Origin: an uncultured Planctomycetaceae bacterium
GTDB lineage: Bacteria; Planctomycetota; Planctomycetia; Planctomycetales; Planctomycetaceae
Assembly (NCBI GenBank): GCA_963813715.1
Contig: CAWFAK010000008.1
Location: forward strand, 1 to 64,000
Length of the DNA stretch: 64,000 bases
Direction of reading: 5' to 3'
Shown: piece after piece, positions 1 through 64,000 of the stretch
Position numbering within the stretch: the stretch's first letter is position 1
How the letters are laid out: every line of letters begins with the position of its first letter
Translations under genes and position numbers: made by a program
The notes under the pieces: generated by a model
The model's database searches: none
What the model saw: only the letters and a program-made list of their open reading frames with translations
Told to the model about the DNA's origin: nothing

Positions 1-88
1 TCAATCAGGCGGAAGGGGACCAGTTTCTTTTTGACACCAGACCGCTCGATAACAACAAATTGTCTCTTGCTCATTCCCAGGAGAGATC

Positions 89-2872
89 ATGAACACGGCA
101 CGAATCTCCTCCACACGCTCATTGCAGACGATCTGCCTGACGTTGCTGCTCGGGATCGCGGCGCATTCGCTGACCCCGGCAAATGCCGATCCCCCTGCCG
201 ATCCCTCTGCAGCGCCGACGCCGAATAAGGATTTCGCAGGCACCTGGCGAGGGAAAATCAACGGCGCGGATTTCGTGTGGATCACGGACGGCCGAACGTG
301 GTCGACCTACATCGAAGGACAGCCGACGCCCTTTATTACCGGGACATTTGAGGCCGCGAACGGGCATTGGAAGACCAAGACGGCGGCCGGCCCGCTGGAC
401 GAAGGGCCATTTCATTTTATTGACGCCGACACGATTTCGATGACGGGAAGGGCGGGCCAGGAAGTCATTTGGAAGCGCACAAAAGCAGTTCCGGGCAATG
501 CGACGCCGATGAAGGCAACCCCGCCCTCCGGCCAAACGACTCCGCCGTCCGGCCAAACGATGCCGGCAACCACGGGGAATCAGCCGTCTCCATCGGCGAC
601 TTCGGCCAGCGCTCCTGTCGGGCCGGGCATCCTGGAAGATTTCGTGGAACTTCGCAAGCAAGCCCGCGCGGCGGCCGTCGGTTGGAATTCTGCGGCGGAG
701 CTCTTTCGCGTCGACTTGTGGGGCGCTATGGTGGCTCTCGCATGCGGCCCATCGGCGCGCGATTCCTTTTCTTCAGCCCCGCTGGCGCAGGAAACGCTGG
801 CGCAGGAAACGGGCTTGAGGTTCGGATCGAGCACGACACGATCCACACCAGCGCCTATCGCCTCGAAACTGCCGAGGCGCCGGTCGCCGTTCCCGAAACA
901 GTCCTTCCACCCGATGAGGCGATCCGCCGTCTTTGGGATTTGGCCCCGACTGTCCATCCCGACCAGGTGTATCTGCAATTGATCCGGCCGGGAGTCGAAA
1001 AGCCGGTTCTCGCGGACGGCGACAGCGAGCCGACTTCCTATCCATTGAATAGTTTTTTGCGAAACTTTCGGGCGCCGCTCAAAGATCAGGAAACGGACGC
1101 GACGAAGGGCCGGCTTGTTTGGCGGATGTTCGCGATTCGCGATCACGACGCGGTCATGGATCTTCCGCATGGCGCCTTCATCGCCATCGACGCCCTGAAT
1201 GGAGCCGCGCTGTCGAAACGGGCGCCGGCACTCGGCGTGCAACTCTACATGCGCTACGGGCTCACGCCCCCCTCGCCGATCGAGGCATTCCAGTTCCCCG
1301 ATGGACCAATCCCGCTCGATTCGCCCGCGGAGCAAGTCGGGACGTTCAACGCACTCGCGGTCGCCCAAAAGGCCGAGAGCATCGACCTTGGGCTGCGGGC
1401 CATGGTCCGCGACGGCCGGAGCGATGAGGAAATCCGAGCCGCCATCGACAAACTGGCAGAGTGGGCGCGACGGATCGAGCAGGTGCGAGCCGAGGATGCG
1501 GCCGACGGGATCACGGTGCTCGAGCGGGCCGCCCGGGAGAATCCCGATGACATTCGACGTCGAGCTGCCCTGTTGAAGCGCTACGTGGATGAGATCGAGC
1601 GGGATAAAAAGCGAGCGCTCGCCAGTCCCCTCGTCACCAAGATCAGCGCCAACAAGTTGAGCGAGTTTTGGCTTCCGAGGCAATTCGAAGTCACCGCCGA
1701 AGGGCTCGGCACGCGCAATCAAACGCACATGGTCCTCGATCTGCGTTCGAGAGAATGGCTCTACAAGATGGCGGACCCGCCGCATACGCGGGTCTTCTCG
1801 AAGTATCTCCGGCCGGCGATCGAAATTCTGAAGACCGCCGGCGAATCCAAGCAACGAGACTTCGACCTCGAGCGTCAAACCACGCGGCTCAATTGGCTTG
1901 TCGGCGGAAATGGTGCCGCATTGGGAAACGACGACTCGCTGAATCCCATCGACGCGCTGCAGCTGATGATTTACGCCGAGTACAACCGCGTCCGCGGCAG
2001 CGAGAATTTGTTGAGCGCCGAGCGGCTGCGCCTGCCGAAAACGTGGACGACGACGTCGCGTCGCGGGATCGGGAACGGAATGGTCGAAGTGACGACGACG
2101 ACCTTCACACGGCCGCCGACGGCAAGCGAGCTGGCCGCCGCGGATCGACTCGATGCGATGGCCAGGCTCACCGAGGCGCCGCGCGTGGCGAATGTCCAGG
2201 ATTTGGCCCTCAAACTCGATCCGCTCGACCCGCGAATCTATTACCTTTGGTCGCGCGTCGAAGCCGTCTTCTATGATTCGCAACTGGCCGATCGCATCGC
2301 GCTCCGCGGATTGATGATCGATCCCGGCTGCGCGGAGTTGCACGCCGTCCGGGTCATTGCCTGGCAGTCCAACTCGAAAGTGAACCGCGCGGAAGTTTAT
2401 TGCGCCGACAGGCTTGCACGGCAATACTCGGCCGCCGACCTGCAAGGCGGCGCAAAACTCGCCGAGCTCGACCCTCTGGCCGGATATTTTCTCTCCCTGC
2501 AGCGACTGCGGCTCGCGCCGGACGACGTCGGTTCGCACGCCATTCTGACGAGCGTGCTTCCTAAGCTGCATGGCCTGAAGATCAATGGTGTGGAAATCAT
2601 GCCGGATGCCGCTGAACAACGGCAGCGCGAGCTCGGCGTGGGGGCGGCGATGATGGCCCGGCTGCTCGATCATCCTGACGAGTGGAGCAAGGGAGTTCCC
2701 AAGGGGATGCCCGCCACACGGGAGAATCTGATCAAGAACCAGGTCAATCTGCTCGTTTTGCGGGGCGAAAGTCTCGCCTTCTTGAACCGGAAAGACGAAG
2801 CTGCGCGTGTGCTTCAAGAAAGCACTCGCACTCGACCCCGGGAACGCAGCGGCCCAAAAGGGATCCGAATGA
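89..2872 (+). CDS. Large exported hypothetical protein (signal peptide, small beta domain, P/T-rich linker, C-terminal TPR-like helices); frameshifted twice
   Basis: Signal peptide in ORF 89..982, then a switch at about 720 into the frame of ORF 469..3771. A further shift at about 2820 gives ...EALALDPGNAAAQKGSE* with TGA at 2870-2872, overlapping the next ATG (ATGA). Confidence 0.55.
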
Positions 2873-3771
2873 CGTCGAACGTGCGCCTGAGACCCCTCAC
2901 GCTTCTCTGCCTGATGTCGGCGTTCCTCTCCTGTGGACTGCGGGGAGTGGAGAGCCGTGCCGAGAACGAACTGGCCGGATCCAAAAAGAAGAAGGCATCG
3001 CCGCAGGAAATGTCTGAGGCCATTGAGAAAGTGCTCAAGCTCAAGACCGACTCCTACCACGTGTTCCTGCGCGAAGCGTCATTGCTTGCGCCGCCGCTCC
3101 TCAAGGGCCAGGACTGGTCGGACATCCAGAAACTGATGGCGAAGCACGGCTTCACCGTCGTCAAGGCTTGGGAAAATGGAGACGCGATCCACAGCCATCA
3201 TCTGGCAAAAAGAAACGCGGTCGTTTTTCCGAGTGGCTATTCACTTGACCTTCAATTTCAATTGTCCGCCCGCAACCTCGATCGCGGACGGTTCCCTGCA
3301 AAGCCCGGGAACCTCTACGCTGCCGACGTCGTCCTTGTCTCGAAAATTGCGGCCCCGTATGCAAAGGTCGTGCAAGACCGAGGGTATCCCAAGGGCTCCA
3401 TTCTCGATGCGCTCTTGACGTCCGAGAAGCTCAAGGAGGAGGGCGGAATCTGGCCCATTTTAAACAGTATCTCTGTGCATTACGGCTATATCTTTGATCG
3501 GTGGGCCGAACATAGCCCGAGCGGCTTTCACATCGCCATCGAATTTGTCGCGTCAACCAAGGAAGAGATTGGGGGTAACCAAATGTATTTTTATGCGGCG
3601 AGTGGACTGGACCCGTTGCAATCCTCGGACGGCAACGAGAAGGTGCTGGACGGTTTCGAAGCGCAAGACACGATTGAAGGCATCCGACAGGGCGGCAGTG
3701 GCGAGTGGTGGCAGGGCGAACCAAAGACAATCGAAGCCAACAAACGAAAGTACCTTAAGAAGAGGGATTAG
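2869..3771 (+). CDS. Exported hypothetical protein
   Basis: MTSNVRLRPLTLLCLMSAFLSC... signal-like N-terminus at ATG 2869, translationally coupled to the upstream stop; it forms the last 300 aa of the 1100-aa ORF. Confidence 0.6.
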   Translation: MTSNVRLRPLTLLCLMSAFLSCGLRGVESRAENELAGSKKKKASPQEMSEAIEKVLKLKTDSYHVFLREASLLAPPLLKGQDWSDIQKLMAKHGFTVVKAWENGDAIHSHHLAKRNAVVFPSGYSLDLQFQLSARNLDRGRFPAKPGNLYAADVVLVSKIAAPYAKVVQDRGYPKGSILDALLTSEKLKEEGGIWPILNSISVHYGYIFDRWAEHSPSGFHIAIEFVASTKEEIGGNQMYFYAASGLDPLQSSDGNEKVLDGFEAQDTIEGIRQGGSGEWWQGEPKTIEANKRKYLKKRD

Positions 3772-3867
3772 CCTTCGCGTTCTGGCGTCACTATTTCGGT
3801 AGCTCGGCATCTAACGAATGCATCGTGGACCGGGCATTGTTGATGCGCCAGTCATCAGGGAAAAATC

Positions 3868-4650
3868 ATGAAACTCACAGGCAAGAAGGCTCTCATCACC
3901 GGCGGGAACAGCGGCATCGGCCTGGCCACGGCCCGCCTCTTCGTCGCAGAAGGCGCTCGAGTCGCGATTACCGGCCGGGACCAGAGGACGCTGGATGAAG
4001 CAGTCGCCGAACTGGGAGCCAACGCGCGCGGCTATCGCGCCGACGTGACCGTGGCCGACGACCGGAAGCGGCTCTTCGCGGATCTTGCCAGGGATTTCGG
4101 CAAGCTGGACATCGTCTTCGCCAATGCCGGCATTTCCGCCCGGACCCCGACCGGCTCGACCGACGAGGCGATTTTTGAGAATGTCATTCGGACCAACCTC
4201 AGTGCCGCTTTTTTTACGGTGAATTCCGCTGCCCCTTTGTTGAACGAGAACGGCAGCATCATCTTTAATGGATCGGTACACAACTATCTGGGCCAACCCG
4301 GTCTGGCCGCCTATGCGGCTACGAAGGGCGGCGTTGTCTCCATGGCGCGTTCGATCGCCGCCGATCTTGCACCGCGCAACATTCGTGTGAACGTCGTGGC
4401 GCCAGGCGCGACGAAGACTCCCATTTGGCATCGCGGGTCACGCGATTCTATCTCTGCAGATGAATCCGCCAAGCTGGCCGAATCCTTCTCGTCCAGGATT
4501 CCACTGGGCCGCTGGGGTGAGCCGGAAGATCTTGCCAAAGCCGTACTTTTCCTCGCCTCAGATGACTCCTCCTACATCAACGCCATCGAACTGATGGTCG
4601 ATGGAGGCGCGACGGGCGCACCGTGGGGAGCCCCCATTTTTCACGACTAA
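3868..4650 (+). CDS. SDR family NAD(P)-dependent oxidoreductase
   Basis: TGGNSGIG, NAG, YAATK (YxxxK) and IRVNVVAPG motifs; 260 aa. Confidence 0.95.
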   Translation: MKLTGKKALITGGNSGIGLATARLFVAEGARVAITGRDQRTLDEAVAELGANARGYRADVTVADDRKRLFADLARDFGKLDIVFANAGISARTPTGSTDEAIFENVIRTNLSAAFFTVNSAAPLLNENGSIIFNGSVHNYLGQPGLAAYAATKGGVVSMARSIAADLAPRNIRVNVVAPGATKTPIWHRGSRDSISADESAKLAESFSSRIPLGRWGEPEDLAKAVLFLASDDSSYINAIELMVDGGATGAPWGAPIFHD

Positions 4651-4663
4651 CCTCGGAGAAGTC

Positions 4664-5361
4664 ATGGCAACGACCAAAATCGAAAAGCTCGAACCGGTCG
4701 ACCTGAAGCTCGAAGTCGTGGTGCTCGGCGTCTCGGACGTCGACCGCGCGAAGGCGTTCTATGTCAATCTCGGCTGGCGGCTCGACGCCGACTTCTCGAA
4801 TGGCACCGATTTCCGCATCATCCAAGTGACGCCGCCTCGCTCGCCGGCTGCGATCATCTTCGGCAAGGGGATCGTATCGCCCAAGCCTGGATCGGTGACG
4901 GCCCTGGTTCTCGCCGTGGACGACGTTGATGCGGCCCGCGATGACTTGATCGGCGCGGAGCCGCCGTGAGCGAGGTCTTCCACTTCGCCGGAGGCCCCTT
5001 CAGCTCGCTTGAGAACTCACGCGTCGGCGGGCGCGACCCGGAAGGTCAGTCCTACCGCTCGTTTGCCTCGTTCGAAGATCCCGACGGCAACGGCTGGCTG
5101 TTGCAGGAGATCAAAACGCGGCTCCCCGGCCGCGAATGGACGTCGACCGGAGCGCGACGGATCGACGTCGCAACCCTCGCAGACCTGCTTCGCGAGGCGG
5201 GAGAGCACCACGGCAACTACGAGAAGACCCACGCCGCCCATCACTGGTCGGATTGGTACGCGCCCTACGTCAGCGCGCGCCAGAACGGCAGCAGTCCGGA
5301 GGACGCGGCCGCTGCCGCCGATCGCTACATGGACGAGGTCGTCCATATTCTTCCGCGTTGA
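4664..5361 (+). CDS. VOC/glyoxalase family protein (frameshift at about 4960)
   Basis: LEVVVLGVSDVDRAKAFY ... FASFEDPDGNGWLLQE split over ORFs 4601..4969 and 4966..5361; RBS GGAG before ATG 4664. Confidence 0.85.
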
Positions 5362-5425
5362 TGCTCGGTCGCGAAGCCGGCCACAGAACGGCGAATCCGA
5401 GATTAATCCCCTTGTGGATCTTGCC

Positions 5426-6212
5426 ATGCAGTTGCCCGGCCTGCGATTGGTTGACCTGAGTGTGCCACTCGAAGACATGGCGGCCAGCGAGCCGTTGCCG
5501 GCCAAGATTCATTACGTTCGGCACGACGGCGAAGGGCTGGCGCAGATGCAGCAGTTCTTCGGCGTGACGCCGGCCGATCTCGTTTACTCCAACGGCGAGG
5601 GTTGGGCCGTCGAGCAGATCGAGGCGATCACGCACACCGGCACGCATGTCGACGCTCCCTACCACTACGGGGCGCAGTCCGCAGGTCGCCCGGCTCGAAC
5701 GATCGACGAAGTGCCGCTGGAATGGTGCTTTGCGCCCGGCGTGGTGCTCGACATGCGGCACAAAGCGTCAGGCGAATTCATCACAGTCGACGATCTGTCG
5801 CAGGCCCTCGACCGCATCGGCCATATCCTGCAGCCGCTCGACATCGTGCTCTTGCAGACGGGGGCCGACCAGCGGCTCGGCTCGGCCGCGTATTTCCGGC
5901 AGCCGGGCCTGGGACGCGAAGGCGTGTTGTGGCTGACGCAGCGCGGCGTGAAGGTGATCGGCATCGACGCCTACACGCTCGATCGGCCGTTCGCCGACAT
6001 GGTGGCCGACTTCCGCCGCACGGGCGACGGCAAATACATCTGGCCGGCCCATTTTGCGGGCCTCGACGCGGGAATACTGCCAGATCGAAAAGCTGGCCAA
6101 CCTCGACCAAATCGGCCGCCCGCACGGCTTTTTCGTCTCGTGCCTGCCGGTGAAAATCAAAGCGGCCAGCGCCGGTTGGTGCCGCGCCGTTGCTTTCGTT
6201 CCCGAGCTCTAG
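5426..6212 (+). CDS. Cyclase family (kynurenine formamidase-like) metal-dependent hydrolase; frameshift at about 6065
   Basis: HTGTHVDAP motif and VIGIDA; the shifted frame continues YCQIEKLANL...PVKIKAASAGWCRAVA to TAG at 6210-6212. Confidence 0.9.
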
Positions 6213-6389
6213 CGAGGAGCTGCGTCGCGGTGGACCGGGCACCATTGCACACTCTGGTTTCCGGTGGAAGTGCCTACTGCGCTTTCCTTCACTTGCTGCC
6301 TGAGCGTACGATTTCTAACTCCACGAGAAATAGGAGAACTTGCGTCTCTGGTTCCGTGTCACGAATGTGTGGCTCAGTGAGCGACAATT

Positions 6390-7120
6390 ATGAATCTTCA
6401 GGCTTTCCAAGCATTTGGCAAGAATGTCGACAACCTCATGGCTCTGTTCGGCTTCTTTGATGAGCGCATCCGCCAGTACAATGAGCAGGAACTGCCGCGA
6501 GTGCTAGCGATCGCCAAAGACGTGATTGCCCGCAGTGAACCATCTACTGCCCTTTCTGAATTCCCGGAGCTGGCACTTGGCATCGGCAAACATATCAGCG
6601 TGCAAGAGATAGTCGACTGGCAGTTCTGCTGGTATGTCGTTATGTATGTCACCATTACTGAGTCGTTTCTTCGGGACGCATTAGCGGAGGCGGCGGCGCA
6701 CGATGCTTCATTTATGGAAAACTCAATGCAATCGCTGGGCTACTCGGAGGTTCTCAACGGATCGGTCGATGGCCTGGCCACTTCCATGCGAGATCGTTGG
6801 GCAAAACACTTCGTTGACTCTGGAGGGCCAAGCGCCTGGCTCAAAAAATTCGCCGCTGGGGAGCTCGTGAGCTAGACGACGGTCTACGGGACACGCTTGA
6901 GGAGATGTGGGGAATACGGCACGTCGTTGTACATCGGTCAGGCCAACCGGACGAAGAGTTTCGCCGTCGACATCCGAGTATTCAGCTAAGTCGCGGCTCC
7001 ATCAAGTTGGCGAGCGAAGATGTAGTCAGGTATGGTGTGGCCGCCATCGAATTCGCTGGAAGGACGGACAAGTACCTATGCATGCGGTGCGACGCTAAGA
7101 CCACAACGCCTGCTCACTAG
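6390..7120 (+). CDS. Putative HEPN-domain protein (frameshift at about 6850)
   Basis: YVTITESFLRD helix and, after a shift near the A-run at 6843-6848, LEEMWGIRHVVVH (R-H-x3-H); visibly lower GC than its neighbours. Confidence 0.55.
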
Positions 7121-7134
7121 CCAATATCTGGTGG

Positions 7135-7459
7135 CTACGTGATCTTTCCCGCGTACGAGAAGTCCTGCAGCAGCACGTAGCGGATCACGTTGACCGCGAT
7201 GCGGATGGCGTCGTGGTATTCGTAGCCCGCGCACGATACCGACGATTGCCGCTCGAGCGCACAGCTTAAGGTCGTACTTGCTGTAGATGACGCAGTAGCG
7301 GCCGTGGAGCTGGAGCCCTTCGAGCAGCGGCTCGCCCTCTTGGAACGATGTGTCCGCCGGTTGGCCGTCTTTGTCGGCGAAGCGGTATTTTACTATGCGG
7401 TGCCGGGTGCGCCAGCCGAATCGGAATGGTGTGCCTGCGGCCGCGGACGGCTTTGTCAC
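7135..7459 (-). pseudogene. C-terminal remnant of a DUF4159-like protein
   Basis: PLLEGLQLHGRYCVIYSKYDLxCALE...CAGY...DAIRIAVNVIRY resembles the DUF4159 C-terminus; the N-terminal part is missing and one frameshift is present. Confidence 0.55.
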
Positions 7460-7462
7460 ACC

Positions 7463-9096
7463 CTACGACCGCGGGCGCGTTAGGACGCGCAGCGCGGCGA
7501 CGAGCAGCTTGCGGAAGGCCGGTTCGGCGAAGTCGTCGGGGTGGCCCAGCGATGTGTAGAACGAGTAGCCATTGTCGACGCGATGATTAATCCAGGCCAC
7601 CGGCTCCTCGGGCTGGCCGGGAATGTGGCCCAACAAGAGCCACCGGTCGTGCCGGCTAGCGGGCGGACCTTGTAGAGCGAGCCGTGCCCGACGAGCGAGT
7701 TGACCGTCGTCTTCGGCTCGCCGGTCTCTCACAACAAGACCTGAAAGATCGGATTGTGCTGGCCCTCGTCAGCCGCCGTGACCGTGACCTTGACGCCGTT
7801 GGCGTGATGGCCGACGTAATTCCCGCCGAAGACGTCGGCGTCCCACGATTCCCAAGTTTCGAGCCCGGCCGGCGGCTTGCGCCGCGGAGCGAAAAGGCGT
7901 GACTGGCCGTGCGAATGCCCAGCACCGGTTTGCCCGCGGCCACGTAATCGCGCAGGAGTTTCATCTGTGCCGGCTTGAGGGGCCGCCGCCGGACGCTGAC
8001 GAGCAGGGCGTCGGCGTCGGTGATCGTTTCGAGCCCCGGCAGGTCGGCCGGATCGGTCTGGCTGCCGAACACCAGGCTCACGCGAAACTCCTTCCCCAAT
8101 TCCTCGGCCGCGAATTTCGGCAGCGTTTTATCGGTGGAATACTCGGGCTCGGCCATCACGATCACGACTCGCGGGCGGTGGTCCTCCGAAAAGCGGAACT
8201 CTCTGCCGCCCAGAAAATCGGCGCTGGTGATCGACGGGCACCAGTGCTTTTCGATGTGCTCGACGACCAGGTCGGTCCCGGTGAAGTGGCTCACGAACGG
8301 GGCCGAGCGGGAGTTGTACATCGTGTCGGTCAGGTCGCGCATCAGGACGACATGAAAGCCCTGCTGCGACGAGCTGCCGGATGGCGAACGGCCGGCCGAG
8401 CACGCACATGTTGGCGTGCACGCCCATCACGATCACGTTCTCGATGCCCCGCTCCTTCATGAGATAGACGGCCTCGGCGCTGTCGGTGACGGCGTCGGGC
8501 GGCTCGATCTTCAAAGTCGCGATCTCGCGCGTCCACGGGCTGCCTTGCTTGCAGTGGCGGCTCGCAATCGCAACCGCCGTCGGAGTCGTCGATCGGCAGA
8601 TGGCCTTCGCGCTTGCCATCGATGCCGCAGCCCTTTTTGAGCAGGACCTTGGTGGCGACGTGCGGAGCCCGGCGGGCCCGGTCGCGCTCTGCCGTCCCTT
8701 CGTAAAACTTCATCGTGTCGCTGGGGCAGTGGATGATTAGTACTCCGCGCTTGCGGGCCGCGACGAGCACGTCGTTCATCCGCGGCGCCATCTCGGCGAC
8801 TCGCCGCGTCGCTCCCTTGCACCAATGCTCGATTCCACATATCGCAGACGACGATCGCCGTGCGGGACGGGTCCCAATCGAGCGGCTGAGTGACGGCGTT
8901 GAATTGTCCGCTGCCGGGCTTGGTCTCGACACGCGTCCGTGCGTGCAGCGTGAGCGGTGCCGTGGATGTTTCCCCGATCGCACCCGCGGCCAGACACATC
9001 TCGAACGGTCGGCTCTCCGCCCGCTTGCATTAGGAGGAACGCCGCGAACAACAGTTTTCGCGACACGCTCGCTGCGACATGGCTGGGATGCTCCAT
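7463..9096 (-). CDS. Isochorismatase-family + ThuA-like domain exported protein (several frameshifts)
   Basis: TAIVVCDMW..HWCKGA and MGVHANMCVLGRPF, then ThuA-like GKPVLGIRTASHAF and FYTSLGHPDDF, spread over successive minus-strand ORFs; start approximate. Confidence 0.8.
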
Positions 9097-9168
9097 GACC
9101 TGAGGGCGGCCAGACCGCTCCGCGGTCGTGTACGTTTTGCGAGTTACTCGGAACGTTGCTGTTCGTCC

Positions 9169-9402
9169 TCACGCATATTCATCGAAAATCCGATCGACGA
9201 ATCGTCGCACCTCCCGCTCCACTTCGTCGATGTTCCGTTTGTTCGCTGGAAGTGACATCCAGCACATTTGGATGCAGTTCCGAAGGCCAGTTTCGGTCTG
9301 TCCTGGAGGAAGGAAAGCCCTCAGCTTGTCAGAAGCTCTCTCTCCCTCGCTGGGATCGGGATCGTATGAAAAGTATGCCATTGAGCTCCCCCTAGATGGC
9401 AA
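9169..9402 (-). CDS. Small hypothetical protein
   Basis: 77-aa ORF (or 70 aa from the second Met) with protein-like helical composition, filling the intergenic gap. Confidence 0.55.
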   Translation of the reverse strand: MPSRGSSMAYFSYDPDPSEGERASDKLRAFLPPGQTETGLRNCIQMCWMSLPANKRNIDEVEREVRRFVDRIFDEYA

Positions 9403-9522
9403 GGTGACGATTCGGTCGGCGGCAGACTCTCGGAACGAGCAACGCGTGCGCCGTCGTTGTCAGACCTCGGCTGGCTTCAGTAGAATAAAAGTTTGCTTAT
9501 CCGTCGAGCGAGGGGTAGAGCG

Positions 9523-11855
9523 ATGACGCGATCGGGCTTATTTGATCGGCCGGCAGTCGGGGTCGCCGTCCTGGCCGTTGTCCGGCGTGGGGGGCGTCGC
9601 ACCGGCTGCGGTGCGGGGCGGTCCGCCCGGCGGATCCCCGTCAATCGCCGCCGTTTCGGCTGACCACCCGCGGCAAATGGCGGAGGGGCTGGCCATTTTC
9701 TCGCGGCACGTCCGCCGCTTGCTGGTCGCCCGCTGCCTGAAGTGTCACGGGGGCGAGGCCGAGGTCCAATCGGGCTTCAACCTGGCGACGCGGGAGGGGC
9801 TGCTGGCCGGTGGAACGAACGGCAAGGCCGTGATCCCCGGCAACGCGCAGCGGCAGCCGCCTCTATCGGCTGATCACGCACGCCGAAGAGCCCTACATGC
9901 CGCAGGACGCCGCCAAGCTGTCCACGGCCGAAATCGCACAGATCGCCGCCTGGATCGATCACGGAGCCCCCTACGACGAGGGACTGCTGCCGACGGCCAA
10001 GCCGAAAGAATCGTGGACCGCGCGAAGGTCGACCCGAAGGCCCGCAACTTCTGGTCGTTCCAGCCGCTCAAGATCACGCGACCGCCGGTGGAAGCCGCGG
10101 AATCCTGGTCGCTCAATCCGATCGACGCGTTCATCAAACAATCGCTCGATCGCCACAAGCTGACGCCGAATCGCCGAAGCGAGTCCGCGGGCGCTGGTGC
10201 GGCGGGTCACGTTCGATCTGATCGGCTTGCCGCCGACGGCCGCGGATCTCGACGCGTTCGAGGCGAGTCCATCGCCAGCAGCGTACGCTGCTCTGGTCGA
10301 TCGGCTCCTCGCGAGCCCGCATTACGGCAACCGCTGGGCGCGGCACTGGCTCGACCTGTCCCGCTTCGCCGAGAGCCACGGCTTCGAGCACGATTACGAT
10401 CGGCCGACTGCGTATCACTTTCGCGATTTCGTGATCCGGGCGTTTAACGACGACCTGCCCTACGACACGTTCATCCGCTGGCAATTGGCCGGCGACGAGC
10501 TGGCGCCGCACGACAGCCTGGCTCTGATGGCGACCGGCTTCCTGGCGGCCGGCGTCCACAGCACGCAGATCACCAAGAACGAAGTCGAAAAGCAGCGTTA
10601 CGACGAACTCGACGACATGCTGGCCACCACCGGCAACGCCATCCTCGGCCTGTCGGTCGGCTGCGCCCGCTGCCACGACCACAAGTTCGACCCGATCCCG
10701 CAGGCCGACTACTACCGCCTGCTGTCGGCCTTCACTACGACGGTTCGCACGGAGGTCATGCTGCCATCCGAGCCGGGACACTCGCAGCGATTGAAGGCGC
10801 TGATCGCCAGCGAAGGTCTGCCGGCGGTTCGCCTGCATACTCAAGGCGACGACTTCTTCAAGCAGACCTATTTCCTCGCGCGCGGCGATGTGAACCAGAA
10901 GAGCGGCGAGGCGCCGCTCGGCTACCTGCAGGTGCTGATGCGCTCGCCGGACCGCGAGAAACACTGGCCCGCGGAGCCGCCCAAGGGCTCGCGGACGTCG
11001 TATCGCCGCACGGCGCTGGCCGATTGGCTCACCGACACGCGGGAGGGGGCCGGGCAGCTCGTCGCGCGGGTGATCGTCAATCGCCTCTGGCAGCATCATT
11101 TCGGGCACGGCATCGTCGCCACGCCGAACGATTTCGGCACGCGGGGCGAACGGCCCTCGCATCCCGAGCTGCTCGATTGGCTCGCCGGCGAATTGATCCG
11201 TCACGGTTGGCAGCTCAAGCCGATTCAGCGGCTGATCCTGACGAGCGCCGCGTATCGCGAAAGCAGCGAGGCCGACCGCGCGAAAGAAGCCGTCGATCCG
11301 ACCAACCGCTACTTCTGGCGTCACGAGAAGCGGCGGCTCGAGGGCGAGGTCGTGCGAGACGCTCTCTTGGCCTGTGCCAATCGGCTCGACGAGCGGATGT
11401 TCGGCCCCGGCTCGCTCGACGAGGCCCAGCGCCGCCGTAGCATTTACTTCACGGTCAAGCGGAGCGAACTGGTGCCGATGATGCAGGTCTTCGACGCGCC
11501 CGAGGCGCTCTCCAGCATGGGCGACCGGCCGTCGACGACGATCGCCCCGCAGGCCCTGTTGCTGCTCAACAACGCCAACGTCCGGGCCGACGCCCGCGCC
11601 TTCGCTCGCCGGCTCTTGCCCGCGCTCGACCGATCGACCGCCGAGGCCGTCCGCCGCGGATACCGGATCGCCCTTTGCCGCGACCCGCAACCGGACGAGC
11701 TGGCCGATTCGACCGCCTTCATCGAACATCAACGTGCAAGCTGCACGAGTCCGATCCGCACGCAGCGACTGGCAACTCGTCGGCCCGCGAGCCGCGCGCT
11801 GCTCGACTTTTGCCAGGTGCTGTTGTGCCTGAATGAGTTTGTGTACGTCGATTGA
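9523..11855 (+). CDS. Planctomycete cytochrome c (PSCyt1) / DUF1549 / DUF1553 protein; frameshifts in the 5' part
   Basis: CLKCHG, WSFQP, NPIDAF, RRVTFDLIGLPP, WARHWLD, CARCHDHKFDPI, RVIVNRLWQHHFG, PSHPELLDWLA and the terminal NEFVYVD. Confidence 0.9.
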
Positions 11856-12014
11856 GGGGTTGGCAAGAGTGATTCGATAGCTGGTTGGACATTGGCGTGG
11901 AGTTCGCCTGAGCACTATTGAAACCGACGACAGCACGTGATCTGCGAAACGTCGCCCACTCGGGAAACGATATGCGTGAGTGACCCCTTCGATTCTGCCG
12001 TGATTGAGTGAGTA

Positions 12015-13490
12015 ATGCGTGAATTGCCGCGCTTCTTCGCCCCGCCCAGCCCCGCGTTTGAATCCCGCCGCGAGTTTTTGACTCGGGCCGGCAACGGCTT
12101 TGGCATGCTGGCTCTCGCCGGCTTGCTGCAAGAGCAGGGGCTGCTCGGCAAGGCTGCTGCGTCGACCGTCGATCCGCGGAACCCGCTCGCTCCGCACGAC
12201 GGGCATTTTCCGGCGAAGGCCAAGGCCGTCATCTGGCTGTTCATGAACGGCGGGCCGAGCCAGGTCGATACGTGGGACTACAAGCCGGAACTCGCCCGCC
12301 GCGACGGCCAGGCACTGCCCGGCTTCGACAAGGACACCGGCTTTTTCACCGAACAGGTCGGCCCGGTGATGAAGTCGCCGTTTCACTTCCGGCAGCACGG
12401 CGATTGCGGCAAGTGGGGCTCGGAGATTTTTCCGAACATCGCCCAGCACGTCGACAAAATGGCCTTCATCCATTCCTGCTGGACGACGTCCAACAACCAT
12501 TCGCCCGCCCTGTTCATGATCAACACGGGCATGTCGCGGATGGGTTTTCCCTGCGTCGGCTCGTGGGTGACGTACGGACTGGGCAGCGAGAACCGCAGCC
12601 TGCCCGGCTTCGTCACGATGTACGACACGCTGGGCCGCGGCCTGCCCAAGGGGAACGCGTCGAACTGGGGCTCGGGCTTTTTGCCGAGCATCTACCAGGG
12701 GACGGTCCTCAAGCCGAAGGGCGCGCCGATCGACAATCTCTTTCCGCCGCAGGGAGTCACCGATCGCGAGCAGCGTTCGCAGCTCGACCTGCTCAAGAAA
12801 CTCAATCAGCGGCACCTCGCCCAGACGCCCGACGACTCGGAGCTGGCCGCGCGGATCGAGAGCTTCGAGCTGGCGTATCGCATGCAGATGGCGGCTCCCG
12901 AGTGCCTCGATCTCGAACGCGAGTCGCTGGCGACGCAGCGGCTGTACGGGCTCGACAATCCGCGGTGCACCCACATCGCCAAGCAATGCCTGATCGCCCG
13001 CCGCCTCGTCGAGCGGGGCGTGCGGTTCGTGCAGATTTATAGCGGCGGAATGGAAAACGAACGCAGCTGGGACGGCCACCAGGACATCGTCAAGAATCAT
13101 GCCGGCTTCGCCCGCGAGGTCGACATCCCCATCGCCGGCCTGTTGACCGATCTGGCCGGACGCGGCTTGCTCGACTCGACGCTCGTGCTCTGCTGCGGCG
13201 AATTCGGCCGGCTGCCGATCGTGCAAAAGGGCGGCACCGGCCGCGACCACAATCCGCACGCCTTCACCACCTGGATGGCCGGCGGCGGCGTGAAAGGCGG
13301 CGTCTCCTACGGCGAAACCGACGAAATCGGCTTCAAGGCCGTCAAGAACAAAGTCGGCGTCCACGATCTGCACGCGACCGTGCTGGCCCTATTAGGCATC
13401 GAGCACACGCGGCTGACCTATCGCTACAGCGGCCGCGACTTCCGCCTGACGGACGTCGAGGGGACTGTCGTTCGCGACGTCCTCGCGTAG
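12015..13490 (+). CDS. DUF1501 domain protein (Tat-exported)
   Basis: SRREFL Tat motif, FMNGGPSQVDTWDYKP, ARRLVERGVRFVQ, GEFGRLP, GRDHNP, RLTDV. Confidence 0.95.
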   Translation: MRELPRFFAPPSPAFESRREFLTRAGNGFGMLALAGLLQEQGLLGKAAASTVDPRNPLAPHDGHFPAKAKAVIWLFMNGGPSQVDTWDYKPELARRDGQALPGFDKDTGFFTEQVGPVMKSPFHFRQHGDCGKWGSEIFPNIAQHVDKMAFIHSCWTTSNNHSPALFMINTGMSRMGFPCVGSWVTYGLGSENRSLPGFVTMYDTLGRGLPKGNASNWGSGFLPSIYQGTVLKPKGAPIDNLFPPQGVTDREQRSQLDLLKKLNQRHLAQTPDDSELAARIESFELAYRMQMAAPECLDLERESLATQRLYGLDNPRCTHIAKQCLIARRLVERGVRFVQIYSGGMENERSWDGHQDIVKNHAGFAREVDIPIAGLLTDLAGRGLLDSTLVLCCGEFGRLPIVQKGGTGRDHNPHAFTTWMAGGGVKGGVSYGETDEIGFKAVKNKVGVHDLHATVLALLGIEHTRLTYRYSGRDFRLTDVEGTVVRDVLA

Positions 13491-13576
13491 AGGCGCGGTT
13501 ACCGAGCCCCCAGCGTCAGCTGGGGGAGTCTGCGGATGTGACGATTGATGCTCTGCGTGTCGATGGGACGGGAGAG

Positions 13577-13732
13577 TTCACCACAAAGACACGAAGGCAC
13601 GAAGGTAAGACAAGGCTTAAGCAGGAGGTCGCAGAGGGACGCAGAGATTTTGATGGCTGCCTTTTCTCTGTTGCCTCTGTTACCTCCTGTTCAAATCCCG
13701 TCTTCTTTGTGTCTTCGTATCTTTCTGGTGAA
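13577..13732. repeat. Nested inverted-repeat element (MITE/REP-like)
   Basis: Outer arms 13577-13604 / 13705-13732 (TTCACCACAAAGACACGAAGGCACGAAG) and inner arms about 13619-13646 / 13666-13692. Confidence 0.75.
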
Positions 13733-13858
13733 TCAAAATCTTCAAATCGCAATTCGCGTGACGGCCGGCGAACGGTTAAGCTTTCGCGGTACAAGCAGGG
13801 GCGTGCCGTGTCGAAATGCGGCGAGGCGGACACGGTTAGACTGCTTAGGAGCAAGTTC

Positions 13859-14257
13859 ATGTCGATGAACCCGATTTCAACCTGGCACCAAATCGTGAGA
13901 TCCCGCGACCCGCGTGGTCTCGACAATCTGCTTGCCGACGACGTCGTCTTCTATTCGCCGGTAGTGCACACGCCCCAGGTTGGAAAGCCGATTACGAAGA
14001 AGTATCTCGCCGCCGCCGCGCAGGTCTTTTTCAACGACTCCTTTCACTACGTTCGCGAGCTGACGAGCGATCGAGATGCCGTGCTCGAATTCGAGCTCGA
14101 ACTAGAAGGCATCAAGATCAACGGCGTCGACCTGATCAAATGGAACAACGCCGGCAAGATCGTGGAATTTAAAGTCATGCTGCGGCCGCTGAAGGCGGTT
14201 AACCTGATCCACGAGAAAATGGGGGCGATGTTGCAGGCCAAGCCGTCGGAGTCGTAA
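13859..14257 (+). CDS. SnoaL-like / NTF2 family protein
   Basis: LLADDVVFYSPVVHTPQVGK...INGVDLIKWN..GKIVEFKVMLRPLKA; RBS AGGAG before ATG 13859. Confidence 0.9.
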   Translation: MSMNPISTWHQIVRSRDPRGLDNLLADDVVFYSPVVHTPQVGKPITKKYLAAAAQVFFNDSFHYVRELTSDRDAVLEFELELEGIKINGVDLIKWNNAGKIVEFKVMLRPLKAVNLIHEKMGAMLQAKPSES

Positions 14258-14304
14258 GGGTGTGACAAGTCCGCCAGAGGCGGACGCAGGCACGCCATTG
14301 CTTT

Positions 14305-15708
14305 CTACTTGCCGCCGATCGCTTTCGCCATCGCCACGGCCAGCAGCTCGTTGCCCGTCGGGTTGAGGTGGCAGCAGTTGTCGCGGTAGGTCGGCTGGGT
14401 GATTTGGGCGAAGATTCCCGTCAGATCGTGGAAGCGGACGCCTTGGGCGGCCAGCTCGCGGCCCGCGGTGATGAGCATCGGGTAGCCGGTTTCGACGGCA
14501 GCCTTGGCCGGGTATGTCGGCTCGACCGTGAGACTCCGCTCCAGCTCGCTCATCGGCTTGGAGCCGGGGAGGTATTGATTGGGCTGCAGAAAGTCGTGGT
14601 ATTCGATTCCCATCGCGTCGCAGACTTTCGCCAACTCCAGCGAGGACCGTTGCCAGATGCCGACGCAGTGGCGCAAGAACGCGGACAGGTCGGCGAAAGT
14701 TGCGGGCGGTCCCTGCGCGGTGAAGCTCCGGTGCTTTTCTCGCAGCTTAATCGTGTCGTTGTAACCGGCGAGGATCGAGCGCGAGAGCCACTCGTGTCGC
14801 ACGGACCAAACGAGCCGCGCCGTCGGCGAATAGCACCACGGGAGCGCTTCGAAGTGCTGCGCCCAGTCGCGGTCGATCTCTTGCAGATAAACGACCTCGC
14901 CCATCCGCCGTAAGAGGGCCGTGTCGCGGCGTTCGAGCACTCGGATGCCCCAATCGCGGGGAAAACTCGGAAAGACTCCGGCGGGCTTGTTTTCAACGAC
15001 GGGCAGCGCGAGCTCGTTATAGCCGTCGATGTTGACGATCAGATCGAACTCGGCCCCCAGCGCGAGCAAGTAGTTGACGACGAAGAGTTGCTGCGGCTGT
15101 TTGTAGCCGGGAAGCGCCAGCTGGACGAAAGCGATTCGCTTGTCGGCGAATCGCGGGAGCCGTTTGAGCTGTGCCTCGAATTCCGGGAGGCCGAACTGGC
15201 AGAACTCCTGGGCCAGCGATCCGCCCACGATGCCGACGATGACCTTGCCCTTTTCCCGATGCTGAATCGGCGAATTGTCGTCGATGAAGCCGAACTCATT
15301 GATCGGCAGCGTACCCGGCTCGGGCTGCTCTTTTGGCCGACGCACGAATCCGAAATAGGGGTGGACCGAGTCCTCGGCCGCGAGCGGATCGTCGAAATCG
15401 AGATGCGACGCGGCCGTCGTGTCGAGGTCACGCCAGCTTCCGGACATGCCGCCCGCCAGAAACAAGAGCGCCACAAACGAGATCAGCTCGGCGAGACCCC
15501 ACGCCACGAGCAGCGCCAAGGCTCGCAGCAGCCAAATCCGGCGACGCGACCGCCGAGGCGCGACGGCAGCGGCAGGCGCGGCAGAGGAGTCGTTGAGGAG
15601 TTGTGTCACGCGAACAGTCACAGAGGAAATGAAGAGTTCTCTCGTGATGCTAACCGCTATCACTCGCGCCAGACAATCCGTTCCGAGTGGCGGCTTGAGG
15701 AGTGTCAC
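14305..15708 (-). CDS. Membrane-anchored SGNH/GDSL-like hypothetical protein
   Basis: N-terminal TM segment, GGS motif, DGYNE, FLQP and DNCCHLNPTGNELLA (DxxH-like); the true start is probably downstream of 15708. Confidence 0.7.
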   Translation of the reverse strand: MTLLKPPLGTDCLARVIAVSITRELFISSVTVRVTQLLNDSSAAPAAAVAPRRSRRRIWLLRALALLVAWGLAELISFVALLFLAGGMSGSWRDLDTTAASHLDFDDPLAAEDSVHPYFGFVRRPKEQPEPGTLPINEFGFIDDNSPIQHREKGKVIVGIVGGSLAQEFCQFGLPEFEAQLKRLPRFADKRIAFVQLALPGYKQPQQLFVVNYLLALGAEFDLIVNIDGYNELALPVVENKPAGVFPSFPRDWGIRVLERRDTALLRRMGEVVYLQEIDRDWAQHFEALPWCYSPTARLVWSVRHEWLSRSILAGYNDTIKLREKHRSFTAQGPPATFADLSAFLRHCVGIWQRSSLELAKVCDAMGIEYHDFLQPNQYLPGSKPMSELERSLTVEPTYPAKAAVETGYPMLITAGRELAAQGVRFHDLTGIFAQITQPTYRDNCCHLNPTGNELLAVAMAKAIGGK

Positions 15709-15796
15709 TCAGTTGTGGGTTCAGTAGCTGCACTCCTTTGCACCGGCGGCGTTATTCACACATGGCAAAATCCGGCGGACGCGGGCGCCTCGCAGA

Positions 15797-15888
15797 GTGT
15801 CCCCCCTCCGGGGCTTGAGCAGGCGCGGGGATCGCAAACCACCGGTTGACACCGGTGGCAAGGGGAGTGTCACGCCTTCGGGGTTTAA
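15797..15888. repeat. REP-like palindromic cluster
   Basis: CCCC-TCC-GGGG, CCACCGGT-TGAC-ACCGGTGG and GCCTTCGGGGT hairpins in an intergenic position. Confidence 0.6.
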
Positions 15889-15900
15889 GACAACGCCGGC

Positions 15901-18379
15901 TCACGGACGCTTCTTAATTAGCCAGACTTCGGCGACGGCGTTGCCGCGGCCGTTGCCGCCGAGGCCGGGTTCGCGATACCAGGTTAGCGTGAGGTGTCCG
16001 TCGCGCGTTGCTTCGCGCGGCACATCGAACTCGACGATTATCGCCGGGCGGGGCTTTTGGATCTCAGGATGGACGACGTATTTGTCGTCCGCCATGAGGC
16101 GAATCTTGGTGCTCGGGGAATCGCCGGCGTACGAGATCCGAACGGCATAGCTGGTGCTCGGATCAAGCTCGTCGTAGTGTAGCCGCAGCGGCGCGTCGTA
16201 GAGCGCCTCCATGTTGTCCCGCCACGTGATCGGATAAAGAGCCGACACCCGGCGGCCGGTGATGAAGCCGATTCGCGGCGTTTCGTAGAACCCCGGGTCG
16301 CCGGCCAGGCCCACGCCGCGCACCAGATGCGGCTGTCGCGAGGGATTTCCCAGGTCGTCATAAAACCCGCCCGGACCAGGATCGGTCCAGTTCACGATGG
16401 TCATCAGTTCGCGAAGCTGGTCGCGTTCGCTCGGGAGTTTGCGGATCTCGTCAAACCGCCGTTTGAGCCACAGGCGGTTATTGAGAGGCTCGTCGATCGT
16501 GTCGAGCGTGGCGCCGCGATCGACCGCAATCGCCTTGTGCCGCTCGACGCTCAGCTGCATGCGGATGCTCTGGAACAGCATGTCGCCCAGCTCGAACACA
16601 CGGGCGCGGAGGTCGGGGGCTACCGGATTCACAATGGATTCGTCGAGCAGCTCTTCGGCTTCCCGCATGGCGATGAGCGGCCCCGTGACTCTCGCGTTGC
16701 GGAGCTTTGCCAACGCGTGCTCTTCGAGGGCCGTTTCATAGATCAAACGATGGTGCACGAAGGCGTCGTAATACGCTCGATAGAGCGCCTGTTGAAATCG
16801 CCAGTTCTCCAAGGTCGCCGGCGGGGCGGACCTTTCCATCGACCGGAATTGGTCGAGCGTCGTCAGCACGCCGCGGTTTGTCAGCAGCGGTCCGCGCCAA
16901 TTTTGCTCGAGTGCCAATAGCCCCTGGGCGAAGTCGTCTGCCAGCGCATCGCTGATGAAGTAGCGGGCATACTGCCGCAGGATTTCGACCACCGGCTGAT
17001 CGGGATCCCAACCGAGGCCGCTCCAGACGAACTTGTTGACGTCGTCGTTGCAGCCCTCGGAATAGCTGATGAAGCCGATCGAATCGGGCGACCAGCCGCG
17101 AAAGATCGTGGCTTCATCCCGCGGCCGCGGATTGATGACCTCGCGCCCCTCGGTCGCCGCGTAGGCGAGATCCCAATCGGGGACGGGGAATTGGCACTGG
17201 CGGCTGTGGGTGATGTCGGGGTAGCGGCGGATGGGATACTTCTTCGGAATGGCCGCCCGCAGCTTGGGGAGCGAAATGCGAATCTGCGGGCCATAGACCA
17301 CGCCGCTCAGCCAGGCCGGCTGCTTCTCATTCACGTAGGAGATGAAGCGGTCGAGCCATTCCTGGTTGAACGATTGCGGCGAGACCCACATCTGAGCCTT
17401 GGGGTGAAAGCGATGCAGATTGGCCGTTTGCTTTTCGAGGAACGGCAAGAGGACCGCCGGGTCGGTGTGGCCGGGGTCGCCGCCGGGGACGAAGACGGCG
17501 TCGACCCGCGGCAGCTGCTTGAAGACGCTTGGCCCACTCATCGAGGGCCTTCTCCACCGTCGCGGGCTTGGAATAGTCGGCATCCATCGCCGGGTACCAG
17601 ATCCAGACGTCGAGCCCGTACTGGTCCAACAGGCGCGACATCTCGACCATCATCTGCATCTGCGGCAGCGGGAAGTGCGGGCTGTCGGCCGCGTCGTCGG
17701 TGCGCGGCGGCAACAGCTCGACCGCGTTGGTGCCGAAGACCGCCAGGTCGCGGATGTATTGCTCCCACATCGGCACCGTCCAGGCGTCGTACGAATTCGT
17801 CTTCGGGCGATAGCCGAGCTGATGACCGCGCAGGCGGTACTTCGGTCCGCTGGCGATGTTCAGAATTCCCGGTACGAGCACCCGCCGCCTGGAGATTCGA
17901 AGTTCGCGTAGCAGCCGACCGACGCCGAACAGCACTCCGCGAGAATCGTTGCCGGCGACCATGACGATTGGCGGTTTGGCGTCGACGACGCGAAGGCGAT
18001 AACCCTCGGGGGCGTCGAAACGCGGCAATTCGGACACCTGGTGCTGGGCCATCACGTCGTTGGCGAACCGCGATGGACCGACGAGGATGACCGCTCCGGC
18101 CTTTTCAGGCCAGCCGTCCGTCACCGGCCAGCGGAGCTGCGAGCGTTTTTCCACCTCCTCGACCAGCATCCGGACGGCCTGCGCCTCGGGTCCGGCCAAG
18201 CCTTTCGGCACAACGACGACGGCAGTGCTCAGGTCGAACGTTTCTGCGGCTTGCGCCGAATGGGCGACGCCGGTCAACAAGCCGGCCACGACGAGGAAGC
18301 CGGCCAGAACGCGGCCGGCACTCGAAAGTCCAACCGCCTGGCGACGCGCAGACCGTAAGATGCGGGCAGTCGCGGCCAT
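15901..18379 (-). CDS. Large exported putative glycoside hydrolase (GH20/GH67-like N-terminal domain); frameshift at about 17530
   Basis: PEGYRL...VAGNDSRGVLFGVGRLLR...P.YRLRGHQLGYRPKTNSYD; ORFs 17327..18511 and 15901..17583 join. Confidence 0.65.
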
Positions 18380-18634
18380 TGGGCAACAATCGTTTTTCAT
18401 GAAAGCGCTGGGAGGTAGGAGTCGGGGGAGCGGGCAGGAGGCGGTTTCGACCGCGCTCGGCGAGGCATTTGCTGCTCTTTTTAGGCTAACTGTCGCTTCG
18501 GGCCTGTGCAATCAGCCTAGCGGCTGCGGTGCCGTCGCGGCCAAGTCGGAGAAATTTGGCATCGCCAGTGCTGGCCTGGCTGCAAACCGCGTATATTGTC
18601 AAAGACGGTTGCTGCGGGCCTGTTGAGAGCGGAC

Positions 18635-20005
18635 ATGCGGATGATGCCCGTCGGAAGGCGCAGGGTGCGCCGCCCTGACGTTTTACTGTTAGTGCTGACA
18701 GTCTGTCTGGCGGTCTGCCCACGGCATTCGGGCTTTTCTGAGGATTTGCCAAAGCCGGAGCGCGAACCGCTCCGCGCGATCCGCCCCGAGCCGCCCACCG
18801 AAGAACGGCTGCACCTGGAGCCGGACGAAAAGAAGATCGTCGACAACGCGGTCGACCACGCGCTCGAATATTTGGCCGCCCACCAAAATGCCGACGGCTC
18901 GTTTCAAAGCCCGCCGATGGCGCGTCCGGCCGTCACGGGGCTGTGCCTGATGGCATTCATGTCGCGGGGGCACCGGCCGAGCGAGGGGGAATACGGCCAG
19001 CTGATGGAGAAGGCCGTTGATTTCATCCTCGGCTTTCAAGATGCGGAAACCGGCGCGATCACGCCCGAGACTTCGAGCGAGTCGTTCTTCTGGACCCGCG
19101 CGGCGGCCTATACGCACGCCATCTGCGGCACCGCTCTGGCCGACGTCTACACCTACACGGGCCGGCTGAAATTCCAGACGCATGACCGCGAGGCGGAGAC
19201 GGTCCGCCGCGACTCGGAACGCCACGACCGGGTCGACAAAGCAATCCGCAAGGCGCTCACCTTCACGCATGCCCAACAGTCGCGGCCCAAAACGGTCGCG
19301 GGCGAGAACGGCGGCTGGCGCTACATCGAGCAGAACCAGCGCAACGACTCCGATCTTTCGGTCACGGCCTGGAACATCATGTTCCTGCACTCGGCCAAGA
19401 AGGCGGGATTCAAAGTTCCCGACACCTGGGTGAAAGCGGGCCTGCGGTTCGTCCATCGCACGTTCAACAAAAAGCTCGGCGGCTTTGTTTACGTGCTCAC
19501 CGAGCCCGAGCGCCGGCATTGCACGCGGGCCACGGTCGGCGGCGGCATCCTCTGCCTGCTGCTGGGGGGCGAGCCCATCAGCCAACCCGTGCTCGATGCG
19601 GCCAGCTGGATCCAACAGCATCCGTTCGAGCAGTACAACCAGTCGTGGCCGCCGGGCGACCGCTATCACTACAGCGCGTTTTATTGCAGCCAGGCAATGG
19701 GCTTACTGGGCGGCTCGAGCTTCCGCGAGTTTTATCCCCGGCTGCTGCACGTGCTGGCCGAGCACCAGCACACCGACGGCTCGTGGGACCCCGAGTCGTT
19801 CAGCTCGGACACCGGCTTCGGCGAGGTCTATTCGACGGCGCTCGCCGTGTTGGCCCTCTCGCCGCCGTACCAGAAGCTCGATACCTACAAGCGCGTAGGC
19901 GGCAAAAACGACGAAGCACGAATGACGTCCGACGGTGCGTCATTCGTGCTACGTGCGGCTGACACGCGGTTTATCCCGAGCGCGGCCTTTACCAGCGCTC
20001 GGTAG
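18635..20005 (+). CDS. Prenyltransferase/squalene oxidase repeat protein
   Basis: ALEYLAAHQNADGSF, GGWRY...SDLSVTAW, LAEHQHTDGSW, YSTALAVLAL; start approximate. Confidence 0.85.
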   Translation: MRMMPVGRRRVRRPDVLLLVLTVCLAVCPRHSGFSEDLPKPEREPLRAIRPEPPTEERLHLEPDEKKIVDNAVDHALEYLAAHQNADGSFQSPPMARPAVTGLCLMAFMSRGHRPSEGEYGQLMEKAVDFILGFQDAETGAITPETSSESFFWTRAAAYTHAICGTALADVYTYTGRLKFQTHDREAETVRRDSERHDRVDKAIRKALTFTHAQQSRPKTVAGENGGWRYIEQNQRNDSDLSVTAWNIMFLHSAKKAGFKVPDTWVKAGLRFVHRTFNKKLGGFVYVLTEPERRHCTRATVGGGILCLLLGGEPISQPVLDAASWIQQHPFEQYNQSWPPGDRYHYSAFYCSQAMGLLGGSSFREFYPRLLHVLAEHQHTDGSWDPESFSSDTGFGEVYSTALAVLALSPPYQKLDTYKRVGGKNDEARMTSDGASFVLRAADTRFIPSAAFTSAR

Positions 20006-20471
20006 ACCCGAAGTCGTCGTCGTCATCGTCGTCGTGCGCTTCGGGGACATGTGGCTGGTGTGGGGGGGCCGGAGCCGGCGGCGTATAGGGCGCAGGGGCC
20101 GGAGCCGGCGTGGGCGCCGGATGCGACATCATCGGCGGCGCGGGCTTCGGAGCCGGGGGCTTCGGCGCTGGCGTCGTCGGGTGTAGCTTCGGCTGCGCCG
20201 GTTTCGGCGGGGCCGGTTTTGGCTGGGCTTGTTTCGGAACGGCGGGCTTCTTCTGCACGGGGGGTTTGGGAGCCGGCTTGGCTTTCTTGGCGGCGGCCAT
20301 GCGGGGGGCTTTTTTAGCGGTCTTCTTGGGAGCCGCCTTTTTGCCCGGAGCTTTCTTGCCCGCGCCCTTTTTGCGGGCAATACTGGCCTTAGGGGCTTTT
20401 TTCTTGCCCTTGGCCATTTTGCCCTTCTTTTTGGACGCCTTGGTCGTCTTCGCCTTTTTCTTCGTGGCCAT
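19989..20471 (-). CDS. Histone H1-like Lys/Ala-rich protein with a Pro-rich middle and acidic tail
   Basis: MATKKKAKTTKASKKKGK...PAPKPP...HDDDDDDDFGSTERW; RBS GAGGA upstream of the ATG. Confidence 0.75.
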   Translation of the reverse strand: MATKKKAKTTKASKKKGKMAKGKKKAPKASIARKKGAGKKAPGKKAAPKKTAKKAPRMAAAKKAKPAPKPPVQKKPAVPKQAQPKPAPPKPAQPKLHPTTPAPKPPAPKPAPPMMSHPAPTPAPAPAPYTPPAPAPPHQPHVPEAHDDDDDDDFGSTERW

Positions 20472-21035
20472 GCGCGTTCCTCGTTGAGGCACTGGGTTTT
20501 GAATGCTCAGGGGGCGGCTCGCCGCCGATCGAGTCCGCCCGATCGATCAATTTGTCCGCGTTCTTCTTAAAGCGACGAAGCAGCAAGTTCCTATAGATAA
20601 CGCGCGGCTTGGGCAATGAAAGAGTCCTGAGCGCTGTTTTTTGTCGAAGTCGACGAGTTTTTTCCAACTGTCCTCCTAATTTGGTTGGGGAAACCCTCGC
20701 CGGAGCGACTCGCGGGACAAATGCCCGGCTTCAGCGCGGCCTAGAATTGGTTGGTCGTCCGGGGTGGCCAATCGACGCCCACCAGGCGGCCATTTGGGGA
20801 CCGAGCGTACAGGGTTCCGCCCGCTCGGATCGGCAGTTTTGCGGGGAAATTTCCTGGAATCGGCGGCAGCGAGGGGTCGCCCTCGTCGATACCTAGGAAA
20901 GCGGAATCGAATTTGCGTTGCGTTTGCAATCGATTCTCAGCGGAAGCGGCCCGGAGCGCCCGGGCGGCCGCGGAGAACGTAATGGCGAAACGGTCCGTGT
21001 GAGCCCGTCCCGGGACGGACGGTCGCATCCGGCCC

Positions 21036-21977
21036 GTGTCGCTTCAAAACGCACGGCTGGGATTTATGCGGTTCGAGGAAGCCTTTTTGAAGGCGGACGA
21101 CGGGGTCGCGCTTTTTGTCCGCCGTTATCAAACCGACTCGCGGGACGCCGACCGCTCAGTGCTCCTGGTCCATGGCATGTCCGAGCACGGCCAATGCTAC
21201 CAGCATGTGGCCGAAGCCATGGTCGCCCGAGGCTGGAACGTGGTGCTGCCCGACCTGCGAGGCCACGGCCAATCGGGCGGGGACCACATCCACGTCAACG
21301 ACTTCTCCGAGTACGTGGCCGACCTGAAACGCATCTTCGACGAGAGCGGGCTCCGCTCGCAAAACACGGTGCTCGTCGGCCATAGCATGGGCGGCCTGAT
21401 CTCGGCCCGCTTCGTCCAGCAGTTCCCCCAGAATGTTTCGGCCCTGGCGCTGTTGTCGCCCCTGTTGGGTATGCGGGTCCGCATTTCGCCCTTCACAATA
21501 GCGATGGCGAAGCTGGTGTCGCTCGTGCGGCCTCGGAGCCGGTTTCGCAAGCGGACCCGTCGCGAGGATTCGACGCGGAATCAGGAGGCCCTGATCCGGG
21601 GCGACGCCGACCCCTTGATTCGCAACTCGGTCACCGCGGCCTGGTATTTTGCCATGCGGCACGCCCTGCGGACGGTCTGGGACCTGGCCGAACAGGTCTC
21701 GTGTCCGACGCTCGTGCTGCAGGCCGGCGCGGATTTGATCGTCGATCCGACGGCGCCGCAGGGCTGGGTGCAGCGAATTGGAAGCACGGACAAGACGATC
21801 CGGATGTTTCCCGACCACTACCACGAGCTGCTTAACGAGCTCGACTGGTCGAACACCCTGGCCGACTTGCTCGACTGGCTCGAGCAGCGATTGATCGTGC
21901 CGACCGGCGCCCCGCTCGCTCTGCCGCCCGCCCGCGTGCAGCCGGCCACATTCGGCTCGGCTGCGTCGGCCTCTTAA
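21036..21977 (+). CDS. Alpha/beta hydrolase (lysophospholipase/monoacylglycerol lipase-like)
   Basis: HGMSEH, DLRGHGQS, GHSMGG nucleophile elbow, D..V and HELLNE. Confidence 0.92.
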   Translation: MSLQNARLGFMRFEEAFLKADDGVALFVRRYQTDSRDADRSVLLVHGMSEHGQCYQHVAEAMVARGWNVVLPDLRGHGQSGGDHIHVNDFSEYVADLKRIFDESGLRSQNTVLVGHSMGGLISARFVQQFPQNVSALALLSPLLGMRVRISPFTIAMAKLVSLVRPRSRFRKRTRREDSTRNQEALIRGDADPLIRNSVTAAWYFAMRHALRTVWDLAEQVSCPTLVLQAGADLIVDPTAPQGWVQRIGSTDKTIRMFPDHYHELLNELDWSNTLADLLDWLEQRLIVPTGAPLALPPARVQPATFGSAASAS

Positions 21978-22235
21978 GAGCCGCGCACGCAGTAAGCGGT
22001 GCCTTTTTTCTTTTTTCTCGCGCCGGTTTCTTCGCGCTTTCAGCGAGAGCGGTAGCGTCTGACGACAGAAAGACACCGCTTACTGCGTGCGCGGCTCCTT
22101 AAACGCCGCTCCTTCACCCACCGCTTTCACCCCCATGTTTGTTGACATTTCGCTGCGGAAAAAATATCCCTGAAGGGTCCATTCTCGCCGGCCCGGTGCG
22201 CACGGGTCAGCGCGGGCGTGCCTGCGAGGAGAAGC

Positions 22236-23418
22236 ATGCGACAGTCTGTTTGTCTGATTGTGCCGATTCTGTTTGGCGTCTCGTTGATCGCTCGGCGGTT
22301 GGACCGCTCGCGTCGCGGCCGCGCCGAAGTCCGCCTCGGCCGACAGCGTGGAAAAATCGCTGGCCGTCGTGCGGGCGGTCGATAAAGGGGGCGAAGGGCA
22401 TCTGGAAGCCCAGCGGGCCATGCAAAGCCTGGCCGCGGCCGATGTCTCCGCTTTGCCCAAGATTCTGAGATCGTTCGACGGGGCCGGGCCTCTGGCCGCC
22501 AACTGGCTCCGCAACGCATTCGAGACGCTGGCCGACCAGAATGTGCGTCTGAAACGGCCGCTTCCCATCACCGAAATCGAGGCCTACGTCCGCGGCACGT
22601 CCCACGATCCCCGCGCCCGGCGGCTGGCCTACGAATGGCTCGCCAAGGTCGATCCGACCGTATCCTCGCGGCTGATTCCCGGTATGCTCCTCGACCCGGC
22701 CCCCGAGCTTCGTCGCGACGCCGTCGCCTTACGGATGAGCGAAGCGGCGAAAGTCGACGCGGCGCACGACAAACCGCGGGCCGTCAAGCTTTATCGCGAA
22801 GCCCTCGCCGGAGCGCTCGCCGACGATCAGGTCAAAGCGATCGCACAGGCCCTCGGCAAGCTGGGCGAAAAGGTGGATATCTCCAAGCACTTCGCCTTTT
22901 TGACCCACTACTCGGTGATTGGCCCGTTCGATAACCACGGCGGCCACGGACTGGAAGCCGTCTATCCGCCCGAGAAGGAAATTCGGCTGGGTGCGTCTTA
23001 CAAGGGCCAGATCGGAAACGTCGTCTGGCAAACGGTCGATAGCCAGGGGGATTATGGCATCGTCGATATCGCCAAGCAGATCAAGCCGTACAAAGGGGCG
23101 GCCATGTACCTGCTCACTCGTTTCCAAAGCCCGACGGCGCGTCACGTCGAGTTGCGGCTGGGGACGGACAACGCCTGGAAGATTTGGGTGAACGGGACCC
23201 AGCTGTTCTCCCGCAACGAATACCACCGTGGCATGGCCCTCGATCAGTACCGCATCCCGGTGACCATGAAGGCGGGCGAAAACGTGATCCTCCTGAAGGT
23301 GTGTCAGAACGAGCAAACCGAGGATTGGGCCCAGATCTATCAGTTTCAGCTGCGGGTCTGTGATGCGAGCGGCCGAGGCATCGCCTCCGGCGAGCCCGCG
23401 ATAGTCGGAGGCCGGTGA
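22236..23418 (+). CDS. Exported hypothetical protein (helical repeats + C-terminal beta-sandwich); 5' frameshift
   Basis: RBS GAGGAG with ATG 22236 and a signal-like start; main ORF 22348..23418 has VIGPFDN and LGTDNAWKIWVNG...GENVILLKV. Confidence 0.7.
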
Positions 23419-24670
23419 CGATGAATTTGTGCACGACGTCCGCCTTACGTCTGACGACAAGGCTTCGAGTGCTTGCCGCCGGCTGCCTGACAGTCGCCAT
23501 TTGGTCCAGCATCGGCGTGTCCGGATCGGCCGCGGACTGGCTGCAGTTTCGTGGCAACAAGGTCGACGGTGTGGCGGCGGGCGAAGGTCCGGCCCGTCTC
23601 GACCACAACGCTTGGACAGCGTCGCTGCCGGGCCGCGGCATTTCGGGCCCGATTGTCGTCGGCGATCGAGTTTATCGTGACGGCCTGCAGCGGTCACGAG
23701 CAAGAACGCCTGCATGTGCTGGCCTTCGAGACGGCCGGCGGCAAGCTCGTCTTGGGATCGCCAGTTTTGGGCGACCGGTCGCACGCAGTGCCATCCGAAA
23801 ATGTCAGTCGCCAGCTCCAATCCCGCCAGCGACGGGCAGCACATCATCGCCCTTTATTCGACGAACGACCTGGTCTGCCTCGATCGCGACGGCAAGCTGC
23901 TTTGGTTTCGCGGACTGACTTACGAATACCCCAACGCAAGCAACAGCCTGGGCATGGCCTCCTCGCCCGTGATCGCAAACGACACCGTCATCGCGCAGGT
24001 CGAGACCGACGACGATTCGTTTGCCATGGGCCTCGACATCGAAACCGGCGAGACGCGCTGGAAACTCGAGCGGCCGCACCGCGACAACTGGACTTCGCCC
24101 CTCATTCTTCGCGGCGCTGGCCCCGAGGACGACGTCGTGGTCCTGCAGGGATCGGGGGGGCTGATTGGCATGCGTCCGAAGACGGGCAAGCTGGTCTGGA
24201 CCTACACCGAGGGCGCCTCGACGGTCGCGTCGTCGGCTTCTGGCGAAGGTCTGATCTTCGCTCCCTCCAACGGGATTACGGCTCTCGCTTGCGCGTCCCC
24301 CGCCGCGACGCCGGCCAAACGCTGGCGGATGGCCCCGCTGGGTCCGGGTTACGCCAGTCTCACGTACTATCAGGGACGCGTTTACAGCGTCACCGGGGCA
24401 CCCGTATTGATCGCGGCCGACGCCAAGACCGGTCATGTCGACTGGCGACTGCGGCTGACCGGCACCTTCTACGCGTCACCCATCGTGGCCGGCCAGCGGA
24501 TGTACTTCTTTAACGACGCGGGCCTCGGCGAGATGGTCGAGCTTGGCAAAGAACGCGGCCGGATCGCCAATCAGCACGACTTCAAGGAAGGCATCCTCGG
24601 CACGCCGGCCCTTGCGGACAAAGCGATTTACGTCCGCAGCGACGAACATCTGTGGAAGATCGCCGACTAG
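23415..24670 (+). CDS. PQQ-binding-like beta-propeller protein (frameshifts)
   Basis: ADWLQFRG, GISGPIVVGDRV, GMASSPV, NWTSP, FYASP, TPALADKAIYVRS. Confidence 0.9.
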
Positions 24671-24678
24671 CGCGCGGG

Positions 24679-24921
24679 TGCCATGCCCATCGGTTTCGGT
24701 GGGCATGCGTGATTGCAGCGGAAAACATGCCCACGCCGAGCCGTGAGTGTGTCCGGAAATTCGGTGCCACGGCTGAGACGCTTCGGTTCAGCCGTGCTCT
24801 TTTTGGGTGCTGCTGACGGTTTCTGGACCGCGAAGAGCACGGTTGAGCGAGCTCAACCGTGGCACCCAAGGCAAATCGTCTCTCTGAATTCCCGGACGGT
24901 CTCACGCCGAGCTGTGGGCAG
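24679..24921. repeat. REP-like palindrome pair (CATGCCCAy...GTGGGCA); the second hairpin is interrupted by a MITE
   Basis: CATGCCCATCGGTTTCGGTGGGCATG at 24682-24707; CATGCCC-ACGCCGAGCYGT-GGGCA is reconstituted when 24745-24915 is removed. Confidence 0.7.
24745..24903. mobile_element. 159-bp MITE with 18-bp imperfect TIRs and a 12-bp target duplication
   Basis: Left end GAGTGTGTCCGGAAATTC, right end (reverse complement) GAGACCGTCCGGGAATTC; flanks ACGCCGAGCCGT (24733-24744) and ACGCCGAGCTGT (24904-24915). Confidence 0.75.
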
Positions 24922-24971
24922 GACTGCCAAACCCGTCCGATAGCAATTGACGGCCTACTAGCCCCCAGCTG

Positions 24972-25856
24972 CTAGCTCAGAGGCACGGCTTTGTGGGCAA
25001 TCCGGACTGGAGCGAGAGCGTGGGGCGACGGCTCGAATCGAATGCCCTCCTTCTGCGCGGCCGCCGTCATCGCGCGAAAGCCCGCGTCGCAGGCTTCGTC
25101 GAACGGCATGTTGGTGAAGCATTCGACCGAGCACGAACGCGCGAAGCGAATGTCCCGCAGGGCCGCGAAGACTTTGGCGTAATCCATCGCACCGCGGCCG
25201 GGAATCAGGTGCGTCCAATGCGGATAGCGGCCGATGTGGTCTTTCAGGTGGGCGTGGACGATCCGCGACGCAAACCGGCGGGCGAATGCCGCCGGATCGA
25301 GGCCCATCAGCACCAGGTAACACGGGTCGAAGTTGACGCCGAAGACGGGCGAGCCGACGTCCTGAAATAGCCGCTCGAGCGTGTCGGACGAATCGTCGAC
25401 CCAGTCGGGCCAGATGCCGTCGACCGCCAGAAAAACTCGGCGGACGGCCGCGTAATCCGCCGCGTCGCGAATCTCGGCGACGATCGCTTGCCAAAAGTCT
25501 TCGCGCGATGCGTCGGGCGGGTAGCCGCCCATGTGAAAGGTGACGACGTCGGCGCCGACGTCGACAGCCAGGTCGACCGTGCCGGCCAGATCGAGCGGAT
25601 CCTTGTCGGGATCGACGAGCGAGTCGGCCAGCGGCGTGTGCGTGATCACGGCTTCGACTGCGAGCCCGAGCCGCTCCGCCGTCCGCCGCGTTTGCCGGCG
25701 CAATGTCGGAGTGACCGAGCGCGGATCGGTCGAGGGACCGTCGGTCCCGGAGATGTCGATGCCGCTGTAGCCCGCACGGGCAATTCGCTTGAGGCAATTC
25801 TCCAGCGGCAGGCGCAATCGATCGGTATAGCTGTAGGTATAGAAGCCGAGTCTCAC
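24972..25856 (-). CDS. Sugar phosphate isomerase/epimerase (xylose isomerase-like TIM barrel)
   Basis: AGYSGID, GVNFDP, HAHLKD, PGRGAMDY, SVE motifs. Confidence 0.88.
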   Translation of the reverse strand: MRLGFYTYSYTDRLRLPLENCLKRIARAGYSGIDISGTDGPSTDPRSVTPTLRRQTRRTAERLGLAVEAVITHTPLADSLVDPDKDPLDLAGTVDLAVDVGADVVTFHMGGYPPDASREDFWQAIVAEIRDAADYAAVRRVFLAVDGIWPDWVDDSSDTLERLFQDVGSPVFGVNFDPCYLVLMGLDPAAFARRFASRIVHAHLKDHIGRYPHWTHLIPGRGAMDYAKVFAALRDIRFARSCSVECFTNMPFDEACDAGFRAMTAAAQKEGIRFEPSPHALAPVRIAHKAVPLS

Positions 25857-26156
25857 GGGACGTCATCCTTGACGGGCGTGTCGATGAGTTTGCGAGTTTG
25901 CGAACGCAAGCGAGACCGAGCGAATGCTCAGCGGAAGATGATCGCCCGCAAGTCCGATCGTCGAGTGGGCCGATGATCGTGCAGCAGGGGGGCGGATTGT
26001 AGCGGAAGTTCTGCCGCGCCGGTATGTCTTTTACCAGCGCCAGCTGGCCCGGCGGATGGGGAAATGGGCAGCTTTTGACCTAAGTACGCCGGCACTCCAT
26101 TTGCTTCTCTTCGGAGAGCGTTTCTTAGCCACGCAACTCGACTGAGGAGATAGAAA

Positions 26157-26337
26157 ATGACCGGTAAAGCCGAAGAAATTAAAGGTCGCGTCAAGGAAGC
26201 CGCGGGGGCGATTGCTGATAACGATCAGATGCGGCGCGAAGGGAAAGATCGACCAGGCGGCGGGTAAGGTGAAGCAGGCGGCGGAGAAGGCCGTCGACGC
26301 GATCCAGAACGCTGCCAAGAACGCCAACAAGCGGTAA
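26157..26337 (+). CDS. csbD: CsbD family stress protein (1-nt frameshift; absent from the ORF track)
   Basis: RBS GAGGAG; MTGKAEEIKGRVKEAAGAIADNDQMRREGK/IDQAAGKVKQAAEKAVDAI...KR*. Confidence 0.85.
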
Positions 26338-26384
26338 GCCCAACTCGACGAGGCGCCCGGAGTCCCAGCGGCCAATGTGGCCGC

Positions 26385-26882
26385 TTAGCCGGCGCTTTGA
26401 TCGAGGGCAGCCGCGACGGCCAGTTCGTCCACTCGCTCGTTTTCGGGGTGGCCGCTGTGGCCGGCGACCGTGGTGAATCTCACCTCGTGTCGCGCGAGTA
26501 GCTCGTCTAACCGCTGCCAGAGGTCGACATTTTTGACCTCTGTCCAGCGGTTTTTTTCGCGCCGTCGCCAACCATTTCTCTTCCAGCCCGGAAGCCATTC
26601 TGTGGCTCCCTTCGCGACGTACGCGCTGTCGGTGATGACTTCCACAGCCGAGCGACGTTTGAGCGCAGCCAAGCCTTCGATCACCGCCATCAACTCCATT
26701 TGATTGTTGGTGGTGATCCGCGCGCTGCCGAAGTGTTCTTTTTCGACTCCGGTCGATGGATGCCGCAGGATGAAGGCCCAGCCGCCGGGCCCCGGATTGC
26801 CGCGACAGGCCCCGTCCGTGAAAAGCTGCACGCGCGCGAGTGCACTCGGCGCGGTCGTCTGATCTTCCGTGGCATCATCCAT
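26385..26882 (-). CDS. rnhA: Ribonuclease HI
   Basis: FTDGACRGNPGPGGW, TTNNQMEL, TDSAYV, VKNVDLW, GHSGHPENERVDELA. Confidence 0.97.
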   Translation of the reverse strand: MDDATEDQTTAPSALARVQLFTDGACRGNPGPGGWAFILRHPSTGVEKEHFGSARITTNNQMELMAVIEGLAALKRRSAVEVITDSAYVAKGATEWLPGWKRNGWRRREKNRWTEVKNVDLWQRLDELLARHEVRFTTVAGHSGHPENERVDELAVAAALDQSAG

Positions 26883-27059
26883 GAGGAGCAGCGTGGATCA
26901 AAAGAGCAACGTGGAAGAAGAGGCGCACGGCGATCCTCGTCAGCCACCGCGCTCGACGCGCGCCCACTCTGATAGAAATCAAATCGCGCGGCAAGGGCTG
27001 TAGGATTTGGCTCGCGCCGTTCGCGAGCTGCGTCGTTCGGCCTCACGCTGCTCGCGAGG

Positions 27060-27278
27060 CTAGCGCTCGCGGAAGGTGATGCGGCCGCGCTTGAGATCGT
27101 AGGGTGACACTTCGACGATCACCCGATCTCCCGGCACAATACGAATGAAATGCTTGCGCATCTTGCCCGCGACGTGTGCGAGCACTTCGTGACCGTTATC
27201 CAGCTGCACGCGAAACTGCGTGTTGGCCAGGGCCTCGGTCACTCGGCCCTCGGCTTGAATCGCTTCTTCTTTCGCCAT
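27060..27278 (-). CDS. infA: Translation initiation factor IF-1
   Basis: [53 protein letters not shown]...SPYDL.RGRITFR; 72 aa. Confidence 0.98.
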
Positions 27279-27601
27279 AGTCCCTCAACAACCAGATCGA
27301 ACCCGAACCCGGATCGTCGCCCGGGAAGTGGCAGATTATTCGCTCTCAGCCGCACCGCCGCGTGGCCCGTATTTCCGCGGAGGGGCTAAAAGCTCCGGTC
27401 CCATTCGCCGAGGGGACCAGCCACATTTGCCCGGAAGAATCGAGCAATTATGGATTCTCCGCCCGGAAAATGCCAGACCGGAAGGAGAACCAGCCTGCAA
27501 TGCTCGCCACAAACGCGGGCTTTACGACAATTTTGAATCACGCACGAAGGGACGACGAAGCAGTCATGGAGAAAGCGTGAAGATCGCACGACGAGCAGCA
27601 A

Positions 27602-28810
27602 TTATTCGCTGCTAAATCCCAACACCCGGCGGATTTCGACCGGGCTGGTGACTCCCGCGTCGACCGCCTCCGCAGCGCGGCGCCAGCGGGATTTCATGCC
27701 GGCGGTCGCGGCCCGACGTTCCAGCTCAATCGAGTCGCTCCGCTCGAGGATCGAACGGCCCACTCCGTGCGCTTCGGGGATGAGGAGCTCGGCGATGAGG
27801 AACCGCCCCTGGTAGCCGGTGCCGCGGCATTTCTCGCAGCCTGCCGACACCCGCACGCGCTCGACGGCCAGGCCCAGGCGGTCTTTGGGATCCTGCGATT
27901 CGGTCGCACACTCGCACAAGCGACGCAACAGCCGCTGGTTGAGAATGGCGAGCACGGCGCTACGCACCTGGTAGGGCTCGAGTCCCATCTCGAGCAGCCG
28001 GTTGAGGGCCTCGGAGGCGCTGCCGGCGTGAAACGTGGTGAGAATCAAGTGGCCGGTCAGCGCGGCTTGCACGGCGACTTGTGCCGTCGTGCGGTCGCGA
28101 ATCTCTCCGACGGCGATCACTTCCGGATCTTGCCGCAGGAGCGACTTGAGGCCCGTTTCATAATCGAAGCCGGCGATCGGCCGCACTTGCGACTGGGCGA
28201 CGCCGGGCATCACGGCTTCCACCGGGTCTTCGAGCGTGGCGACGCTGCGGGGGTGCTCCTCGCGTTCGGTGATCTCGCGCAGGCAGGCGTAGATCGACGT
28301 CGTCTTGCCGCTGCCGGCCGGCCCGCTGATCAGGATCATTCCGCCGCGCCGCGCGAGCATCGACTTCAAACTTGCAGCCAGCTCCGGGTCGAAGCCCAGG
28401 TCGTCGACGTGCCGATAGCGATTCGAGCCGGCAAACAGCCGAATCACGCACTTCTCGCCGAACAGCGTGGGGAATGTGCTCACGCGCGTTTCCGCATTGC
28501 CTTCCAAGAGATGAATGCGGCCCTCTTGCGGCACGTCGGTCTGATACGTCAACAGCTGCGACATCACCTTGAGCCGCGCGATGATATTGGGAGCGATCGC
28601 CCGCGGCAGCAGCTCGATGGGGTGCAGCACGCCGTCGATCCGCCAGGACATGGCCAGGCCGTCTTCGCCCGGCAGCAAGTGGATGTCGCTTGCACCGGCC
28701 TTGCGGGCCGACATCAGCATGGAGTCGACAAGCCGCAGCACGTATTCCGGGTGCGTTCGCGGCAGTTCGGGCGACTCGCTGCGGAATTGCTGCTGCAAAG
28801 AGAGGGGCAT
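27602..28810 (-). CDS. GspE/PulE/PilB-family secretion ATPase
   Basis: ASDIH, RIDGVL, ARLKVM, PQEGR, Walker A GPAGSGKTT, TLEDPVE, LRQDPEVIAVGEIRD, TGHL and a Cys zinc motif. Confidence 0.93.
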   Translation of the reverse strand: MPLSLQQQFRSESPELPRTHPEYVLRLVDSMLMSARKAGASDIHLLPGEDGLAMSWRIDGVLHPIELLPRAIAPNIIARLKVMSQLLTYQTDVPQEGRIHLLEGNAETRVSTFPTLFGEKCVIRLFAGSNRYRHVDDLGFDPELAASLKSMLARRGGMILISGPAGSGKTTSIYACLREITEREEHPRSVATLEDPVEAVMPGVAQSQVRPIAGFDYETGLKSLLRQDPEVIAVGEIRDRTTAQVAVQAALTGHLILTTFHAGSASEALNRLLEMGLEPYQVRSAVLAILNQRLLRRLCECATESQDPKDRLGLAVERVRVSAGCEKCRGTGYQGRFLIAELLIPEAHGVGRSILERSDSIELERRAATAGMKSRWRRAAEAVDAGVTSPVEIRRVLGFSSE

Positions 28811-29076
28811 GCGAGGTCGATCCGCCAGACGCGGCCGGAAGGAAAGCACTGCCCGCGCACGCGCCGCGCATCGATTGCGGAGGCATTTTTGTATCTTGAG
28901 GGGCGCCGCGAGCCGAGTCAACCGGCGGTTTTCGGGCTCAGGCGGCGCGCGATCGGGCGATTTGGCAGACAATTTCGGCCCGTCGGGCCCTCTTGTCAGA
29001 TCGGCAAAAGCCGCCCGTAGCGTCCGGGATTCGAGCGGCCAACCGCCCACGACGGCACCGAATATCTGAATATCTG

Positions 29077-31275
29077 ATGTTTGATTCGCACCGCACTCTC
29101 TGCCTGGCTTTGGCGCTCGGCCTGTGCTTCGCCCTCGGGCTCGAGCCGCAACTTGCCGTAGCGCAGCGCCGAGCATTCGAGAAGGTGCCGGGCAAGCTGG
29201 ACATGCACCTCAAGTTGCCGGCCCCCGTGATGCGAAACGGAGCGCCCTTTCCGCTGCAGCTCGACTTCACTTCCACGTTCCCGGACGTGATCGAAGGGCC
29301 GCTCGAACTGACCTTCTACGACGAGGGGCTTCTGCAGCTGCGGTTTCTCACGACGCCGGTGGTCATCGCGGCCGACTCGTCGACGGCCTATTCGATCCAG
29401 CTCCCCAGTTTGACCTGCATTCGGACGCCGACGGAGTTCCAAGTCGGCGTGGTGCTGCAGTCTGCCCGCAAAACGTTCGACCTGGGAAAGCACGATTTGT
29501 TGATCTCGCTGCGGGGCACGCGGCAGTTCGTGATCGCCGCGCCCGGGCTCAACGAGGTCGACGTCGGCCAACTCGTGCGGTCGCTATCGCTCGACGATTT
29601 CCGCCCGCGCAAGCTGAACCGCCAGAACTTCGCCACCTATTCCACCGAACTCGACCCGCACCGCATTCTGGGCGATCCGATGGGACTCTATCCCTACGAC
29701 GTGGTGGTCCTGGTGGGGCAGCATTTTTCCGCGCTCTCAGCCCGGCAATTAGAGACGCTCGCCACGTGGGCCGAATCGGGGGGCGGACTGGTCGTCGTTC
29801 CCAGCGGAGTGCTCACCGACGTCCATTGCCGTTTCCTCGCGAAGGTGACCCGTCTCGATCTTGGCAGCTTTCCAACCGACACGTTGGGCCGCCTGTCGCC
29901 GCTCGATCCGGGCGATCCGCATCGACTCGTTTCGGGCAACTACGGTTTCGGACGGATTTTGATGTTGCGATCGATTCCGTCGGTCTCCGTGAAGGACCCT
30001 GATGCCGGACATGAGGGGTTCGCGAAGGACACGGAGTGGATTCGCGCCGTCACCCATTTGTGGAACGTCCGTTCCGACCAGGTCGACTCGATCCTGAAAA
30101 CCGGCACCTGGCAGATGCCCGAACCACAGCCCGTCAAACCGTCGGTGCCCGTAACAAGCTCGCCATTGCCGAAAGCGATGGCGGTCCGCACGGATATCCG
30201 CTACTCGTCCTATGGGGACGTCGGCGGGCTGGTGACGCAACCGCCAGTCGCGGCGAACGCGCTCCGCGACATGCTCTTTCCGGCAGCCGTCCGTGTGGTG
30301 CCGTTCGGCATCGTGATCGGATTATTGGCGTCGTTCCTCGTCGTCGTCGCGCCGGGTGATTATTGGGTTCTGGGCTGGCTGCGACGTCGGCGATTCACGT
30401 GGATCGTGTTCCCAATCGTCTCGCTGATGTTCACCGCAATCACGGTCGCTATTGCCGGCTACTACAGCGGCAACACGGATCATCGAAACAGTCTAGTGGT
30501 CGTCGACCTCGCGCGGGACGGCCGGCCGCTGCGGACCTCGCGGATCATGCACGTGATCACGGCCGACACCCACATGTTGACGGCCGACGTCCGCGACGGA
30601 CTGTTCGCCAAGACCGACCTGCAACCCGCCCAAGTCGACAGCGAGCCGGATTCATCAAAAAAAGACCCGCTCGACGAACTGCCCGTGCGCGTCGAACAAA
30701 AGCTCGTCTATGACGGCGTGTTGCCGGCCGCCTATACGGTAAGTTGGCTGTCGAAGCAGTGGTCCCCCGCCATGCACCGGATGACGCGGGTGGGCTCAGA
30801 CGTCGACGTTCCACAGATCGACTGGGCCGCATTCGATCGCTTCGATCTCGCCACCGAATCGGGGCGCGAGAAGGCCGTCAAAATGCTGCGCGAACTGCTG
30901 CCCGAATGCGCCTTGCTGTTCGCGACCGGCAAAGATTCGCTGGCGAACCCATTCCCGGCGATCGCGGTCGGTGGCGAGCGATTTGTGGAATGGCCCGACG
31001 TGCTGACCAGTCTCGGCCGCCGCAGAGATTTTGGCTTGATGTCGATTCTGTTCGGCGTGTCTCCCAACGGAGCCGGCGACCTCGAAGATCTGGCCGTGCT
31101 GGACGACGCCGACTCCGCGACCTGGCTCGTGCACGTGGCGGTGATCCGCGGAGAGGACCTCATCGTGTTTCGGCACGTGATCCGCAAACCGCCGGCCGGA
31201 AACACCGGCGACGGACAGAGCGGTGCTCAGCCCGCAACGGCCGAAAAGCCCCGAGGCGGAAAACTCTCGCCATGA
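29077..31275 (+). CDS. Exported/membrane protein associated with an ABC exporter (GATase-like middle domain, 2 TMs)
   Basis: Signal peptide; YDVVVL...QLETLATWAESGGGLVV; VVAPGDYWVL...RFTWIVFP TM pair; ATGA overlap with the ABC ATPase gene. Confidence 0.75.
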   Translation: MFDSHRTLCLALALGLCFALGLEPQLAVAQRRAFEKVPGKLDMHLKLPAPVMRNGAPFPLQLDFTSTFPDVIEGPLELTFYDEGLLQLRFLTTPVVIAADSSTAYSIQLPSLTCIRTPTEFQVGVVLQSARKTFDLGKHDLLISLRGTRQFVIAAPGLNEVDVGQLVRSLSLDDFRPRKLNRQNFATYSTELDPHRILGDPMGLYPYDVVVLVGQHFSALSARQLETLATWAESGGGLVVVPSGVLTDVHCRFLAKVTRLDLGSFPTDTLGRLSPLDPGDPHRLVSGNYGFGRILMLRSIPSVSVKDPDAGHEGFAKDTEWIRAVTHLWNVRSDQVDSILKTGTWQMPEPQPVKPSVPVTSSPLPKAMAVRTDIRYSSYGDVGGLVTQPPVAANALRDMLFPAAVRVVPFGIVIGLLASFLVVVAPGDYWVLGWLRRRRFTWIVFPIVSLMFTAITVAIAGYYSGNTDHRNSLVVVDLARDGRPLRTSRIMHVITADTHMLTADVRDGLFAKTDLQPAQVDSEPDSSKKDPLDELPVRVEQKLVYDGVLPAAYTVSWLSKQWSPAMHRMTRVGSDVDVPQIDWAAFDRFDLATESGREKAVKMLRELLPECALLFATGKDSLANPFPAIAVGGERFVEWPDVLTSLGRRRDFGLMSILFGVSPNGAGDLEDLAVLDDADSATWLVHVAVIRGEDLIVFRHVIRKPPAGNTGDGQSGAQPATAEKPRGGKLSP

Positions 31276-32241
31276 ACGACGCCAGTGCCAGCCGCACGAA
31301 CGGCGCTCCGCCGATGGTGGAGATCTTCAACCTGTGGGTGAAGTACGGCTCCGTCGAAGCCGTGCGGGGTATCTCGTTCTCGATTCCCCGCGGCGGGGTG
31401 TTCGGATTCATCGGGCCCAACGGTGCGGGCAAGTCGTCGACGATCCGCGTGTTGGCGACATTGCAGGAGCCGTTCGCCGGCTGGGCCAAAATCGACGGGA
31501 TCGAAATCCGCTCCGATCCGACGCGTATTCGCCGCAAGATCGGTTATTTGCCCGATGCGGTCGGCCTGTACGAAGATCTCACCGTCCGCGAGTATCTGCA
31601 CTTCTTTGCGGCCGCCTACGACCTGGCCGAAGCGACCCGCCCGCAGTTGATCGACGATCTCCTCTGCCCTCACCGATCTGGCCCACAAGATCGACGCGCA
31701 GGTGGTGGCCCTGTCGCGCGGCATGCAGCAACGATTGGGGCTGGCCCGCGTCCTGCTGCACGATCCGGATCTGCTGCTGCTCGACGAACCGGCGAGCGGC
31801 CTCGACCCGCGGGCCCGCATCGAGATCCGCGAGATTCTGAAAGAACTCGCGCGGATGGGCAAAACGATCCTGATCTCGAGCCATATCCTGCACGAGCTGT
31901 CGCAGCTCTGTTCGCAGATCGGCATCCTCGAGGCCGGGGAGCTGGTCTTCGAGGGGCCATTGGCGGAAATCAATCGGCGACTGGGATTGATGCAGCTCGT
32001 GCACGCCCAGGTGGTCAATGCGTCGGACGAGCTGACGGGCCGCGTCCGCAAAATCCGCGGCGTGGAGAGCGTCGAGGCGCGGGGTGACCGGCTTTCAATT
32101 CGCGTGCGGGCCGAGGCACTGGCGCCCGAGGCGTTGCTGGAAGAACTGCGGACGGCCGGCGCGTCGGTGCGAATGTTCCAGCCCGAATCGCTCGAACTGG
32201 AGACGGCCTTCCTCAAATTGACGGAGGGCCGGACCGCGTGA
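31272..32241 (+). CDS. ABC transporter ATP-binding protein (frameshift at about 31665)
   Basis: GPNGAGKSS, LSRGMQQR, LLLLDEP, ISSH. Confidence 0.93.
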
Positions 32242-33902
32242 TGTCCGCGTTGCGCCGGCTGCCTCTGGCCTCGTTCCGTTTGCCGGTGCTGGTCAAGGAT
32301 CTGACCGAGCAAGCCGCGCAACGGCGGACCTACATCATTCGCTTCGCCTACGGACTCGTGCTGTTCACGTCGACGGTCGTGCTCTTTTACGCGAATCTCG
32401 GCACGGGGGCTTCGGCCCGACAGACGCTCGGCCGCGGGTCTAGCTATTTCGCGATCCTGCTCGCATTCCAGATGATCGCCATGTATCTGGTCATTCCGCT
32501 GCTGACGGCCGGGGCGATCGCCGGGGAGCGGCAGCGGGAAACGCTCGTGCTGCTGTTGCTGAGCCCGCTGACGCCGATGCAGATCGTGTTGCAAAAATAC
32601 CTGAGCCGGATGGCTCCCGTGCTGACGTTCGTGTTTCTGTCGTTCCCCCTTCTGGCAATCACGTACACGTTTGGGGGCGTGACGGTGGGTCAGCTCTTGT
32701 TGGGAATTGCCTTGGTGACGTTTGTGTGCCTCGAGTTGGGGGCGTTCGGCATCATGTGCTCGAGCTGGTCTGCGACGACGGCTCAGGCCCTCGGGGCGAC
32801 TTATGTCGGCTCGCTTTTGTTCCCGTGGGTTTGTTCGGGCGTCTGCTGTACGTTTCCCGTGGCCGCACTCTCGGGCTCGACAAACGTTGTCGATCTCGGC
32901 GCGCTCACGTCGGCCGGTTTTTGCCTGTTCTCGACGGTCGCCTGCCTCTCGATTGCGGAATTCGTTCTCTCCGCGCGGGCGTCGGCCAGTGCGCCGCGGA
33001 GCGTGCCGCCCCTGTTTCAAAAGATCGATCGCTTCTTCGAGGTGGTCAACGGCGTGGCCGGCGGCATCGTCGTTTGGCGAGACCGCGCCAGCCTGCCCTC
33101 AAGCGAGCCGATCCGCTGGCGCGAGACGCGCAAACGCACCTTCGGCACGCCCCGCTATCTGGCCCGCGTGCTGTTGGCACTCGAGCTGCCCGTAGTGGTT
33201 CTGGTGCCGGCGATCCGCCTCAAAGCGGCTCCTGCCATCCAAGAGCAGGGCCTGGCGATTGTGCTCGCAATCACTTGGGTCAGCGCGGTCCTGCTGGTCG
33301 GCGTATTTGCCGCGAGCATTGTGTCGCAGGAACGCTCGCGACAGACACTCGCCGTGCTGTTGACCGCACCTCTTTCCGGCCGCCAAATCCTGCAGCAAAA
33401 ACTGGCGGGCGTCGACCGCTTGATCCTGGTGCTCTTGGCGCCCTTGGTCAGCTTCATCGGTTTTCAGTTCTGGTGGAAATCGCCCGGGGCCGGTCGCTAT
33501 CTGGTATTGGCGCTGCTGACGCTCATTTATCTGCCGTGTGTGAAATGGCTGGCGACCGGATTCGGGCTCAGGATGCGAACACAACTGATCGCCATCGTGG
33601 TGACGGTCTCGACGCTGGCGATCTGGACGCTGGCACCGCCCCTCGCGCTGGCAGTCCTGGGTCAGTTCCAACTCGACGGGCCTGCCGTGAGAGAATTCGT
33701 CCTGGTGTTGAGTCCCCTCAACGCCGTGGCCGCGATCCAAAAAATGGCGACAAATTCATCCGGTTTGCCTGGCAGGCTGCTCGAACGCGATCGGCCATTT
33801 CTGTGGCACTTCGCCCTTTACGCGGGCCTCTGGTTTCTGCTGCGGCAGTATTGCCTGCGGAACCTCGACCGCCGCCTGGGCCGCGTTCCGCAACCGGGCT
33901 GA
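32238..33902 (+). CDS. ABC-2 type permease (two repeated halves)
   Basis: Many TMs; IAGERQRETLVLLLLSP and IVSQERSRQTLAVLLTAP repeats. Confidence 0.88.
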   Translation: MMSALRRLPLASFRLPVLVKDLTEQAAQRRTYIIRFAYGLVLFTSTVVLFYANLGTGASARQTLGRGSSYFAILLAFQMIAMYLVIPLLTAGAIAGERQRETLVLLLLSPLTPMQIVLQKYLSRMAPVLTFVFLSFPLLAITYTFGGVTVGQLLLGIALVTFVCLELGAFGIMCSSWSATTAQALGATYVGSLLFPWVCSGVCCTFPVAALSGSTNVVDLGALTSAGFCLFSTVACLSIAEFVLSARASASAPRSVPPLFQKIDRFFEVVNGVAGGIVVWRDRASLPSSEPIRWRETRKRTFGTPRYLARVLLALELPVVVLVPAIRLKAAPAIQEQGLAIVLAITWVSAVLLVGVFAASIVSQERSRQTLAVLLTAPLSGRQILQQKLAGVDRLILVLLAPLVSFIGFQFWWKSPGAGRYLVLALLTLIYLPCVKWLATGFGLRMRTQLIAIVVTVSTLAIWTLAPPLALAVLGQFQLDGPAVREFVLVLSPLNAVAAIQKMATNSSGLPGRLLERDRPFLWHFALYAGLWFLLRQYCLRNLDRRLGRVPQPG

Positions 33903-33990
33903 CCCCCATCCCCGCCCGAGCCGTTAAAATAGTACTGCCGGTGGGTAGACCGGACGTTTGGGCGAATCCTCAACAGCAGGCGGCGAACGC

Positions 33991-34443
33991 GTGTCGGAAG
34001 GCTTGAACGATCCTCACGATTTGAACCGCTTCCTGCGCGCTCAAGAAAGCGACTATGCGCAGGCGCTTGAAGAAATCCAGTGGGGCCAAAAGCGGTCGCA
34101 CTGGATGTGGTATATCCTCCCGCAGTTCGACGGCCTGGGGCAAAGCTCGACGTCGAAGAAATACTCGATCAAGAGCGTGGCCGAGGCCAAGGCGTACCTC
34201 GCGCATCCCGTTCTTGGTTCGCGGCTCATCGAGTGCTGCGAAGCCGCGCTCAAAATCGAGGGACGATCGGTGCATACAATCTTCGGTTCTCCGGACGATC
34301 TCAAGCTCAAGTCGTGCGCGACGTTGTTTGCCCACATCTCACCGCGCGGATCGGTGTTTGAACTTTTGCTCGACAAGTATTTTGACGGCGATCGTGACCA
34401 AAAGACGTTGCGCCTGATGGGCGCCGCGACTGACGGAGCGTAA
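33991..34443 (+). CDS. DUF1810 family protein
   Basis: DLNRFLRAQ...GQKRSHWMWYILPQ..GLGQS...EAKAYLAHPVLGSRL...IFGSPDDLKLKSCATLF. Confidence 0.9.
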   Translation: MSEGLNDPHDLNRFLRAQESDYAQALEEIQWGQKRSHWMWYILPQFDGLGQSSTSKKYSIKSVAEAKAYLAHPVLGSRLIECCEAALKIEGRSVHTIFGSPDDLKLKSCATLFAHISPRGSVFELLLDKYFDGDRDQKTLRLMGAATDGA

Positions 34444-34502
34444 TCGGGGGAAGGCGTCCGAGTCGGGCCAAAATTCGTTCCCAATTGCCAAAGGTAGGTT
34501 CT

Positions 34503-35874
34503 GTGTCCGAAAACGGTCGACGATTTCCGATCCCCACAATCCGCGAGCGAAAGGACCATGGCCGCGGCCTGCGGAAGGTGATTGGCCGCACGGCGCAGGG
34601 CGATTGGGAACCAGCCGCCAATCGACCCCAGGCGCTCGAAATGCTGGCTGCGCGTCAACCAACAGCGGTTGAAGGCCCTGTTGCCGATCAAGATGGGACG
34701 CATGGCCGCGTCGCCGTTCGGCTTTTTGCGCGGTGCGGCGGCACTGATGGCGTTCGACTTGTCGCAATGGCCGACGACTGGGCTGAACGTGCAAATGTGC
34801 GGCGACGCGCACGTCGGCAATCTCGGCGCCTTCGCGGCCCCCGATGGGCATCTGATCTTTGACCTCAACGACTTTGACGAGTCGATGCCCGGCCCCTGGG
34901 AATGGGACGTCAAACGAATGGCGACCAGTCTGGTGCTGGCGGGACGGGTCGCTCGGGAAAGCGAGTCGACCTGCCGCGACGCCGTCATTTCGTTTGTCGC
35001 CGAATATCGTCGGGCCGTCTGCGAATTCTCGAAGCTGTCGGTCTTCGATTTGGCGAAGTACGAGATCCGCCGTCGCAGTCAGGTCCCGCTGGTTCGGAAG
35101 GTCCTGGCGAAGGCAGAGCGGGTGACTTCACAGTACGTGCTGGAAAAGTATACGGACTGCGCGAACGGCCGCCCGTCGACGCGATCCCCTCGAGTCAGCA
35201 CGCCGCGTTTTCGCGACGAGCCCCCACTGCTGCGGCGCGTTTCGAGGGGCGTCGTCCGGGATGTGATCGCGTCGTTGGCCGAGTATCGCGAGACGCTGGG
35301 GCCCGATCGCCAGCTCGTCTTCGACGCCTACCATCCAGTTCAAGTCGGATTCAAGGTCGCCGGGACGGGCAGCGTGGCCCTACGAAACTACCTCGTGCTG
35401 TGCCTGGGCAAAAAACGCGACGACGCGATCGTGCTGCAGGTGAAGGAGGCGCGGGAGGCGTGCGCCGCGGCCTATCTCGCCAACGTGCAAGTTCCCGCTC
35501 ACCAGGGCCGACGCGTCGCCGAGGGCCAGCATCGGCTGCAGACCGAGTCGGACCCGTTGTTGGGCTGGACGACGATCGGCCAGCACCACTTCCTGGTGCG
35601 GCAACTGGCTGACCACAAAGCCCGGTTGGACGCCGCCGAACTGCACGGTCCGACGCTGTGCGAGTACGCGGCGCTCTGCGGACGTATTCTGGCCAAGGGG
35701 CACGCCCGCACCGGCGATCCGGTGGCGCTCTCCGCCTATTGCGGCGAGTCCGACCGTCTCGACCGGGCCATCGCCAAATTCGCCGTTCTGTACGCCGATC
35801 AAACCACGCGAGACCACGGCCTGTTGACCGCCGCCATTCGCAAACACCGCATCAAAGCGCTCCTGGGTGTGTGA
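34503..35874 (+). CDS. DUF2252 family protein (kinase-like); 5' frameshift
   Basis: RMAASPFGFLRGAA, CGDAHVGNLG, FDLNDFDE, FKVAGTGSV, LQVKEA, LAKGHARTGD. Confidence 0.9.
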
Positions 35875-36073
35875 CGTCTGGTCCTTGGGTGAGACTGCGC
35901 AACGAAGCGCGCTTTTCGAGCCTTCGCCCCAAAACAAGCCGGGGCAAACGACCGTCCACGCCAACCCAAGCCGATCCGCCCCAGGTGCAGGGGCGTTGCC
36001 CCTGCAGGAAAGGAGGGGCTAGAATGCGCGGAAAGAGTTGTGGCAACGGATGACTTCGGAATTGGAGATTGGG

Positions 36074-36775
36074 ATGCGTCGGTGCTCGTCGACTTTTGTG
36101 GCCCTGTGCGGTTTGGTTCTGGCTTCGGGCTGTAGCGCTGCGGCGAAAGAAAAAGAAGCCGGGCCGCATCCGCGGTGCTACCTGGATATCACGGCTAACG
36201 GCAAGAAGCTGGGACGGATCGTCGTCGAGTTGCGACAGGACGTCGTGCCGAAGACGGCCGAGAATTTCCGGGCGCTGTGCACGGGCGAGAAAGGCTTTGG
36301 CTTCAAGGGGAGCCCGTTTCACCGCATTATTCCAGGGTTCATGTGCCAAGGCGGCGACTTCACCGAGTTCAATGGACAGGGCGGCAAGTCGATCTACGGC
36401 GATCGCTTCGACGACGAGAATTTCGAACTGAAGCACGCGACCGGCGTGCTGAGCATGGCCAACCGAGGACCGAATACCGACGGCTCGCAGTTTTACATCT
36501 GCACGGGGCCGACTAAGTCGCTCTCCTACCTGGACGGCCACTACGTCGTTTTCGGCCGGGTGGTCCAGGGCATGGACGTCGTCAGCAAGATCGAAAACCT
36601 CGGGTCGCAAAGCGGCAAGCCACGAGCCAAGGTGATCATTGAAGATTGTGGCGAATTGAAGCCAGAGAGTCAGAAAACGAGCGAGCTGAAGTCGGAACCT
36701 GCAAAGCCCGCTGAGCTGACGCCTGCGCCGGCCAAGCCGGGTGTGGCGCAGCCATCGGTGAAGACGAGCGCCTGA
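36074..36775 (+). CDS. Cyclophilin-type peptidyl-prolyl isomerase, predicted lipoprotein
   Basis: Lipobox [61 protein letters not shown]. Confidence 0.95.
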
Positions 36776-36828
36776 GCAACGGCGTTCGACTCGGAATTTC
36801 GACGCCGGCGAGTGCTGCCCGGGGGCGC

Positions 36829-37302
36829 TCAGGCCGAGGCGTTCTTCAAGAGCGCAATCTGTCCGGCGTGATAAGCGTCGTGCTGAATGATGCCGTGCGC
36901 CAGCACATAGAGCGAGAACTTATTTTTGGGGGCTTTCTCAGGCAGGCGTTCGTCCGTTACTGCGACGATCGCCGCTTCCAGATGTCCCTGCGTGCGGGCC
37001 AGTTCGTCGAGCGACTCTTGCCACGCCGTGGCCGACGGGCTTTCCGGGACCTTCGGCCAATTTTCCTCGAAGGTGACGGGGGCAACCGTCTCGCCGCTTA
37101 AGAGTCGAATCGCGACGCTCCGCCAGGTAATCGCGTGCAGCACTTCCTCCCAGATGCTGTGGGCACCGGGAATCGGGTGGGCGGCGGCGCGTTCGGCCGT
37201 CATCCCCTCGAGCAGTTTGCACAGCGAGGTGCCGTACCAGGGCTCGCCATCGAAGGCGTCGTGCGAGAGCAGGGCAATGCGGCTGACTTCGATCGTGCTC
37301 AT
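36829..37302 (-). CDS. DinB family protein
   Basis: HSIWEEVLH ... GIIQHDAYHAGQI. Confidence 0.9.
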   Translation of the reverse strand: MSTIEVSRIALLSHDAFDGEPWYGTSLCKLLEGMTAERAAAHPIPGAHSIWEEVLHAITWRSVAIRLLSGETVAPVTFEENWPKVPESPSATAWQESLDELARTQGHLEAAIVAVTDERLPEKAPKNKFSLYVLAHGIIQHDAYHAGQIALLKNASA

Positions 37303-37312
37303 GGTCGAGACC

Positions 37313-38781
37313 TCAGCGGTGCGGGGCAATGTCGGGCAGCTTCAACACGGGCCGCAGGCCGAGACACGCCCGATAACTGTCGCGGACCCGCTCGACGCCG
37401 AAGGCCGACGAAATTGCTTTCCAGCGATTGCCGACCTCGGCGAGGGCGGCTTCGGGCGTCGCCTTCTTCTCCAGGGCGGACGTGATGCCGTCGGAGAGCG
37501 CGCGGCGAAATTCGTTTCGCCCGACGACCGGCAATTCGGGAGACAGATTGGCTGTGCGCAAGCTTTCAGCAGTCACTCCCAGATAGCCGTAGACCTCGTC
37601 GGTTCTCAACTCGGGACCCGACCAATCGATGGCCTTGGCCAGTTGGGTCTCGCGGGAGACGGTCTTGGGCACATTGGCGAGCGCCTGTTGAAAACGCTCG
37701 ACGCCCAGAAAGTTGACGAGGTTCCACGCGGCTTCCGCGCGGTCGGCGGGGGTCGACTTGGCGACGGCCAGCGCCAGCCCACCAATGGGGGCAAGCGTCG
37801 CGTAGTTGATCTCGCCGTTGGGCGGAGGCTCCCAGCTTTTCGTTTGCCGATCGTAAATCTGTCGCACGCCGGGCAGCCGGACGAACGTCAGAAACTCGCC
37901 CGCCGCCCGCTCGGTTGGCTTTTCGTCGGCGCGGCCAGACTCGAACGCGAGGGCCATCGCCGCCTTGCCGGTAAAAACCAGGCGACGACACTCGGCCGGG
38001 CCGAGCTTCAACGAGTCGGGCGACAGTTTGGGCACCTGAGCCAGCGACGTCTCGAGTGCCCGCGCGAACCCCGGCGAGTCGATCAGCGGGCGCCCGTGTC
38101 GATATCGAAGTAGACCGAATAATTCCCCGGCTTCATCACATCGGGCAGGGCCCGGGCCAGAAACACGGTCGAGCGGAACTCGGGCGCCCAGGGTTCGACG
38201 GCCGTCAGTCCGGGGGCCCATTTTGGCAACGTGTCGAGCAGCGTCTGGTAGTCGTCCCAAGTCTGCGGCGGCTTCAGTCCCGCCTTCGTCAGCAAGTCGC
38301 TGCGCAGATAACAGGACAGGACCGGGGCGGAAATCGGCACAAGCGTCGGCCGGCCGCTGATCGTCAGCACGCGGTCGCGCAGGCCGGGGAAGAAGTCGAT
38401 CCAATCGCCGGGGGTTTCTCCGGCCTGCGTGCCCTCGGGAATCCGAGCCAGCCGATTCGCGGCATCGATCGCCGGCAGATCGGCAAAGGGCAGGACGAGC
38501 ACGTCGCCCGCCGGCAATTCCTTGAGGCCGCCCGCAGCGCGGTTGTACTCAGCCAGTTTGCACTTGGCCCCGGTCTGCTCGGACCACTCGTCGAGAGCCG
38601 CCCGCCACGAGTCGCCGAAGCCAAGCCCCGCGGGAAAGGCGACGGTGACCGTTTGGCCCGAAAACGGATGCGCGGGGGCACGAGGCTTGTCGGGTTGATC
38701 TTCGCAGCCCGGCAGCGTCAGCAGGCAAACGCTGGCGACCAACCCTAAACAGCCCAAGAGTCCCAGTCCGCGGAGCTTCAT
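37313..38781 (-). CDS. Extracellular solute-binding lipoprotein (frameshift at about 38095)
   Basis: Lipobox LPGC; DFFPGLRD...P......YLRSDLL.KAGLKPPQTWDDY; C-terminal TPEAALAEV. Confidence 0.8.
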
Positions 38782-39113
38782 AAGAGTTCAGTTCTCCAGT
38801 TTTGGACGCTGGGCTGAGAACCGAGTTTCGTGTGTGGCATGGACTGAGGGCGTTGACCCTCACGCGGTTGCAACTGGCTCTCTGGAAATGCCTTGCAGCG
38901 ATCGGCGACTTTGTGAGCAGGCGTTCGGGAAGGTGCGGAACCCCAGGGTCTGGCTCAATCGGCACAATCAATAGAACCGATAAATCTTACAGGCTATTCC
39001 CAAGAACGTAAATCTTGCGCGAAACCGCACGGGGGCAACGGGGCCGGTTGCCCGTGTGAGGAATTGCCACAGCTGAGGAATTGCCACAGCATCGTCGTCG
39101 CGGAGGGATTCCC

Positions 39114-41015
39114 GTGAGATCGAAATGGCTTACGCTCGCGTTTGTCGGCTCGTTGGGGCTAATGGCCACGCTTTGGTGGGCCAGCGGCGGTGCTTCGTTC
39201 GCCGCGGACGAGGACCGGCCGCCCCAGATCGGAGACAACGACCAGCGGCGGCAGGCGCTCGAGCTGCTCCGACGCGCGAATGCCGAGCTACAGGCCAATC
39301 GATTCGATGCGGCACGCCAATTGGCGAAGCAGGCGGACGATTTGCACGCGACCTACAGTCTGTTTGACGTGCGGCCGGAACACGTGCTAGCCGACGTCGA
39401 GCGACGCGAGCGTTCGAGCGAATTTCTGGCACCGGCTTCCTCCGCCCAACATACGGAGAGCCAGGCTCCAACGCCGTCACCCCAACCGGCTGAACACCAA
39501 GTGCAGGCTCCCAAGACGGCGACTGCGAGCGATCCGAACTTCACGCTGACCGATCCCTTCAGCCATCCGAAGACCTGGCTCCCCAGTGCCGGCGGGACGT
39601 CCAGCAATTCGTCGGCAACGGACAACGATCCGAGTGCCGCGACTCAGAGCGTTCCGGTCGGCGCAGGCTGCCGAGCGGCCCGCGCGTCCGCTCGTTCCCG
39701 CTACGCCCACGCCGGAGCAGCGGATCAAAGCCCGCGCTGTGACGATGCTCGACCAGGGCTTACAAGCACTCGACGAACACCGGCTGGACGATGCCGACCG
39801 CTACGCGCGGGCCGCGCTGGCACTCCACGCGTCGTTCGGCAAACTCGAATACAAGCCGGAGTACCTGCTGACGGAAGTCGGCATCGCCCGCGCACGCCGG
39901 CGACTCGAGACGGAAACGACGCCGGCGACGCAGTCGCAGTTGTCACAGTCACCGGCGTCGCGATCGGCAATGGCGGCGTCGCCAATGTCGCCGTCGTCGC
40001 CATGGCAGACGTCATCGAGCGGTTCGCCAGCCCAGATGTCACCCAATCAGACGTTTCCGAACCAGATTGCCTCGAACCAGATAGCCCCGAACTCGGCATC
40101 AAGCGCTGCTCTGCCGCAGGCAGCGGTTACCGCTACACAACCGCCGGCGCCCCTGTCACGCGCAACGACCGCAGCACCCGCTGCGGCAACGCCGATCGCC
40201 CCCACGGCACAAGGATCGGAGTTAGCAGACCGTCATCGCGCCGAACAGATGTTGCAGGAGGCGGTCGACGACCTGCACGCCGGTCGCGACGATTTGGCGC
40301 GGCTGCGGATTCAAGGGCGCTCCGCGTGATGCATCCGAATGCGCCGTCGCCCCTGCCCCTGCCGACCGTCGGCTCGACGATCGGTGCCGAACCGATAGCC
40401 GGCGGACCATTGCCGCCGCAGCCGGGGATGCCGCGTGCTGGTTTTCCGTCCTACGTTCCTCCTCCCGTGGCCGACGACCGCGACGCGGTCCTCAAGCCGC
40501 TGCACGATCCTTATTTCGGCGACGAAGCGACGTCGACCAAGAAGAGCACGGCGGCCGAAAACTCGCTCCGCGAAATGCTGCCCGACGAAGTCCCGTTGCA
40601 CCCGGCTTTGTCGCTGGACCGTCCGCTTCCGGTGATGTCGACCGAAGTGGCAAATCCGCCCGTCGCCGCGTCGAACCCGCCGAACGCTGCCGCAAGTCGG
40701 TTCGCCGCCGCGCCCGGAGGCGTCATGCAAGCGGTTGGGGGTCCGCAGACACAGGGGGCCAAGGTTCATTGGCCGGAAAGCGATCCGGCCCCGCCGTCGC
40801 AGTCGACCGCCGCATTCAGCGGGTCATCTCGCAGTGCCTACCCCGCGTCGAACCCGCCGACAGCTGCGTCACAGGCTCCCGCAGCGCCGCCGGCAAATTC
40901 GACGGCCCGTTATCCCTACACGCCGCCGACCACCGATCCGGTGACGCCGGCCTCCCCGGACTCGCAACATCCCGGTTACTTCCGCCGCGTTTGGAGCGCT
41001 TTGACCGGCGACTGA
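39114..41015 (+). CDS. Exported Pro/Ser/Ala-rich protein with three helical repeats (two compensating frameshifts)
   Basis: Signal peptide; ORFs 39081..41015 and 39586..40329 interleave and each supplies copies of the repeat. Confidence 0.6.
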   Translation: MRSKWLTLAFVGSLGLMATLWWASGGASFAADEDRPPQIGDNDQRRQALELLRRANAELQANRFDAARQLAKQADDLHATYSLFDVRPEHVLADVERRERSSEFLAPASSAQHTESQAPTPSPQPAEHQVQAPKTATASDPNFTLTDPFSHPKTWLPSAGGTSSNSSATDNDPSAATQSVPVGAGCRAARASARSRYAHAGAADQSPRCDDARPGLTSTRRTPAGRCRPLRAGRAGTPRVVRQTRIQAGVPADGSRHRPRTPATRDGNDAGDAVAVVTVTGVAIGNGGVANVAVVAMADVIERFASPDVTQSDVSEPDCLEPDSPELGIKRCSAAGSGYRYTTAGAPVTRNDRSTRCGNADRPHGTRIGVSRPSSRRTDVAGGGRRPARRSRRFGAAADSRALRVMHPNAPSPLPLPTVGSTIGAEPIAGGPLPPQPGMPRAGFPSYVPPPVADDRDAVLKPLHDPYFGDEATSTKKSTAAENSLREMLPDEVPLHPALSLDRPLPVMSTEVANPPVAASNPPNAAASRFAAAPGGVMQAVGGPQTQGAKVHWPESDPAPPSQSTAAFSGSSRSAYPASNPPTAASQAPAAPPANSTARYPYTPPTTDPVTPASPDSQHPGYFRRVWSALTGD

Positions 41016-41136
41016 CGAATGCCGGCGAAATGAAGATCGAGGCGCGTGCCACGGCTGAGACGCTTCGACTCAGCCGTGCTCTTTCCGGCTGCTGATGACG
41101 CTTGCTGAACCGTGAAGAGCACGGCTGAGCAAGCTC

Positions 41137-42311
41137 GAGGGGATCCGGGAATTAGGCGCTCTAAGAGAAAGGGTCTCCGTGGGTTAATGTTTTTTTGTCA
41201 CAAAGAACATTGGCCCCACGGGAGACCCAGGATGGGACATTCTACCCGCGCCGAGAAGCCTGCATGCGTTGGTGAAGTTGATGATTCCTGTGTGCCAGCG
41301 TGCTGGAGAGAGCACCCGCGTCGCGGTCCGGGACGACCACCGGAGATTGCTGATTGGGTCATGCTCGTGCTCGTAACTGTCGCGATTCTCAAATACCGTC
41401 GGAACAAATCGCCCAATACCGATTTCTCAGTCAAAACCGAGCCAAGCTTTTGGAATGGATCGGGACCACCCGGTTCCCGTCACGCAGCACGTACTGTGAG
41501 CGTTATCGAAGGGCCCATCGCCTGTTTCAGGTTGCCGTTCGTCTTCAAGGCAGGTGTCTGTTGAAGCATCAAGTCGGCGACGCACGTTGTGTGGCTGTCG
41601 ACAAAAGCCTGATTCGGTCGTTGGGTCCGAAGTGGCCAAAACGGCTGCGCATCCAAGGAAAGCTTTTGCGGGGTGTGGACCGTGAGAGCACGTGGGGCTA
41701 TTGCAAGCACCATGGTTGGGTCCAGGGCTACTCCTACGAAGTCCTACTTTCTGCGGGGAAAAAGGGACTTGTTGTGCCCCTCTTGGCGTCGGTGAATCAG
41801 GCTCACTGGAGTGAGCACCGGTCATTCCCCGAAAAGATTCCACACTTGCCTCGACCACGAAGTACGTTCTGGCGGATAGCGGCTACGACGGCAATGACCA
41901 CGCTGACGCCATCGAGCGAGATTCGCGTGGCAACCCGACAGGCCGGCGGTTTTTATGCCCTCAAATCTACCGAGGAGGACATCGTCGCCAGCCGGGACCA
42001 TTTCACGACGCACATCGTGCTCGAAGAGAAGTCCGCACTCGCCGGGAGGCGCGATATCAGTACTTCCAGACGAAGACAGCCCGCCTTCACTATTCGCGGC
42101 GAGGCAGAACCGCCGAGCCGTTCCACGAATGGTTCAAATCCACATTGCAACTTCACGAGCGAGCCTGGCACCGTGGCTTGGACAACAACCGCACCCAAGT
42201 TCTCGGCGCCCTGTTCGCCTACCAGCTACTCGTTCGCTACAACCGCCGAAAACACAAACACAACGGCTCAGTTCGCTGGATCCTCGACGGCCTCTGAATT
42301 CCCGGATCCTC
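41137..42311 (+). mobile_element. IS-A: DDE insertion sequence (IS4/IS5-clan-like) with TIRs and a 10-bp TSD
   Basis: TIRs GAGGGGATCCGGGAATT / AATTCCCGGATCCTC; TSD GAGCAAGCTC at 41127-41136 and 42312-42321. Confidence 0.88.
41232..42297 (+). CDS. DDE transposase of IS-A (several frameshifts)
   Basis: GPGRPP, PSRST, VAVDKS, WGYCKHHGWVQGY, VLADSGYD, RGRTAEPFHEWFK; the stop TGA overlaps the right TIR. Confidence 0.85.
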
Positions 42312-42367
42312 GAGCAAGCTCAACCGTGGCACCTCGCCAAGAATCCCTCGCTCCAGCTTTTTCGAGA

Positions 42368-42881
42368 GGGTAAAGCTACACGCGGTGGTCGGCAGCGATG
42401 GCTCGACGCTGCGTGGCGCGTGGCTCCCATGCAAAAGGATGAGCGGGCGATGGGGCGGCGGATGTTGAAGCGAGCGGCTGTGCAAGGGTACTTGCTCGCC
42501 GATGCAAATTTCGACTCGAACGAGTTACACGACGTCTGCCTCGAACGCGGCGTGCAACTGGTGGCACCTCCGCGTTACGGATTTGGCCGTCGCCGTGGCC
42601 ATCGGCGTCAGAGTCCCGCTCGGCTGCGATCTCTTGACGCTCTCGAATCCGCAAAGCTCGTTCGGCCGTGCCCTCCATCAAGAACGTAACGCGATCGAAC
42701 GCTACTTCGGAGACTGGAGCACTTGGAGCGACGGATTGCAGGCACTGCCCGCTTGGGTTCGCGGCCACCGACGCGTCCACCGCTGGGTGCAAGGCAAGCT
42801 CATCTTTACCGCCTTGCGACGGCGATGCCAAAAAACGACTTACGTCACGAGATGAAAAAAGTTTCACGCTTCGGGTTGGTA
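42368..42881 (+). pseudogene. Partial duplicate of the 3' half of the IS-B transposase, its right end and flank
   Basis: Near-identical to about 43347-43864, with scattered indels. Confidence 0.85.
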
Positions 42882-42955
42882 GTCATAAAGACTTGCGCAA
42901 TAAAAAGTTGGTGCTACACATAGTCTCAATCGTAACCACACGAAAGGAGACGGAT

Positions 42956-43837
42956 GTGGAACACCAACTCTGGAAGGCGATTTTGATCCTTCTCAAACAG
43001 GCGAGCAAGCTTCGTCGGTGCACGCGAGAACGATACGGGGCAGACGACATTGTGCAGGTTTGGCTGTGGGCCGTTCTGCACGGTCGGCCTGTGTCCTGGG
43101 CGTGCGATCTTCGGAACTGGCCGCTGCATGAGCGTCGCCGCAAATTGCCATCGTCGAGCACCATGTCGAGACGACTGCGGAGTGCCGAGGTCCAGCAAAT
43201 GCTGCAAGAGATCGAACGTTCTGAACTGGCTCCTCGTGGGAACAAGCCCCTGTATTGGATGATCGATGGCAAGCCTCTGCCGATCGGCGGTTGCTCGAAA
43301 GACCGGCAAGCTGGGTACGGCCGCGCCGCGGGCTGCAAAGCCAAAGGGTACAAGCTACACGCGGTGGTCGGCAGCGATGGCTCGATCGCTGCCTGGCGCG
43401 TGGCTCCCATGCAAAAGGATGAGCGGGCGATGGGGCGGCGGATGTTGAAGCAAGCGGCTGTGCAAGGGTACTTGCTCGCCGATGCAAATTTCGACTCGAA
43501 CCAGTTACACGACGTCTGCCTCGAACGCGGCGTGCAACTGGTGGCACCTCCGCGTTACGGATTTGGCCGTCGCCGTGGCCATCGGCGTCAGAGTCCCGCT
43601 CGGCTGCGATCTCTTGAACTGCTCTCGAATCCGCAAAGCTCGTTCGGCCGTGCCCTCCATCAAGAACGTAACGCGATCGAACGCTACTTCGGATACTTGA
43701 GCACTTGGAGCGCCGGATTGCAGGCACTGCCCGCTTGGGTTCGCGGCCACCGACGCGTCCACCGCTGGGTGCAAGGCAAGCTCATCTTTACCGCCTTGCG
43801 ACGGCGATGCCAAAAAACGACTTACGTCACGAGATGA
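42956..43837 (+). CDS. DDE transposase of IS-B (intact, 293 aa)
   Basis: RBS AAGGAG with GTG start; PSSSTMSRR, MIDGKPL, GYKLHAVV, LLADANFD, ERNAIERYFG. Confidence 0.9.
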   Translation: MEHQLWKAILILLKQASKLRRCTRERYGADDIVQVWLWAVLHGRPVSWACDLRNWPLHERRRKLPSSSTMSRRLRSAEVQQMLQEIERSELAPRGNKPLYWMIDGKPLPIGGCSKDRQAGYGRAAGCKAKGYKLHAVVGSDGSIAAWRVAPMQKDERAMGRRMLKQAAVQGYLLADANFDSNQLHDVCLERGVQLVAPPRYGFGRRRGHRRQSPARLRSLELLSNPQSSFGRALHQERNAIERYFGYLSTWSAGLQALPAWVRGHRRVHRWVQGKLIFTALRRRCQKTTYVTR

Positions 43838-43848
43838 AAAAAGTTGTC

Positions 43849-43898
43849 ACGCTTCGGGTTGGTATGACGCATTCACTAACCCGAAGCGTCAGCGAGGG
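43849..43898. repeat. Inverted pair of REP-like units (CCCTCGCTSACGCTTCGGGTTRGT family)
   Basis: ACGCTTCGGGTTGGT ... ACTAACCCGAAGCGTCAGCGAGGG. Confidence 0.75.
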
Positions 43899-44016
43899 CC
43901 AGCGTCCAGGGTGAGCGGGCCCAGCCGCCGAATCTCGTGATCCGAATCGCCCAACGCATCGTTCGCCCGACAACCGCTCTTTCGGCAGCGGCATTCTCAT
44001 TCATCGGGGCGCAGCG

Positions 44017-44388
44017 ATGCGGAAAACGGAATTCTACGTGTCCAGCGCGGACGAACTCAGCGACACGACGGATGCCAGCCCGTTCAAACAGTGGGCCGTT
44101 GGCGTGGGAGTCGCCGCGGCGATCGCGGTCTACGCCCTCTACTGTTTTTGGACAGACACCGCAATCCTACCCGGCGGCCGATTTCAGCGCGTGATTCACC
44201 TCCAGGGATTGGCCGCCCGGGCGGTCGCTTCGGGCTGGCTGAGCCTCGCCGCGTTCGTGCACCTCCACTGGTTCTGGACGGCCAGCCCCCGCTTCTGGGG
44301 CTACGCGCAGCTCGGCAAAATGGCTGCAATGGTCGCACTCGTCGCGAGCTTGGCTGTGCTGGGTTACGCGATGCTGATGATGTCGTGA
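44017..44388 (+). CDS. Small membrane protein (3 predicted TMs)
   Basis: 123-aa ORF with three hydrophobic segments. Confidence 0.65.
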   Translation: MRKTEFYVSSADELSDTTDASPFKQWAVGVGVAAAIAVYALYCFWTDTAILPGGRFQRVIHLQGLAARAVASGWLSLAAFVHLHWFWTASPRFWGYAQLGKMAAMVALVASLAVLGYAMLMMS

Positions 44389-44399
44389 ACGCGAGTTGA

Positions 44400-44505
44400 A
44401 ACCGCTCTGGGTGGCACTCGCGGGCTTCGGAGATTTCTTTGTGGGCCGCGTTACCCAGGGTTAGAAACCCTGGGCTATTTTCTGACGCCCCTGGGCGGGG
44501 CTTGA
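44400..44505. repeat. REP-like palindromic cluster
   Basis: CCCAGGGTT-AGA-AACCCTGGG followed by GCCCC-TGGGC-GGGGC; layout similar to 15797-15888. Confidence 0.6.
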
Positions 44506-44561
44506 ATTCGGAATCGATGCGTCGGCCCGCTCGCTGACGGTCCGCGGCGTCAGTCATGGAT

Positions 44562-45077
44562 TCTCAGAAAACTGATCTTGGACGGATCTCATTTTTCCCT
44601 CGGTCCAAGGCGCGGCCTAACCCGCGGATGTTTTCACATCATCCAAAGTCAGTTCAACATGACCGCAGTTGCGACAGGCGTACGCTGAAAGCGGCTCCCG
44701 CGAACCAAGCATGCCAAAAAGACTCTTAGTCCATGACGTAAATGTCACACTGCCGAATCCGTTGAGCCGACCAAACTCCAATTTAGTGGCCCCGCATCTT
44801 GGACATTGTTTGGGGTCTGCCATGTCAATTGCCTTGGGCATGAGGTCTATGAGTGACATTTTACCCAAAATCGGTCAGTTGCCGGGACTAGTCGTTGTCA
44901 CGGCTGTGCAGCGGCAAGAGTCCGTAGCGTGCGACAACGCGGCAAAGCGCCCGCCGGCACACCATCTTTGTTGGACCGACCGGTGTGCCTCCGCTCCCAT
45001 CGCGAGCCGACACGTCCTACTCCGCTCACGGCGACCCGGAAATCTCAAAAATTGATCTTGGACGAATCTCGTTTTTC
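44562..45077 (+). repeat. Pair of about 36-bp imperfect direct repeats, about 480 bp apart
   Basis: TCTCAGAAAACTGATCTTGGACGGATCTCATTTTTC (44562-44597) and TCTCAAAAATTGATCTTGGACGAATCTCGTTTTTC (45043-45077). Confidence 0.8.
44617..44823 (-). CDS. Small zinc-ribbon protein
   Basis: CPRCG ... AYACRNCGHVE; 68 aa; lower GC than the flanks. Confidence 0.75.
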   Translation of the reverse strand: MADPKQCPRCGATKLEFGRLNGFGSVTFTSWTKSLFGMLGSREPLSAYACRNCGHVELTLDDVKTSAG

Positions 45078-46239
45078 TGGCTGAATGGAGAGAGCGGACT
45101 CTTTGCGCGCCGATGGCGGTGTAGCGGAATGGCCTAGGTGGAAACACGGGGGGTTGGGTCGCGAATTTATTCTCAGATAGGTGACCCACGAAATTCGTGA
45201 CCCGGCCCCCGATCGCAGGTCGGGTCGGGACGGGACACGAACGCGTTGGGACGGAATGGCGGGCGTACGCTGGGGGTGGATCCCCGCGGACGACAGAACG
45301 GTCCTTGCCGGTGGTGGGGATCCTTTTTACTAAGGGGGACGAAGGATCCCCAGCAAGCCGGGACGGGACCTCAAGGGTGGGACGGGATTGAATTGCGAGA
45401 ACTGGGCTCTACGGTGGATTCGTTGCGGTTCGAGTCACGCCGTCGAGCCAGGCGATCAAGTCTTGTGTCACTTCGTCGCGGTTGGTTTCGTTCAGCGTCT
45501 CGTGTCGCGCGTTGGGATAGAGCTTATAGGTGACATGTTGCAGGCTGGCCGCACGATAGGCGTTGAGCAACTGGTGGACGTTGCTGCCCACCGGGTCACG
45601 GCTGCCACGGAAGATGTAGATCGGCAGCGATTTGGGGATGCGAGTCTGCCGCGCCGGATCGGACATCTCGGCCAGGCCTCCGAGAATGTCGAGGAAGAGT
45701 TGCACTTGGGAGTCGAAGCCGCACAACGGATCCGCCACGTACTTGTCGACCTCGGCGGGATCGCGTGAGAGCCAGTCGAATGGTGTCCGCGCCGGCTCAA
45801 ACGGCTTGTTGAAGGCTCCAAAGAAGAGCGACTGCAGCAGCGGGCTCTTGCCGTGCGGACCGACTCGCAGCCGCTCGAGCTTCGCGATGTTTCGCCCCAA
45901 CCCCGCGGTCGCGGGCGGGCGGCCGTTCGTCCCGGAAAGCACCGCTGCGACGACCGCGTCGCCATGGTCGCCGAGAAATTGCTGGACCATGAACGATCCC
46001 AGCGAATGGCCAAAGATCACGACGGGCGTGTTTGGATGGTCCGCGCGAATCCGCTGGTTGAGCTGCCACAAGTCCTGGACACACCGATTCCATCCATCAT
46101 TCTCGGCGAAGTAGCCCAGGTCGGCAGGCGTCTTCGCTGTACGGCCGTGTCCCCGATGATCGTCGGCGTAGACGGCGTAACCAGCCCGGCACAGGGCCTC
46201 GGCCATCTATGAGAAGGGTAGCGTCAAGGGTTGGTTTTT

Positions 46240-46430
46240 GCGTTTGAAGTGGTGATCTGGGCGATGCGGTACGCTCAACCATCTATTCGGGATCACCAAC
46301 GGTCTGGAACAGGTCCGTCGATGTCGCCAGGAAGCCGACTTTCGAGAGACGCCCCATTCACCCTTCGAAGGTCGCTCTTTTGAGGGAACGCCTTCATGGC
46401 CGGGGGCGGGGTCGTCTGTGGGTCGTCGCA
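46240..46430 (-). ncRNA. Candidate bridge RNA/seekRNA of the IS1111-type element
   Basis: Stem-flanked motifs match the target (CGGCCA, GGGUG) and the circle junction (AUAGAUG, CUUCA), and each ends at the TG/CA core; boundaries approximate. Confidence 0.7.
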
Positions 46431-46480
46431 GCGCTTTCGATCGATGTTTTGTTTTGTGCTCTCCTGCCAAGGTCAGGGAT

Positions 46481-47500
46481 TTAAGTCGGTTGCTGGCTGA
46501 GCGAGTAGGGTTGGCCCGTCTTCAAGATCGCTGTCATCAGGCACAACAACCGGCGGGCCACGGCGACGATCGCCTTCTTGGCACGCACGCGCAACTTCAA
46601 TCGTTCATAAATCCGACGCCAACGTAACGAGTGCTGAACCAGCCGCCAGGCGGCTTCGACCAGCGTCGAGCGCAGCAGCGTCGAACCGTTCTTCTCCAGG
46701 TGCAGCTCCCGACTCTTGCCCGCACTCTCGCGTTGACCCGGTGAGAGCCCTGCGTAAGCGACGACCCGCTTTTGCGAACCGAAGCGATCAATGTCTGCCA
46801 GCTCGGCCAGCACAACTTCGGTGGTCACGAAGCCCATTCCGGGGATCGTCCGCAACAGCGTCCGCGCTTCCTGCTCGCAAAGCGGCGCCGCCTCGGCGAA
46901 CTCCTTCAGCCGGGCGTTGACGGCCAGCAGCTGACGCCGCCCGAAGTGCAACTCTTCGACCATCTGATCCACGGCGAACCGATCCGCTCCCAAGAGAGGC
47001 ACTTGGGCGAGATACGCCAACCCGTCCACGGTGAACAGACTGGGACGATCCGCGTTGTAGTCGCAGAGAATGCGGGGCAGACGGTTCTTGACGGAGGTCA
47101 ATCGCCGTTGAATGCCCCCTCGATGGCGCACTAATCGCCGATGCTCCTGCTGCCGCGGAGTCGCGCGATAAGAGGTCGGAATCATGTCCAAGGCCAGGAA
47201 CTCCGCGAGGATTTGCACGTCGAGCCGATCGCTTTTACGCGTGCTCTCGGCAATCACACGCAGCTTCTTGGGGTGAGCCAACAACACGCGATGGGCCACG
47301 GGCTCGATCAATCGCACGAACCATTCGTAGCTGGCGGTCGCTTCCACGACAGCCTCGAACTCCCCGAGCCTCTCGAAAAATGCGAGGATGCTCCGCTCTT
47401 CGCCACAACGCACGGTCCGACGCTCCAAAACCCGCCGCAATTGGTCGACGACGCAAATCGTGATAGTCTGCTTGTGTAGGTCGCAGCCGGCAAATTTCAT
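46481..47500 (-). CDS. IS110 family DEDD recombinase/transposase (intact, 339 aa)
   Basis: FAGCDLHK, VVEATA, KSDRLD, TIPGMG, AYAGLSPGQRESAG, KKAIVAVARRL. Confidence 0.96.
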   Translation of the reverse strand: MKFAGCDLHKQTITICVVDQLRRVLERRTVRCGEERSILAFFERLGEFEAVVEATASYEWFVRLIEPVAHRVLLAHPKKLRVIAESTRKSDRLDVQILAEFLALDMIPTSYRATPRQQEHRRLVRHRGGIQRRLTSVKNRLPRILCDYNADRPSLFTVDGLAYLAQVPLLGADRFAVDQMVEELHFGRRQLLAVNARLKEFAEAAPLCEQEARTLLRTIPGMGFVTTEVVLAELADIDRFGSQKRVVAYAGLSPGQRESAGKSRELHLEKNGSTLLRSTLVEAAWRLVQHSLRWRRIYERLKLRVRAKKAIVAVARRLLCLMTAILKTGQPYSLSQQPT

Positions 47501-47830
47501 GGCGGTGTCCTTTTGCGGAAACGGTTTTGCAACAAACTCCGTTTACCACGTTCAAGCACAACCACCAACCGGCTCGGCCTACCTCTTACCGCTCCTCATA
47601 GCTTCACCCGGGCATAGCGGCCGGCATGCTCGGCCCAACCGTGTGCGATCTGCACCACGGCCTTCGTCGGCTGCTCGGGCAGCCAGCGATAAACGAAGAG
47701 GGAAACACCATCGGGCGTTTCAAGTTGAAATGTCGAAGCCTGCATGAAATCACCGCTGACTGTCACCGAGGTCAGTTTGTAGTCTTGTAGGCCAGGCTGT
47801 GCCTGCCGTCCGCGTGCACGCGTCTTCGGG

Positions 47831-48376
47831 TCACTTCTTCGGCCGAAACGCCACCAGTTTCGATTCGTTGGTGGTCAGGTACGGGCCGTTTAGGAGGTCG
47901 ATGCAATACGGGATCGCCGGGAAAACCGCGTCCAGGCACTCGGCGATGGCGCCGGGTTGGCCGGGGAGGTTGAGGATCAGCGTGCCGCCGCGGATGCCGG
48001 CCGTTTGACGGGAGAGGATCGCAGTGGGGACTTTTTCGAGCGAGACTTTGCGCATCAACTCGCCGAAGCCGGGCATCATTTTCGAGCAGACGGCCTCCGT
48101 CGCCTCGGGGGTGACGTCGCGGAGGGCCGGGCCGGTGCCGCCGGTGGTGACGACCAGGCAGCAACCCTCGGAGTCGCAAAGTTGTCTGAGGGTCGCCTTG
48201 ATCCTCGGCCGCTCGTCGGGGATCACCCGCACGATGGCGGTCCAAGGCGAGGTCAGAATGCCCTTGAGATACTCGCGGATGGCCGGGCCGCCGCGATCCT
48301 CATACTCGCCGCTGCTGGCACGGTCGGAGACGGTCACCACGCCGATTTTTGCGGGCTCTTCGGGAGAATCTGCCAT
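47831..48376 (-). CDS. mog: Molybdopterin adenylyltransferase
   Basis: IGVVTVSDRASSGEYEDRGGP, TTGGTGPALRDVTPEAT, VPTAILSRQTAGIRG, NLPGQP. Confidence 0.96.
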   Translation of the reverse strand: MADSPEEPAKIGVVTVSDRASSGEYEDRGGPAIREYLKGILTSPWTAIVRVIPDERPRIKATLRQLCDSEGCCLVVTTGGTGPALRDVTPEATEAVCSKMMPGFGELMRKVSLEKVPTAILSRQTAGIRGGTLILNLPGQPGAIAECLDAVFPAIPYCIDLLNGPYLTTNESKLVAFRPKK

Positions 48377-48586
48377 CGGGAAGACCTTCTAGAGCGGTCG
48401 GAGCGCGGGCGAAAACCGGAGCGATGTGGGCCGCTCGGCCGGTCCCGTCAGGTGTAGCAGGTCGGCGTCGAATTCGACACGGTTTGGATGCCGGTTGCCG
48501 TGCGGTTCGTTTGTTTCCAGCCTCTTTTGGTGTACATTGAAACCCGTGCAAATGGCAAATAATGTCCCGGTTCAGAGGAGTGAATA

Positions 48587-49162
48587 ATGGCTCGGCTGTG
48601 CGCGATCGTGATCGGTTTGACCTTCCTGACGCAGGCGACGCTGTCCGCCGCGGAAACCAAGTCGAAGGATGTGCCTCCCGTGCTGCAGTTCAAAGCCAAG
48701 TCGCTCGAAGGCAAAGACGTCGACCTGTCGCAGTACAAAGGCAAGGTGCTGTTGATTGTCAACGTGGCCAGCCGTTGCGGCTACACGCCGCAGTACAAGG
48801 GCCTCGAACAGTTGCACGAGAAATTCGGCAAAGAGGGGCTCGTGGTGATGGGCTTCCCGTGCAACCAGTTCCTCCGCCAGGAGCCGGGCGACCCGCAGCA
48901 GATTCGCGAATTCTGCACGGAAAAGTACAACGTGAAGTTCGACCTGTTCGAGAAGATCGACGTGAAGGGGCCGCACCAGACGCCGATTTACAAGTGGCTC
49001 ACCTCGCGCGAAGCCACGCCGACCGATCCGGGCGACGTGAAGTGGAACTTCGAGAAATTCCTCGTCGGCAAAGACGGCAAAGTGGTGGCTCGTTATCGCA
49101 GCGGCGTGAAGCCGGAGAGCCCGCAGGTCGTCGAGGCCATCGAGGCTGAGTTGAAGAAGTAA
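48587..49162 (+). CDS. Glutathione peroxidase family protein (Cys type, exported)
   Basis: VNVASRCGYTPQY, GFPCNQF..QEPG, KWNFEKFLV; signal peptide. Confidence 0.95.
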   Translation: MARLCAIVIGLTFLTQATLSAAETKSKDVPPVLQFKAKSLEGKDVDLSQYKGKVLLIVNVASRCGYTPQYKGLEQLHEKFGKEGLVVMGFPCNQFLRQEPGDPQQIREFCTEKYNVKFDLFEKIDVKGPHQTPIYKWLTSREATPTDPGDVKWNFEKFLVGKDGKVVARYRSGVKPESPQVVEAIEAELKK

Positions 49163-49581
49163 CGACGGCCGTAGCCGCGCGGGGAACAGTAAAAAGAACG
49201 TTCTTCGCTGTTCGATCCGCTCGGTTATCGACGCCGCCAGCGGCAAACAGCACTTCGTTGCCCGCCGCATCGGATTACGGAACTTCCTACGCGTCACTCG
49301 TCGCGGCCCGCTGCTACTTTTAGCTGACCACGAGAAACGGGACCACATTGGTCGTCAACGACGCCGACCAACTCAAGATCGTCACCACAAATCGGTCGAC
49401 GGTCGCTGAAAACTGCTGTAACTCAGAGATATTTGCACTTCCAATTTGCAGCGCCCATTGTGTAATGGGGAAGGATCGGGTTTTTGTTGGAGGGGGCGAT
49501 GACCATTGCAGGTAGCACCGCCCCTCGGCATTCGTGGGAAAATCAGCCGCCCCCTTTTGATCGCCGGCCTAAGTGCGGACG

Positions 49582-49974
49582 ATGACTCGCTCACAGCGGA
49601 TTCTCGTTGTCCTGTCGCTTGCCAGTTATTTGCTGGCCACGACGGCGATCCATGCGCTGCACGATCATTCGGCTGCGGGGCATTGCTGTCACAACGAGCT
49701 GTCGTGCGACGACGGCGCGTTCCCTACGGAGCATGGTGACTGCGCCGATGCCTGCGATGAGTCGGCTCGCCACGACGGGCACTCCTCGCCGACCAACTGC
49801 GAAGACTCGTGCTTTGCGTGCCGTTTCCTGGCCGCGAAGGCGATGCCGGCGGCCGTGGTTCTCCCTGTCGACCGGCTCGAGACCGTTTGCCAGTTGGAGG
49901 TCCTGCCGCCCGCCCTCGCGCCCCACACTCAACTCGAGTGCTCTCTCTGTCGTGGCCCTCCCGGCGCTTGCTAG
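49582..49974 (+). CDS. His/Cys-rich DUF2946-like protein with CxxC and a C-terminal RGPP
   Basis: N-terminal hydrophobic segment, HALHDH..HCCH, CFAC, Pro-rich linker, RGPP three residues before the stop. Confidence 0.75.
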   Translation: MTRSQRILVVLSLASYLLATTAIHALHDHSAAGHCCHNELSCDDGAFPTEHGDCADACDESARHDGHSSPTNCEDSCFACRFLAAKAMPAAVVLPVDRLETVCQLEVLPPALAPHTQLECSLCRGPPGAC

Positions 49975-50235
49975 CGCTCGGCCGATTTCCGCGTTCGCGC
50001 CCGGATCCTGCCGGCGCTTGCCAGTCATCCCTAGGCGCAGCGTCCCCAGACTTTTGCTGCTCCGCCGGGTGAATGGTCAGATCGGCCGCACACGGCGCCC
50101 ATACGTGTAGGGCCTCTTGAACGATCCGGCAAACCTTGCGTGAACGGATCGCAAGAGAGGACGCAATCGACGATCTATCGGCGACTTTCTCTGCCGATTT
50201 TCCGCATAAGAATTCCCAGAGAGAGGCGAGTAAAC

Positions 50236-51327
50236 ATGAATAAGTCCCATTGCGCCCGACGCGCCTTTACGCTGATTGAGCTCCTTGTCGTGATTGCAAT
50301 CGTCTCAATTCTGATGTCGCTACTGTTGCCCGCGGTGCAGGCCGCCCGCGAATCCGCGCGTCGCACCCAGTGTGTCAACAACCTCAAGGAGATCGGTCTG
50401 GCTTTTCATAACTACGTGGACAGCCATCTCTGCTTTCCGCCCGCGTACATTCAAGGATCCGGCACGCAGTCCGGCGTCTCTTACGGCGTCAGCTACCCCG
50501 ACGGGGGCTATAACGGCCTGTCCGGATGGGGGTGGGGCGCCTTGATCCTGCCCTACATCGAACAGGGCAATCTCTACAAGAAATTGAATCTCAACCTTCC
50601 GTGCTGGGCGACAGAAAATGCGACGATCGTCCAGACCAAAATACCGGGGTACCTCTGCCCGTCGGCGACGGGTGGCAGCGACGGGTTTTCGGTACTGCAG
50701 TACACGGCCGGCACCAACCAGGACCCGCAGAATCCGGCCCCATTCAGCCCGAACATCTTTTTTGCGCATAGCCACTACTCAGTCAACGCGGGTCAAAACG
50801 CGCCCTGGAATCGCTCGACTCCGTATTCGATCGATTTCTCGATTCCGGAACCTGTCCCGTTTGGCTCGGAAATCGCCTATGACATTATCAATGGGCCGTT
50901 CTATCGGAATTCCCACACACGCCCGCGAGATGTCACCGACGGCCTGTCCCAGACCGTCTTCGCCGGAGAAACCGACTCGATCCTGACCAACAAAACCTGG
51001 GTCGGCGTCGTTCCCGGAGCCTGTACGCCCTCTCATGTCAATCCGACCATCGGCGCGGGCGACAACAACGGCGCCGGATGCCTGGTCAGCATCCACAGCG
51101 GTCCCGACATCCACGAGCGCCCGCAGTTCATCATTCACCAGCCGTCCGATCCCATCGGGCTCACCGACGAGATGTACTCGGAGCATGCCGCTTCGACCGG
51201 CGGCAATGTCCTGTTCGGGGACGGTGGCGTGCGGTTCATCAGTGCCTTCATCGACGCCGACACCTGGTGGTATCTGTCGACGATGAATGTCGGCGACGTG
51301 CCGAGCCTGGAGACCTTGGCCGACTGA
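50236..51327 (+). CDS. DUF1559 prepilin-type N-terminal cleavage/methylation protein
   Basis: RRAFTLIELLVVIAI...LLLPAVQAARESARRTQCVNNLKEIGLAFHNY; DVTDGLSQT; SEH...GGNVLFGDGGVRFI. Confidence 0.95.
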   Translation: MNKSHCARRAFTLIELLVVIAIVSILMSLLLPAVQAARESARRTQCVNNLKEIGLAFHNYVDSHLCFPPAYIQGSGTQSGVSYGVSYPDGGYNGLSGWGWGALILPYIEQGNLYKKLNLNLPCWATENATIVQTKIPGYLCPSATGGSDGFSVLQYTAGTNQDPQNPAPFSPNIFFAHSHYSVNAGQNAPWNRSTPYSIDFSIPEPVPFGSEIAYDIINGPFYRNSHTRPRDVTDGLSQTVFAGETDSILTNKTWVGVVPGACTPSHVNPTIGAGDNNGAGCLVSIHSGPDIHERPQFIIHQPSDPIGLTDEMYSEHAASTGGNVLFGDGGVRFISAFIDADTWWYLSTMNVGDVPSLETLAD

Positions 51328-51387
51328 AAATCACCAGCGAATACCGGCCACGCCCCCAAAGGGGCGCCGCCAGCGGCGAGCTAAAAA

Positions 51388-51726
51388 ATGTTTGACGAAA
51401 TGAACATGAAAAAGGCGGCGATCGGGACGGCAGGCGCCGGCCTTTTGTTGATTGGGATCTGGTATGCCTGGTGGAGCCGGCCTCCGCAGGTCGGGGCAGA
51501 CAAAGAGAGCATGAAGGTCGTCGACGCCCTTTATACTGCCGTCAGTTCCCACAACCCGACGCGACTCGCGGATTGCGAGCACCGACTGCACACACTGCGG
51601 GATGACGGCAAATTGCCACGAGCGACCGCCGACTATCTCGACGGTCTGATCTCGACGGCGCGAACGGGTGATTGGCAGAAAGCGACGCATCAGCTTTTCA
51701 ACTTCATGAAAGCACAGCATTCATGA
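51388..51726 (+). CDS. Small membrane-anchored hypothetical protein
   Basis: N-terminal TM and helical C-terminus; lies directly after the DUF1559 gene. Confidence 0.7.
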   Translation: MFDEMNMKKAAIGTAGAGLLLIGIWYAWWSRPPQVGADKESMKVVDALYTAVSSHNPTRLADCEHRLHTLRDDGKLPRATADYLDGLISTARTGDWQKATHQLFNFMKAQHS

Positions 51727-51917
51727 AAGAACAGAGCCGTCAGCAGCATTAAGCCGGAGCAGGCAACATCGGGGGCACCGACAAGTGTGCCCGGCCTCCT
51801 GGCGCGCCTCGGTCACATCGATCGATGCACGTCCGCGCGGCTGCGGAGCTAGTCTAGTCAGCATGTTTTGCGCCGACACATGCTAGTGCCCGCGGCCGGG
51901 GCGCGAGGCAAGAAATC

Positions 51918-53258
51918 CTATTTCTTCGTCCCGGCGATCTTGTACAAGCGGTGAAGCGTACGCAGATAGAGCGCCCCGTCCGCGACGGCTGGAGAGGCCC
52001 GCATGCCCTCGTTGAGGCGATTCGAGGCGACAATCTTTTGCGGCCCACTCAGCTGCACCACAGTGGTCGTCCCCTCCTCGTCGGGCGCGTAGAGGTGTTC
52101 ATCGGCGATCAGCGGCGACGCCACAAACGTTCCGCCCAGCCGCAGCGTCGTTTCTTGTTTGCCGGTTTTCGCATCGAGTCCGAAGAGCACCCCATGGTCC
52201 GTCAGCATCCAGATGCGACCACGATCGAGCACGGGTGCACACAGCCGGGAGTTGGCCTTCGTGCGATTCCAGACGACGTGTGTATTGGTGACGTCGCCGC
52301 GCGTCGAATCGTCGAGCCGGACGGCCATGAAATTCGTGCCTCCGGTGCCGGAGTGGATGATCGCCATGTTCTCGAAAAAGAGCGGAGGAGCGGCTGCGTT
52401 GAAGTCTTCGTGCGGGATCGTCCAGATTTCGCTACCCGTCGCGGCGTCGTAGCCGAAGGCAGCGCGCGAGCCGACTGAAACGATTTGGGTGTGACCCGCC
52501 ACGTCCGTCGTGCCGGGAGTGCCGTACCCCTTGCGAACGTCGCCCTCGCGTTGTGGCTTACCGTCGGGACCCAGGTCGTGGTAGTTGGTCGAGCGATCGG
52601 TGCGCCAGACCGTTTTGCCGGTTCTCTTGTCGAGCGCCGTGACGTATTGCTGGTCGATGCCGTCGAACGTCAGGACGAGAAGATTCTTGCAGACGATCGG
52701 CGAGGAGCCTGGTCCGCGATAGTGGCGACAGTGAAGGTCCCGGCGCCGCCAGACAATCGCCGCCGTCTGGGGGTCGAGTCGGGCGGTGCCATAGGTCCCG
52801 AAGTGCACATAGACCGCGTCGTCCTCCAGCACGCAGCTCGGCGACGCGTAAGTATTGACCCTGTTTCCCAGTCGCTCGGGAGCAGCGTTCTCAAACACGA
52901 GTTTGTGATGAACGATCCGGCCTGTGCGCGCATCGATCGCGTACCCAAACTGCTGTTTGCCGTCTTCGGTGGCGGCGGTAAACCAAATTCGGTCATGGCC
53001 GATCACCGGGGTCGAGTGGCCCAAACCTTCCAGGTCGACCTTCCAGGCGATGTTCTTGCCGCTCGCCTCATCCCATTCGATGGGCACACCGCGGGCATCG
53101 CGTTCGGTCGCAGTGCCGTTTTGAAAAGGGCCGTTGCGACAGGGCCAGGGAAGATCCCCTGTCGAAACGCTTGCCGCCCCCAGATCGAAAAGCAGCAACA
53201 ACGCCGCCGAGAGGAGCGCTGCGGTGGAAGTGGTGATCAAAGTCGAGAGCCGAGACAT
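51918..53258 (-). CDS. PQQ-binding-like beta-propeller protein
   Basis: GHSTPVI, NTYASPS, GPGSSPI, TGKTVW, FVASP, ASPAVADGALYLRT. Confidence 0.92.
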   Translation of the reverse strand: MSRLSTLITTSTAALLSAALLLLFDLGAASVSTGDLPWPCRNGPFQNGTATERDARGVPIEWDEASGKNIAWKVDLEGLGHSTPVIGHDRIWFTAATEDGKQQFGYAIDARTGRIVHHKLVFENAAPERLGNRVNTYASPSCVLEDDAVYVHFGTYGTARLDPQTAAIVWRRRDLHCRHYRGPGSSPIVCKNLLVLTFDGIDQQYVTALDKRTGKTVWRTDRSTNYHDLGPDGKPQREGDVRKGYGTPGTTDVAGHTQIVSVGSRAAFGYDAATGSEIWTIPHEDFNAAAPPLFFENMAIIHSGTGGTNFMAVRLDDSTRGDVTNTHVVWNRTKANSRLCAPVLDRGRIWMLTDHGVLFGLDAKTGKQETTLRLGGTFVASPLIADEHLYAPDEEGTTTVVQLSGPQKIVASNRLNEGMRASPAVADGALYLRTLHRLYKIAGTKK

Positions 53259-53271
53259 CGGGGCCTTTCTC

Positions 53272-54801
53272 TTATGCCAGCACGTCGGTGAGGACGCGGC
53301 CGTGTACGTCGGTCAGCCGGCGCTCGAGGCCGTTGTGATAGAAGGTCAGCCGTGTGTGGTCAAAGCCCAACAGCCAAAGCAGCGTCGCGTGCAGATCGTG
53401 AATGGAGGAGACGTCAGCGGCCGCCTTGTAGCCCAGCTCGTCGGTCGCCCCGTACGAAAAGGCCCGTTTGACGCCGGCGCCGGCCAGCCACGCGGTGAAG
53501 CCGTGCGGATTGTGGTCGCGGCCGCTCGCTCCCTTCTGGAACGTCGGCATGCGGCCGAACTCGGTACACCAGACGACCAGCGTTTCGGAGAGCAGGCCGC
53601 GGGATTTGAGGTCGCTCAAGAGGGCGGCGGCCGGCTGGTCGAGGACCGGCCCATGAATGTCGTACTGCTTCTTGAGGAAGCGGTGCCCGTCCCAGTTGCC
53701 GACGCCCTCGCCCATCGCGTAGGCGCCATTAAAGAGCTGCACGAACCGCACGCCAGACTCGATCAGCCGGCGGGCGAGGATGCAGTTGCGGGCGAAACCG
53801 GCTTTGAGCTTGTTCTCGACGTCGTCGGCTCCGTAGGCGGCCAGCGTTGTCCGAGACTCGCTCGAGAGGTCCATGATTCGCGGCACGCTCAGCTGCATGC
53901 GGGCCGCCATTTCGTAGCTGGCGATGCGGGCCGAGAGTTCGGTGTCGCCCGGAAACTGGGCGAGGTGCCGCTCGTTGAGCAGCTTAAGCAGGTCCGACGT
54001 GGCGAGATCCCCCGCGCTCGACACGCCGGGCGGTCGCTCGAGATGGCGGATCGGCTGGCTGCTATTGAAGGGCGTTCCCTGGAAGACGGCGGGCAGGAAA
54101 CCGGCTCCCCAATTGTTGACGCTCGACTGCGGCACGCCGCGCGGGTCGGGGATCGCCACGAAGGCGGGCAGGTCGTTGTTCTCGGTCCCCAGGGCGTAAC
54201 TCACCCAGGCGCCCATGCTGGGATAGCCGTCGAGCGTGAAGCCGGTGGAGAGGAAGTTTTCGCCCGGGCCGTGCGTGTTCGTCTGGCTGGTGAGCGAGTG
54301 GATAAAGCACATCTCGTCGGCCAGCTCGCCCAGCCGCGGCAACAGGTCAGAAGTCATCTTGCCCGACTGGCCGCGGGGACGAAACGCGTACGGGCTCTTG
54401 ATCAGGTTGCCGTTCGCACCCTGAAAGGTGACGAGGCCGGCGCCCCCCGGCATCGGCTGGTCGTGCCGGCGGATCAGCTCGGGCTTGTAGTCGAAGGTAT
54501 CGATCGAGCTGCAGGCGCCCGAGCAAAAGATGACGAGCACGTTCTTCGCGCGGGCTGGCAAGGGTGGACGTCGTGCCCCGAACGGGTGGGCCGGATCGAT
54601 GGCTGGCCGGAACGGGCCGCTAGTATTTGCCGCGGTGGGAACGGACGCGCTCGCCGCACCGAGTGCGCCATCCCGCGCGAGCAAGTGCGCGAGTGCGATC
54701 CCCGACAGTCCGCTCGCCGTCTGGGCGAGGAACCCGCGGCGGTCGAGCAGCCGGCGGCCGGCGCAGGAGAGGGGGGACGATTGTTGTTGACGAGCAGACA
54801 C
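53272..54801 (-). CDS. DUF1501 domain protein (Tat-exported)
   Basis: [47 protein letters not shown]. Confidence 0.95.
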
Positions 54802-54816
54802 GCAGCCGGCCTCAGA

Positions 54817-57615
54817 TCAAGGAAGAAACAGGAACTCGTTGGCGTTGAACAAAGCACGACAGAGCGACCGGAGGCCGTACCGCGCGACGAGTCGTTCGGC
54901 GGCTCGGCTTTCCACTTCGTCCGGCTGGCGGCCGAACGCGAGCTCGAATGCCCGCTGCACTCCGGGTGCCGCTCCGCTACCCGCCTCGTGCCGGCAGCGT
55001 TCGGCCATCAGGTCGGCTTGCTCTTCAGTGAAGCGGCTATTGAAGAGGCCCAGCGCTTGCACGGCGGTCGTCGATTGCGTGCGGCGCGGGGCGATCAGGC
55101 CGGCATCGGGGCAATCGAACGCGCCGAAGACCGAATCCTGTTCCATCCGCACTTTCGACATGTAAACCATGCGTCGCCACTCGGACGGACCGAATTGTTC
55201 TTTGGGCCGGTAGACGCGGACGTAGTTCGTGTTCGGTTGGAAGGGGCTGAAGCCGGGGCCACCCATCCGTTCCTCGAGCACGCCGCTGGCCGTCAGCATC
55301 GAATCGCGGATGGCCTCCGCCTCGAGCCGGCGCGGCGGGAACCGCCACAAGAGGCGTGCACTCGCGTCGACCTTCAGGCCGTCAACTCGCGGAGCCGACA
55401 ATTGCCGATACGTGGCCGATGTCAGAATCAGCCGATGGACGTGCTTGAGCGACCAGCCGCTGTGAACCAGCTCGTTCGCCAGCCAATCGAGCAGCTCGAG
55501 ATGCGACGGGCGGCCGCCGTTGTGGCCGAAATCGGACGGCGTCTCGACGATGCCGCGGCCGAAGTGGTAATGCCAGAGCCGATTCACCATGACCCGAGCG
55601 GTCAGCGGATTCTGCGGCCGAGCGATCCAACGGGCCAGGGCGACGCGACGCTCTTGCTCGGGAGCGGCGGGCGGAATCTCGAGCGGACCGACGGCCGCAA
55701 TCGCCCCGGGATTCACCACGTCGCGCGGGGAGCCGGGGTCACCGCGATAGAGCCGATGAACCGGATCGGGTTGCTCGAACAGGCCGGCATAAACTCGGGG
55801 CGAGGCCGACGTATTTTCCCGCTCGTTGCTGAGCCGCTGCAACTCGGCAAAGAGTTTGGATGCTTCGTGGCGTTTGTCCGACGAGAAACGCGCGGGGAGC
55901 ACTGCGAGCGGCAGCGCGCCGGCGCCCGGAGGCAGGCGTCCATCGGAGCCGGCGATCGGCTTCCAGCGGCCGTCGGCGCTTTGGGCCTCGATCAGATAAT
56001 CGGTCGGCAGGCGATCGCGGTAGACGCCCGAGCGGTCGCGTCCCCATTCGATCTGCGAGATCAGGCAATCGCGGGGGAACTCGACGATTGCCCAGCCCTT
56101 GCCGCGCTCGTTGGAGATCCAGCTCCGCTCGTTGCCAAAGCGGCCGTCGTTGAGATGCGCGCGTTTGTGGAAGCTCGACCCGGGAAAGACGGACGAAACG
56201 GAAACCGTCGCCCCAGCCGACGCCAGCGCCACGTTTTCGAGCGTTCGGACTCCGCTGTTGCCACGTGCAGCGGCGAGAATCACCAGCTCATCGAGGCACG
56301 GCTCGGTGCCGTCGTTCGTGGCTCGAATCGTAAACCGCACGCGCCGAGCCCGCACGGGTTCAAAAACCTCGGTGTTGCGGCGCGGATCGACGGGGGGCCG
56401 CAAACCGAGTCGGGCCAGCGCCGGGTCGTGCGTTCGATCTCGGCGATGAGCTCCTGGCGATGGGCGATGCGCCGCGGCTCGTCGACGGCATCGAGCGGCC
56501 GCTCGCCGTGCTGCACGCCGGCAAAGACGGCCTCCACCGCGTAAAAGTCATGCTGCGGAATTGGGTCGAACTTGTGGTTGTGACACTTGGCGCAACCCAG
56601 CGTCAGCCCCAAAAAGGTCGTGCCCGTTGTATTAATGATGTCGGTGAGTTCGTCCTGCCGCTGCATCCGCGTCAGGACGGGGTCCGGGCTTTTCACCTTG
56701 TCGCATGGTCCGCCGACGAGAAACCCGGTGGCCGCGTCCGCGCCGACGCTGTCGCCCGCGAGCTGCTCGAAGACGAGCCGGTCGTACGGCTTGTCGGCGT
56801 TGAAGGCGCCGATCAAGTAATCGCGATAGGGATAGGCGTTGGGCCGCTCGATGTTGGTCTCGAAGCCATCGGTCTCGGCGAACCGCACGACGTCGAGCCA
56901 GTGACGGGCCCAGCGCTCGCCGAAATGAGGGCTGGCCAGCACGCGATCGACGAGCCGGTTCCAGGCGAGCGGATCGGTGTCAGCCGGCAAACTGGGCGAT
57001 CTCGGCCGGCGACGGCGGCAGGCCGAGCACATCGAGATAGAGCCGGCGAATGAGCGTGCGACGATCAGCGGGCGGCGACGGCGCGAGACCGGCTGCATGG
57101 AGCTTCGCTGCAACGAACGCGTCGAGCGGATTGCCGGGAAAGTCTTTGTCCTGCGTTACCGGCGGCCGATCGACTCGCACAGGCTTGAACGACCAGAAGT
57201 CGGCACTCGGCCCGGAGCTGGCGGCGCCGTCGTCGAAGGCCGCTCCTTGATCGATCCACCGACGAAGAATTTCGATCTCGCCCGCGGTGAGCCGTGCGCC
57301 GTCCGGCGGCATCGAGAGTTTTTTGTCCTTCCCCGAGACGACCAGCAGCAGCCGACTGTCGGCGCTTCGACCAGGCACGACGCCCGCGCGCCCGACTTGC
57401 CCCCTTTCAGCAAATCGGCACGTCGATCGACACGCAGATTGCTCTCCTGAGTGTCGGCAGCGTGACATTCGAAGCAGTGCTTCGAGAGAATCGGTCGCAC
57501 GTCCCGCTGAAAGCTGACGGGTGCTTCCGCGGCCGTCGCGTGCGCTGCGATCAGAACGACCGCGAGGGAAGTGACCGATGCTGAAATCGGAAAGCGCAAA
57601 CCCGATCTCCGCCAA
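54817..57615 (-). CDS. PSCyt1/DUF1549/DUF1553 protein with an inserted discoidin-like domain (frameshifts)
   Basis: VSFQRDVRPILSKHCFECH, RRLYLDVLGLPP, WARHWLDVVRFAET, CAKCHNHKFDPI, NVALAS..HLNDG..SW, NPLTARVMVNRLW, NANEFLF; start approximate. Confidence 0.88.
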
Positions 57616-57857
57616 TAATCGCGCGAGGACAAGTTGGCGAGGGGCCGGACAAATCCGGCCGAACGTTCAGGCGTGATCGCGGAATTCTCCGCGACATCGT
57701 GCAGGCAGGGCACCGTGGAGTTCGTCTCGACAGCCGCCCTTAGGATACCATCTCGGTCAACCCCGGGTCACCTGCTCCGCGAGCCTCTTCCCGAATTTCG
57801 TTTCGCCGGTGTGCGCCCTTGCTCGCCGTGCTCCGCTTCGACTGCGGCCCGGCTCAT

Positions 57858-57896
57858 ATACTTTGGTTTGACAAACAAAACTATTTGAAGTATCGT
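57858..57896 (+). promoter_or_regulatory. Sigma70-like promoter with an overlapping 13-1-13 palindrome (putative MarR operator)
   Basis: TTGACA (57868-57873), 17 nt, TATCGT (57891-57896); ATACTTTGGTTTG-A-CAAACAAAACTAT (11/13 pairs). Confidence 0.7.
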
Positions 57897-57901
57897 TCTT
57901 T

Positions 57902-58390
57902 ATGGACGCGGTTCAGGCCAGCAAGGCGGTGATTCGGCTTTATCCGCGGATTTACTTCGCGTGCCATCGCCGGCACGTGCGGGATCCCGGCAGCAACCGA
58001 GTGCTGTCGTCGCACCAAGTCTCGATTCTCGATCATCTGGACGAGCGTGAAGTGACCTTTATTTCGAGCCTGGCCGAGCACATGGGCGTGACCGTCTCCA
58101 CGATCTCGCTCGCTCTCGATCGGCTGGTCGAGCAGGGATTCGCGCGACGCGTGCCCGATAAGGCCGATCGTCGGCGTGTCGGCGTGCTTTTGACGAAGGC
58201 CGGAGTTCGCATCCGGGATTCCTCGGGGCCGCTGGATCCCGATCTCGTCGCGACGCTCGTTGAGCGACTGAGCGACGAGGAACGCAGGCAAGCGGTGCGG
58301 GGCCTGAAGCTGTTGGCGGATGCAGCAGGCCGCGCCGGGACTGCCGATGCGGCCAGACAAGTCATGCGGGAAGCGGACTCAAAAGAATAA
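57902..58390 (+). CDS. MarR family transcriptional regulator
   Basis: LAEHMGVTVSTISLALDRLVEQGFARRVPDKADRRRVGVLLTKAG. Confidence 0.93.
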   Translation: MDAVQASKAVIRLYPRIYFACHRRHVRDPGSNRVLSSHQVSILDHLDEREVTFISSLAEHMGVTVSTISLALDRLVEQGFARRVPDKADRRRVGVLLTKAGVRIRDSSGPLDPDLVATLVERLSDEERRQAVRGLKLLADAAGRAGTADAARQVMREADSKE

Positions 58391-58492
58391 GGCGGGATCC
58401 GGCCGCGCGGCCCACGGCCGCATGGGACTCACCAGTGCGGCGCACGGCCGCACGTAACTCACAGGGATCAGACAACTCGCGAGGAATGAACG

Positions 58493-59017
58493 ATGGGCAG
58501 CGTGATCTACTTTCTGGTTGGCCTTGTGCTGATGGCGTCGGGGGTGGTCCTCTCGTTCGGGGCCGTCATGCCGAGGGAGCACATCGTCACGCGATCCGCC
58601 GAGCTGTGCGCCTCGCCTCAGGCCGTTTGGACCCTGATTTCCGAACCGGAGAACTTTCCCTCGTGGCGCTCGGGCGTGAAGAGCGTCGAAATGCTCAGCG
58701 GCGCGAACGAACCCAAGAAATGGGTGGAAGCCTCCGGCCGTGATCGCCTCCAGTTGGCTATCGTTGAGGCGAAGAGTGCGGAAACGCTCGTCACCAAGAT
58801 CGACGACGACAAACTGCCCTACGGCGGAACCTGGACCTACTCGCTCCAGCCGTCAGTGAGCGATGGCGGGAGCCACCTCGAAATCACCGAACAGGGATTC
58901 GTGAACCCGCCGCCATTTCGTTTCCTGGCAAAATTCGTCTTCGGTCACGCCACAACAATCGATCGCTACCTGGCCGACTTGCGGAAGCGGACGGACGCGG
59001 ACCGATCGGGCCAGTGA
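58493..59017 (+). CDS. SRPBCC (polyketide cyclase-like) family protein
   Basis: N-terminal TM; SPQAVWTLISEPENFPSWRSGVKSVE; GGTWTYSL..ITEQG. Confidence 0.85.
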   Translation: MGSVIYFLVGLVLMASGVVLSFGAVMPREHIVTRSAELCASPQAVWTLISEPENFPSWRSGVKSVEMLSGANEPKKWVEASGRDRLQLAIVEAKSAETLVTKIDDDKLPYGGTWTYSLQPSVSDGGSHLEITEQGFVNPPPFRFLAKFVFGHATTIDRYLADLRKRTDADRSGQ

Positions 59018-59056
59018 TCCGTCCGAGAAACTTTCACTCCCGCGGAAAGTCGTCGA

Positions 59057-59728
59057 TTACTTTGACTTCGGCGGAGGTTTTGAATCGTCTTCGTCCTCTG
59101 CAAACGAAAATGAAGAGCCGCGCTCGTTTTTGTCGTTATGAGGCTTGCCAAACATTCGCACAGTCACGGGCCGAAACAAGACAACCAGTTCGCCTGTCCG
59201 ATGGGTCATCTGAATTGGAGGAAACATCCCGGCGATTTCTCGAGGCCATGCCACAATTTCCGCGGTTTCGACGCCTCTCATTTCCCACTCGTCGCCCTCA
59301 TAGACGTCCGGCAAGAAAACCGCGTTATTCTGCCACCACTTCGCTGTCCATGTGCGCGTGCCATCGGGCGCTGCCGTCACGATGCCGCGGGACTTAATTG
59401 GAGTCACAGTATCAGCAGGGATTGTAATGGGGACGCGTACCGGCTTGCCGTCGATGCTGTTTACGACAAACACGAATCCTTCCGGCTTAGCGTGGCCTTC
59501 CGGGATCTTGTCGGAATTCTTCCATTTGCCGCGAATTGTCACGACGTCTTCACCCAACGAGTTTCCCAGTCGACCAAGCAGCTTCACTCGCCTGGGAACG
59601 TCCTCGAATTTCACTCTGACTGGCTCACGAGCGGGTTCGGGCTCCAGAGGGCCGTGCCCACTCGAAACGGCCATCGAGGCGGCGACAACCAGCACTCCGG
59701 CGACGCACGTCGTGACGAATCTGAACAT
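59057..59728 (-). CDS. Exported hypothetical protein
   Basis: Signal-like MFRFVTTCVAGVLVVAASMA; 223 aa; lower GC. Confidence 0.6.
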   Translation of the reverse strand: MFRFVTTCVAGVLVVAASMAVSSGHGPLEPEPAREPVRVKFEDVPRRVKLLGRLGNSLGEDVVTIRGKWKNSDKIPEGHAKPEGFVFVVNSIDGKPVRVPITIPADTVTPIKSRGIVTAAPDGTRTWTAKWWQNNAVFLPDVYEGDEWEMRGVETAEIVAWPREIAGMFPPIQMTHRTGELVVLFRPVTVRMFGKPHNDKNERGSSFSFAEDEDDSKPPPKSK

Positions 59729-59762
59729 AGCGAAGCTTTGAAGATGATTGTCGAGCGGAGAA

Positions 59763-60881
59763 TCAGTTTCGCGGAAAGACGTCCTCAATCGGCTTGCCGG
59801 CCTTGGGCTCGGCGGCGCAGTAGTCTTCGCCCAGAAAGCGGGCCAGCGTGGCGGCGATCTGGGTTTGGGTGAGAGTCGGGATGTGCTTCCGCTCGCCGAG
59901 CGGGGGCGTGTCGGGTCCGATCACCGCGATCCAGATGCTTTCGGAGCCTTTGAAGCGGTCGCTGTGGCTCTTCCATTCCTCGGGGCCGTGGCCCCGGCCG
60001 TGGTCGGGAGAATAGATCAGCGTGGTGCGGTCGCGGTATTTTGGGTGCGACTGCACGGCTTGCCACAGTTCGGCGACGTACGCGTCGACGCGGTGGGCCG
60101 ACCAGAGGTACTCGTCATACCGTCCTTCGTGAGCCCACTCGTCGCTTTCGCCCAGCGACACGAAAAAAATCCGCGGCTCGTGCAGGCGGAAGTACTCCCG
60201 GGCCGTGCGGTAGGTGAGGGCGTCGAACGGCTCGTTCGGCCAGTGCGAAGGAATCTCCTGCTTCAACTTATTGAGCAGCACGAATCTCCGGCGTCAGCTC
60301 ACCTTCGAGCATCGGCTCGAAAGCCGCGTTGATATAGAAGCCGCAACGCTCGCGATTGAAGATGAAGGGGAAACGGTCCCAGCGCGCCGAAGGCGGCCAC
60401 GCCGCCCCTCGAACCGCGGCTTGCGATAGAGCCACTCGATGACGGTGCGGTTCGGGTTATCGCGTTTGTCGTTGGTGCCGATCCGCGGGTCGGCGAATCC
60501 GCACAACGTCTCGCTGTAGCCGGGATAGGAAAAGTTGTGCCCGTTGGTGACGTGGACGGCACTTCCCTGGTCCTGGTTGCCGAAGAGCTGTCCCTGCCGC
60601 GCGACCGTCTTCCAGAGAAAGGGAAAGAGCGCTTCCCGCCGCGCCTCGACCGTCGGCCGGTCGAACTGCCGCTTGAGTTCGCTCGGCCGTTTCACGCCTC
60701 CCGGCCGGTTACTCATCAGCAGGTCCTCGGCCCCGCGAAAGACTTCCTCCCAGCGCACGCCGTCATTCATCACCAGGATCACGTTCTCGGTTTTGAGCGG
60801 TGGGGCGGCGGCCAGCGGTTGTCCCGAGATCGCTAGGGGGCCGGCGAGCAAGAGCACGACAAACAGCGGACGGATTCGCAT
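59763..60881 (-). CDS. Alkaline phosphatase superfamily / metalloenzyme protein (frameshifts)
   Basis: ENVILVMNDGVRWEEVF, FSYPGYSE, LGESDEWAHEGRYDEYL, SPDHGRG. Confidence 0.85.
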
Positions 60882-60999
60882 GATCTCTCTATCTGGGGAA
60901 ATACTGGCGACTGCGCGGCGGTCGACAGGGTCGATCGGCCGATCTCCAATTAAACCATCCCTACGCCGAAAATTCGCTGCGCCAAACGCTTTAGAATCG

Positions 61000-61029
61000 T
61001 TGACACTCTGCGGAGGGTCAAATTAGGAT
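61000..61029 (+). promoter_or_regulatory. Putative promoter with an inverted repeat upstream of exbB
   Basis: TTGACA (61000-61005), 18 nt, TAGGAT (61024-61029); TTGACACTC-TGCG-GAGGGTCAA dyad. Confidence 0.45.
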
Positions 61030-61088
61030 CAAATTCGACGGCTCCCCCTTCTCACGTCTCCGTCCGACTCTCTGGCGAGATCGAGCCC

Positions 61089-61757
61089 ATGAACATCTCC
61101 GACATGATCATTCACGCCCGCGAGGGCGTTTACTTGACGCAGCTGGGCCTGGCGATCTTCGGCGTCTACCTGCTGATCGTGATGTTCCGTCAGCTCAGTC
61201 GGAAAAGATTCGCCAGCCAGGCGGCCGCATCACAGTTCCTGGAACAGGTGGACGAGAAGCTGCAGCAGCGCGACATCGACGGCGTCGCCGAGGTCTGCGA
61301 CTCGCCCGCTTACTGGTCGAAGGCCGTGCCGCAGCTCGTGATCGTCGCCTTGCAAAACCCGCAGCTCAATCCGCAAAAGCTCCGCCGGCACCTGGGCGAA
61401 ACGTTCGAGCGCGAGGTGCTGGCCGACTTCGATTTTCGCTCGTCGTGGATCGTGACGATCGTGCGGGCTGCCCCCATGTTGGGCCTCTTGGGAACGGTGC
61501 TCGCTCTGATCGCGGCCTTCGAGAAAATTGCCACCGTGCAGACGCAGGGGAACGATCCGAGCGCGCTGGCCGGCGACATCGGCCACGCCCTGTTGACGAC
61601 GGCATTCGGATTGGCGATTGCCATTCCGCTGACGCTGGCGGGCAACATGATTCACGTGCGGCTGGGCATGCTGCAGAACGCCGTCCAGCACCAGCTCGGC
61701 GCATTCCTCGAAATGTACGAGGCGGCCTTCCGTCCGACCAAAGGAAAGCCGGCATGA
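61089..61757 (+). CDS. MotA/TolQ/ExbB proton channel family protein
   Basis: APMLGLLGTV..LI.AF ... ALLTTAFGLAIAIP. Confidence 0.93.
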   Translation: MNISDMIIHAREGVYLTQLGLAIFGVYLLIVMFRQLSRKRFASQAAASQFLEQVDEKLQQRDIDGVAEVCDSPAYWSKAVPQLVIVALQNPQLNPQKLRRHLGETFEREVLADFDFRSSWIVTIVRAAPMLGLLGTVLALIAAFEKIATVQTQGNDPSALAGDIGHALLTTAFGLAIAIPLTLAGNMIHVRLGMLQNAVQHQLGAFLEMYEAAFRPTKGKPA

Positions 61758-62208
61758 CGCGTCGCACGATCCTGTCGGGCGAGTCGGCCGAACAGCAGTG
61801 GGGCACGAAAGTCCGCAAGCCCCACGAGGCGGACATCGACGTCACGCCGCTGGTCGACTGCGTCTTCCTCCTGCTCGCCTTCTTCATGATGACGTCGCCC
61901 ATGAAGGGCAACCCCGATAAGAAACTGCCGACGGCGCTACACGGCGGCCCGATCAATCCCAACTCGGCCACCATGATTCGCATCGCCGAGGCTGAGCCGA
62001 GCCCGCACATTCTGCTCAACGACCGCGAAAGCACGATCGACGACGTGCGGCCGTTCGTCGAGGAAGGTCTGCGCAAGGGTCACGCGACAGTGGTCATCAA
62101 GGCCGACCGAAAGTCCCCTGCGGGCTGGTCCAGAAAGTCGCCAAGGCCATCACCTCAGTCGAGGGGGTGCGGTTTTGCATCGGCGTGTTGGACAAGCCCA
62201 ATCAGTAA
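61754..62208 (+). CDS. ExbD/TolR family protein (3' frameshift)
   Basis: IDVTPLVDCVFLLLAFFMMT ... VVIKADR. Confidence 0.9.
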
Positions 62209-62270
62209 GCGCGGCCCTCGATTGCGGCGAGCGTCGCTCGACGGGCCCGGCTGCGAAGCGTTCGTGAATT

Positions 62271-63070
62271 ATGGCCATCCGTTATCACTGCCCGCAGTGC
62301 CATCAGACTGCTGAGCATTGCCACGCGCCGGGCCGGCCAAACGACCCAGTGCCCCACGTGTGGCAACCGGCACACAGTGCCGACTGAGAGCGAGCCCGAG
62401 CGTCCGCACCCGGCACCCGCGGTGACCACGAAAGCAGTCCACCACCCGCCGCGGACGGAGCCGAATCCCGAGCGGAAAATCGTCGAGGCCGAACCCCCCG
62501 TCAAGCAAGTGCCCAGCCCGCCGGTTCACGGCGCGCTCGACCGGGCCGCGCCGCGGCGTCGCCCTATCTTGCCGGTGCCGCGGTTGAGGAACGGGGCCAT
62601 CACTGGGCCGAGGACGAGGAGGAAGACGAGGGATTCGTCATTCAGGGCGTCGAGCGGAAATCGGACGAGCTCGACCTGATTCCGATGGTCGACTGCGTCT
62701 TTCTGCTCCTGGTCTTCTACATGATCACCGCGTCGTACGCGCTGCAGAAAATGATCGACATGGCCGCCCCTGCCGCCGACAAGAAAGGGGTCGTCAATCG
62801 GTCCAAGCTGTCGACGACACGGCGCAAAGCTCGCTGGTCGTGCAGATCGACGCGGCGAATCGCGTCCTGATCGATGACGTCCCCGTGCCCAATCTCGGCG
62901 ACATCCCGGACATCTTGCGAACCAAGATGAACGGCGATCAGAAAAACGTCCTGATCATCGAAGCCGATCCCAAGGCCTTTCACGAAACGGTGGTGGCCGT
63001 AACCGATGCGGCCAAGGACCTGCCATTCCAGCACGTGCGGATGGCGGTGAAATCGGCCGACGAAGATTGA
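62271..63070 (+). CDS. ExbD/TolR family protein with an N-terminal zinc ribbon and Pro-rich linker (frameshifts)
   Basis: MAIRYHCPQCHQ...QCPTCGNRHTVP; DELDLIPMVDCVFLLLVFYMIT; LIIEADPKAFHETVVAVTD. Confidence 0.7.
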
Positions 63071-63111
63071 ATGTCGGTGCGGCCCAAGCGCTCGAAAGGA
63101 TAGGAACGCGA

Positions 63112-64000
63112 ATGCGCAAGGGCGTGTGCGGCAGTCGCTGTTTCGGATCGTGGTCTTGGTGATCGGCTCGGCGTGCCGCAGCGCTCGCTGGCGACGCAGC
63201 GAAAGCAGAAGTCGCATTGCCAGCCGCAGCGATCGCCGGCGTCCGCTTCCGCGAAAGCCGAGCCGCATTTCCGAAGCTCGGCATCGCACGCCGCAAGATG
63301 ACCACGACGTCGCGCGTCGCCCAAGAGTATTTCGATCAGGGGCTGGACTTTCTCTACGGATTCAATCATGACGAGGCGATTCGCTCGTTCGAGGCGGCGG
63401 CCGCGGCCGATCCGCACTGCGCCATGGCCTATTGGGGAATCGCCGCCGCCAACGGGCCGCACATCAACAATCCCAACGTGGACGAAGCATCACGCCAAGG
63501 CAGCCTGGAAGGCGCTCGGCAAGGCCCGCGAGTTGGCGGCCGGCGCGTCGCCCGTCGATCAGGCTCTGATCGAAGCGATGGGCAAGCGTTACGCCGAGAC
63601 GCAGCCGCAGATCGCCATCCGCTCGACGTCGCCTATGCCGACGCGATGCAAAAAGTCTGGGACGCACACTCGGACGATCCGACGTCGGGGCGCTGACGGC
63701 CGAGGCCCTGATGGATCTGCGTCCGTGGGACCAGTGGACGCCCGCCGGCAAACCGCAGCCGGGCACCGAAAAAGTGCTGGCGATCTTGGATGCCGTGCTG
63801 GCCAAATCGCCCAAGCATCCGCTGGCCGACGCACTTGATGATTCATGCCGCTCGAAGCCTCGCCCCATCCCAGAGCGAGCCGACGCGGCCGCCGATCGCC
63901 TCCGCGATCTGATGCCCGGAATCGGTCACCTAGTGCACATGCCGTCGCACATCGACGTCCGCCGGGGTCGCTGGCAGGACGCGGTGGTCGCCAACGAGAA
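63112..64000 (+). CDS. TPR-containing exported protein (runs off the window; frameshifts)
   Basis: AQEYFDQGL..LYGFNHDEAIRSFEAAAAADPHCAMAYWGIA..GP.IN; GHLVHMPSHID. Confidence 0.85.

Follow-up and report, generated by a model that had tools for sequence, protein, structure and literature searches.

The DNA considered here, referred to as the window, is a stretch of 64,000 nucleotides, i.e., C8:1-64000 of genome G000, which is an assembly of 7.49 Mb in 18 contigs with a G+C content of 63%. Between two convergent genes, the upstream one encoding a PQQ_2 beta-propeller protein, lies a small element at 24745-24903, here termed MITE-1, which occupies the loop of one hairpin repeat (REP-A) and which carries as its body a pair of other hairpin repeats (the REP-C doublet). 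At a second place in the window an insertion sequence, IS-A, interrupts a REP-C doublet. The features of these two places are as follows, with strand being given where one applies.

24676..24708: REP-A hairpin 1, the first half of the REP-A doublet (GGGTGCCATGCCCA / TCGGTTTCGG / TGGGCATGC), immediately beyond the point at which the upstream gene stops
24726..24744: REP-A hairpin 2, left arm CATGCCCAC plus loop, with the left 12-bp duplication copy ACGCCGAGCCGT (24733-24744)
24745..24903: MITE-1, 159 bp, IS-family terminal inverted repeats around a REP-C doublet
24745..24761, plus strand: left terminal inverted repeat GAGTGTGTCCGGAAATT, of a pattern common to IS-A, IS-B and IS-C ends
24768..24796: REP-C hairpin 1 (CACGGCTGAG / ACGCTTCGG / TTCAGCCGTG)
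24838..24861: REP-C hairpin 2, palindrome CACGGTTGAGCGAGCTCAACCGTG, an IS-A target that is unoccupied here; 24845-24854 are the counterpart of the 10 bp duplicated by IS-A
24887..24903, minus strand: right terminal inverted repeat, reading GAGACCGTCCGGGAATT on that strand
24904..24920: right duplication copy ACGCCGAGCTGT (24904-24915) and then GGGCA, which is the right-arm remnant of the second REP-A hairpin
41046..41136: REP-C doublet lacking IS-type ends (model positions 18-112 only), left part, of which the last 10 bp (41127-41136, GAGCAAGCTC) are the left IS-A duplication copy
41137..42311, plus strand: the window copy of IS-A, 1175 bp, with a frameshifted transposase gene
42312..42333: right IS-A duplication copy (42312-42321, GAGCAAGCTC), then AACCGTGGCACC, the palindrome's right arm

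As read from the window, the two copies of the 12-bp duplication, ACGCCGAGCCGT and ACGCCGAGCTGT, are bracketed by CATGCCCAC and GGGCA. Both 17-nt ends of MITE-1 fit the pattern GAG-N4-TCCGGRAATT, CTCTGAATTCCCGGA is present at the right ends of MITE-1 and IS-A alike, and IS-A starts with GAGGGGATCCGGGAATT at 41137. The 159-bp element, its ends, the shared right-end motif, the flanking duplication and the nesting within a hairpin were all found as described in a first-pass annotation of this DNA, as was the empty IS-A target palindrome within the element. That annotation had given 41046-42333 for IS-A together with the double hairpin that it interrupts; IS-A itself is confined to 41137-42311, between its two 10-bp duplications. 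As the interrupted doublet lacks IS-type ends, what IS-A entered in the window is a bare REP doublet rather than a MITE.

The end pattern of MITE-1, searched as GAGNNNNTCCGGRAATT, is matched 3 times in the window, versus 0.00 matches expected (100 shuffles), and a chance likeness of the ends was rejected on this basis. As single-stranded DNA the element folds with a z score of -5.69 relative to 200 shuffles, its left and right halves pairing with each other. A structured RNA gene was considered as its identity and rejected, as no Rfam family was matched and mobility has been demonstrated (below); that is, searching MITE-1 against Rfam gave only chance matches to miRNA hairpins, far below threshold. 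Its coding content consists of spurious overlapping ORFs only.

MITE-1 is multicopy. With a profile built from six full copies and run with nhmmer against the genome, 52 HSPs were obtained, which upon merging give about 33 loci, 7 of them covering the whole model. The end pattern likewise is not unique, having 29 matches genome-wide. All of these MITE-1 copies contain the double hairpin, i.e., the REP-C doublet, which can be described as the body of the element; an alternative raised at the outset, that other copies might lack the hairpin, does not hold.

Evidence that MITE-1 moves comes from comparison with the sister species, G002, in which the flanks of the 24745-24903 locus are 88% identical to those of G000. 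There the orthologous site is empty, the two flanking matches abutting with a 14-bp overlap, and the doublet to which REP-A hairpin 1 (24676-24708) belongs is intact: its first hairpin reads GGGTGCCATGCCCAC-CGGTTTCG-GTGGGCATG, followed by the spacer, and its second reads, without interruption, CATGCCCAC-GCCGAGCC-GTGGGCATGGCACCC. It contains a single ACGCCGAGCCGT, making this the kind of precise empty site in a relative that had been proposed as a check. MITE-1 at 24745-24903 inserted after the split from G002. At the orthologous site in more distant congeners neither a REP-A doublet nor MITE-1 was found; with G002 possessing the doublet only, the order of arrival is doublet first and MITE-1 second. 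Similarly, the MITE-1 on contig C18, which carries an IS-A, is missing in G002, where the REP-A doublet is intact and the matches overlap by 12 bp. The reverse case exists as well, G002 possessing a MITE where G000 (C7:297384-297456) has an empty doublet. A further locus, C5:639675, yielded no empty site in G002, an unrelated 157-bp stretch being present there instead.

Among the eight MITE-1 copies with both ends, four have a 12-bp direct repeat matching at 11-12 of 12 positions, one has a repeat of 9-10 bp, and three lack a matching duplication. Some copies reside outside of REP-A, that is, in another hairpin repeat, REP-D (two copies), on C14 at a site that is not a palindrome, and on C5 next to a solo end. 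A second family with ends of the MITE-1 type, MITE-2 (150 bp), also is found in REP-A, with a perfect 12-bp duplication, ACTCAAAGCCGT. Small size, absence of coding capacity, inverted repeats, a duplication, presence versus absence between relatives, multiple copies and ends shared with an IS, all of them features of bacterial MITEs, are seen with MITE-1. MITE-1 is a real mobile, non-autonomous (i.e., transposase-less) member of the IS-A transposon family, as the first-pass annotation had suggested from its ends, which are of a type common to IS-A, IS-B and IS-C.

IS-A itself is present in G000 as four copies, two of which are identical, 1183 bp in length, and encode an intact, 356-aa DDE_Tnp_1 transposase; the copy on C18 is of 1170 bp. 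All four are found at the same nucleotide, the dyad of CACGGTTGAGCAAGCTCAACCGTG, flanked by the 10-bp GAGCAAGCTC, a specificity which is deduced from surviving insertions. The preference for the REP-C palindrome, upon which the first-pass annotation had made its proposal contingent, was in this way borne out by every copy in the genome. The C18 copy displays a different, perfect duplication of 77 bp that bridges two hairpins. Purging of harmful insertions could add to the pattern of IS-A positions, but would not yield the identical nucleotide each time. If a REP-targeting IS is one for which most copies lie in a repeated palindrome at one fixed position, then IS-A is such an IS. Outside of G000 the same palindrome is occupied in G002 (1/1) and in G006 (1/1), the IS-A-like element of the latter having one visible end, which abuts GAGCTTGCTCAGTCGTGGCACC. 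Two metagenome contigs encoding the identical protein, L053 and L054, also have the element at the IS-A site (2/2), with L053 presenting it within a single long hairpin.

Might IS-A have reached these places other than by choosing them? One route would be for MITE-1 and the IS-A inside of it to move as a composite, via the outer MITE ends, such that association is a matter of co-travel and not of target choice. The absence from G002 of both MITE and IS-A at two loci (C18 and C8:597987) is what such co-travel would leave behind. The IS-A copies, however, are 96.8-100% identical to one another, whereas the 91 nt to their left, i.e., the adjoining MITE halves, are only 80.9-89.1% alike; two of the copies are identical at 1183/1183 positions and yet match at just 78/92 positions in their flanks. 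Near-identical ISs with diverged flanks imply separate insertions into repeats that already had diverged. One IS-A, furthermore, is in a doublet that has no ends with which to travel, and the G002 IS-A resides in a MITE that is free of any IS in G000 (specifically, the MITE half to the right of this IS-A has as its orthologue the MITE at C5:224066-224226). Movement as a composite is considered to be highly improbable.

A second route is homologous recombination or gene conversion, with IS-A spreading among REP-C copies by way of the flanking repeat. The junction GAGCAAGCTC being identical at all occupied sites would accord with this, as would the G002 copy, which is flanked by inverted MITE halves and whose orthologous flanks are on two different G000 contigs, a sign of recombination between copies. 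Against it, flanks differ already within about 13-28 nt of the junction, which is too close for ordinary conversion tracts; a 10-bp direct duplication along with inverted ends is the signature of DDE transposition; and the C18 copy has a duplication that is not the 10-bp one at all. Spread in this manner seems barely plausible. For the window IS-A no clean IS-free orthologue was found, the G002 match ending at window position 41067 and a different mosaic of repeats following.

Target choice by transposition being the preferred reading, it is relevant where in the genome the targets are. Besides the occupied sites there are 19 further matches to the target palindrome (with at most 4 mismatches), one of which is the duplicated copy beside the C18 IS-A, and about 18 of the 23 palindromes adjoin at least one MITE end by the classification used here. 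MITE-1 multiplication has supplied most of the landing sites for IS-A in this genome, which is read here as a by-product and not as a demonstrated adaptation. The idea that a non-autonomous element spreads the landing sites of IS-A thereby stands with regard to the spreading, but not with regard to IS-A as the mobiliser, as considered below.

The hairpins are, judging from associations between genes and repeats, REPs of RAYT (HUH tyrosine transposase) systems, putatively so for REP-A, REP-C and REP-D. Of eight Y1_Tnp matches in the genome, three are flanked by REP-A, REP-C or REP-D repeats. The strongest of these is the ORF at C5:265680-266291, which scores 99.2 bits on the NCBIfam RAYT model NF047646 (cut-off 80) and which is bracketed by inverted GGGTGGCACTGGC...GCCAGTGCCACCC hairpins; these are REP-D, the site also of two MITE-1 copies and of the metagenome relatives L057 and L090. 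On C3 a RAYT-like ORF has a REP-C doublet, without IS-type ends, on each side. It scores 28 bits against Pfam Y1_Tnp (cut-off 23) and 75.7 on the NCBIfam RAYT model, versus the cut-off of 80, and looks frameshifted, with its N-terminus in another frame. The third, at C8:601711-602109, is truncated (48.9 bits, NCBIfam cut-off 80) and lies between two REP-A hairpins, one with a MITE-2. REP-A, i.e., GGGTGCCATGCCCAC-N8-GTGGGCATGGCACCC, forms about 12 doublet loci. As strict motif counts in the genome are low, 16 for REP-A and 4 for the palindrome used by IS-B (below), 'REP' here signifies tens of copies rather than hundreds.

Since REP-C doublets flank a RAYT-like ORF in the absence of MITE ends, the cargo of MITE-1 is a REP doublet of the REPIN kind, and it is a bare one of these that the window IS-A occupies. 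The first-pass annotation had equated the cargo with the double hairpin that IS-A interrupts. That equation stands, but the doublet is not special to the MITE. An alternative is that the landing pads owe their spread chiefly to the RAYT adjacent to REP-C, which would multiply them as REPINs, with carriage within an IS-type MITE being incidental. The C3 arrangement just described speaks for this, as do the window IS-A, in its doublet without ends, and the IS-A of L053, in its single long hairpin. The REPIN hallmark of inverted REPs with a spacer flanking a RAYT gene is in fact present, and the MITE-1 body consists of two related palindromes with mutually pairing arms. Another hallmark, movement without IS-type ends or a long duplication, was not seen: the unit by which G000 and G002 differ has IS-type ends as its limits, with a 12-bp duplication outside of them. 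Such a target duplication would not be expected of RAYT-type mobility. In addition, IS-type ends, one or more per palindrome, adjoin about 18 of the 23 targets, and the C3 RAYT-like ORF appears to be frameshifted and falls below the RAYT cut-off. Spread chiefly as REPINs is thus viewed as unlikely, if well short of far-fetched.

Which transposase, then, moves MITE-1? Two further members of the IS family bear on the question. IS-B is 1184-1186 bp in length, with a transposase 51% identical to that of IS-A; its visible junctions, nine of nine, are in CCCAAGC-N3-GCTTGGG palindromes, and two of three complete copies have a perfect 11-bp duplication. IS-C, as found in the congener G007 (L009:1482-2585), has ends of the MITE type, GAGACCGTCCGGTAATTC, and is situated in a REP-A loop with a 12-bp duplication, ACCCAAAGCTGT/ACCCCAAGCTGT. 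This IS-C is degenerate, the transposase match being in two pieces and including one TGA. An IS of a Pirellulales MAG (47% identical) also abuts a GTGGGCATGGCACCC arm. No IS-C was found upon searching G000 and G002, assemblies that are 82.6% and 87% complete and for which the IS census is therefore partial; across 12 genomes of the genus, only the G007 copy and a 167-bp piece in G003 turned up.

In light of these, the mobiliser of MITE-1 is most likely an IS-C-type transposase and not that of IS-A, as ends, target and duplication length are common to MITE-1 and IS-C, whereas IS-A differs in target and in length (10 bp in REP-C versus 12 bp in REP-A). The first-pass annotation had instead favored IS-A's own enzyme, by which the IS would be actively spreading its own landing pads. 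That proposal has its attractions. The end core, TCCGGRAATT, is common to both, along with the motif at both right ends; intact copies of IS-A are in the genome, whereas no IS-C was found there; and since MITE-1 moved after the split from G002, some transposase must have been present at that time. Three left ends of MITE-1 read GAGGGTGTCCGG, which is IS-B-like, and as such may indicate cross-mobilisation by IS-B or IS-A. MITE-1 and MITE-2 nevertheless are in REP-A or REP-D loops, with duplications of 12 bp (once 9-10 bp), and no MITE-1 was seen within the palindrome of another MITE-1 with a 10-bp duplication. G003 (a one-contig genome) and G009 moreover have MITE-like matches, yet at E <= 1e-20 the IS-A transposase matched nothing in either. 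Mobilisation by IS-A's own transposase consequently is judged to be decidedly unlikely.

The preferred reading, to which a probability of about 0.72 is assigned, is that of a stack of three layers, i.e., RAYT-associated REPs, MITE-1 in REP-A with REP-C as its body, and a sister element, IS-A, in REP-C, with MITE-1 owing its movement to an IS-C-type enzyme. The first layer would consist of the several REP families of RAYT systems in the genome, REP-A, REP-C (the double hairpin) and REP-D. As the second layer MITE-1, belonging to a family of 1.2-kb DDE_Tnp_1 ISs and with ends GAG-N4-TCCGGNAATT, entered the REP-A loop, where its 12-bp duplication is seen to be centred on the dyad. IS-A, as the third layer, enters solely at the dyad of REP-C hairpin 2, duplicating the central 10 bp, GAGCAAGCTC; the position is as observed, with the mechanism being the more conjectural part, and the target is accepted whether in MITE-1 copies or standing alone, as at 41046-42333. 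Mechanistically, a two-fold symmetric complex of transposase and ends may read the arms of a palindrome as half-sites and cut the strands symmetrically about the dyad, at a spacing that would be fixed per lineage: 10 bp for IS-A, 11 bp for IS-B, and 12 bp for IS-C, MITE-1 and MITE-2.

The family extends well beyond this genus. Transposases of the IS-A family score 39.6 and 38.4 bits against Pfam PF01609 (DDE_Tnp_1; cut-off 23), which places them within the IS4/IS5 superfamily. The curated cut-off of no NCBIfam IS-family model (IS4, IS5, IS1182, IS982 and others) was reached, the highest scores being 54.1 and 24.9 bits for IS1182 (cut-off 270) and 31.2 bits for IS982 (cut-off 130). Relatives of the IS-A transposase were found neither in PDB sequences (profile search) nor in plasmid records (tblastn). 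In metagenomes there are more than 1200 relatives, none of them bearing an informative name, 'Transposase DDE domain-containing protein' being the only designation obtained for relatives of the transposase. Eighty of these loci were examined, 68 of which have both ends, with 47 of the latter being 1100-1210 bp long and flanked by 24 nt or more. A duplication was called at 13 of these 47 usable loci, in eight cases of 8 bp, with AGTTATTT, AACTATCT, ATTTAATT and AGTTACTT being clean examples; among relatives of about 50% identity, AT-rich flanks are in the majority. The other 34 loci gave no duplication under the rule used, probably because short contigs join the flanks of different copies or because that rule was strict.

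As judged by eye, ten metagenome loci (L053, L054, L056, L057, L058, L083, L090, L115, L117 and L118) are in GC-rich GGGTGCCAC...GTGGCACCC hairpins, with duplications centred on the loop. Complementarity of flanks at 8 or more of 12 positions was found at 4 of the 13 loci with a duplication versus 1% of mispaired controls. On a quick tree, as distinct from a careful maximum-likelihood one, targeters of GC-rich sites require 8 label changes versus 14.5 in shuffles, with none of 500 shuffles being as low. One clade (support 90) consists of nine rows of GC-rich targeters along with two rows lacking a target label, and IS-B is nested among AT-rich targeters. As kin share target labels, all that this clustering demonstrates is inheritance of target type along with the protein. 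Going by flanks and tree, several lineages of the IS family appear to have switched from AT-rich sites to REP loops.

From this a broader proposal may be ventured, tentatively and at somewhat less than even odds. That is, this DDE family, starting out from an AT-rich site of 8 bp that is only loosely defined, may repeatedly have re-tuned its targeting and come to use the hairpin loops of three or more RAYT-associated REPs, with the duplication going from 8 to 9-12 bp and in one case to 77 bp. HUH/RAYT and DDE systems would then be co-propagating the REP-C doublet, and IS-A would be dependent on REP-C for all of its insertions.

For several of these properties there is precedent. IS231A is a DDE_Tnp_1-type IS with 10-12-bp duplications and a symmetric target. 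Its MIC231 cassettes are non-autonomous derivatives that are moved in trans, and its preferred site is in the ends of Tn4430. The target is a transposon end in that case and a REP in the present one, and the likening is one of general features.

Closer in arrangement is QMITE2 of Coxiella burnetii, described by Wachter et al. 2018 (PMC5896051) as 150-190 bp in length, with inverted ends, variable direct repeats, and an internal REP that is the target of IS1111. As reported there, 20 of 21 IS1111 copies are within QMITE2, and comparison of strains reveals IS-free MITEs at the same places. A MITE carrying a REP which an IS targets, as MITE-1 does for IS-A, thus already is in print, and the relationship, of which the first-pass annotation knew no description, has a precedent. 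Differences are found nonetheless. IS1111 is of the IS110/IS1111 group, with a DEDD enzyme and RNA-guided target choice (PMC11187229), and going by that QMITE2 account it has no likeness to QMITE2 ends, whereas IS-A is of the DDE_Tnp_1 kind, has ends of the MITE-1 type, which are inverted, and generates a 10-bp duplication. Also unlike QMITE2, in what is described of it, MITE-1 itself is in a second REP, REP-A, which is the target of a sister IS.

REP-targeting ISs of five families were presented by Tobes and Pareja 2006 (PMC1525189), including ISRm22 (IS4 family), ISPpu9, ISPpu10 and ISPa11 (IS110), ISPsy8, and IS1397 and ISKpn1 (IS3). All nine copies of ISRm22 are in REPs, which that paper relates to the symmetric target preference of Tn5. 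IS-A is like those elements in that most or all copies occupy one fixed position within REP palindromes, the consensus of the site being GC-rich and itself palindromic. The cases set out there are of one IS per REP family, whereas here one IS family is on at least three REP families and has in addition many relatives at 8-bp, AT-rich sites; unlike in those cases, too, a MITE of the present IS family carries a REP doublet. REPINs and RAYTs, for their part, were characterized by Bertels and Rainey 2011 (PMC3116915, PMC3337134), and REPs and RAYTs have been reported from Planctomycetes (Di Nocera 2013, PMC3733652). As in those accounts, REPs here form doublets, and inverted REPs flank a Y1 tyrosine transposase gene. 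The present REPs by eye lack the GTAG/CGTC heads of REPs as there described, and, unlike REPINs as there described, one REP doublet here lies between inverted ends of the DDE type and generates a 12-bp duplication upon moving.

The layers individually are of known kinds. Stacked, they show one transposon family dividing the hairpin repeats of a genome among its members, a MITE in one REP carrying the REP that is used by a sister lineage, within a family that also includes generic AT-rich targeters. A literature search brought up no MITE that carries the target used by a sister IS from the family to which the MITE belongs, though such a case may have been published nonetheless. Among small bacterial repeats REP hairpins are the commonest, and the reason, at the level of protein, for REP-only landing is not understood. 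The family supplies a natural series, i.e., closely related transposases (about 50-90% identical) that together use three palindromes and an AT-rich site, with spacings of 8, 10, 11 and 12 bp, and as such is material with which to map the residues that set target sequence and spacing in IS4/IS5-type enzymes.

For annotation there is a warning, as 'REP', 'REPIN' and 'MITE' can name one and the same stretch of DNA. More generally, 'safe' intergenic landing sites can be created, and multiplied, by other selfish elements. With a MITE and, putatively, a RAYT system both multiplying the REP-C doublet, how many copies one IS can attain is limited by how well another fares. Should the re-tuning reading be true, then a symmetric complex would recognise each arm of a hairpin as a half-site separable from the other, perhaps with the DNA being extruded or looped, and two unrelated transposition systems would be co-propagating one sequence. 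The result would be a small food chain of selfish DNA, with the MITE of one lineage feeding a sister lineage.

The insertion sequence IS-A, a DDE_Tnp_1 element, occupies, in every copy seen, the dyad of REP-C hairpin 2, i.e., the second hairpin of the doublet that is also carried by the 159-bp, transposase-less MITE-1. One IS-A copy of the source genome (C18:63012-64418, locus L014) is bracketed by a perfect direct repeat of 77 bp, versus the usual 10 bp, and has a left IS end that is short by 4 bp. That repeat starts with the GAG of the hairpin 1 loop in the MITE and ends with the central CTC of hairpin 2. It looks as if both strand transfers had taken place at equivalent half-sites of the two hairpins, 67 bp apart, half-sites which in the predicted fold would be paired with each other.

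The only IS-A of the sister species (C3:956459-957838, locus L037) has inverted MITE left halves on its flanks. On the left side it adjoins DNA orthologous to contig C7 of the source genome, and on the right side DNA orthologous to contig C5. Because the flanks thus correspond to two contigs, and because the MITE left halves are inverted, the sequence points to a rearrangement through recombination between two IS-A copies. The sister element IS-B, with the same end type, is found at contig starts or ends of the source genome:

C10:1-1184, IS-B copy
C12:1-1186, IS-B copy
C7:1115947-1117125, IS-B copy

As contigs begin or stop within these copies, the assembly is therefore broken by IS-B. The flank following IS-B on C12 equals, in reverse complement, that preceding the C7-end copy, so these two ends probably adjoin in the genome.

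MITE-1 itself, often found in the REP-A loop with a 12-bp duplication, also occurs in the source genome in atypical forms:

C7:438275-438364, MITE-1 right half fused to another repeat
C17:330329-330410, the same
C5:658681-658779, the same
C5:556751-556862, the same
C5:351163-351320, MITE-1 with both ends, unequal flanking 12-mers
C8:597987-599338, the same

In the four fusions the partner repeat has the terminus ...GAAAACTGAGCGGCGTAGAAAACCGATCTTGGTTGG, and the MITE part retains the palindrome targeted by IS-A as well as a right end that has decayed. Every flank of the two unequal copies resembles the REP-A loop (AC-N8-GT), and their inequality could reflect inter-copy recombination or an excision footprint. 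MITE-1 is absent from the sister-species counterpart of C8:597987, and a clean single-copy target looked for in that species was not found. A further copy (C5:1413559-1413742), with a perfect 12-bp duplication, GAATTTCCGCGT, directly adjoins a solitary IS-type end, GGGAGCATCCGGGAATT, and thus is inserted into another family member's end.

A further family of small elements in the source genome has GAGACTGTCCGGGAATTCG ends, carries GAGCCCTCGCTCA within its body, and adjoins hairpin-like flanks (CATGCTC/CGCA):

C14:33317, ends on minus strand
C14:36601, ends on minus strand
C7:111017, ends on minus strand

Each of three source-genome genes resembling those of RAYTs, i.e., REP-associated Y1 tyrosine transposases, is surrounded by a separate REP family:

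C5:265625-266389, RAYT-like gene, flanking REP-D
C3:72182-73074, RAYT-like gene, flanking REP-C
C8:601680-602543, RAYT-like gene, flanking REP-A

The outer arms are similar in all three families (GGGTGSCA...TGSCACCC), and one REP-A adjoining the C8 gene contains an inserted MITE-2 (the second, 150-bp MITE family).

In two other genomes, G003, which is a single contig, and G009, no IS-A transposase matches were found at E <= 1e-20. MITE-1-like matches are many in both, and the MITE seems to have survived in these genomes with no autonomous partner from the IS-A family.

Follow-up and report, generated by a model that had tools for sequence, protein, structure and literature searches.

IS621, a member of the IS110 group, encodes its RNA upstream, in the left end, with a reversed order of guides, very short subterminal repeats and a CT core. 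Each loop of this RNA pairs with both strands around a 2-nt core, the recombinase uses DEDD and Ser residues, and insertion occurs in REP-like sequences. The RNA has been described as a bridge RNA in which one loop serves the target and another the donor (Durrant et al. 2024, PMC11208160; Hiraizumi et al. 2024, PMC11208158). Concerning the IS1111 group, the seekRNAs are reported to carry the complement of the top strand 5' of the match to the bottom strand (Siddiquee et al. 2024, PMC11187229), and are either short (82-96 nt) or long (148-172 nt) (PMC11187229; PMC13604230). What the long form does is treated as open in PMC11187229. According to the comments on IS1111 elements in PMC11208160, their bridge RNAs lie in the right end, often with the donor nucleotides in a multiloop. 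ISPpu9 and ISPpu10 are described as IS110-family elements present in multiple copies, with insertion at a fixed point of repetitive extragenic palindromes (PMC12288879; Tobes and Pareja 2006, in PMC11208160).

The element described here lies in a window of 64 kb, which is the whole stretch of DNA analysed, and is very probably an IS1111-group member of the IS110 family that encodes a DEDD/Ser RNA-guided recombinase. The original prediction of an IS1111-type IS110-family element with a TG core and an intact recombinase agrees with Pfam, NCBIfam, the element's ends and its eight genomic copies. Its designation as a planctomycete element is in keeping with the relatives, whose record titles are mostly Planctomycetota. 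The element and the gene that it interrupts comprise the following features.

47606-46204, minus strand: IS1111-type IS110-family element, 1403 bases with the TG core written at both ends, 1401 with one TG
47605-47606, minus strand: core TG of the left junction, common to both junctions in 8/8 copies
47595-47601, minus strand: CTATGAG, the left subterminal inverted repeat, 3 nt inward from the core
46481-47500, minus strand: recombinase gene (339 aa plus stop), Pfam DEDD_Tnp_IS110 and Transposase_20
46222-46227, minus strand: TTGACG, -35-like, found as TTGAC[ACG] 18 nt from the right end in relatives
46204-46213, minus strand: right subterminal inverted repeat CTCATAG, then A, then core TG
47607-47745, minus strand: upstream part of the hydrolase gene, 47 codons counting the shared TG
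45409-46203, minus strand: downstream part of the alpha/beta hydrolase gene, Pfam Hydrolase_4, profile positions 24-239 of 239

The eight copies are 97-100% identical across the full length, and their flanks part exactly outside TG...TG. The right repeat CTCATAG (46213-46207) lies 1 nt inside the core, and the left repeat is its reverse complement; the two form 7-bp subterminal repeats that are kept in relatives. This corresponds to the repeats typical of the IS1111 group, which are subterminal, inverted and 7-17 bp long and leave short terminal extensions, as does the distribution of non-coding sequence, with 106 nt upstream and 277 nt downstream of the recombinase gene. Subterminal inverted repeats, a longer downstream non-coding region and the absence of a target duplication are likewise shared with ISEc11, ISPa11, ISKpn4 and ISPst6, and the ISEc11 transposase has the same length of 339 aa. 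The recombinase gene is broken in four of the eight copies. From 46417 to the right end only five columns vary among the copies, none of them in a guide or a stem.

All eight copies are inserted at GGG-TG-GC(C/T)G, the site expected from the original prediction, in a single orientation and with TG as the sole shared sequence. Insertion is thus site- and orientation-specific, proceeds without target duplication and centres on a short core common to donor and target, as in the IS110 family. The left flank reads GGG-TG in 8/8 copies and the right flank TG-GCCG in 7/8; the majority right flank with the core, the partner of the 9-nt guide described below, is TGGCCGGGG. Most copies sit in a REP-like palindrome, of which the genome holds 38, 15 of them empty and preceded by GGGTG. 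The wild-type target is GGGTGGCCGGGG, and the hydrolase-type target carries a single A. The clean split of the hydrolase gene that had been predicted was confirmed in two ways. The halves join in frame (...YARV to AEAL...), and contigs with an empty site join 46203 to 47605, skipping 1401 bases, the two ambiguous letters being TG. These contigs came from two of four public runs examined (X1 and X14), for which assembled contigs were used. Judging from the sequence, the hydrolase gene appears to be inactivated by the inserted element, whose site here is near-cognate and includes a single C-A mismatch. Parts of the 64-kb stretch were present in 20 of the 24 public runs listed, from 17 studies of soil and rhizosphere metagenomes.

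The primary structure of the recombinase was consistent with this assignment. Pfam detected an N-terminal RuvC-like DEDD domain (PF01548, E 1.9e-12) and a C-terminal Transposase_20 domain (PF02371, E 6.3e-23), and the NCBIfam model NF033542, 'IS110 family RNA-guided transposase', matched residues 3-331 with 210 bits against a cut-off of 140. A sequence search of the PDB returned the ISCro4 and IS621 transposases; in the match to IS621 (8wt6, E 5.7e-13) the confident alignment covers only the C-terminal domain, residues 190-336. The length falls within the 330-350 aa of the IS1111 group. The PDB relatives compared are from the IS110 group, and their confident alignment is confined to the C-terminal domain. 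D7, E53, D91, D94, G251, P254 and S259 were invariant in 17 relatives. By analogy with the literature, D7, E53, D91, D94 and S259 are presumed to be the catalytic residues. The G--P----S motif reads GLSPGQRESAG, with S-A in place of the usual S-G.

We then turned to the non-coding 3' end. Every motif of the original prediction, including both stems and the GGUGAUC/GAUCACC pair, was found on the minus strand where it had been placed. The target loop of the candidate RNA consists of the following parts.

46408-46417, minus strand: outer stem, 5' arm AGACG(A)CCCC, pairing with 46355-46347
46397-46406, minus strand: right target guide, CCCCCGGCCA, the complement of core and right flank in the top strand
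46367-46395, minus strand: inner hairpin GAAGGCG ... CG(A)CCUUC, with compensatory pairing
46359-46363, minus strand: left target guide GGGUG, same sense as left flank and core (GGGTG in 8/8 copies)
46347-46355, minus strand: 3' arm of the outer stem, GGGGCGUCU, with compensatory pairing

The hairpins differ in length, and for this reason nothing but the outer stem emerged from a first MAFFT and alifold alignment of 19 non-coding ends. The structure was therefore examined with a 10-sequence alignment and a covariance model in place of the 19-end alignment. With the 10 relatives, alifold recovered the outer stem, the inner stem and a donor hairpin and left all four guides unpaired; 96.9% of cells were paired, with 11 compensatory pairs and 0/500 shuffles as high. 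The target loop proposed earlier, with outer stem GACGACCCC/GGGGCGUC and inner stem GAAGG/CCUUC, proved to be paired above chance and to carry compensatory changes. In the outer stem 99-100% of cells were paired, with compensatory changes at 7/9 pairs, and in the inner hairpin 97%, with 3 compensatory pairs among the 10 relatives. In an alignment of 62 distinct relatives, which was fitted to the covariance model, 93.5% of target-loop cells were paired and 14/16 pairs were compensatory (0/500 shuffles), including all 7 pairs of the inner hairpin. G-U pairs in the stems occurred in the sense strand only. The covariance model placed the target loop downstream of the gene (82 matches, 84 loci). 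Folded alone, the target loop gave a z of -2.99; the whole 277-nt end folded no better than shuffles (z -0.68). Rfam contained no match to the candidate RNA, with the window searched at E up to 10 together with five relatives. Rfam matched only one miRNA-like hairpin, one tRNA and one fragment of a group II intron, all elsewhere.

The motifs CGGCCA (46402-46397) and GGGUG (46363-46359) had been put forward as target guides, and both were unpaired in the consensus fold and covaried with the flanks across related elements. The permutation counts given here overstate significance, because the relatives are not independent. Against the majority flank, the complementarity of the right guide reaches 9 nt (CCCCGGCCA). 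It covaried with the right flank in 18 elements (0/20000 permutations), and among 49 distinct sequences 345/441 cells matched, against a permutation mean of 195.6 (0/5000). Seven of these 49 were weak, matching the flank at 3-5 of 9 positions; L027, L021, L015, L095 and L090 are examples of poorly matching right guides. For the left guide, the suffix identical to the flank averaged 5.67 nt in 30 distinct sequences against 3.0 when permuted (0/5000), with 14 different 5-mers and with matched guides that include CCCCATG, TAAATTG, TTACCCTG, GCTATAGTG and TAGGCCG. The guides have thus been reprogrammed naturally along with the targets of related elements. Based on these sequences, the target-loop guides are predicted to read both strands of the target, in the order published for IS1111. 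In the RNAs of ISEc11, ISPa11, ISKpn4 and ISPst6, likewise, a complement of the top strand lies 5' of a match to the bottom strand, with an overlap at the insertion point. These elements differ from the present one, known from sequence alone, in host phylum and in target, which is here GGG-TG-GCCGGGG in a REP-like palindrome.

On the 3' side of the target loop, three further parts make up a candidate donor module.

46331-46335, minus strand: candidate right donor guide GCUUC, pairing with left-end G2-C6 (47605-47601)
46288-46329, minus strand: hairpin of the donor loop, UGG(C)GAC, variable stem, G(A)UCCCG, with compensatory pairing
46280-46286, minus strand: left donor guide AUAGAUG, same sense as right end and core

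The hairpin was paired in 100% of cells among the 10 relatives, with 4 compensatory pairs in its upper stem. AUAGAUG, which the original prediction had recognized as the left donor guide, exceeds a chance match; it is identical to the right end's final 7 letters and is present in nearly all relatives. L028 and L029 have AUAGACG where their right end reads CATAGACG, and these two have C for the core T at both junctions as well as in the left guides of target and donor. The covariation of the left donor guide rests on this single lineage. We propose GCUUC (46335-46331), which adjoins the conserved hairpin on its 5' side, as the better right donor guide. In this element it would form 5 bp only, with a mismatch to the core T. 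The segment 5' of the hairpin was Watson-Crick paired with positions 4-6 of the left end in 43/54 cells (0/20000 permutations), and over positions 1-7 in 231/357 against 205.9 (0/5000), with left ends of little diversity (TGAAACT in 33/51). A closing helix of the donor module, CUCGA/UUGAG, appeared in the single-sequence fold. On the alignment a bulged variant had 86% of cells paired, and this helix showed no compensatory support. Donor guides that flank a hairpin lacking a supported closing stem correspond to the 'multi-loop' arrangement mentioned by Durrant et al. for IS1111 (PMC11208160).

The donor side had initially been drawn in another way, with AUAGAUG inside a GGUGAUC/GAUCACC stem, CUUCA (46249-46245) as the right donor guide and a donor order opposite to that of the target guides. 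Both arms of the stem and CUUCA are present in the element, a single-sequence fold of the whole end forms a GGUGAUCC...GAUCACC helix, and CUUCA would pair with left-end T1-G5, including the core T that is out of the reach of GCUUC. Nevertheless, the stem was paired in only 44.9% of cells in the 10 relatives, 50/500 shuffles were as high and a one-column slide did equally well, a soft test given the poor alignment of the tail. Moreover, the 5' arm of this stem is the 3' strand of the fully paired hairpin UGGCGAC...GAUCCCG, with which it competes. Neither CUUCA nor this stem is conserved, and neither exceeds chance. A 5-mer equivalent to CUUCA was found in the tail of 3/19 relatives, at differing places, while the alternative segment at GCUUC covaries with the left end. 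The donor loop as first drawn is thus very unlikely to be right. With GCUUC as the right donor guide the opposite order would vanish; because GCUUC lies 5' of the hairpin that precedes AUAGAUG, the donor and target loops would have the same order.

A simpler arrangement, in which the target loop alone is the guide RNA, equivalent to a short seekRNA, and the ends are recognized by the protein via the subterminal repeats, seems to us unlikely, although less so than the donor loop as first drawn. AUAGAUG and the segment preceding it would then serve RNA processing, protein binding or a DNA-level site. An 82-nt RNA is sufficient for ISEc11 in the account of Siddiquee et al. (PMC11187229), which leaves the role of the long form open, and, in this element, the donor region folded alone is no better than shuffles (z -0.44) and the covariation is thin, as donor ends and AUAGAUG hardly vary. 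On the other hand, the segment tracks variants of the left end (GCUUCA with TGAAGC, UGUCA with TGACA, UUUCA with TGAAA, GGUUCC with GAACC; 0/5000), AUAGACG accompanies the altered right end in L028 and L029, the donor module repeats the layout of the target loop, and donor-complementary nucleotides in IS1111 RNAs are mentioned by Durrant et al. (PMC11208160). That no RNA is involved at all, and that the features act at the DNA level as protein sites or as single-stranded DNA hairpins like those of IS200/IS605, or reflect shared ancestry of flanks and element, we regard as the least probable explanation, with hardly any likelihood. Rfam has no matching family for the 3' end, and a single-stranded DNA version of the same structure would be compatible with the sequence. 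However, the stems are kept by compensatory changes with G-U pairs confined to the sense strand, of the two guides one complements its flank and one has the flank's own sense, as in RNAs of the family described as experimentally shown (PMC11187229, PMC11208160), and the protein belongs to an NCBI family named for RNA guidance.

We therefore return to a bridge RNA with two modules. From its sequence, the RNA appears to be built as two modules of one design, each with a right guide, a hairpin and a left guide. We tentatively suggest, with confidence a little short of even, that the long IS1111 RNA of this planctomycete clade is a true two-module bridge RNA, with a donor module lacking a closing stem, and that donor and target may differ at the second core base. 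By the published mechanism of the family, the element would excise as a circle in which the right end, TG and the left end are joined, giving a junction that would read ...CTCATAGA-TG-AAGCTATGAG.... Transcription through the recombinase gene into the 3' non-coding end would yield about 150 nt of RNA, running from 46417 to about 46266. The first module, closed by 46417-46408/46355-46347, would read the target; TG+GCCGGGG would be paired in its top strand by the right guide, and GGG+TG in its bottom strand by GGGUG. The second would read the donor junction; the left end (G-AAGC) would be paired in its top strand by GCUUC, and the right end and core in their bottom strand by AUAGAUG. The recombinase would then exchange strands at the TG core in one orientation and without target duplication. 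The natural target is the 5' shoulder of the REP-like palindrome. In loops, 2-nt core, DEDD and Ser residues and REP-like insertion the element would resemble IS621. The predicted lengths, about 71-80 nt for the stem-closed target loop and about 152 nt for both modules, compare with the 82-96 and 148-172 nt of the two seekRNA forms.

TTGAC[ACG] was read by eye 18 nt from the right end in 19/19 order-level relatives, and TTGACG is probably the -35 of a promoter completed on joining of the ends. At a spacing of 17 nt its -10 would read GAAGCT, with GAAACT in the majority of relatives, a weak match. A scan for sigma-70-like promoters inside the linear element gave 0 sites. No circle junction was seen in the assembled contigs of four runs, and contigs cannot exclude circles. 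The depth of the element in RNA-library contigs was about 8 times that of its flanks (X14: 57.8 against 7.5), which is no sign of transcription because the ratio equals the copy number of 8.

With respect to ISPpu9 and ISPpu10, the element shares the multiple copies and the fixed point of insertion in repetitive palindromes, and the candidate RNA is placed downstream of the transposase gene like the small-RNA gene described for ISPpu9 (PMC12288879). ISPpu9 is reported to have extra solo copies of this gene (PMC12288879), whereas no solo copy of the candidate RNA was found outside elements in the genome; the 8 covariance-model matches are the 8 elements.

The element adds no new principle; the class of RNA-guided elements that it represents, in a well-preserved form, is already known. 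For the genome itself, the insertion explains the disrupted hydrolase gene, and a REP-like repeat family is identified as the landing site. IS110/IS1111 RNA-guided recombinases are under development as genome-insertion tools, and IS1111-type RNAs are far less characterized than that of IS621. Three Gimesia elements have a donor-type TG at the left junction and a target-type TA at the right, with right target guides tuned to TA; if the suggested tolerance at the second core base is true, these junctions would put both effective exchange points, or the surviving strand, 5' of the core. The Planctomycetota data set offers dozens of relatives with one scaffold and differing guides, in which the left guide is mostly fixed, the right guide varies freely and tolerated mismatches are exemplified, and it provides comparative support for a donor-reading module, proposed here for the long form whose role was left open in the text of Siddiquee et al. 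(PMC11187229). If the two-module reading is true, the role of the long seekRNA would be settled by this clade, which would also supply about 50 naturally reprogrammed guides as a series, with examples of G-T and C-A mismatches that are tolerated.

The mobile element proved to be compact, its single ORF being preceded by 106 nt and followed by 277 nt of non-coding sequence. Its features, including the guide segments discussed below, are as follows.

47606-46204, minus strand: compact mobile element with 5' end TG-AAG-CTATGAG and 3' end CTCATAG-A-TG
47500-46481, minus strand: recombinase ORF of 339 aa, the sole ORF of the element
46406-46397, minus strand: right target guide CCCCCGGCCA, 5' side of the target loop; complement of TG+GCCGGGG, 9-nt match
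46363-46359, minus strand: left target guide GGGUG, 3' side of the target loop; same as GGG+TG
46336-46330, minus strand: candidate right donor segment GGCUUCC, directly 5' of a conserved hairpin; its GCUUC pairs with left-end positions G2-C6
46286-46280, minus strand: left donor guide AUAGAUG, identical to the 7-nt stretch that closes the right end, core included

The ORF product belongs to the IS110 family, as originally proposed. Both Pfam domains typical of IS110-family recombinases were present, and the NCBIfam model 'IS110 family RNA-guided transposase' gave 210 bits against a cut-off of 140. A PDB sequence search retrieved the solved ISCro4 and IS621 transposases, with confident alignment in the C-terminal domain. 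D7, E53, D91, D94 and S259 were invariant in an alignment with 16 relatives.

The genome harbours eight full-length copies (97-100% identity), whose flanks part company exactly outside the two TGs. The original proposal would have been refuted by copies at sites unrelated to GGG-TG-GCCG; the left flank was GGG-TG in all eight and the right flank TG-GCCG in seven, with GCTG in the remaining copy, L005. One and the same REP-like palindrome (family consensus cGGGTG-GC[CG]GGGGCGCTCCGC-N-GCGGAAGCCCC[CG]G) formed the right flank in six copies. A fuzzy search allowing up to 2 mismatches per arm found 38 palindromes in the genome, 15 of them empty and with GGGTG before them. An element end immediately preceded the palindrome in 4 of the 38, and a fifth adjoined an element end with a one-base offset.

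The copy in the window is an exception in that it lies inside an alpha/beta-hydrolase gene, at GGG-TG-GCCGAGG, which departs from the consensus GCCGGGG at a single position. The gene is split cleanly, as had been claimed; the ORF downstream of the element aligns to Hydrolase_4 starting at profile position 24, and 47 upstream hydrolase codons continue into it in frame. We compared contigs of four public sequencing runs with this region. In two of them, X1 and X14, a contig ran from 46203 straight to 47605; exactly 1401 bases are absent from it, and two letters at the joint are ambiguous. Such contigs represent the empty site as it exists in related populations and confirm the element ends and the TG core. 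Words from 45900-47900 were present at shares of 0.47-0.61 in 20 of 24 listed public runs from 17 studies; these were soil and rhizosphere metagenomes, 6 of them RNA libraries. This suggests a wide distribution in soils of the element or of its host lineage.

The recombinase gene is intact in four of the eight copies, including that in the window. Three copies share one frameshift and a fourth carries further damage, giving truncated products of 237, 237, 197 and 237 aa in L003, L004, L005 and L007, respectively. Despite the frameshifts, the ends and RNA region of these four are intact, and they could be mobilisable in trans. Across all eight copies the RNA region is near-invariant, with five variable columns, all in an apical loop or spacer. 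At 47117-47174, the window's copy has dense private substitutions relative to the other seven, and the public-run contigs show the letters of the other copies; this pattern suggests that the stretch was acquired from a diverged relative by conversion or recombination.

Folding the 277-nt 3' end alone gave no signal (z -0.68), and we therefore turned to relatives. A protein search of 398 same-order genomes gave matches in 50 (the window's own included) at 46-98% identity, and a pattern scan of species-representative genomes added 80 loci, mostly from Planctomycetota MAGs. All readable non-coding ends shared one layout. A first alignment recovered the outer stem alone (9 pairs, 6 of them compensatory). 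When ten sequences were aligned, four features emerged, namely outer stem, inner hairpin, a UGG(C)GAC...G(A)UCCCG hairpin and a small GCG/CGC hairpin, with all four guide segments unpaired; 96.9% of cells were paired and 11 pairs had compensatory changes, shuffles and slides all being far lower. A covariance model built on the first module (target loop) produced 82 matches in 84 loci, each downstream of the gene and on its strand, and its matches in the window's genome were confined to the eight elements. Compensatory changes occurred in 14 of 16 pairs (62 distinct rows), in an alignment that was model-fitted and thus biased towards structure. The target loop folded alone gave z -2.99. The comparison thus shows that an RNA-type structure is conserved on the sense strand. 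With its closing stem the target loop measures 71 nt, and both modules together ~152 nt; published lengths of IS1111 seekRNAs are 82-96 nt (short) and 148-172 nt (long; PMC13604230, Table 1).

Both sides of the target loop varied in step with the flanks across relatives. Right guides CCCCCAGCCA, ACCGGGGCC, AUCGGGCUUA, UGGCGUGCCA and GCUCAAAGCC accompany right flanks TGGCTGGGG, GGCCCCGGT, TAAGCCCGAT, TGGCACGCC and GGCTTTGAG, respectively, and left guides such as CCCCAUG, UAAAUUG, UUACCCUG, GCUAUAGUG and UAGGCCG agree with their own left flanks. The complementary run was 6.3 with the own flank and 3.5 with others' flanks in 18 elements (0/20000 permutations), 49 distinct right guides scored 345/441 cells against a permutation mean of 195.6 (0/5000), and 30 distinct left guides had an identical suffix of 5.67 against 3.0 permuted (0/5000), these counts not being probabilities because the relatives are non-independent. 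The signal is nevertheless spread over many different sequences. Seven of the 49 right guides matched at 3-5 of 9 positions (L027, L021, L015, L095, L090 and others), some in visibly decayed copies. Comparison of relatives thus shows guide-flank covariation, and both predicted target guides stand, the right one with a match of 9 nt rather than 6. The top-strand complement comes first, the same order as Siddiquee et al. report for all IS1111 seekRNAs they tested, the order in IS110 being reversed (PMC11187229).

In three Gimesia elements (L016, L017 and L018; genomes G102, G103 and G087), the left junction is GGG-TG and the right junction CATAGA-TA. Their right target guides end in UUA or CUA, pairing with TA, and empty sites GGGT[AG][AG]GCCCGAAT number 12-30 per Gimesia genome against 0 for the control. 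It therefore seems that donor core TG can be combined with target core TA, the former being retained on the left and the latter on the right.

Many relatives carry a further conserved ~200-nt module around CTCGGGCTCAG...GACCGACGCCGACGGCGAGGGGAA, absent from the window's element, between donor loop and right end (L022-L024, L026, L059-L068, L103, L105, L112) and partly upstream of the target loop (L026, L086, L091). L026 also has a long perfect hairpin that the window's element lacks; an Rfam search of five relatives returned miRNA-like noise only. Directly 5' of the target loop, 46418-46429 holds a partial stem-arm repeat (GCGACGACCCACA), and Phycisphaerae and Pirellulales relatives (L061, L065, L068, L112) share a conserved GGTGGACGTGACGAC-TTGAG block at that position, which may be a processing site or extra helix. 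The target-loop region is tandemly duplicated in L126, and L127 has two covariance-model matches 1.8 kb apart.

Concerning the donor side, AUAGAUG was found in almost every relative, as befits the predicted left donor guide; L028/L029, with core CG at both junctions, have donor guide AUAGACG and left target guide GGCCG. On the other hand, CUUCA (46249-46245), proposed as right donor guide, had equivalents in just 3 of 19 relatives, elsewhere in position. The proposed GGUGAUC/GAUCACC stem around AUAGAUG was unconserved, its 5' arm serving in the conserved hairpin as the 3' strand. GGCUUCC is the better candidate. Pairs of this segment with left ends include GCUUCA with TGAAGC, UGUCA with TGACA and UUUCA with TGAAA; 43/54 cells were Watson-Crick at left-end positions 4-6 (0/20000), and positions 1-7 in a wider set gave 231/357 against 205.9 (0/5000), again as counts. 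This evidence is weaker than that for the target side because left ends are little diverse. With the right donor guide relocated, both modules would read right guide, hairpin, left guide, and the 'opposite order' of target and donor guides disappears. A closing helix of the donor module was predicted by folding the window sequence and had no covariation support among aligned relatives, which fits the remark of Durrant et al. (PMC11208160) that IS1111 donor nucleotides often lie in a multiloop. The original observation and main interpretation were thus largely right, the donor half needing correction.

The ends, core and specificity of the element are established by comparison. By analogy with the published mechanism of the family, the element would excise as a circle, and transcription would pass through the recombinase gene into the 3' end, probably from a junction promoter. 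All 19 relatives read carry TTGAC[ACG] at a fixed distance of 18 nt from the right end, and a promoter scan found no promoter-like site within the linear element. The RNA would then load on the recombinase, with strand exchange following at TG. The element and its rich family are a new example of a kind described in 2024 and itself already known.
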